NCBI GenBank assembly: GCA_002780715.1
Contig: PEUO01000209.1
Span: 225 to 24,224 of the forward strand
Source: Deltaproteobacteria bacterium CG03_land_8_20_14_0_80_45_14
Lineage (GTDB): Bacteria; Desulfobacterota; BSN033; UBA1163
Direction: 5' to 3'
DNA: 24,000 nucleotides
Positions 1-24,000 of this stretch are shown here, piece by piece. The notes below the pieces were generated by a model. That model did no database searches and was not told where the DNA came from. It saw only the letters and a list, made by a program, of their open reading frames with translations. The position numbers and the translations under genes are program-made. Every line of letters begins with the position of its first letter. Positions within the stretch are counted from its first letter, which is position 1.

Positions 1-329
1 ATGGAACAATGGACCTTCGTCGGTGGAAGTCCGCCGAGGGCCTCGGCGATCACCTGATCTGAAATCATAAGAGCCTCTTCAATCGTTTTTCCTTTGATCA
101 TCTCTGTAGTGATGCTCGAAGAAGCGATGGCGGCCCCACACCCAAAGGTCAGAAACTTCGCATCGATGATCCGATCCGTCTCTACTTTGATAAAAAGCCG
201 CATCGTATCGCCACAAACAGGATTCTGAGCTTCTCCAACTCCATCAGGGTTCTCCATCTCGCCCATATTCCTCGGATAGTTAAAATGTTCGAGGACAATC
301 TGATTATACGAGCCCGTTTCTTCTGCCAT
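1..329 (-). CDS. iscU: Fe-S cluster assembly scaffold, IscU/NifU N-terminal-domain type (C-terminus lies beyond the left edge)
   Basis: Absent from the ORF track because it runs off the window. The reverse complement from ATG 329 reads MAEETGSYNQIVLEHFNYPRNMGEMENPDGVGEAQNPVCGDTMRLFIKVETDRIIDAKFLTFGCGAAIASSSITTEMIKGKTIEEALMISDQVIAEALGGLPPTKVHCS.. It carries the three scaffold cysteines (CGD, FGCG, HCS) of the IscU/NifU family. Confidence 0.9.
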   Translation of the reverse strand, partial: MAEETGSYNQIVLEHFNYPRNMGEMENPDGVGEAQNPVCGDTMRLFIKVETDRIIDAKFLTFGCGAAIASSSITTEMIKGKTIEEALMISDQVIAEALGGLPPTKVHCS

Positions 330-350
330 TCTAAGTCCTTAGCCTAATTC

Positions 351-470
351 GCAAAGCGCATAGGGCATAGAGCATAGCGTTGCCCCTCACCCTACCCTCC
401 CCCCGTGGGGGAGAGGAGAAGGTGAGGGGGACTGCTCAGGATTTAAACGCTCTGCGCTTTGCGCTATGCA
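351..470. repeat. Nested GC-rich palindromic intergenic element
   Basis: An inner hairpin CCCCTCACCCTACCCTCCCCC-cgt-GGGGGAGAGGAGAAGGTGAGGGG (383-430) is nested in imperfect outer arms built from the words GCAAAGCGCA and GCATAGCG (351-380 versus 447-470). It lies between the fprA stop and the iscU start. Confidence 0.7.
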
Positions 471-474
471 TTCT

Positions 475-1659
475 TTATTTGCCTAAGGCTTTTTTGGCAA
501 ATTCCTTTCCGAATTGAATCGCACTTTTCAATTCTTCCGGATCTGGAACAAATTGAACAGGAAATTCCTTCTCCCAAATTTCGAATTTCTCCTGCTCGAG
601 AGCCTTTCTCATCTCCTTGATCGCCCCTCCTCCCCAACCATGCGATCCAAAGAGGCCGAAGACCTTCCCTTTCGGTCTCAGCCCCTTCATATAGGTTAGG
701 AAGTCTCCCATCGTTGGAAACATTCCGTTGTTCAAAGTGGGTGAACCCAAAAGGATACCTTTTGCATCCAGCATCTCCTCGATGATGTCGCTCCGATGAT
801 TGGATCGCAGGTGAAGAAGTCTTGCTTCCACTCCCTCCTCAATCAAGCCTTTAAGGATAGCCTTGGCAATGCTTTCCGTACTCCCCCACATCGTATCGTA
901 GATGACAAGGAATTTATTCCTGGACTTTCCCTGGCTCCAATCCACGTAGGCCTGAATGATTCGGTTGGGATCCTTTCTCCAGATAAGACCATGGCTGGGT
1001 CCGATCATATCGATGGGAATCCCCATTTTCACCACTTCGTCCACTTTTTTCAAAATGAGCGGCGCCAAAGGCCAAAGGATATTGGCATAATATTTTGCCG
1101 CGTGTTTCATGATGACATCCCCCACCTCATCTTCAAATCTCTGGGAAGAAGCAAAATGCTGACCAAAGGCATCATTCGGCAAAAGGAGTTGATCTTCTTT
1201 AATATAGGTGAACATGCTATCCGGCCAGTGAAGCATGGGAGCCTCCACAAAGGTGAGGGTCCGATGACCGAGGGAAAATGCGTCTCCGCTCTTCACAATC
1301 TTAAATTTCAGCGATTTTTTATAATGTTTCATCAGACCCTTCTGACCCCTCTCAGAGGTGATCACGATAGGGTTTCCAATCCGTTCGACAATCTGAGTGA
1401 GGGAACCGGAGTGGTCCATCTCCACATGGTTCGAAACCACCACATCAATTTTTGACGGATCAATGATCTCTGAAATGCGCCCCAGCAACTCGAGGTAGAA
1501 CGGAGCCTTTACCGTATCCACCAGAACGTTCTTCTCGTCCAATATTAAATAAGCATTATAAGTTGTCCCATAAGGAGTGGAATAGCCGTGAAAATCTCTT
1601 ACATTCCAATCAATCGCTCCAACCCAATAAATCCCCTTCTTCAATTCTACTTTCTCCAT
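475..1659 (-). CDS. fprA: Flavodiiron protein (type A flavoprotein, O2/NO reductase; metallo-beta-lactamase-like plus flavodoxin domains)
   Basis: 394-aa ORF with the diiron ligand motif HVEMDHSG (HxExDH) in the N-terminal half and a flavodoxin-like C-terminal part (LVIYDTMWGSTE). Length and architecture are typical of FprA/ROO. Confidence 0.9.
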   Translation of the reverse strand: MEKVELKKGIYWVGAIDWNVRDFHGYSTPYGTTYNAYLILDEKNVLVDTVKAPFYLELLGRISEIIDPSKIDVVVSNHVEMDHSGSLTQIVERIGNPIVITSERGQKGLMKHYKKSLKFKIVKSGDAFSLGHRTLTFVEAPMLHWPDSMFTYIKEDQLLLPNDAFGQHFASSQRFEDEVGDVIMKHAAKYYANILWPLAPLILKKVDEVVKMGIPIDMIGPSHGLIWRKDPNRIIQAYVDWSQGKSRNKFLVIYDTMWGSTESIAKAILKGLIEEGVEARLLHLRSNHRSDIIEEMLDAKGILLGSPTLNNGMFPTMGDFLTYMKGLRPKGKVFGLFGSHGWGGGAIKEMRKALEQEKFEIWEKEFPVQFVPDPEELKSAIQFGKEFAKKALGK

Positions 1660-1751
1660 CTAAATCCTCCACTCTTTTTTTAAAGTTTTATATTTACAAA
1701 AAATAATGAATTTTTTCCAAAAAATCAATGAAGATTAAACTTAATTGGGGT

Positions 1752-1873
1752 GCTGAAAAAGTTTTTTTCATGTCACCCTGAACGAAGTGAAGGGTCTCAA
1801 ATCTTGCAAGAACGAGATTCTTCGCTTCGCTCAGAATGACAAATTAGGTACTTTTCGTAACTTTTTCAACAGC
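1752..1873. repeat. Nested imperfect palindromic intergenic element
   Basis: GTCACCCTGAACGAAGTGAAGGGTCT ... AGATTCTTCGCTTCGCTCAGAATGAC (1772-1840) form imperfect inverted arms. They sit inside outer arms GCTGAAAAAGTT (1752-1763) and AACTTTTTCAACAGC (1859-1873). Confidence 0.65.
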
Positions 1874-1878
1874 CTGCC

Positions 1879-1921
1879 AAAAAAATCAGGGCCCTTCAAA
1901 CGGCTGCGTTTGAGGGGCCCT
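1879..1921 (-). terminator. Rho-independent terminator of the lipoprotein gene
   Basis: On the minus strand, 30 nt after the stop at 1952: AGGGCCCCTCAAACG-cagc-CGTTTGAAGGGCCCT followed by GATTTTTTT (seen as a run of seven A on the plus strand, 1879-1885). Confidence 0.75.
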
Positions 1922-1951
1922 TTGAAGAAGTAATCCTTACAGAGGGGGGTA

Positions 1952-2608
1952 TTATTTTTTTAGCATGAACTCAAAAGAATCAAGGATTTTCTTCATATCC
2001 TGACGGTCGTTCGCACCCTCTTTTCCCAATATCATATAAAGAACAAAAATCTGATAGGGTTCTGTAAACCCATAAATCCATCCCTGTTCCCGCTTCACTC
2101 CTTTAATGGTATAAGTTGCATACTTCTTTGCAGCAAATTGAACGCCCTTCAAAGAATAAGATGTTGTAGGACCGATCTCAGCCTGGACATCTTTCCCATG
2201 CTCTTCTTCTAACTCTTGTTTAAAACTTCCAGTGGCAAGAGTAGTTAATCTCTCAATCGACTCTTGGCTAAATGTCGAATACCGACCTGCCGGCGTGAAA
2301 TCGAATTGAATATTCGATTTTGTTTTCGGATTATAAGCATATAATTCTGTCTGCTCCTTATCCATGGGAGAAGGCTTTCCATACCCCAGCTCTTCCAGAA
2401 AATCAGGGAATTCTGTTGTCATCTTCCAATTGGAAGGAACCGAGATATTAAATGGATATCTTATTCCGGAAAAATGATTTCCCTCAATTCTGCCGGCCGG
2501 GACTTTAAGATCTTCTTTCAGTGCCTCTCGAACAGGGGGTATTGTAGCGCATCCCACTAAAAAAATAAAAATTATACCTATTAATGAGAAACTCTTCCTA
2601 CAATGCAA
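1952..2608 (-). CDS. Hypothetical lipoprotein
   Basis: 218-aa ORF. The N-terminus MHCRKSFSLIGIIFIFLVGCAT has a hydrophobic signal sequence and a lipobox-like LVGC. I recognised no other domain. Confidence 0.7.
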   Translation of the reverse strand: MHCRKSFSLIGIIFIFLVGCATIPPVREALKEDLKVPAGRIEGNHFSGIRYPFNISVPSNWKMTTEFPDFLEELGYGKPSPMDKEQTELYAYNPKTKSNIQFDFTPAGRYSTFSQESIERLTTLATGSFKQELEEEHGKDVQAEIGPTTSYSLKGVQFAAKKYATYTIKGVKREQGWIYGFTEPYQIFVLYMILGKEGANDRQDMKKILDSFEFMLKK

Positions 2609-2901
2609 ATCTCACCTCCGTGCCTTTAGATCAGCAATTTCTATACCATCTCATTATCCTACTAAAAAATTTTTTTAACTATTTGATTTTTTTAAAAATT
2701 TTGCTTTAAAAAGTCATTGAAAAAATAGAAACGTCGAAACAATAAGTTTTTATTGAAAATTAATGTCTAATAATTGACTCTGAAATAGGGACCACCAATT
2801 TATAAAATAGCATATTCTTCTTATTTCAACAGGTTATAATATGTCTTTTTTTTGACCCTATTGTTTTAAATCAATACTATGTAAATTAATAGTGCGGGGT
2901 C

Positions 2902-3024
2902 GGGAGTTCGCCTGCCTTCGCCGAAGCGGCTACGCGCAGGCAGGTAGTTCGAAGTATCAGTTAATGTTAAGATTTTACTCCGAACTCTGAACTCCAAACT
3001 CCTTACTAATTAACCTCCGAACTG
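2902..3024. repeat. Composite repeat: CCTGCC..GGCAGG palindromic core plus 7-nt ACTCCGA-type tandem words
   Basis: The core is CCTGCCTTCG-CCGAAGCGG-CTACGCGCAGGCAGG (2911-2944). It is flanked by GGGAGTTCG and GTAGTTCGAAGT, then by ACTCCGA ACTCTGA ACTCCAA ACTCC (2977-3002) and CCTCCGAACT (3014-3023). Confidence 0.7.
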
Positions 3025-3026
3025 TT

Positions 3027-3767
3027 TCACCGGGCATGCCCAATCGCTCCAAGGTAGACAGAAATTTCGTTCTTACCATCCACACCAATGACACGGTCTA
3101 CCTCTTCATCAAAGAAGGCGCCTACTGTGCAGCAACCAAGATCCAATGCTGTCGCAGCTAAATAGAGAGTCTGGCCGATATGCCCCACATCCATGTAGAT
3201 GTAACGATAACCCCTCTCTCGATATTTCCACTTCGATCGGTCAACCATGGCTGTCCAAACAAACACGCAGGCAGCCTCTTCAAGCATCTCCTGACCCAAT
3301 CCAGCTTGACAAAGCTCAGGACCCAAATAGCCCTCCTTCAAAAGAATTAATTGCCTCTCCTTCACATTGTAATGATAGAGTCCCGATGGAATTTCTTCGA
3401 CTCGGTTCACTGCGAGATAAGTCTCAATAGGGTAAAGGGCGCCGGCAGAGGGTGAAGCTCTGAATTCAAATCCCAACGCCTTCAAAGTGATCCCTTGGGT
3501 AGCCCAGATCAATTGTGAAAGCTCGGGGAAAGTAATGGATTGGTTAGAAAATTCTCTAATGGATCGCCTTTGAGCAATCGTCTCCCAAAGAGATTTTCCA
3601 CCCTTCTGATCAAGGGGGCGAATAGGAAAATGTTTCAAGGCATAAGGAAATTCTTTGTAGGGAGAGGGCTGGTGTCCCCAATCGAGTCCCCCTCGCGGCA
3701 TGGCTTCTTTTCGATATTTTGTTTCCTGATGATACAGGTCGCCAATTCCCTCTCTTCTCCGATCCAT
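3027..3767 (-). CDS. SagB/ThcOx-family (nitroreductase-fold) dehydrogenase
   Basis: 246 aa. The N-terminal YHQETKY..P segment, RRSIREF, and the C-terminal YRYIYMDVGHIGQTLYLAATALDLGCCTVGAFFDEEV are typical of the SagB-type dehydrogenase domain. Confidence 0.75.
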   Translation of the reverse strand: MDRRREGIGDLYHQETKYRKEAMPRGGLDWGHQPSPYKEFPYALKHFPIRPLDQKGGKSLWETIAQRRSIREFSNQSITFPELSQLIWATQGITLKALGFEFRASPSAGALYPIETYLAVNRVEEIPSGLYHYNVKERQLILLKEGYLGPELCQAGLGQEMLEEAACVFVWTAMVDRSKWKYRERGYRYIYMDVGHIGQTLYLAATALDLGCCTVGAFFDEEVDRVIGVDGKNEISVYLGAIGHAR

Positions 3768-3853
3768 GGAGCACCTCCTTAAAATCTAATTAATAAAAAT
3801 TGGCTCAAAAATCAATTGCTACCCATGGATTGTTTATAGGAAACCAAAAAGAC

Positions 3854-3882
3854 TTTACAATTAACCATGCAAACATTAACAT
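3854..3882 (+). promoter_or_regulatory. Candidate sigma-70 promoter of the efflux pair
   Basis: TTTACA (3854-3859), a 17-nt spacer, then TAACAT (3877-3882), about 50 nt upstream of the ATG at 3930. Both hexamers match consensus only moderately. Confidence 0.3.
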
Positions 3883-3929
3883 AAATATATTATCTTCACG
3901 CAGGAAGTTGATAGGAGGAATCTGTATCA

Positions 3930-5030
3930 ATGGAAGAGAATAAAGTAAAACCAAACAACCAGAGAAAAAAGTTCATTGCCTTTATTTTATTTCCCATCAT
4001 CATTATCATCGGAGCGGTGGCGCTCTTTTTTTATAGAGAATATAAATCGACTCACCTCTCAACCGATGATGCCTTTGTTGATGGCAGAGTACATGCCATT
4101 GCTTCCAAGATCTCTGGTACGGTTAAGGTGATCCATGTGAAAGACAATCAGTTTGTAAAAAAGGGCTCGCCCATTCTCGAGATAGACCCAATAGATTATG
4201 AGGTCAGGGTGAAGGAGGCACAAGCTGGTTTTGAGACCGAGAGAGCAAAACTATCTGAGATCCGGGACAAGGTGGATACCGCTAAAAAACAGTTGACAGG
4301 GATCATTGCCTCGATGGAGGAAGCAAGGGCAAATCTTGAGCTTCAGGAGGCCAACCTCCGACAGGCAGAGGTTGACTTCAAAAGAGCAGAATCCCTTCTT
4401 AAAAAGGAAGTGATCCCAAGGGAACAGTATGATAAAGCAAAAACTTCTTACGATGTGGCGGCAGCACAGGTCAAGGCAGCCAGGGAGCGCATTAAACAGC
4501 TTGAGGCATCCCTTGAAACTCAGAAAGCCGTGATCAAACAAACAGAAACATCCCTCATTCCGCAGCAGGCGCAGATTCAACAGAAAGAGGCTACTCTCAA
4601 GGGGGTGGAGTTGAGCAAAAGCTACACCATAATTTATTCACCCTCAGACGGTTACATCGCCAAGAAGTCTGTTGAAATTGGAAATCAAATTCAGCCTGGA
4701 CAATCTCTCATGGCGGTTGTCCCTCTTAATGATATTTGGATTACTGCAAATTATAAGGAAACCCAACTGGGGAGGGTTAAACCAGGACAGAAGGTGAAAA
4801 TAATAGTGGATACCTACCCTGGTAAGGTATTTTACGGGAAGGTGGAGAGTGTCCAGGCAGGCACCGGAGCAGTTTTCTCCCTCTTCCCCCCTGAGAATGC
4901 CACAGGGAATTATGTCAAGATCGTGCAACGAATACCCGTCAAGATCATTCTTGATCAAGGCACAGATCCTTCCCACAACTTAAGGATTGGGATGTCTGTG
5001 GAACCTACCATATTGGTTAATTCTAAATGA
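3930..5030 (+). CDS. emrA: HlyD/EmrA-family membrane fusion (periplasmic adaptor) protein
   Basis: 366 aa with an N-terminal TM helix (FIAFILFPIIIIIGAVALFFY). It has a lipoyl-like hairpin (VDGRVHAIASKISGTVKVIHVKDNQFVKKGSPILEIDP), a long coiled coil, and GNYVKIVQRIPVKI near the C-terminus. Confidence 0.85.
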   Translation: MEENKVKPNNQRKKFIAFILFPIIIIIGAVALFFYREYKSTHLSTDDAFVDGRVHAIASKISGTVKVIHVKDNQFVKKGSPILEIDPIDYEVRVKEAQAGFETERAKLSEIRDKVDTAKKQLTGIIASMEEARANLELQEANLRQAEVDFKRAESLLKKEVIPREQYDKAKTSYDVAAAQVKAARERIKQLEASLETQKAVIKQTETSLIPQQAQIQQKEATLKGVELSKSYTIIYSPSDGYIAKKSVEIGNQIQPGQSLMAVVPLNDIWITANYKETQLGRVKPGQKVKIIVDTYPGKVFYGKVESVQAGTGAVFSLFPPENATGNYVKIVQRIPVKIILDQGTDPSHNLRIGMSVEPTILVNSK

Positions 5031-5043
5031 GACGTAGGTTGAT

Positions 5044-6576
5044 ATGAACAGGTGGATTGTTGCCATCACAGTCATGCTCCCTACGCTCATCGAGATCATC
5101 GACACATCGGTCGTCAATGTCTCCCTTGATCATATCCGCGGAAGCCTCTCTGCAGGGATTGACGAATCCACCTGGACGATTACCTCTTATCTTGTATCCA
5201 ATGCCATTATCATCCCCATTTCCGGATGGCTGAGCAGGCTCTTTGGAAGAAAACGTTATCTCATTTTCTCCATCTCCCTCTTTACCTTCAGCTCTCTCAT
5301 GTGCGGCTCTTCGTGGAATCTTCAGAGTCTTGTATTCTTCAGAGTTCTCCAGGGTCTGGGCGGCGGAGCCCTTCAGCCCATCTCCCAAGCCATTCTTCTG
5401 GAAACATTTCCACCCCATCAGCACGGGATGGCCATGGCGATCTTTGGCATTGGCATCATGTTTGGACCCATTATCGGCCCTCTGATGGGAGGATGGATTA
5501 CGGACAACTGGTCCTGGCACTGGATATTCTATATCAACGTCCCAATAGGACTTGTTTCAATTTTGATGGCTTTTCTTTTTATCGTTGACCCGCCCTACAT
5601 GCAGAGAATAAAAATGAAGATTGACTACTGGGGACTTTTGTTTTTAGTGATTGGCCTGGGATGCCTTCAGATCGTTCTCGACAAAGGAGAGAGAGAAGAT
5701 TGGTTTTCATCCGGCTTCATCACCTGGATGAGTTATATCTCCATCTCTTCTCTGATCATGTTTATCCTGGTCGAGTTTTTCGCGGAGAACCCCATTGTTA
5801 ATTTGAGGACTTTTAAAAATCTTTCATTCAGCACAGGGAATATCATCATGTTTTTCGTTTTCTTCAATCTTTTTGGAAGCATTGTATTGCTGCCCATTTT
5901 CCTCCAGACGTTGATGGGATATACGTCCTTCCTATCAGGGCTGGCACTCGGCCCCGGTGGCATTGCCACCATAATCGCCATGCCCATAGCAGGGAAACTT
6001 GTCACAAAGATCAATCCAAAGGCAATCCTTGCCTTTGGCATTGTTGTGGCTGGTTATTCGGTCCATATGATGGCTCAGTTTAATCTTCAGGTTGATTTCA
6101 ATACCATCTTTTGGCCAAGAGTTGTGTTAGGAATTGGTATGGGCTTTCTCTTCATCCCCCTTACAACGATGACCATGTCAAGCATAAGAAAGGAAGAGAT
6201 GGGAAATGCCACTGGAATTTTCAACCTCCCAAGAAACCTCGGGGGTAGCTTTGGCGTTGCCTTCATTACAACCATGCTTGCCAGAAGGGCGCAGTTTCAT
6301 CAGGTCCACCTCGTGGAACATCTCTCCCCCTTCGATAGAAACTTCCAGATTGCCCTTCCACAAATCTCCCAGATGTTGCAGCAGAAAGGGTTTATCCCTT
6401 CCCTTCCTGACCAGGGAAGCTTAGGATTAATCTATGGCGAAGTGATAAAACAGGCATCGGTGTTGTCATTTAACGATGCCTTTTACCTTCTTTCAACCAT
6501 GATGATGCTAATTCTTCCTCTTGTCCTGCTGATGAAAAAAGGGAGAGAAGGTATCCCCGCACCGGGTGTACATTAA
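5044..6576 (+). CDS. emrB: MFS drug:H+ antiporter, DHA2 (EmrB/QacA) family
   Basis: 510 aa and polytopic, with about 14 hydrophobic segments. The MFS loop motif is GWLSRLFGRKRYL. It starts 13 nt after the adaptor gene. Confidence 0.85.
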   Translation: MNRWIVAITVMLPTLIEIIDTSVVNVSLDHIRGSLSAGIDESTWTITSYLVSNAIIIPISGWLSRLFGRKRYLIFSISLFTFSSLMCGSSWNLQSLVFFRVLQGLGGGALQPISQAILLETFPPHQHGMAMAIFGIGIMFGPIIGPLMGGWITDNWSWHWIFYINVPIGLVSILMAFLFIVDPPYMQRIKMKIDYWGLLFLVIGLGCLQIVLDKGEREDWFSSGFITWMSYISISSLIMFILVEFFAENPIVNLRTFKNLSFSTGNIIMFFVFFNLFGSIVLLPIFLQTLMGYTSFLSGLALGPGGIATIIAMPIAGKLVTKINPKAILAFGIVVAGYSVHMMAQFNLQVDFNTIFWPRVVLGIGMGFLFIPLTTMTMSSIRKEEMGNATGIFNLPRNLGGSFGVAFITTMLARRAQFHQVHLVEHLSPFDRNFQIALPQISQMLQQKGFIPSLPDQGSLGLIYGEVIKQASVLSFNDAFYLLSTMMMLILPLVLLMKKGREGIPAPGVH

Positions 6577-6810
6577 CCAGAAAGCGCCCACAAAAATAAC
6601 ATACTAAAAGAAAAGTAGCGGTGACGGAAACAGCGTGTTTACCAAGAGGGCAGGTCGTTTGGCTTGACCTCTCTTAAATTTTGGTGCATATTCTCCTTAC
6701 TCCTTTGACAAATAGTCGCAAACGAGCCAAATTTTGGCAAAAAATGATATTTCTTTGATCCTTTATTCTATAATATTCTTAAATTTCAATGTATTACGAT
6801 TTTTATACTT

Positions 6811-6825
6811 TGGCACGACAATTGC
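6811..6825 (+). promoter_or_regulatory. Candidate sigma-54 (-24/-12) promoter
   Basis: TGGCACG-ACAA-TTGC (TGGCAC 6811-6816, TTGC 6822-6825) matches the TGGCAC-N5-TTGC consensus exactly. It lies 90 nt upstream of the ATG at 6916. Confidence 0.55.
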
Positions 6826-6915
6826 GTATATTTTATCCAAGTTAACTCTTCGCAGACCAGCATTTAATAACGTAAAGAATCAAATAACGGGCTAAATCTT
6901 CTTCCGGTATAAGCA

Positions 6916-7803
6916 ATGATGGAGTCTCCAGGCAAATTTTTAAGGGAAGAAAGAGAGACACGGAACATTTCGCTGGAGGAAATCTCTAACTTCACCAAGA
7001 TAAAGGAGCGCCACCTCAAAGCCATCGAAGAAGACAGATATGAGCTTCTCCCCCCTGCCCTTTATGTTAAAGGGTTCTTGAAAGGTTACGCCAGATATCT
7101 CACCCTCGATCCGAAAGACATTGTTCTCCAATATGAAAATTATCTGAAAAGTCTTATTCCTCCAGAGCCCATCGAGTTGCCTCAACAGGCTCTACCCCAT
7201 AAAAAGAGCGTTAGACCATGGTTTCTCTTCTCTCTAATCTTCGCAGTTATTCTCTTGACGGTACTCTTCATCTCCTATCCCGCGCGCCGTCCCATAGAAG
7301 AGAAACCTAAAGCTATCTCATTGCCTCCATCCTTACCCTCTCCAGCAATCCAGCAAGAGGTGAGGGTTCAAAGAATTTATCCGGCTCAACAAAATGAGTT
7401 TCCAGGATCAGAGAAGTTGGAAGTCAAGAATGTCGCGACACAACAGAGTCCTGTTTTGGAAGTTCTTGAGGCCAGCATCGGGACAGGCATTGAAAGAGAT
7501 GGCGTTCAACAGTTTCTGACCGGGAAATGTTCAGATTTTACATCCAATAACCAACGGGGTTACTTCTTCACAAGAATCAAGACTCCAAGAACAGGGAAAA
7601 TTTCCCATATTTGGCTATGGGAAGGTAAGGAGTACTATCGAATGGAAATCGATGTCAAGCCTCCAGCATGGTCAGTTTACAGTTATTACACTTTCCGGCC
7701 GCAACACATTGGAAACTGGAAGGCTGAAGCGCGAGATGGGGATCATATTCTAACCAGCCTTAACTTCAGGGTTACTCAATCCAGCGGAGATCGATCTTTA
7801 TGA
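6916..7803 (+). CDS. RodZ-like helix-turn-helix membrane protein with DUF2914-like C-terminal domain
   Basis: The N-terminal segment FLREERETRNISLEEISNFTKIKERHLKAIEEDRYELLPPALYVKGFLKGYARYL is the RodZ-type XRE HTH. It has one TM helix (WFLFSLIFAVILLTVLFI). The C-terminal HIWLWEGKEYYRMEIDV..WSVYSY....GNWKAEARDGDHILTSLNFRV resembles DUF2914, from recall only. Confidence 0.65.
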   Translation: MMESPGKFLREERETRNISLEEISNFTKIKERHLKAIEEDRYELLPPALYVKGFLKGYARYLTLDPKDIVLQYENYLKSLIPPEPIELPQQALPHKKSVRPWFLFSLIFAVILLTVLFISYPARRPIEEKPKAISLPPSLPSPAIQQEVRVQRIYPAQQNEFPGSEKLEVKNVATQQSPVLEVLEASIGTGIERDGVQQFLTGKCSDFTSNNQRGYFFTRIKTPRTGKISHIWLWEGKEYYRMEIDVKPPAWSVYSYYTFRPQHIGNWKAEARDGDHILTSLNFRVTQSSGDRSL

Positions 7804-7919
7804 AGAATCGAAGTTAGCCTGAAAAATAAATCTATAGCCGCTCTAACAGCCACAGTCAAAACAACAGAATAATTAAGAATAGGCGACCCTAATTAGTCTT
7901 CTTCACAGCTCCACTACAG

Positions 7920-8267
7920 CTAACAGCAGCCTGTTTGGTTAGCGCCTTGAGAACATTCCGAACTATCACTTGATCCCACCTCCGAATCTACCGAGCAACA
8001 GCAAGAAGAGCTTTTTCGACCCAGCATGGTATTGATCACCGCAACTGCACAGCCCACCCCCGAACGCACATTGAGAGCTTCGGTAGGACAATTTCGGGCA
8101 CAGGCGCCACATTCCATACAGGCGTCTTTGTTCGCAATTTCAATCTTGCCGTTTGTTAGACTCAACACAGCATGGGGGCAGACCAATAGACATACACCAC
8201 AACCCACACACTTTTTCTGCTCAAGCTTTAAAGTGACGACATCTTTAAGATAGATCAAATGGTTCAT
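7920..8267 (-). CDS. hgcB: Mercury methylation ferredoxin-like protein HgcB (2x[4Fe-4S])
   Basis: 115 aa with two CxxCxxCxxxCP motifs (CVGCGVCLLVCP, CMECGACARNCP), the conserved internal Cys in SGVGCAVA, and a C-terminal vicinal Cys pair (..TGCC). The RBS GAGGAG overlaps the hgcA stop, and the gene starts 12 nt after hgcA. Confidence 0.92.
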   Translation of the reverse strand: MNHLIYLKDVVTLKLEQKKCVGCGVCLLVCPHAVLSLTNGKIEIANKDACMECGACARNCPTEALNVRSGVGCAVAVINTMLGRKSSSCCCSVDSEVGSSDSSECSQGANQTGCC

Positions 8268-8279
8268 AAATGTAACTCC

Positions 8280-9350
8280 TCATGCAATGTAATTTGACCC
8301 GAACCAGAGAATGAGGCCTACAATCCCCCCGACAATCTCCAGGGGTAATGCCCAACGCATTTCTTTTCTTACCCCTGAGAGAGAAGTGTAAGTCGATGCT
8401 CCTGTAAAATTCATCGCCAGATAAGCCGAGACCGCAGGGATAAGAAAAAACCAAGCCAGTATTTCCAGACGGCCTATCCCTGTGATCCAGTCATTCCAGA
8501 AAAAAGCCATGAGGATTGCAGTAAAAAGGAATCCAAGGCTAAGGCCTTTGATAAAAAAAGCCCGGCCGGGTAACCATGGCAACAATAAAGGTGCCAAAAC
8601 AGCACCAGCCAGAATAGCGGTCAGGAGTGATAGAGCCGAAAAATAGCCATGGTTCAAAGCATTCGTCCAACCTTCTCCTGACTTCCCAACATAAGATAAA
8701 AAGAAAAGGATAGGAATGACAATAATACCTACCTTTAGGGCTCCGACAAGTTCCATTGGGATGAGTTCTATTCGCTCCAAAGTCGTAAAGGTCTTGAGTC
8801 TCATCTCTGGTGTTGCCTTAAGCCCGCCCTCCAAGAAAGTCGGTAGATCTGTCGCCCGGATGGGGCCATATATAACTTTAAAGCCGGATAATTTCTTGAC
8901 ATGATGAGCCGCAACTCCTGGACCAGACAACTGGGGCAGAATCAATTCCCGATGTGAGACGATCTGGCTCAGGGCACTTGATTTGATTCGGCCAACGAGT
9001 TCCATCGTCCCGAAGGTCCCCTTACCCGAAGCACACCAGACATTAATGCCTTTGGTATCCAGAACCAGTATCCACATGTCCCGGCCTGGTAATGCCTCAC
9101 GCAGCTTGTCAAAGCTCATCTTGTAATTGGCAGTGACCAAGACCGGGGACTCCTCATCGGGCTTTCCTAATGCATAAAGACCGGGTTCGACGGTGTAATG
9201 CATGCGGCCTATCCCCCAACGGGCTCTATACCTCCCCAAACGATCTGCCCAAACCAGAGAGGATGAAACCTGAGGCACAGGACCAACGGGGGTCTGGATC
9301 GAACCAATAACAAAGGGCTGCTTTAAACTGGGAAGGCTCAACTGAGCCAC
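8280..9350 (-). CDS. hgcA: Mercury methylation corrinoid protein HgcA (conservative start; see the possible N-terminal extension to 9428)
   Basis: The cap-helix signature is GINVWCASGKGTFG; the family motif is N(V/I)WCA(A/G)GK. The corrinoid-binding N-terminal domain includes PFVIGSIQTPVGPVPQVSS..RMHYTVEPGLYALG and VLVTANYKMSFD. The C-terminal half has 4-5 TM helices. hgcB lies immediately downstream. The start codon is uncertain: GTG 9350, TTG 9341, or ATG 9428 via UGA recoding. Confidence 0.93.
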   Translation of the reverse strand: MAQLSLPSLKQPFVIGSIQTPVGPVPQVSSSLVWADRLGRYRARWGIGRMHYTVEPGLYALGKPDEESPVLVTANYKMSFDKLREALPGRDMWILVLDTKGINVWCASGKGTFGTMELVGRIKSSALSQIVSHRELILPQLSGPGVAAHHVKKLSGFKVIYGPIRATDLPTFLEGGLKATPEMRLKTFTTLERIELIPMELVGALKVGIIVIPILFFLSYVGKSGEGWTNALNHGYFSALSLLTAILAGAVLAPLLLPWLPGRAFFIKGLSLGFLFTAILMAFFWNDWITGIGRLEILAWFFLIPAVSAYLAMNFTGASTYTSLSGVRKEMRWALPLEIVGGIVGLILWFGSNYIA

Positions 9351-9353
9351 TCC
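9331..9353 (-). promoter_or_regulatory. SECIS-like hairpin (alternatively a hairpin masking the hgcA initiation region)
   Basis: The minus strand reads GGAG-U-GGCUC[AGUU]GAGCC-UUCC: nine pairs, one bulged U, and a tetraloop containing GU. The stem starts 9 nt after the in-frame UGA at 9365-9363. Confidence 0.4.
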
Positions 9354-9362
9354 ACCTTTGGG

Positions 9363-9428
9363 TCAACAGCTTGTAGGTTTAGAAAGGTCTTCCAGTTGTT
9401 CTAAGAGGTAATCTTTTGCTTCATCCAT
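9363..9428 (-). other. 21-codon ORF in frame with hgcA and separated from it only by TGA (leader peptide or Sec-recoded N-terminal extension)
   Basis: AGGAGAG lies 7 nt upstream of the ATG at 9428. The ORF reads MDEAKDYLLEQLEDLSKPTSC-TGA-PKGGVAQLSLPSLKQPFVIGS. The offset between 9428 and 9350 is 78 nt, so the frame is the same. Confidence 0.45.
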
Positions 9429-9468
9429 GAGAACTCTCCTATGTTGAAAAATTACATGATTGCCATTT

Positions 9469-9744
9469 TTAAGCGGCCATACCTTTCATCATTGGACCGA
9501 GAAAATCTTTCACGCGCTCTGCGAGATGTTCTGCCTTGATCAAATAGATACAGCAAACCTCCCCGCCTTTATCCCAACTGATAATAGCCAGCTTATCCCC
9601 TGCGCGGATATTTGCCCTATCTCTCAATTCTTTGGGAAGCACCATTTGTCCCCGTTCATCGACGCTGATGATCGATTCGACCTTGCAATAATTCATCCCC
9701 ATTTCCACAGGGGAACAGCAAACCTTCTGATTTTTTTTGGGCAT
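9469..9744 (-). CDS. AbrB/SpoVT-type looped-hinge-helix DNA-binding protein, first gene of the hgcAB operon
   Basis: GQMVLPKELRDRANIRAGDKLAIISW is the SpoVT-AbrB signature. I chose the ATG at 9744 as the start (GGGAGA 7 nt upstream) because the longer track ORF begins upstream of the predicted promoter. The protein contains two vicinal Cys pairs (KVCCSP, EVCCIY). Confidence 0.75.
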   Translation of the reverse strand: MPKKNQKVCCSPVEMGMNYCKVESIISVDERGQMVLPKELRDRANIRAGDKLAIISWDKGGEVCCIYLIKAEHLAERVKDFLGPMMKGMAA

Positions 9745-9809
9745 GGCATCGTCTCCCATCACAGGAATTTCTGATAATAAGATATATTCAGAATTATCAG
9801 TTACTGCTG

Positions 9810-9838
9810 ATATTAAACGAACAAAAAACATTTGTCAA
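9810..9838 (-). promoter_or_regulatory. Sigma-70 promoter of the AbrB-like/hgcA/hgcB operon
   Basis: The minus strand reads TTGACA (9838-9833), a 17-nt spacer, then TAATAT (9815-9810). It is followed by the palindrome CTGATAAT-N14-ATTATCAG (9800-9771) around the predicted transcription start. Confidence 0.6.
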
Positions 9839-9940
9839 GCGCTTAATCATGGGAGCTCTGAAAAATTACTACACGCTCTTTTAATTACACAATTTTCAAA
9901 AGATGATTACGCAAATTTACTTGATTTTTTAATGATTCTC

Positions 9941-9993
9941 AAATCTATGTAATCGGGTCCTAATCTATGTAATCGGGTCCTAATCTATGTAAT
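9941..9993. repeat. 20-bp direct tandem repeat, about 2.6 copies
   Basis: aAATCTATGTAATCGGGTCC / TAATCTATGTAATCGGGTCC / TAATCTATGTAAT. The repeat sits in the divergent intergenic region between the hgc-operon promoter and the ferredoxin promoter. Confidence 0.9.
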
Positions 9994-10042
9994 TAGAGAT
10001 TTCTGGATTTTTCGGGAATCTCAAAAAATTTTGTTGACAACT

Positions 10043-10071
10043 TTGACTGAAAGTGCAAACTTACATATCAT
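10043..10071 (+). promoter_or_regulatory. Sigma-70 promoter of the ferredoxin gene
   Basis: TTGACT (10043-10048), a 17-nt spacer, then TATCAT (10066-10071). The predicted start near 10078 coincides with the left end of the palindromic element. Confidence 0.55.
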
Positions 10072-10076
10072 ATTTT

Positions 10077-10248
10077 AGTTCACCCCGTTAGAAATTCCAG
10101 CGGGGCATTAAACCCCGCCGGAATTATTCTAAAATCTAACCCCGCTGCAGCCGCCGGCCCAGAGGGCCTCCCTCCGGGGCATGAGCCCTTCCGGGGCGGA
10201 GCCTGGCCCGGAGGGAGCAGCGGGGCATTCTTTCTAACGGGGTGAACT
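10077..10248 (+). repeat. 172-bp GC-rich multi-stem palindromic element forming the ferredoxin 5' leader
   Basis: It has perfect 18-bp terminal inverted repeats: AGTTCACCCCGTTAGAAA (10077-10094) and TTTCTAACGGGGTGAACT (10231-10248). Internal hairpins include TTCCAGCGGGG..CCCCGCCGGAA, CCCCGCTG..CAGCGGGG and CTCCCTCCGGG..CCCGGAGGGAG. No target-site duplication is apparent. Confidence 0.8.
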
Positions 10249-10267
10249 GGATAGAAAGGGGAAAAAT

Positions 10268-10453
10268 ATGAAAGTCCGAGTGGATAAAGAAACGTGTGTA
10301 GGTGACGAGACATGTGTGGATGAGTGCCCTGAAGTTTTTGAAATACAGGGGGATGTGGCTGTCGCTAAAATGGAGAACGTGCCTAAAGAGCTTGAGAAAA
10401 AAGTGGAGGAAGCAGCAAAAAACTGCCCTGTGGAAGCCATTATCATCGAATAA
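10268..10453 (+). CDS. fdx: Small single-cluster ferredoxin (CxxDxxC...CP type, [3Fe-4S] or Asp-ligated [4Fe-4S])
   Basis: 61 aa: MKVRVDKETCVGDETCVDECPEVFE...AAKNCPVEAIIIE. The RBS AAAGGGG lies 7 nt upstream. Confidence 0.85.
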   Translation: MKVRVDKETCVGDETCVDECPEVFEIQGDVAVAKMENVPKELEKKVEEAAKNCPVEAIIIE

Positions 10454-10514
10454 TAGACCTGCTCGTTCTGTTATAATTTTTTATCGTCACCAATAGGGTC
10501 AACGAAACATAACC

Positions 10515-10652
10515 TCAAATGTTCTCTCTTAAAGGGCTGACAAGGATCGTCTCTTTTGGTGTCACCTCGTCGAGTTTTGCAAAAATCTCCCATTTCAAAG
10601 GAATATTTTCCACTGCGGCTTCAATGATGAAATCACAATTTGTTTCTATTTT
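10515..10652 (-). pseudogene. Remnant of a 3-hydroxyacyl-CoA dehydrogenase (NAD-binding domain fragment)
   Basis: The minus-strand frame reads ..CDFIIEAAVENIPLKWEIFAKLDEVTPKETILVSPLRENI*. It matches the D(L/F)(V/I)IEAV.E....K..IF..L......ILASNTS block of the Hbd/FadB family. There is no start codon, a stop lies immediately upstream, and similarity is lost after ILVS. Confidence 0.5.
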
Positions 10653-10713
10653 TTAAGTCTAATATCCTGTTCGGGGGATTTTCAATAAATTTTCCTTCAA
10701 GGGGAGAGTTATC

Positions 10714-10742
10714 TTGACATGCCGCTGGGGTGTATGTATAAG
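10714..10742 (+). promoter_or_regulatory. Candidate sigma-70 promoter of glk
   Basis: TTGACA (10714-10719), a 17-nt spacer, then TATAAG (10737-10742), 41 nt upstream of the ATG at 10783. Confidence 0.5.
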
Positions 10743-10782
10743 CTATAATTATCTCTTCCTTACAAAGGATTGACATAGCATA

Positions 10783-11799
10783 ATGAAAAAACTTAGAGGA
10801 AAAACGATCAAATCTGAGATTGTTCTGGCAGGGGATGTTGGCGGGACAAACACTCGTCTTGGCCTTTTTGAAGTAACTAGGGGTCGCCTTCACTTCCTGT
10901 TTGAAAAAACCTTTTTAAGCAGAGATTACAAGGGGCTGGAGAATATCCTCGGAGAATTTCTGAATGGACAGAAGGGAATTGGTTCCGCCTGTTTTGGCGT
11001 GGCCGGGCCCGTTACCCAGGAAGTCGTCATCGCCACGAATCTTCCATGGTGGATAGACATTCAATCGCTTCAAAAAACGCTGCCTATCAAAAAGGTGGAG
11101 GTGATCAATGACCTGGTTGCGAATGCTTATGGCATTTCTGTTTTGAAAAAGAGCGACTTTGAAATTTTGAATGTGGGTAAAATAAAAAAGGGGAATCAAG
11201 CCCTTATCTCTGCTGGAACAGGTCTTGGAGAGGCGATCCTTTTCTGGGATGGTCAACAACATGTGCCTTCTCCTTCTGAAGGAGGCCATGCTGAATTCGG
11301 GCCCAGAAACCATTTGGAGTTGGAGCTGTTTCATTACCTCTCGAGCTACTTCGATCATGTCAGTTACGAACGAGTCCTTTCAGGGGAAGGCTTTTCCCAT
11401 ATTTATCAATTCCTGAAGGATTCAAAAAGGTTTGGGAGTGAACCATCGTGGCTCTCTAAAAAGATGAAACAAGAAGACCCGGCTGAAGTGATTTCTGAGA
11501 CGGCTCGTCTCAAGAAGAATAAGTTGTGTAGGAAGGCATTGGATCTCTTCACCTCCATCTACGGCGCGGCCGCTGGAAATCTTGCCCTCCAGGTCATGGC
11601 AATTGGGGGAATCTATATCGGAGGTGGAATCGCCCCCAAGATCCTCTGGAAACTGAAGGATGGGACTTTCGTTAAGGCTTTCAAAAAAAAGGGGAGGTTA
11701 TCCCATATTGTTGCGCATATCCCCGTGAAGGTCATTATGAATGAGAGAACAGCTCTTCTGGGTGCAGCCTCTCGTGCCATGGCTCTTCTAAAGGGTTAA
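10783..11799 (+). CDS. glk: Glucokinase
   Basis: 338 aa. The N-terminal LAGDVGGTNTRLGLFEV matches the Glk ATP-binding motif GDIGGTN.R. Length is typical of the bacterial Glk family. Confidence 0.85.
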   Translation: MKKLRGKTIKSEIVLAGDVGGTNTRLGLFEVTRGRLHFLFEKTFLSRDYKGLENILGEFLNGQKGIGSACFGVAGPVTQEVVIATNLPWWIDIQSLQKTLPIKKVEVINDLVANAYGISVLKKSDFEILNVGKIKKGNQALISAGTGLGEAILFWDGQQHVPSPSEGGHAEFGPRNHLELELFHYLSSYFDHVSYERVLSGEGFSHIYQFLKDSKRFGSEPSWLSKKMKQEDPAEVISETARLKKNKLCRKALDLFTSIYGAAAGNLALQVMAIGGIYIGGGIAPKILWKLKDGTFVKAFKKKGRLSHIVAHIPVKVIMNERTALLGAASRAMALLKG

Positions 11800-11861
11800 A
11801 AGGTTGGTGAAAAATGATATTTTCCGTGCTGCTCAAAAATGTCTAGATCAAGTTGAGCACC

Positions 11862-11901
11862 CCTGCCTTCGTCCCGCAAGGCGGGACTACGCGCAGGCAG
11901 G
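11862..11901. repeat. CCTGCC..GGCAGG palindromic element (second copy)
   Basis: CCTGCCTTCG-TCCCGCAAGGCGGGA-CTACGCGCAGGCAGG. The flanks are identical to the copy at 2911-2944, and the inner hairpin is different but still self-complementary. Confidence 0.8.
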
Positions 11902-11912
11902 CGAAATCATTT

Positions 11913-11941
11913 GTAGGGAACGGTTTTAAACCGTTCCCTAC
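11913..11941. repeat. Perfect 14-bp-arm palindrome
   Basis: GTAGGGAACGGTTT-T-AAACCGTTCCCTAC, located between glk and pgi. No T-run follows, so I do not call it a classical terminator. Confidence 0.8.
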
Positions 11942-12021
11942 CGGTGTGGCCGCCGAGACGGTGAGGCAGCTGGGAAACGTAGCAGATGGGCATTTTTCAG
12001 CAGCCTCTTGAGGAGTGAGTG

Positions 12022-13614
12022 ATGATGAGCATCGAAGAATGGAAACGATATAAGGAGTATCTGAATTTCAATCCTGAGATCGGGCTGATGGTGGATATCA
12101 GCCGCATGATGTTTCCAAAGGACTATTTTGATCGGATGGAAGCTCCAATGCAAAAGGCCTACCGAGACATGGAGGCCCTTGAATTCGGGGCGATTGCAAA
12201 CCTTGATGAAAAAAGGATGGTTGGCCATTACTGGCTCCGTGCCCCGGAATTGGCTCCGAGGCGAGAGATCACTCGTGACATTCAGGAAACCCTCCAGGCC
12301 ATCAAAGATTTTTCCAGAAAGGTTCATACCGGAAAGATAAAATCCCAGAAAGGAAAGCGTTTCTCCCACATGCTGATCATTGGCATTGGTGGATCAGCCC
12401 TGGGTCCTCAGTTTGTATCCGATGCACTCAGAACCTTCAAAGATCCGGTCAGACCCTATTTTTTTGATAATACCGATCCGGATGGATTCGACCGAGTTTT
12501 AAAAGAAATAAAGGGTGCTTTATCCAAGACCATGACGATTGTCATTTCAAAAAGTGGGGGCACGATAGAAAATCGAAATGGAATGCTTGAGGCGAAGGCT
12601 GTCTATCAGTCAAGGGGACTTCGTTTCGAAAAACATGCTGTGGCGATTACCGAAGTAAATAGCAATGTTGACCGAATGGCAAAAAAGGAGGGATGGATCG
12701 CAAGGTTTCCGATGTGGAACTGGGTGGGTGGAAGGACCTCAGAGACTTCTGCAGTTGGGCTTCTCCCCGCGGCGCTCCAGGGTATTGACATAGACGCACT
12801 CTTAGAAGGTGCCCGCCTCTGCGATGAGGTGACACGGAAAAAAGATTCGCGAACCAACCCTGCGGCCCTTTTGGCTCTCATGTGGTATCACGCCACGGGA
12901 GGTCGCGGGAAAAAAGATATGGTCATTCTTCCTTATAAGGATAGACTTCAGCTCTTTCCAAAATATCTCCAGCAGCTCATCATGGAATCCCTTGGCAAAG
13001 AAAGAGATCTCAACAGTCAGATAGTCAATCAGGGGATCTCGGTTTACGGCAATAAAGGCTCTACTGACCAGCACGCTTACGTCCAGCAACTTCGCGAAGG
13101 GGTAAACAATTTCTTCGTCAACTTTATTGAAGTGCTCAAGGATCGTGAAGGCCATTCTTTAATGTTGGATGGGAAGGCGACCAGCGGTGATTTTCTGAAT
13201 GCCTTTCTCCAGGGCACCCGAAGGGCCCTCGGCGAAAAAGGCCGGGAGTCCATCACCCTTACGACTGAAACAATAGATGCCCGCTCCATTGGCGCCTTGA
13301 TTGCACTTTATGAGCGAGCCGTAGGTTTCTATGCATCGTTGATCAATGTCAATGCCTATCATCAGCCCGGTGTGGAGGCGGGCAAAAAAGCAGCAGGGTT
13401 GGTGATTCAGCTCCAGGCCAATGCCCTTGCCTTTCTTAAGAAAGAAAAAAGAAAGTCATTCACATCAGAGGAGATTGCCTCGGCCATCGGCGCGCCGGAA
13501 GAAGCGGAGATGGTATTCAAATTAATGGAGCACGCCGCTTCTAATGTGGATCATCCGATCAAAAAGCTATCTACTGAACCTCCCTTCCTTTCCCGGTATC
13601 AATACCAAGATTAA
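12022..13614 (+). CDS. pgi: Glucose-6-phosphate isomerase
   Basis: The SIS-domain motif is [14 protein letters not shown], with ISKSGGT and [16 protein letters not shown] also present. GAGGAG lies 6 nt before the ATG at 12022; the track ORF starts one codon earlier, at GTG 12019. Confidence 0.9.
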
Positions 13615-13920
13615 TCATTTGATCATAACCCACCCAATGAAGGAGTTGGCTTTGGGGTCACATCTTCAGATGTCATTAATTTTAGTTAAAATATCTGATG
13701 GTAAAGGCTAATGCTAGCGGGTAGAAGCCGCCCGAGGTTGCATGATTGGCTGGATGATTCCTTTGATTCTTGAGAGATGCTCCAAAACGGATTTGAAGTT
13801 GGCAGAGAGGATGAAAGAATGCGCGCTCAAGGAGCCGTCTGGGAAACTCTCTAATTGACAACACCTTCGAAAAAGTAATAACTTTAGGATCATTTACAAA
13901 AGAAGGATTCAACTTGAATT

Positions 13921-13997
13921 AGGTTAAGGCTGAAGTTGAGGTTAAGATTTTCTTGACCTTAACCTAAACCCATGAATCCCTGCCTGCGGCAGGCAGG
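13921..13997. repeat. Hairpin words plus a short CCTGCC-TGCG-GCAGGCAGG core (third family member)
   Basis: AGGTTAAG...CTTAACCT inverted words come first. They are followed by a GAATCC-flanked CCTGCCTGCGGCAGGCAGG (13979-13997), and GAATCC occurs three times around the core. Confidence 0.65.
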
Positions 13998-14032
13998 CTG
14001 GAATCCTTGAATCCTTTTCGCAAAGTCTTCAA

Positions 14033-15508
14033 ATGAAAAAACAGTCGAAGATCACTGTCGGCATCATGGATCGGCAGACCGAAGTCTTGGGTTGTCTGGA
14101 TGGAAATTTCCGCGGGGATGGTTTCGGCCCTGTATCAGGTTGGTTTTCAGCAAAGGGGACAGCGGGGATGATCGTGCTCTTCGATGAGACCCATCGTGAA
14201 ATCACCCGTTCTCCATCGATCAGGTTCACAGCCCAAAAAGATTCCACCCTTCGACTGCGCCAAGGGACAAAGGTGCGCTCAGGGCAAGCTTTTACACTCT
14301 TTAATGTAACCATCGGAAACCGCTTCCACTGGGAGAGGACAGAAAATCAGACCTTTCAAGGGAACCTGCTTCTCTGTCTGCGCGAGGACGAAACGATCGC
14401 CGCCATCAATGAAATCCCCCTGGAGGATTATCTAAAAAGTGTGATCTCCTCAGAGATGAGTGCTGAAGCTCCGATGGAATTTCTGAAGGCCCACGCAATC
14501 CTATCCCGGAGCTGGCTTCTGGCTGGCCTCGGTCGAAGGAAAAAAACAAAAAAAACGTCCATACCGGCGGGGAAGGAGAAGCTCCTCGCCCACAGGGCGG
14601 AACTTCCCAGTAATGTGTCGCCCATTTATACTGTGCCCCTTGACCCCGCCAAGACGGGGCTTTCGGGGTGCTTGCCGGCCACCGAAAAGGAAGGAGAGGT
14701 GATACGCTGGTATGACCGGGAGGACCACGACCTCTTCGATGTCTGCAGCGATGACCACTGCCAGCGCTACCAGGGCATTACAAAGATCGTATCCAAACAG
14801 GCCGAAGATGCTGTCCGAGAAACGCGCGGGATGGTGATCACCTACCAGGATGAAATCTGTGATGCCCGATATTCCAAGTCCTGCGGGGGAATCACAGAAG
14901 ACTTCGGCACAGCCTGGGATGATAAACGAATCCCTTATCTGATAAGCATTTCGGATGCATCAGTCCCTCATCGCCCGATCGGGACGGAGGAAGAAGCTTC
15001 GCGCTGGATTTTTTCGGCCCCCGAAGCCTACTGCCACACAAAAGACGAAGCTCTTCTCGAAAAAATCCTTCCCGACTTTGACCGCGAGACAAAAGGTTTT
15101 TTCCGCTGGAAGGTCGAATACTCCCGGACGGAACTGGAAGAAATCCTTCGAGAAAAATCGGGTTTTGATTTCGGGACGCTGCATGAAATTGTACCCCTTC
15201 ACCGTGGTCCTTCGGGCCGGATCTCCCGGTTAAAAATCGTCGGTTCGAAGAGAAACGCTGTCGTGGGAAAGGAGCTTGAAATAAGGCGCTGGCTCTCCCG
15301 TAGTCACCTTTACAGCAGTGCATTCCTTGTGACGGTGAAACAACATCTTCACGGGGAAGCCGAGCGATTTACCCTTCATGGTGCCGGCTGGGGACACGGC
15401 GTGGGACTCTGCCAGATCGGCGCCGCTGTCATGGCAACCCGGGGATTTTCAACGGAGGAAATTTTGAGACATTATTTCAGGGGGACGGAAATTAAAAAAA
15501 TCTATTGA
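14033..15508 (+). CDS. SpoIID/LytB domain protein (peptidoglycan-remodelling, lytic transglycosylase-type)
   Basis: LEDYLKSVISSEMSAEAPMEFLKAHAILSRSWLL and DVCSDDHCQRYQG are SpoIID-family signatures. GHGVGLCQIGA lies near the C-terminus. Confidence 0.8.
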   Translation: MKKQSKITVGIMDRQTEVLGCLDGNFRGDGFGPVSGWFSAKGTAGMIVLFDETHREITRSPSIRFTAQKDSTLRLRQGTKVRSGQAFTLFNVTIGNRFHWERTENQTFQGNLLLCLREDETIAAINEIPLEDYLKSVISSEMSAEAPMEFLKAHAILSRSWLLAGLGRRKKTKKTSIPAGKEKLLAHRAELPSNVSPIYTVPLDPAKTGLSGCLPATEKEGEVIRWYDREDHDLFDVCSDDHCQRYQGITKIVSKQAEDAVRETRGMVITYQDEICDARYSKSCGGITEDFGTAWDDKRIPYLISISDASVPHRPIGTEEEASRWIFSAPEAYCHTKDEALLEKILPDFDRETKGFFRWKVEYSRTELEEILREKSGFDFGTLHEIVPLHRGPSGRISRLKIVGSKRNAVVGKELEIRRWLSRSHLYSSAFLVTVKQHLHGEAERFTLHGAGWGHGVGLCQIGAAVMATRGFSTEEILRHYFRGTEIKKIY

Positions 15509-15515
15509 GCATTGA

Positions 15516-16805
15516 ATGGACGCTTCCACACCAAAACCGACATCGCGAAATCCCTGGGCCTGGGTCCCCTCTTTGTACGTTTCCGAGGGGATTCCTTATA
15601 TCATGGCAATGACAGTTTCAGTGGTGCTCTACAAACGCCTTGGCATTTCAAACGCCAAGATCGCCTTTTACACAAGCTGGCTCTATCTTCCCTGGGTCAT
15701 CAAGCCGCTCTGGAGCCCCTTTGTCGACCTATTCAGGACGAAGCGATACTGGATCCTTCTGATGCAGCTCGTCATCGGTGCGTCACTGGCCTGCATTGCG
15801 TTAAGCATCCCGGCTGCCAGGTTCTTCCAATATACCCTTGCCTTCTTCTGGCTGATGGCCTTCAGCTCGGCAACCCATGATATCGCTGCCGACGGCCTTT
15901 ACATGCTGGGGCTCCCGGAGCATCTCCAGGCTGCCTTTATCGGGGTGCGAACGACCTTTTACCGCATCGCCACGATCGCGACCATGGGCGGGCTTGTCAT
16001 CTTTGCAGGTTATCTCGAAGGAAGCGACCATGATATCCCCACAGCCTGGTCCATCGCCTTCTTTGTGTCGGCTGCCGTCTTTGCAGCCCTCTTCCTTTAT
16101 CATTTTTTTGTTCTTCCCTATCCGACTGCGGACCGTCCGGCTAACCGTAACCCTTCGACGTCCCTCACTGCGGAGTTCCTCCACATCTTCGGCCTCTTCT
16201 TCAGGAAAAAGAAGATCGTTACCATTCTTGCTTTCCTTCTCTTCTACCGGCTCGCGGAGACCCAGCTTCTCAAGATCATAGCGCCCTTTCTCCTCGACCC
16301 TCGCTCAAAGGGGGGACTGGGACTCACCACATCAGAGGTGGGAATTATTTACGGCACGGTGGGGGTAATTGCACTGATGCTGGGAGGGCTTCTCGGCGGG
16401 TATGCCATTTACAGGAAAGGGCTCAAGTTCTGGATATGGATCATGGTCTGCATGATGCATTTGCCAAATCTCGTTTTCGTTTATGTCTCGCAGACCATGC
16501 CTGACAATTTCCATTTGATCAACCTCGCAGTTGCCGTGGAGCAATTCGGTTACGGCTTTGGCTTTACAGCCTATACGATGTTTATGATTATGGTGTCGGA
16601 GGGAGAGTATAAAACGGTCCACTACGCCATTTCCACGGGAATTATGGCCTTGGGTATGATGGTACCGGCCATGGCGAGCGGTTGGCTCCAGGAACAGCTG
16701 GGCTATCAGAACTTCTTCCTTTGGGTCATGGCCGCAACGGCCCCGGGGTTCATCGTGGTGGCACTGGTGAAAATTGATCCAGAGTTCGGAAAGAAAAAGA
16801 CGTGA
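15516..16805 (+). CDS. ampG: AmpG-family MFS permease (muropeptide transporter type)
   Basis: 429 aa and polytopic. The N-terminal [48 protein letters not shown] matches the AmpG signature region. Confidence 0.75.
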
Positions 16806-17547
16806 GAAACCATTGAAAGGGCGACGATTCAAGACAGCCTTCATCCTGGGCGCTGGGCTGGGGAGGCGGCTTCGCCCTCTGACGGAGCGACGTCCGAAGC
16901 CGCTCCTGGAGATTGGAGGACGTCCCATCATCACTTACGCGATGGATCATCTCCTGAAAGTTGGCGTGGATCGCTTCATCGTGAACACCCATCATTGCCC
17001 GGGAGTCTACTCGGAAAAATTTCCTGACAGGCGATGGCATGGTGTGCCCATTACCTTTCGCCATGAACCAGTCCTTCTGGACACGGCGGGGGGACTTAAA
17101 AACATTGAAGATCTCCTGAACGAGGACGAGGCCATCTTCTGCTACAACGGGGATGTAGTGACTGATCTTCCCTTGCAGAGCCTCTTGGAGGTCCATGAGC
17201 AGAAGCGACCGGAGGTAACGCTTGCCCTGCGAAGCAGCGGCTCTCTTCTCAATGTGAACATCAATGAGGATGCTGAGATCTGCGATCTTCGGCACACACT
17301 GGGAAATCGGGGAGTTCAAAGTTGCCTCTTTGCCGGCATCTATGCCATGGAGACATCGATCCTTCAGTTTCTTGAAGCCGGCAAAATCGAATCCATCATT
17401 CCTGCCTTGATCAGAAGAATCGTGGATAAACAGGGATCTATCCGGGGAATCGTCATAGACGAAGGCGAGTGGCACGATATCGGCTCCATTGAAGCCTACG
17501 AAGCCCTGAAAGCCAGCATGTCAGCGGGCCTTATCGTATCCGGTTAG
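16774..17547 (+). CDS. Sugar-1-phosphate nucleotidyltransferase family protein (MurU-like)
   Basis: [31 protein letters not shown] is the GxGxRLxPLT NTP-transferase signature. The start is uncertain: ATG 16774 overlaps ampG by 32 nt, and TTG 16813 is an alternative. Confidence 0.7.
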
Positions 17548-17761
17548 TCTTTTCTGGACACTTAAGGAATGCTTCCGCGCAGATCCAAAAGGGTGTGTAA
17601 TTTGATGGCTCCTTTGTGCTTCCGGAACTTGGCCCATGGGAATTACCCCTTGTTTTCGAAGGGTGATTGGGATATAAATATTCGATAGTGCTGGTGAATG
17701 GTGATTGTGGAAAAACAGGTTTCATTGACACTAATCACCATTACTATTTACCGAAAGGCGA

Positions 17762-18904
17762 ATGGCAATGAAGCGAAGATGGTTTATTATAGGCGTTTTG
17801 GTTCTGGGATTTTTCTTGCTCTTCAATGCATCTTCATCCCATGCCCAAAAATCGCACAAGACTCTCATTCTCCTCTATAGCAATAATATTAATGGCGAGA
17901 TTGAACCCTGTCCGACCTGAGATCAGAAGAATCGTCTTGGCGGTCTGGCCAGGAGAGGGGCGTGGGTGAAGGATTTACGGGAAAATGAAAAGGGGATACT
18001 CGTTTTAGATTCCGGCGATCTCCTTTTCAAAAAATATCTTAATCCCATTCCTGAAAATGGGTTAAAAGGAATGAGCGAGAAGGCCCATCTTATTGTCGAG
18101 AGTTTCAATCTGATGGGTTACGATGCCATAGGTATCGGGGATGATGATTTGAGCCTTGGAAAGGAATTCCTGTTGGAGATTTCAAAGAAAGCCAATTTCC
18201 CCTTCCTTTCTTCCAACCTCCTTGATGAGGCGTCGGGAAAAATTCTTTTTCAATCTTCTCTGATAAAGGAAATCAATGGTCTTCGAATTGGCATTTTTTG
18301 CCTTCTCTCGCCTGATTTCTTTCCAGGTCCTTCTGACCCCCGGAGAAAGGGATTGAACATGCGGTCACCGATCGAAACAGCCCAGGCCATGGTCAAAGAA
18401 CTTAAACCCAAAACCGATCTGATCATCCTCTTGAGCCATCTTGGCTATGTGAAAGATATCGAGTTGGCCCAGACCCTCCAAGGAATCAATATCATCGTGG
18501 GCGGCCATACCGGAATCAATCTCATCTATCCTCCTGTCATCAAAAACACCCCTATTCTTCAAACCGCCTCTCGGGGGATGTTTGGAGGAAGGCTTGACCT
18601 CATCCTCTATAACAACGAACTTATCTTTTACAATTCGGCAACCCAAATATCTTTGGAGAATAACCTCAACAGTATCAACCAGCGATTAAACTCTAAAGAA
18701 ACACCGGAGGCTGAAAAGGCTCAATGGCGAAAAGCCCAAGAAGAGACTGAACGAACCCTAAGCCAGCTCCGGGGTAAAAACGTATTCACCAATAACATCA
18801 TTCCACTGCAGGGTCAGATGAAAGAGCTTCCTGATATTAAAAAGATAGTCGAAGCTTATAAGGCGAAACCCCAGACAACAGAAAATCCTGTCTCTCCGAA
18901 ATGA
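17762..18904 (+). CDS. Secreted degenerate metallophosphoesterase/5'-nucleotidase-like protein, candidate selenoprotein (UGA at 17918-17920 in a CPTU motif)
   Basis: The ATG at 17762 (or 17768) opens MAMKRRWFIIGVLVLGFFLLFNASSSHAQ (a signal peptide), then KSHKTLILLYSNNINGEIEPCPT-TGA-DQKNRLGGLARRGAWV. This continues in frame (204 nt = 68 codons) into track ORF 17966-18904 (KDLRENEKGILVLDSGDLLF...). Calcineurin-fold motif I lies before the TGA and motifs II and III lie after it. Confidence 0.65.
17935..17954 (+). promoter_or_regulatory. SECIS-like hairpin downstream of the in-frame UGA
   Basis: UCUUGGC[GGUCUG]GCCAGGA is a 7-bp stem including one G-U pair. The loop starts with GGUC, 21 nt after the UGA. 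Confidence 0.45.
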
Positions 18905-20676
18905 CGAAGATGGCAAGCATTGATCTAATCCTTTTACATCCGCCAACCCTTTACGACTTCAGAAAACGGCCTGGGATTTACGGTCCGATCAGCGATGTCG
19001 TCCCCTCCACGCCTATCTTTGAAATGTATCCCATTGGATTTGCCAGCCTCTCAGAATATTTAGAGCGCCATGGTCTCAAAGTCAGGATCATCAATGTCGC
19101 CATGAAGATGCTCAAGGATGACAAATTTGATGTGGAGCGGCTTATTCAAAAAAATAAGCCCGTAGCCTTCGGCATCGATCTCCATTGGATGGCCCATGTC
19201 CAGGGAGCATTGGCTCTCGCAGAAATCATCAAACGGTTTCATCCCAAAATCCCCATCATCCTGGGTGGGCTTTCTGCCACCTATTACCATGAAGAGATTC
19301 TCCATCAATATCCTTTTATCGATTTTGTGATGAGAGGAGATTCTACAGAAAAACCTCTGCTTCAACTCCTCCAAACGATCAAAAAAGGGGGAGATTTTAA
19401 AAATATTCCTAACCTTACCTACCGGGATCGGAGGAACGGAATTCAGGCCAATCCCCTCACCCATGTACCGGAGAACCTTGACGAGATTACGATCGATTAT
19501 TGTCACATCATGAAGAAGGTGGTGAGGTATGTTGACCCCACGGGCTACCAGCCTTTTCTTGATTGGTATACCTATCCTGTGACAGCCGTCTTCACCTGCC
19601 GGGGATGTATTTATTCTTGTAAAACTTGCGGGGGTTCCGCACAGACCTTTCGAACGATGGCGAATCGGAGGAAACCAGCCTATCGGAATCCCAAATTATT
19701 GGCGCAGGATATCTTCAATATCTCAGATCACCTCCATGCGCCGGTGATGATCATCGGCGATATCTTTCAACCCGGAGAAGAATATGGTTTTACCTTTCTT
19801 CAGGAGATGAAGAGGAGGCCGATTACCAACCATATCGCCTTTGAATTTTTCGTTCCTCCTTCCAGAGCTCAACTAAAAAAAATTGCCGAGTCCATTTCGA
19901 ACTTCAATATCGAAATCTCTCCAGAGTCTCACGATGAAGAAGTCCGAAGGGCTTTCGGAAGGCCCTATAACAATGAATCGTTGGAAAGGATGCTTGGGGA
20001 TGCCATCGACCTCGGCTCGAAACGGATCGATCTGTTTTTCATGACTGGCCTTCCAAAACAAACCTATCGATCCGTACTGGAGACGGTGGATTATTGCCGT
20101 TCTCTATTGGAACGATTTCGTTCCTATCACAAACTCTTCCCCTTCATTTCTCCCCTGGCCCCTTTCTTGGATCCCGGGAGTATTGTCTTTGAAGCGCCAG
20201 AAAAATACGGATACCGTCTGCTTTATCGGACAATGGAGGAACACCGTCAGGCCTTATTGGCCCCCAGTTGGAAATATATCCTCAACTATGAAACGGAATG
20301 GATGAATCGGGATGAGATCGTCTTCAGCACTTATGAAGCTGGAAAGAGGCTCAATCGTCTGAAGGCCGAATTCGGTCTGATCGATCGAAAGACTGCAGAA
20401 TCGGTTGAGATGCGGCTTGACGGGGCAGTCCAGATGATGAAGGAGATCGACCGGATCATGGCCCTTCCAGATCCCAGAGAGAGAGCGCACGCCCTGGAGT
20501 CCGTTTCAAGTGGACGTCTCTCCCTCCAGCATTATAGCATGTCAACCATTTGTGAGAAAAAAGAACTGAAATGGCCCACTCGATTCATTCGAATGAACTT
20601 CGTCAAGATTCTTAAAACACTCCTGATGAGGAGGAAGCCCAATGTCTCTGTCCCTTCGTCAACAGGCGCTCCGTAA
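18901..20676 (+). CDS. B12-binding-domain radical SAM protein (class B)
   Basis: 591 aa. The N-terminal cobalamin-binding-like Rossmann segment reads VAFGIDLHWMAHVQGALALAEIIKRFHPKIPIILGGLSATYY. The radical SAM cluster motif CIYSCKTC (CxxxCxxC) sits within FTCRGCIYSCKTCGG. Its ATG overlaps the upstream stop (ATGA). Confidence 0.8.
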   Translation: MTKMASIDLILLHPPTLYDFRKRPGIYGPISDVVPSTPIFEMYPIGFASLSEYLERHGLKVRIINVAMKMLKDDKFDVERLIQKNKPVAFGIDLHWMAHVQGALALAEIIKRFHPKIPIILGGLSATYYHEEILHQYPFIDFVMRGDSTEKPLLQLLQTIKKGGDFKNIPNLTYRDRRNGIQANPLTHVPENLDEITIDYCHIMKKVVRYVDPTGYQPFLDWYTYPVTAVFTCRGCIYSCKTCGGSAQTFRTMANRRKPAYRNPKLLAQDIFNISDHLHAPVMIIGDIFQPGEEYGFTFLQEMKRRPITNHIAFEFFVPPSRAQLKKIAESISNFNIEISPESHDEEVRRAFGRPYNNESLERMLGDAIDLGSKRIDLFFMTGLPKQTYRSVLETVDYCRSLLERFRSYHKLFPFISPLAPFLDPGSIVFEAPEKYGYRLLYRTMEEHRQALLAPSWKYILNYETEWMNRDEIVFSTYEAGKRLNRLKAEFGLIDRKTAESVEMRLDGAVQMMKEIDRIMALPDPRERAHALESVSSGRLSLQHYSMSTICEKKELKWPTRFIRMNFVKILKTLLMRRKPNVSVPSSTGAP

Positions 20677-22075
20677 GATTCCCAGTGTAGATGAAATCCT
20701 TTCAAGGCCAGAGACCGTTGATCTCTTAAAGGTCCATCCCCGTAATGTCGTGGTCAAAGCCATCCGAAAGGGATTGGGACAACTGCGCGAAGAAATCCTC
20801 CATCACAAAGAACTTTCTCAATGGGGAGATGCCCTCTTCTCTTTCGAACACCTTTATCCTCTTTTCCAAAAAGAGATTGACCTTCAGATTCAACCCCGGC
20901 TCCGCCGAGTCATTAATGCAACCGGAGTGGTAATCCATACGAATTTGGGAAGATCTCCACTCCACCCTTCTGCGATTGAACACTTGATTGACGTCTCTAA
21001 AAGCTACTCCAACTTAGAATACGACATCGACCTGGGGGAGCGGGGAAGCCGATATACTCATGTCGAAGAAATCCTCTGTCGCCTCTCAGGCGCTGAATCA
21101 GCCTTGGTGGTCAATAATAATGCAGGGGCTGTTCTGCTTGCCTTGAATACTCTTGCAGAAGGCAAGGAGGTTATCGTTTCAAGGGGAGAATTGATCGAAA
21201 TCGGAGGAGCCTTTCGGATTCCAGATGTGATGAAGCGTAGTGGCGCCATTCTCAGGGAGGTCGGGACAACCAATCGCACTCACATCAGTGATTACCAGAA
21301 AGCAATCGGCCCGCAAACAGCCCTGCTTCTGAAGGTCCACACCAGCAATTTCAGAGTGATGGGGTTCACCTCCGAAGTCTCTCTCCAAGATTTAGTCCAA
21401 CTGGGAAGAGAACATCATTTCCCTGTTGTGGATGATTTAGGAAGCGGCTGTTTGGTAGACCTTAGCCTGTATGGATTAGAAAAAGAGCCTACCGTTCAAG
21501 AGACGATCAAAACTGGCGTGGGTGCGGTCACCTTTAGCGGCGATAAACTCCTTGGAGGTCCACAGGCCGGAATTATTTTGGGGAAGAAAACATTTTTGGA
21601 CCTCTTCAAGATCAATCCCCTGACCCGAGCCCTTCGCATCGATAAGCTCACCTTAGCCGCTCTTGAATCCACTCTTCTCCTTTACCTCGATGAGAAGAGA
21701 GCAATGGATGAGATTCCAACCCTCAGGATGTTGAGCCTGGATACGAGTAAATTAAAGAGGAGAGGAAGACGTCTGCTGAAAAAATTGCAAGGGATGATGA
21801 ACAAAAGGATGACATTCACTCTGAAAGAAGATGTCTCTCAGGTGGGCGGTGGAGCCCTTCCCCTTCAAGAACTTCCAACCATGGTGATCGCCATCAAACC
21901 TCTCGACTTTTCAGTAAACAGTCTCGAAGAAAATTTAAGGAAGGGGGACCCTCCCATCATTTCTCGAATCAGCAAAGAAGAATTGATCCTGGATATGAGA
22001 ACCGTCTTCGATGAAGAAATCCCTCTGTTGGTCGCTGGTCTTGAAAAGGCTCTGAAACATCTCCAGTCGCAATGA
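20642..22075 (+). CDS. selA: L-seryl-tRNA(Sec) selenium transferase
   Basis: 477 aa with an N-terminal LRKIPSVDEIL. The PLP-lysine block is FSGDKLLGGPQAGIILGKK, and NLEYDIDLGERGSRY is also present. These are typical SelA signatures. Confidence 0.9.
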   Translation: MSLSLRQQALRKIPSVDEILSRPETVDLLKVHPRNVVVKAIRKGLGQLREEILHHKELSQWGDALFSFEHLYPLFQKEIDLQIQPRLRRVINATGVVIHTNLGRSPLHPSAIEHLIDVSKSYSNLEYDIDLGERGSRYTHVEEILCRLSGAESALVVNNNAGAVLLALNTLAEGKEVIVSRGELIEIGGAFRIPDVMKRSGAILREVGTTNRTHISDYQKAIGPQTALLLKVHTSNFRVMGFTSEVSLQDLVQLGREHHFPVVDDLGSGCLVDLSLYGLEKEPTVQETIKTGVGAVTFSGDKLLGGPQAGIILGKKTFLDLFKINPLTRALRIDKLTLAALESTLLLYLDEKRAMDEIPTLRMLSLDTSKLKRRGRRLLKKLQGMMNKRMTFTLKEDVSQVGGGALPLQELPTMVIAIKPLDFSVNSLEENLRKGDPPIISRISKEELILDMRTVFDEEIPLLVAGLEKALKHLQSQ

Positions 22076-23139
22076 CGCAAAATTCGTTAAAAAATATCAT
22101 CCCAAATCCCCCCAACCCCCCTTTACCCTCCGGGCCAGAGGCCCTCTTGGGCCGGCGGCTAAAGGGGGGAGAGGGGGGATTATCTTTCTCCCTTCGGGTA
22201 ACAGCACGGGACCAAGGAAGGCGCCTCGACCAGTTTCTTTCGGAAACCCACCTGAACCTCTCTCGCTCTCAGGCAAAGATTTTAATTGAGAAACATCACA
22301 TCTTTCTGAATCAGAAACCTACTAAGCCCAGCGCTCATGTAAAAACAGGTGACATGGTCTCAGGAACCCTTCCCGAACCCAAACCCCTTTCTCTCAAACC
22401 AGAACCCCTTCCCCTCACCATCCTTTACGAAGACTCCTCCATCATCGTCATTGATAAACCTTCGGGAATGGTCGTTCATCCTGCCTTTGGAAACCCTTCC
22501 GGCACATTGGTCAATGCCCTTCTTTATCATTGTAAAGATCTCGCTGGTATTAATGGCGTCTTGAGGCCAGGTATTGTGCACCGATTGGATAAGGGTACTT
22601 CTGGTGTGATGGTCGTCGCTAAAAATGACGAGGCTTTCCATCATTTGACCAAACAGTTTAAAAACCGGACGGTGGAAAAGATTTATTGGACCATTGTCTA
22701 TGGGAAATTTAGTCAGAACGAGGGCTTAATCGATTCTGCCATTGGAAGACACCCAAGCGAGAGAAAACGAATGTCCACCCGAACTAAAAAAGGAAGGATG
22801 GCAATCACTCGTTGGAAGAGGATTGAGGAATTTGATAACTGTACTCTCCTTGGTATCTTTCCTCAGACCGGTCGGACCCATCAGATCCGGGTTCACCTCT
22901 CCTCCATCGGCCATCCCCTTTTGGGAGACCCTTTATACGGAAGAAAAGGAAGACCCGGTGCGATCCACGACCCTGTTTTAAAAGAGTGCGTGAAGAGAAT
23001 AAATCGCCAGGCCCTCCACGCACACCGATTGGAATTCATCCACCCTCGGACAGGAGAAAGGGTATCGTTTGTTTCACCCATCCCTCAAGATATGAAAGAA
23101 GTATTGGAATGGTTAAGATCAAAAGCAACCGCAGGTTAA
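22072..23139 (+). CDS. rluD: RluA-family 23S rRNA pseudouridine synthase (RluD-like) with an unusual N-terminal extension
   Basis: It has an S4 domain (RLDQFLSE...SRSQAKILIEKHHIFLNQK) and the catalytic block HRLDKGTSGVMVVAKN, plus HQIRVH. The ATG at 22072 overlaps the selA stop (ATGA), and an in-frame TTG at 22147 is an alternative start. Confidence 0.88.
   Translation: MTQNSLKNIIPNPPNPPLPSGPEALLGRRLKGGEGGLSFSLRVTARDQGRRLDQFLSETHLNLSRSQAKILIEKHHIFLNQKPTKPSAHVKTGDMVSGTLPEPKPLSLKPEPLPLTILYEDSSIIVIDKPSGMVVHPAFGNPSGTLVNALLYHCKDLAGINGVLRPGIVHRLDKGTSGVMVVAKNDEAFHHLTKQFKNRTVEKIYWTIVYGKFSQNEGLIDSAIGRHPSERKRMSTRTKKGRMAITRWKRIEEFDNCTLLGIFPQTGRTHQIRVHLSSIGHPLLGDPLYGRKGRPGAIHDPVLKECVKRINRQALHAHRLEFIHPRTGERVSFVSPIPQDMKEVLEWLRSKATAG
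22105..22181. repeat. GC-rich palindromic element lying inside the rluD 5' coding region
   Basis: AATCCCCCCAACCCCCCTTTA ... CTAAAGGGGGGAGAGGGGGGATT. The inner segment GGCCCTCTTGGGCCGGCGGC is nearly identical to the reverse complement of 10150-10168 in the ferredoxin leader. Confidence 0.8.
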
Positions 23140-23159
23140 TCTGAACGATGAAAATTGAT

Positions 23160-23226
23160 AATTCCCCCTTTACAAAAGGGGGAATTATTTATCGCCTCCC
23201 TTTACTAAAGGGAGGGTGGGGGGATT
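23160..23226. repeat. Two tandem hairpins of the CCCCCTTTA/TAAAGGGGG family
   Basis: The hairpins are AATTCCCCCTTT-aca-AAAGGGGGAATT (23160-23186) and CCTCCCTTTA-c-TAAAGGGAGG (23195-23215), followed by GTGGGGGGATT and the pgeF ATG. The right end, CTAAAGGGAGGGTGGGGGGATTAT, parallels 22159-22183. Confidence 0.8.
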
Positions 23227-24000
23227 ATGAAGATTTTTAGTCGATCTTCTCTAAAATCAAAGAACAACCTTCCCTATTTCGAAATTCCTGAATTAACGAA
23301 ACTCGGATGGGTCCAGCATGCCTTTCTAACCCGCCAGGGTGAAGTGAGCCTTCCCCCTTACGATTTACTCAACCTGAGCGATAAAAACGGCGATCAGGAA
23401 GAATTCGTCTCTAAGAATAAAAATATAATTGCTAAAGCCTTTGGTTTTGATTCGAGTCGTTTGATCCTGCTCGATCAAATGCAACAAGACCAAATCCTTC
23501 TCCTGAAAGGACCTGCCATCACCCTTCCCTTCCCTTTAGAATATGATGCCCTGATCACGAATTCTCCGAATACATTTCTGGGTATCCTCACTGCGGATTG
23601 CCTTCCAATCTTTATTGTTGATCAAAAAAGAAAAGTGATTGCTGCAATCCATGCCGGGAGGCAAGGAACAGCTCTCTACATCACTGCAAAGGTTTTAAAA
23701 AAGATGGAGGAGGAGTTCGGTTGTTCATCAATAGACCTCCTTATCGCCATGGGCCCATCCATAGGCTCTTGCTGTTATGAAATCGACGAAAAAGTCTTTC
23801 ATTCAGAGTGGGAACACTTTTCGACCTCAAGAGGAGTGGGAAAATGGATGGTTGATCTTGCTCAGATCAATATCGCTCAGATGAAGAGCGAAGGGATTAA
23901 AGAAGACCAAATTTATTGGATTAACCTCTGCACCCATTGCCATAGCGATCTTTTCTTTTCCTACCGAAGAGAAGGTCGAACTGGAAGGCAACTCTCGTTT
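23227..24000 (+). CDS. pgeF: YfiH/PgeF-family protein (laccase-domain; peptidoglycan editing factor / purine nucleoside phosphorylase), 3' end beyond the window
   Basis: Absent from the ORF track because no stop falls in the window. It reads MKIFSRSS...GWVQHAFLTRQGEVSLPPYDLLNLS...GILTADCLPIFIVD...AAIHAGRQG...MGPSIGSCCYEID...LCTHCHSDLFFSYRREGRTGRQLSF. The rluD-yfiH adjacency is also found in E. coli. Confidence 0.88.
   Translation, partial: MKIFSRSSLKSKNNLPYFEIPELTKLGWVQHAFLTRQGEVSLPPYDLLNLSDKNGDQEEFVSKNKNIIAKAFGFDSSRLILLDQMQQDQILLLKGPAITLPFPLEYDALITNSPNTFLGILTADCLPIFIVDQKRKVIAAIHAGRQGTALYITAKVLKKMEEEFGCSSIDLLIAMGPSIGSCCYEIDEKVFHSEWEHFSTSRGVGKWMVDLAQINIAQMKSEGIKEDQIYWINLCTHCHSDLFFSYRREGRTGRQLSF

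What the first reader, a model, noticed from the sequence alone, without database searches (positions are those of the whole stretch)
17762..17966. A TGA splits a single metallophosphoesterase domain at a C-P-T-U (CxxU) motif: candidate new secreted selenoprotein
The track ORF 17966-18904 begins with a GTG in the middle of a calcineurin-fold domain. Upstream and in the same frame, an ATG at 17762 encodes a clear signal peptide (MAMKRRWFIIGVLVLGFFLLFNASSSHAQ). It also encodes the beta-strand that normally carries motif I (LILLYSNNINGEIEP, aligned to ..LHTNDxHG.. of 5'-nucleotidases). Next come CPT, the TGA at 17918-17920, and DQKNRLGGLARR. Motif II (LDSGDLLF) and the motif III position (IGIGDDDL in place of GNHEF) lie after the TGA. 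The stop therefore interrupts one fold: the gene is either a selenoprotein or a pseudogene. Three things favour Sec: the CxxU redox-type context, the hairpin UCUUGGC[GGUCUG]GCCAGGA whose GGUC loop starts 21 nt after the UGA, and selA two genes downstream in the same coupled gene string. The catalytic metal ligands are also degenerate (D to N and H to N in motif I, NH to DD in motif III). The protein is probably not a phosphoesterase and may instead use the Cys/Sec pair. To my knowledge this family is not among the classical bacterial selenoprotein families, but that needs a database check.
Basis: partly seen in the sequence, partly recalled or inferred. Interest (0 to 1): 0.8.

Follow-up and report, generated by a model that had tools for sequence, protein, structure and literature searches.

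The report
Haem-less UshA-like selenoprotein gene
The in-frame TGA is a real selenocysteine codon in an exported, 5'-nucleotidase-like protein that databases wrongly cut short, but UshA-like selenoproteins were already known, so this is a new short member rather than a new family.

Summary
The TGA is a selenocysteine codon, not decay. 90 of 91 related loci (57-88% identity) keep TGA there, and three clades at 34-40% identity do too. dN/dS before the TGA is 0.07 (0.14 for the rest). The hairpin meets all four published bacterial SECIS criteria. Its codons are frozen at synonymous sites (GGC 85/85, GGT 82/85, GCC 84/85). Cys homologues exist (CPSC, CGC, CSC). selA is two genes downstream, and tRNA-Sec follows in orthologous loci. 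The novelty claim fails. "UshA-like" (COG0737) selenoproteins are listed in a 2008 paper, and NCBI curates two families (NF041198 CxU, NF049981 CxxU). The window protein scores 259 bits on NF041198 (cutoff 275). True members stripped of their tetrahaem cytochrome domain score only 217-235. So this is a haem-less, CxxU short form of that family, called in GenBank as a truncated 312-aa hypothetical protein. One metal site's ligands and the catalytic His are lost while the other site is kept, so it is probably not a phosphoesterase. The Cys/Sec pair probably binds a metal or forms a redox pair. That part is inferred.

The parts
17768..18904 (+). Full coding sequence of the UshA-like selenoprotein (378 aa from ATG 17768, or 380 aa from the alternative ATG 17762), read through UGA 17918 as Sec
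   Evidence: Orthologues in 13 MAG species and 80 metagenome loci are collinear over the whole length. NF041198 gives 259 bits over residues 15-373.
17762..17845 (+). Sec-type signal peptide (n-region KRR, hydrophobic core, predicted cleavage SHA|QK)
   Evidence: Read directly from the sequence. The -3/-1 small-residue pattern (S/V/G/T-x-A) before Q is kept in orthologues, while the twin Arg is not, so it is not a Tat signal. dN/dS is 0.38. The model shows a low-pLDDT N-terminal helix. SignalP was not available, so this is inferred.
17885..17893 (+). Degenerate motif I: Asn42-Ile-Asn44 in place of the Asp-x-His metal ligands
   Evidence: Alignment to 2z1a and 3ivd. Clade-wide pattern.
17909..17920 (+). 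Cys50-Pro-Thr-Sec53 motif (CxxU). Most orthologues read C-P-T-U-G.
   Evidence: PCPT in 88/91 loci, Cys 85/85, TGA 84/85 distinct sequences. Cys homologues carry CPSC, CGC or CSC.
17918..17920 (+). UGA selenocysteine codon
   Evidence: TGA in 90/91 loci, and also in L106, L109 and L110 at 34-40% identity. TGA is an ordinary stop in 8 of 16 long ORFs of the window.
17935..17954 (+). SECIS hairpin: a 7-bp stem in this window (conserved core 5 bp, 17937-17941 pairing with 17948-17952) and the apical loop GGUCUG at 17942-17947
   Evidence: Meets the bSECIS criteria quoted in PMC13188914. Centroid structure at -11.2 kcal/mol. Synonymous sites frozen. Pair statistics. Compensatory G-C in L109.
18140..18148 (+). 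Motif III Asp127-Asp128-Asp129 in place of Asn-His-Glu (metal-ligand Asn changed to Asp, catalytic His lost)
18901..20676 (+). Translationally coupled downstream gene: TIGR04190-family B12-binding radical SAM protein, function unknown
   Evidence: 666 bits against a cutoff of 500. Immediately downstream in 66/68 loci, and also in L110, where the UshA-like protein is only 40% identical.
20642..22075 (+). selA, L-seryl-tRNA(Sec) selenium transferase
   Evidence: TIGR00474 at 632 bits. Follows the rSAM in 44/44 loci and in L110.

Best explanation
Window 17768-18904 is one gene for an exported UshA-like selenoprotein.

Translation (well supported): UGA 17918-17920 is decoded as selenocysteine. The hairpin just downstream has its GGUCUG loop 21 nt after the UGA and acts as the bacterial SECIS, which recruits SelB with Sec-tRNA(Sec). 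The product is a precursor of about 378 aa. It has a Sec-type signal peptide, a 5'-nucleotidase-type (calcineurin-fold) domain, and a helical C-terminal extension in place of the nucleotide-binding domain.

Family placement (well supported): it belongs to the known UshA-like (COG0737, NF041198-type) selenoprotein group. It is a short form without the C-terminal tetrahaem cytochrome c domain, and it has a C-x-x-U motif rather than C-x-U.

Function (inferred): it is not a phosphoesterase. The ligands of one metal site (motif I Asp and His, and the second His of motif V) and the catalytic His of motif III are lost. The ligands of the other site are kept: motif II Asp, motif III Asn changed to Asp, motif IV His and motif V His. 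The C-P-T-U(-G) knuckle that appears together with this loss most likely supplies a thiolate/selenolate pair to a remodelled metal centre. The protein would then act in the periplasm on a sulfur-, selenium- or metal-containing substrate.
For: Shown here:
- TGA is at the same codon in 90/91 loci from 13 MAG species and 80 metagenome contigs at 57-88% identity. The scan patterns flank the site, so they do not bias the codon.
- TGA is also at that codon in three clades at 34-40% identity in different gene neighbourhoods.
- dN/dS of the mature segment before the TGA is 0.07, against 0.14 for the rest of the protein.
- Of 23 columns with an invariant four-fold-degenerate residue, only 3 have an invariant third base, and all 3 lie in the hairpin.
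- In 85 distinct sequences the hairpin codons are GGC 85/85, GGT 82/85, CTG 79/85 and GCC 84/85. The Gly eight codons before the TGA uses its four codons at 39/27/12/5.
- dS is halved in the segment holding the hairpin.
- All bSECIS consensus criteria are met.
- Stem pair 3 is always formed, as U-G, C-G or U-A, in 84/84 sequences. L109 has G-C where the window has U-A.
- Cys homologues carry CPSC (P0123 at 48% identity, P0184), CGC, CSC or CKC.
- selA is in the window. tRNA-Sec lies about 5.6 kb downstream in 5 orthologous loci. TGA is a normal stop codon in this genome.
- NF041198 'UshA-like (seleno)protein' scores 259 bits. True members with the cytochrome domain removed score 217-235.
- The AF2 model of the orthologue P0104 has pLDDT 93 and matches UshA, c4898 and CD73 with probability 1.0.
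- Ligand loss and the Cys pair go together: 57 domains have a degenerate motif I plus the pair, 51 are canonical without it, and 7 are off-diagonal.
Against: - No experimental evidence of selenium incorporation exists.
- selB and selD were not seen within 10 kb of an orthologous locus, and they cannot be checked from this window.
- Rfam has no match, and the hairpin's folding energy is not better than shuffled sequence.
- Covariation is modest, because the core pairs never vary.
- The hairpin encodes the conserved GGLAR peptide, so part of its conservation is at the protein level. The synonymous-site test addresses this point.
- One relative (L001/L002, about 4x coverage) has TTA (Leu) at the site.
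- The protein scores below the curated cutoffs of both NCBI UshA-like families.
- The functional part is inference.
Confidence: 0.88

Rival explanations
1. The same selenoprotein, but Cys50 and Sec53 form a redox-active selenylsulfide pair (like a thiol oxidoreductase CxxU motif) rather than binding a metal. The calcineurin-fold scaffold would only position a substrate.
For: CxxU and CxxC are classical redox motifs, and most bacterial selenoproteins are redox proteins (PMC2398784). More distant short forms sit next to genes for periplasmic disulfide-handling proteins: a VKOR-thioredoxin fusion in L109, and MauE/DoxX plus a rhodanese in L106. The long-form relatives carry a tetrahaem cytochrome domain, which implies electron transfer.
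Against: The pair appears specifically where metal ligands are lost, while the ligands of the second metal site are retained. C-P-x-C/U-G at the tip of a beta-hairpin resembles a metal-binding knuckle more than the helix-N-cap CxxC of thioredoxins; this comparison rests on my own knowledge. Many relatives have CxC spacing, which is a poor geometry for an intramolecular disulfide. The two readings are not exclusive.
Confidence: 0.3
2. Pseudogene: the TGA is an inactivating nonsense mutation, and the upstream frame is decaying sequence.
For: GenBank and JGI call only the 312-aa GTG-initiated ORF. One relative has a different codon at the site (TTA).
Against: TGA is fixed in 90/91 loci and in clades down to 34% identity. 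No frameshifts or extra stops lie upstream. dN/dS upstream is 0.07. An RNA hairpin conserved at synonymous sites lies downstream.
Confidence: 0.02
3. Two products: translation really stops at the TGA, giving a 52-aa exported peptide. A separate cytoplasmic 312-aa protein starts at GTG 17966, as annotated.
For: The GTG is conserved as a Val codon (GTG in 42 of 85 sequences), and gene callers choose it.
Against: The 312-aa product would lack the first beta-strand and motif I of its fold, and would lack the signal peptide. The AF2 model places residues 31-58 inside the domain at pLDDT 84-96. The Val codon varies (GTG, GTA, GTC, ATA, ATG), so it is not a conserved start. Cys homologues are single polypeptides.
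Confidence: 0.03
4. UGA is read as another amino acid, either Trp or Gly by code reassignment or Cys/Trp by near-cognate readthrough, and not as Sec.
For: One gene caller translated the orthologous TGA as Trp (P0104).
Against: TGA terminates 8 of 16 long ORFs in the window, including this gene. The lineage is Thermodesulfobacteriota, which uses the standard code. A SECIS-like hairpin, selA and tRNA-Sec are all present.
Confidence: 0.02

Closest known systems
NCBIfam NF041198, UshA-like (seleno)protein (PCGU / CxU). This is the 'COG0737, UshA-like' selenoprotein family of Zhang & Gladyshev 2008 (PMC2398784).
   Same: It is the best-scoring family (259 bits, E 6e-77). The alignment covers profile positions 4-381, taking in the degenerate motif I, the Cys/Sec loop, the GGLAR motif, the calcineurin-fold core and the helical extension. 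Over that region the window protein scores higher than true members with the cytochrome domain removed (217-235 bits). Sec or Cys sits in the same loop.
   Different: It scores below the curated cutoff of 275. It has no C-terminal tetrahaem (4 x CXXCH) cytochrome c554-like domain. Its motif is C-P-T-U (CxxU) rather than P-C-G-U (CxU). GenBank does not annotate it as a selenoprotein; it appears as a 312-aa hypothetical protein.
NCBIfam NF049981, UshA-like (seleno)protein family 2 (CxxU; listed in PMC13188914)
   Same: The same CxxU spacing and the same superfamily, and it is also a short protein (profile of 262 positions).
   Different: It scores only 65 bits against a cutoff of 140, clearly further away than NF041198.
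SoxB thiosulfohydrolase (TIGR04486; PDB 2wdc, 4uwq)
   Same: It is the second-best NCBIfam hit (91 bits). The Cys-pair clade often scores higher on SoxB than on any nucleotidase model. Both are periplasmic 5'-nucleotidase-fold proteins, and SoxB acts on a sulfur substrate rather than a nucleotide.
   Different: The score is far below the cutoff of 550. From my own knowledge, SoxB keeps a canonical dimanganese site and has no Cys/Sec pair. It is also larger, with a C-terminal domain.
E. coli UshA, human CD73 and T. thermophilus 5'-nucleotidase (PDB 1ush, 4h1s, 2z1a)
   Same: The fold of the N-terminal metallophosphoesterase domain matches (Foldseek probability 1.0, TM about 0.65; phmmer E 1e-19). 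The GGxAR motif, motif II GD, motif IV His and motif V His are retained.
   Different: The motif I Asp and His, the motif III Asn and catalytic His, and the second His of motif V are all replaced. There is no C-terminal nucleotide-binding domain. The Cys/Sec knuckle is added. No Pfam Metallophos hit appears even at E = 10.
Sec as a metal ligand in [NiFeSe] hydrogenase and formate dehydrogenase (a functional analogy only, from my own knowledge)
   Same: A selenolate would replace or supplement a thiolate at a catalytic metal centre. Both are used by anaerobic Deltaproteobacteria-type organisms.
   Different: The folds are unrelated, and metal binding by Sec53 is not shown here.

Membership tests
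Bacterial Sec-decoding (selenoprotein) gene | In-frame UGA conserved among orthologues, with coding constraint on both sides | tested here: met
   TGA in 90/91 loci, and in L106, L109 and L110. dN/dS is 0.07 upstream and 0.14 downstream.
Bacterial Sec-decoding (selenoprotein) gene | [quoted passage not shown] | tested here: met
   Loop GGUCUG (6 nt), stem 5-7 bp, spacing 21 nt, -11.2 kcal/mol. The criteria come from PMC13188914. Synonymous sites are frozen. bSECISearch itself was not run.
Bacterial Sec-decoding (selenoprotein) gene | Homologues with Cys aligned to the Sec | tested here: met
   P0123 and P0184 CPSC, P0152 CPTC, P0171 CGC, P0134 CSC
Bacterial Sec-decoding (selenoprotein) gene | Sec machinery in the genome: selA, selB, selC, selD | tested here: inconclusive
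   selA is in the window (632 bits). tRNA-Sec is in 5 orthologous loci just beyond the equivalent of the window end. selB and selD were not seen within 10 kb, and the rest of the genome is not available.
Bacterial Sec-decoding (selenoprotein) gene | Selenium actually incorporated | not testable with these tools
   Needs 75Se labelling or mass spectrometry
NF041198 UshA-like (seleno)protein | Whole-protein score at or above the curated cutoff (275 bits) | tested here: not met
   259.4 bits. However, members truncated before the cytochrome domain score 217-235.
NF041198 UshA-like (seleno)protein | C-terminal multihaem cytochrome c domain (profile positions about 382-519) | tested here: not met
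   There is no CXXCH in the window protein, while P0134, P0171, P0192 and P0131 each have 4.
NF041198 UshA-like (seleno)protein | P-C-G-U/C motif (CxU) | tested here: not met
   The window has P-C-P-T-U (CxxU).
NF049981 UshA-like (seleno)protein family 2 | Score at or above 140 bits | tested here: not met
   65.2 bits
NF049981 UshA-like (seleno)protein family 2 | CxxU motif | tested here: met
   C-P-T-U. The motif is as listed in PMC13188914.
Calcineurin-like metallophosphoesterase / 5'-nucleotidase (UshA, CD73) | Fold of the N-terminal domain | tested here: met
   Foldseek probability 1.0 to 1oie, 1ush, 3ive and CD73. The model has pLDDT 93.
Calcineurin-like metallophosphoesterase / 5'-nucleotidase (UshA, CD73) | Motifs DxH, GD, GNH[ED], H and GHxH, which provide the dinuclear metal site and the catalytic His | tested here: not met
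   NxN, GD, GDDD, H and GHxG
Calcineurin-like metallophosphoesterase / 5'-nucleotidase (UshA, CD73) | C-terminal nucleotide-binding domain (5_nucleotid_C) | tested here: not met
   No Pfam hit. Residues 290-370 are two long helices, a strand and a helix.
SoxB thiosulfohydrolase | TIGR04486 score at or above 550 bits | tested here: not met
   91 bits

The most novel reading that the evidence does not exclude
The haem-less CxxU short forms are a distinct periplasmic selenoenzyme. In it a Cys/Sec knuckle (C-P-T-U-G) has replaced one metal site of the calcineurin-fold dinuclear centre, creating a selenolate-ligated metal site on a phosphoesterase scaffold. Its biogenesis or function is tied to the co-transcribed TIGR04190 B12-radical SAM enzyme and to selA/selC. 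For example, the rSAM might modify the precursor before Sec-dependent export, or the protein might work in periplasmic handling of selenium or sulfur that feeds the Sec pathway.
Probability: 0.15. Interest if true: 0.7.

Novelty: new member of a known kind. Interest (0 to 1): 0.33.

Why it matters
**Annotation.** Hundreds of database entries for this clade are truncated 312-aa "hypothetical protein" or "5'-nucleotidase" calls that lack the signal peptide, the first strand and the Cys/Sec motif. NCBI's two curated UshA-like selenoprotein models both miss this clade, so a third model, or a lower domain-level cutoff, would repair it.

**Biology.** The data define a large set of 5'-nucleotidase-fold proteins in which loss of one metal site and of the catalytic His goes with gain of a Cys-x(1-2)-Cys/Sec knuckle. 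Some members are fused to tetrahaem cytochromes. No member has a known function or structure. This short form is a simple single-domain target for working out what the family does.

It does not reveal a new selenoprotein family or a new recoding mechanism.

Tried and rejected
- **Pfam:** nothing for the joined protein even at E = 10. NCBIfam was needed.
- **Rfam:** no SECIS or other credible family at gathering threshold or at E up to 10.
- **Thermodynamic significance of the hairpin:** z = -0.12 in the window, so it was not used as evidence.
- **Covariation:** it exceeds shuffles only weakly (covariation score reached by 21/500 shuffles) because the core is invariant. It is treated as consistent, not decisive.
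- **Full-length homologues with Leu or Trp at the site:** these first looked like a refutation. The Trp (P0104) is a gene-caller artefact over a TGA. The Leu (P0058) is a real TTA in one low-coverage contig.
- **Structure prediction of the window protein with U replaced by C:** The orthologue P0104 was modelled instead.
- **Radical SAM neighbour search:** the search meant to sample distant gene contexts returned only hits at 87% identity or more, so it was uninformative.
- **selB and selD near an orthologous locus on a 2.2 Mb contig:** not found within 10 kb. The AIRS-domain gene there follows hypF, hypC and hypD, so it is most likely hypE.
- **Tat export:** rejected because the twin Arg is not conserved in orthologues.
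- **Labelling error:** the motif III columns were mislabelled and corrected.
Full report

Yes. Translating 17762-18904 in one frame gives a continuous 380-codon reading frame with a single internal stop, TGA at 17918-17920. Before it lie a hydrophobic N-terminus (MAMKRRWFIIGVLVLGFFLLFNASSSHAQ), the strand LILLYSNNINGEIEP and then C-P-T. After it come DQKNRLGGLARRGAW and the GTG at 17966, where the mechanically listed 312-aa ORF begins.

The hairpin tcttggc/ggtctg/gccagga occupies 17935-17954, and its loop starts 21 nt after the TGA. SelA (20642-22075) is two genes downstream, after a B12-binding radical SAM gene whose ATG overlaps the stop of this gene.

Alignment to solved 5'-nucleotidases confirms the motif substitutions. 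YSNNIN aligns with HTNDTH, and GDDDL aligns with GNHEF.

Orthologues begin at the position of the second ATG (17768), and the GAAAGG at 17749-17754 is better spaced for that start.

**2. Selenocysteine or decay?**

I collected the orthologous region from 13 species-level MAGs of Thermodesulfobacteriota/Syntrophaceae and from 80 metagenome contigs. The metagenome scan used peptide patterns that flank the codon but do not include it.
- Of 91 loci with enough upstream sequence, 90 have TGA at this codon and one has TTA. None has a stop in the 22 codons upstream.
- Of the two database proteins that looked full length, P0104 ("W" at the site) is a gene-caller artefact over a TGA. P0058 carries a real TTA, in a contig of about 4x coverage whose hairpin is intact.
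- Pairwise dN/dS is 0.07 for the mature segment before the TGA, 0.14 for the 312 codons after the GTG, and 0.38 for the signal peptide.
- Three more distant short forms (34-40% identity to the window protein) carry TGA at the same position: L106 DPCFT-TGA-GNRVIGGLARR, L109 FPCPT-TGA-GNKVLGGLARR and L110 LPCRT-TGA-GNKTIGGLARR. They sit in different gene neighbourhoods.
- TGA terminates 8 of 16 long ORFs in the window, so the codon is not reassigned genome-wide.

A pseudogene, a genuinely split gene or a reassigned codon cannot produce this pattern.

**3. The hairpin.**

Thermodynamics is not evidence here. The hairpin is the centroid structure (-11.2 kcal/mol), but the 60-nt segment folds no better than shuffled sequence (z = -0.12). 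Rfam has no match.

The evidence is conservation that the protein cannot explain.
- Among 14 full-length sequences, 23 alignment columns hold an invariant four-fold-degenerate amino acid. Only 3 of these have an invariant third base, and all 3 are hairpin codons (+7 GGC, +8 GGT, +10 GCC). Outside the hairpin the count is 0 of 20.
- In 85 distinct sequences these codons are GGC 85/85, GGT 82/85, CTG 79/85 and GCC 84/85. The Gly eight codons before the TGA uses its four codons at 39/27/12/5, and a nearby Pro uses its four at 40/20/13/12.
- dS in the Sec-to-GTG segment is about half that elsewhere (0.62 against about 1.27).

The conserved element is a 5-bp stem. Three pairs are invariant, one U-A pair is kept in 75/84, and one pair is always formed, as U-G (41), C-G (39) or U-A (4). 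The loop is GGUCUG in 75/84.

In L109 the loop is identical, but the fourth pair is G-C instead of U-A, a change on both sides. That hairpin folds at -20.2 kcal/mol.

[quoted passage not shown] All of these are met.

**4. Sec machinery.**

selA is bona fide (TIGR00474, 632 bits). ARAGORN finds no tRNA in the window. It does find a tRNA-Sec (anticodon UCA) about 5.6 kb downstream of the gene start in five orthologous loci. By synteny that would place it near 24.4-24.5 kb, just past the end of this window.

**5. What protein is it?**

Pfam gives nothing even at E = 10. NCBIfam's best hits are:
- NF041198 "UshA-like (seleno)protein" (UshA_like_PCGU): E 6e-77, 259 bits, curated cutoff 275, covering profile positions 4-381 of 519.
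- SoxB: 91 bits.
- NF049981 "UshA-like (seleno)protein family 2": 65 bits, cutoff 140.

An exhaustive search of 1.8 billion cluster representatives supplied diverse relatives. True NF041198 members (P0134, P0171, P0131, P0192; 342-372 bits) carry four CXXCH motifs and a cytochrome c554-like domain at the C-terminus. The window protein has no CXXCH.

When I removed that domain from three true members, they scored 235, 217 and 217 bits, below the window protein's 259. So the window protein is an NF041198-type UshA-like domain without the tetrahaem module, and the missing module is the reason it fails the cutoff.

An AlphaFold2 model of the orthologue P0104 (pLDDT 93, pTM 0.89) matches E. coli UshA, c4898 and CD73 (probability 1.0, TM about 0.65). 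The last 90 or so residues are helices rather than the nucleotide-binding domain.

**6. Cys homologues and the metal site.**

Among 115 aligned domains from the representatives:
- 57 combine a degenerate motif I with a C-x(1-2)-C (or TGA) pair in the loop that follows.
- 51 have a canonical D-x-H and no pair.
- Only 7 are off-diagonal.

Examples are P0123 EPCPSC (48% identity, 333 aa), P0184 EPCPSC, P0152 ACPTC, P0171 DPCGC and P0134 DPCSC.

With correctly indexed columns, the canonical set is D-x-H, G-D, G-N-H-[ED], H and G-H-x-H, nearly without exception. In the Cys-pair clade (n=56):
- The motif I Asp is mostly N or S, and the motif I His is kept in only 3.
- The motif II Asp is kept in 40.
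- The motif III Asn becomes Asp or Glu in 45.
- The catalytic His of motif III is not among the seven commonest residues at its position, so it is kept in at most 3 of 56. Q, K, T, R and D take its place.
- The acidic residue after the catalytic His is kept in all 56.
- The motif IV His is kept in 40.
- The first His of motif V is kept in 39, and the second is lost.

These positions can be mapped onto the E. coli UshA site assignment. From my own knowledge, not tested here, site 1 is Asp41, His43, Asp84 and Gln254, site 2 is Asp84, Asn116, His217 and His252, and the catalytic dyad is His117-Asp120. On that mapping, the ligands unique to site 1 and the general-acid His are lost, while site 2 is kept and made more acidic.

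The window protein follows this pattern (N42, N44, D86, D127, D128, H226, H249, G251 in 17762 numbering). Phosphoesterase chemistry is therefore unlikely.

In most orthologues the motif reads C-P-T-U-G (Gly after Sec in 76 of 85). The model places the Cys at the end of one short strand and the Sec in the turn before the next. From my own knowledge, that is the geometry and consensus of a rubredoxin or zinc-ribbon "knuckle" (CPxCG).

My preferred reading is that the Cys/Sec pair supplies ligands to a remodelled metal centre. A redox-active selenylsulfide pair is the main alternative. Three observations favour or allow it:
- VKOR-thioredoxin genes lie next to the gene in L109.
- MauE/DoxX and rhodanese genes lie next to it in L106.
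- The long forms are fused to cytochrome domains.

The two roles are not exclusive, and neither is shown.

**7. Gene neighbourhood.**

The order UshA-like, TIGR04190 B12-radical SAM, selA holds in 66/68 and 44/44 loci with enough flank. Those loci are close relatives. More telling, L110 has the same three-gene string although its UshA-like protein is only 40% identical and its rSAM 64% identical.

The Cys form P0123 and the short forms in L106 and L109 lack this string. The window's own upstream genes (SpoIID, an AmpG-like transporter, a MurU-like transferase) are shared by none of the 64 other loci with enough upstream flank.

I could not sample distant rSAM contexts. Whether the linkage is functional or inherited is therefore unresolved.

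**8. Comparison with what is known, and novelty.**

"COG0737, UshA-like" with a CxU motif appears in the selenoprotein family table of the 2008 Global Ocean Sampling paper (76 selenoprotein sequences, 92 Cys homologues), and its discussion names UshA-like among the major families (PMC2398784).

What is new is modest. This clade is a haem-less short form with CxxU spacing. It falls under both curated cutoffs. GenBank and IMG annotate it as a truncated 312-aa hypothetical protein or "5'-nucleotidase". It is abundant in sediment and wetland metagenomes: 1309 hits in the first protein search and 369 confirmed metagenome loci.

I file it as a new member of a known kind. No function or structure is known for any member of the Cys/Sec-pair group.

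**9. Verdict.**
- **Observation:** confirmed.
- **Interpretation:** partly supported. It is a genuine selenoprotein and probably not a phosphoesterase, but it is not a new family.
- **Confidence:** about 0.9 that the UGA encodes Sec and that the protein belongs with the UshA-like selenoproteins. Roughly 0.45 for a metal-ligand role of the Cys/Sec pair, against 0.3 for a purely redox role.
- **Interest:** modest (0.33).

Noticed in passing
L004 12718-12811 (also L008, L010, L013, L016): A tRNA-Sec gene (anticodon UCA) lies downstream of selA, rluD, a YfiH-like gene and a DUF167-like gene in orthologous loci. By synteny it would lie near 24.4-24.5 kb, just past the end of this window.
   Followed up: partly
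L001 987-4751: A molybdopterin oxidoreductase is called as two adjacent ORFs (189 aa with Molybdop_Fe4S4, then 798 aa) and is followed by a Fer4_11 protein. This looks like a TGA-split selenocysteine formate dehydrogenase alpha subunit plus FdhB. It lies directly upstream of the only Leu (TTA) variant of the UshA-like gene.
   Followed up: no
window 18901-20676: A TIGR04190-family B12-binding radical SAM protein of unknown function is translationally coupled to the selenoprotein gene (ATGA overlap) and overlaps selA by 35 nt. It is more conserved than the selenoprotein (79-93% against 57-88% identity). The trio persists in L110, where the UshA-like protein is only 40% identical.
   Followed up: partly
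window 14033-17547: SpoIID-domain protein, AmpG-like MFS transporter (below the family cutoff) and MurU-like nucleotidyltransferase form an overlapping string that suggests peptidoglycan recycling. None of the 64 related loci with upstream flank shares this upstream context.
   Followed up: partly
P0184 (803 aa), residues 338-417: A CPSC UshA-like domain is fused to a weak match to the 'OS_HP2 family (seleno)protein' domain (NF041425, 31 bits against a cutoff of 100).
   Followed up: no
P0130, P0140, P0160 (about 1200 aa): Large proteins carry two Cys-pair UshA-like domains each, for example EH...CECP and NN...CGCP.
   Followed up: no
L109 1-3298 and L106 277-4301: More distant CxxU short forms sit next to a CDF cation-efflux gene and a VKOR-thioredoxin fusion (L109), or next to NifU, a rhodanese, MauE/DoxX and XdhC (L106). 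These are themes of periplasmic thiol/disulfide handling, sulfur trafficking and metals.
   Followed up: partly
L111 1-7400: A [NiFe]-hydrogenase maturation cluster (hypF, hypC, hypD, an AIRS-domain gene that is probably hypE, hypA, hypB) lies upstream of the orthologous UshA-like/rSAM/selA string on a 2.2 Mb contig.
   Followed up: no
L008 about 5950-6000: Two in-frame stops sit in the signal-peptide region of one orthologue from a long-read MAG, and its rSAM is also displaced. These are probably indel errors rather than decay.
   Followed up: no
window 8280-9350 (-) and 475-1659 (-): There is a CdhD-like protein (CO dehydrogenase/acetyl-CoA synthase delta subunit domain) and a flavodiiron-type protein (ODP/metallo-beta-lactamase plus flavodoxin). 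Both fit a strictly anaerobic host.
   Followed up: no
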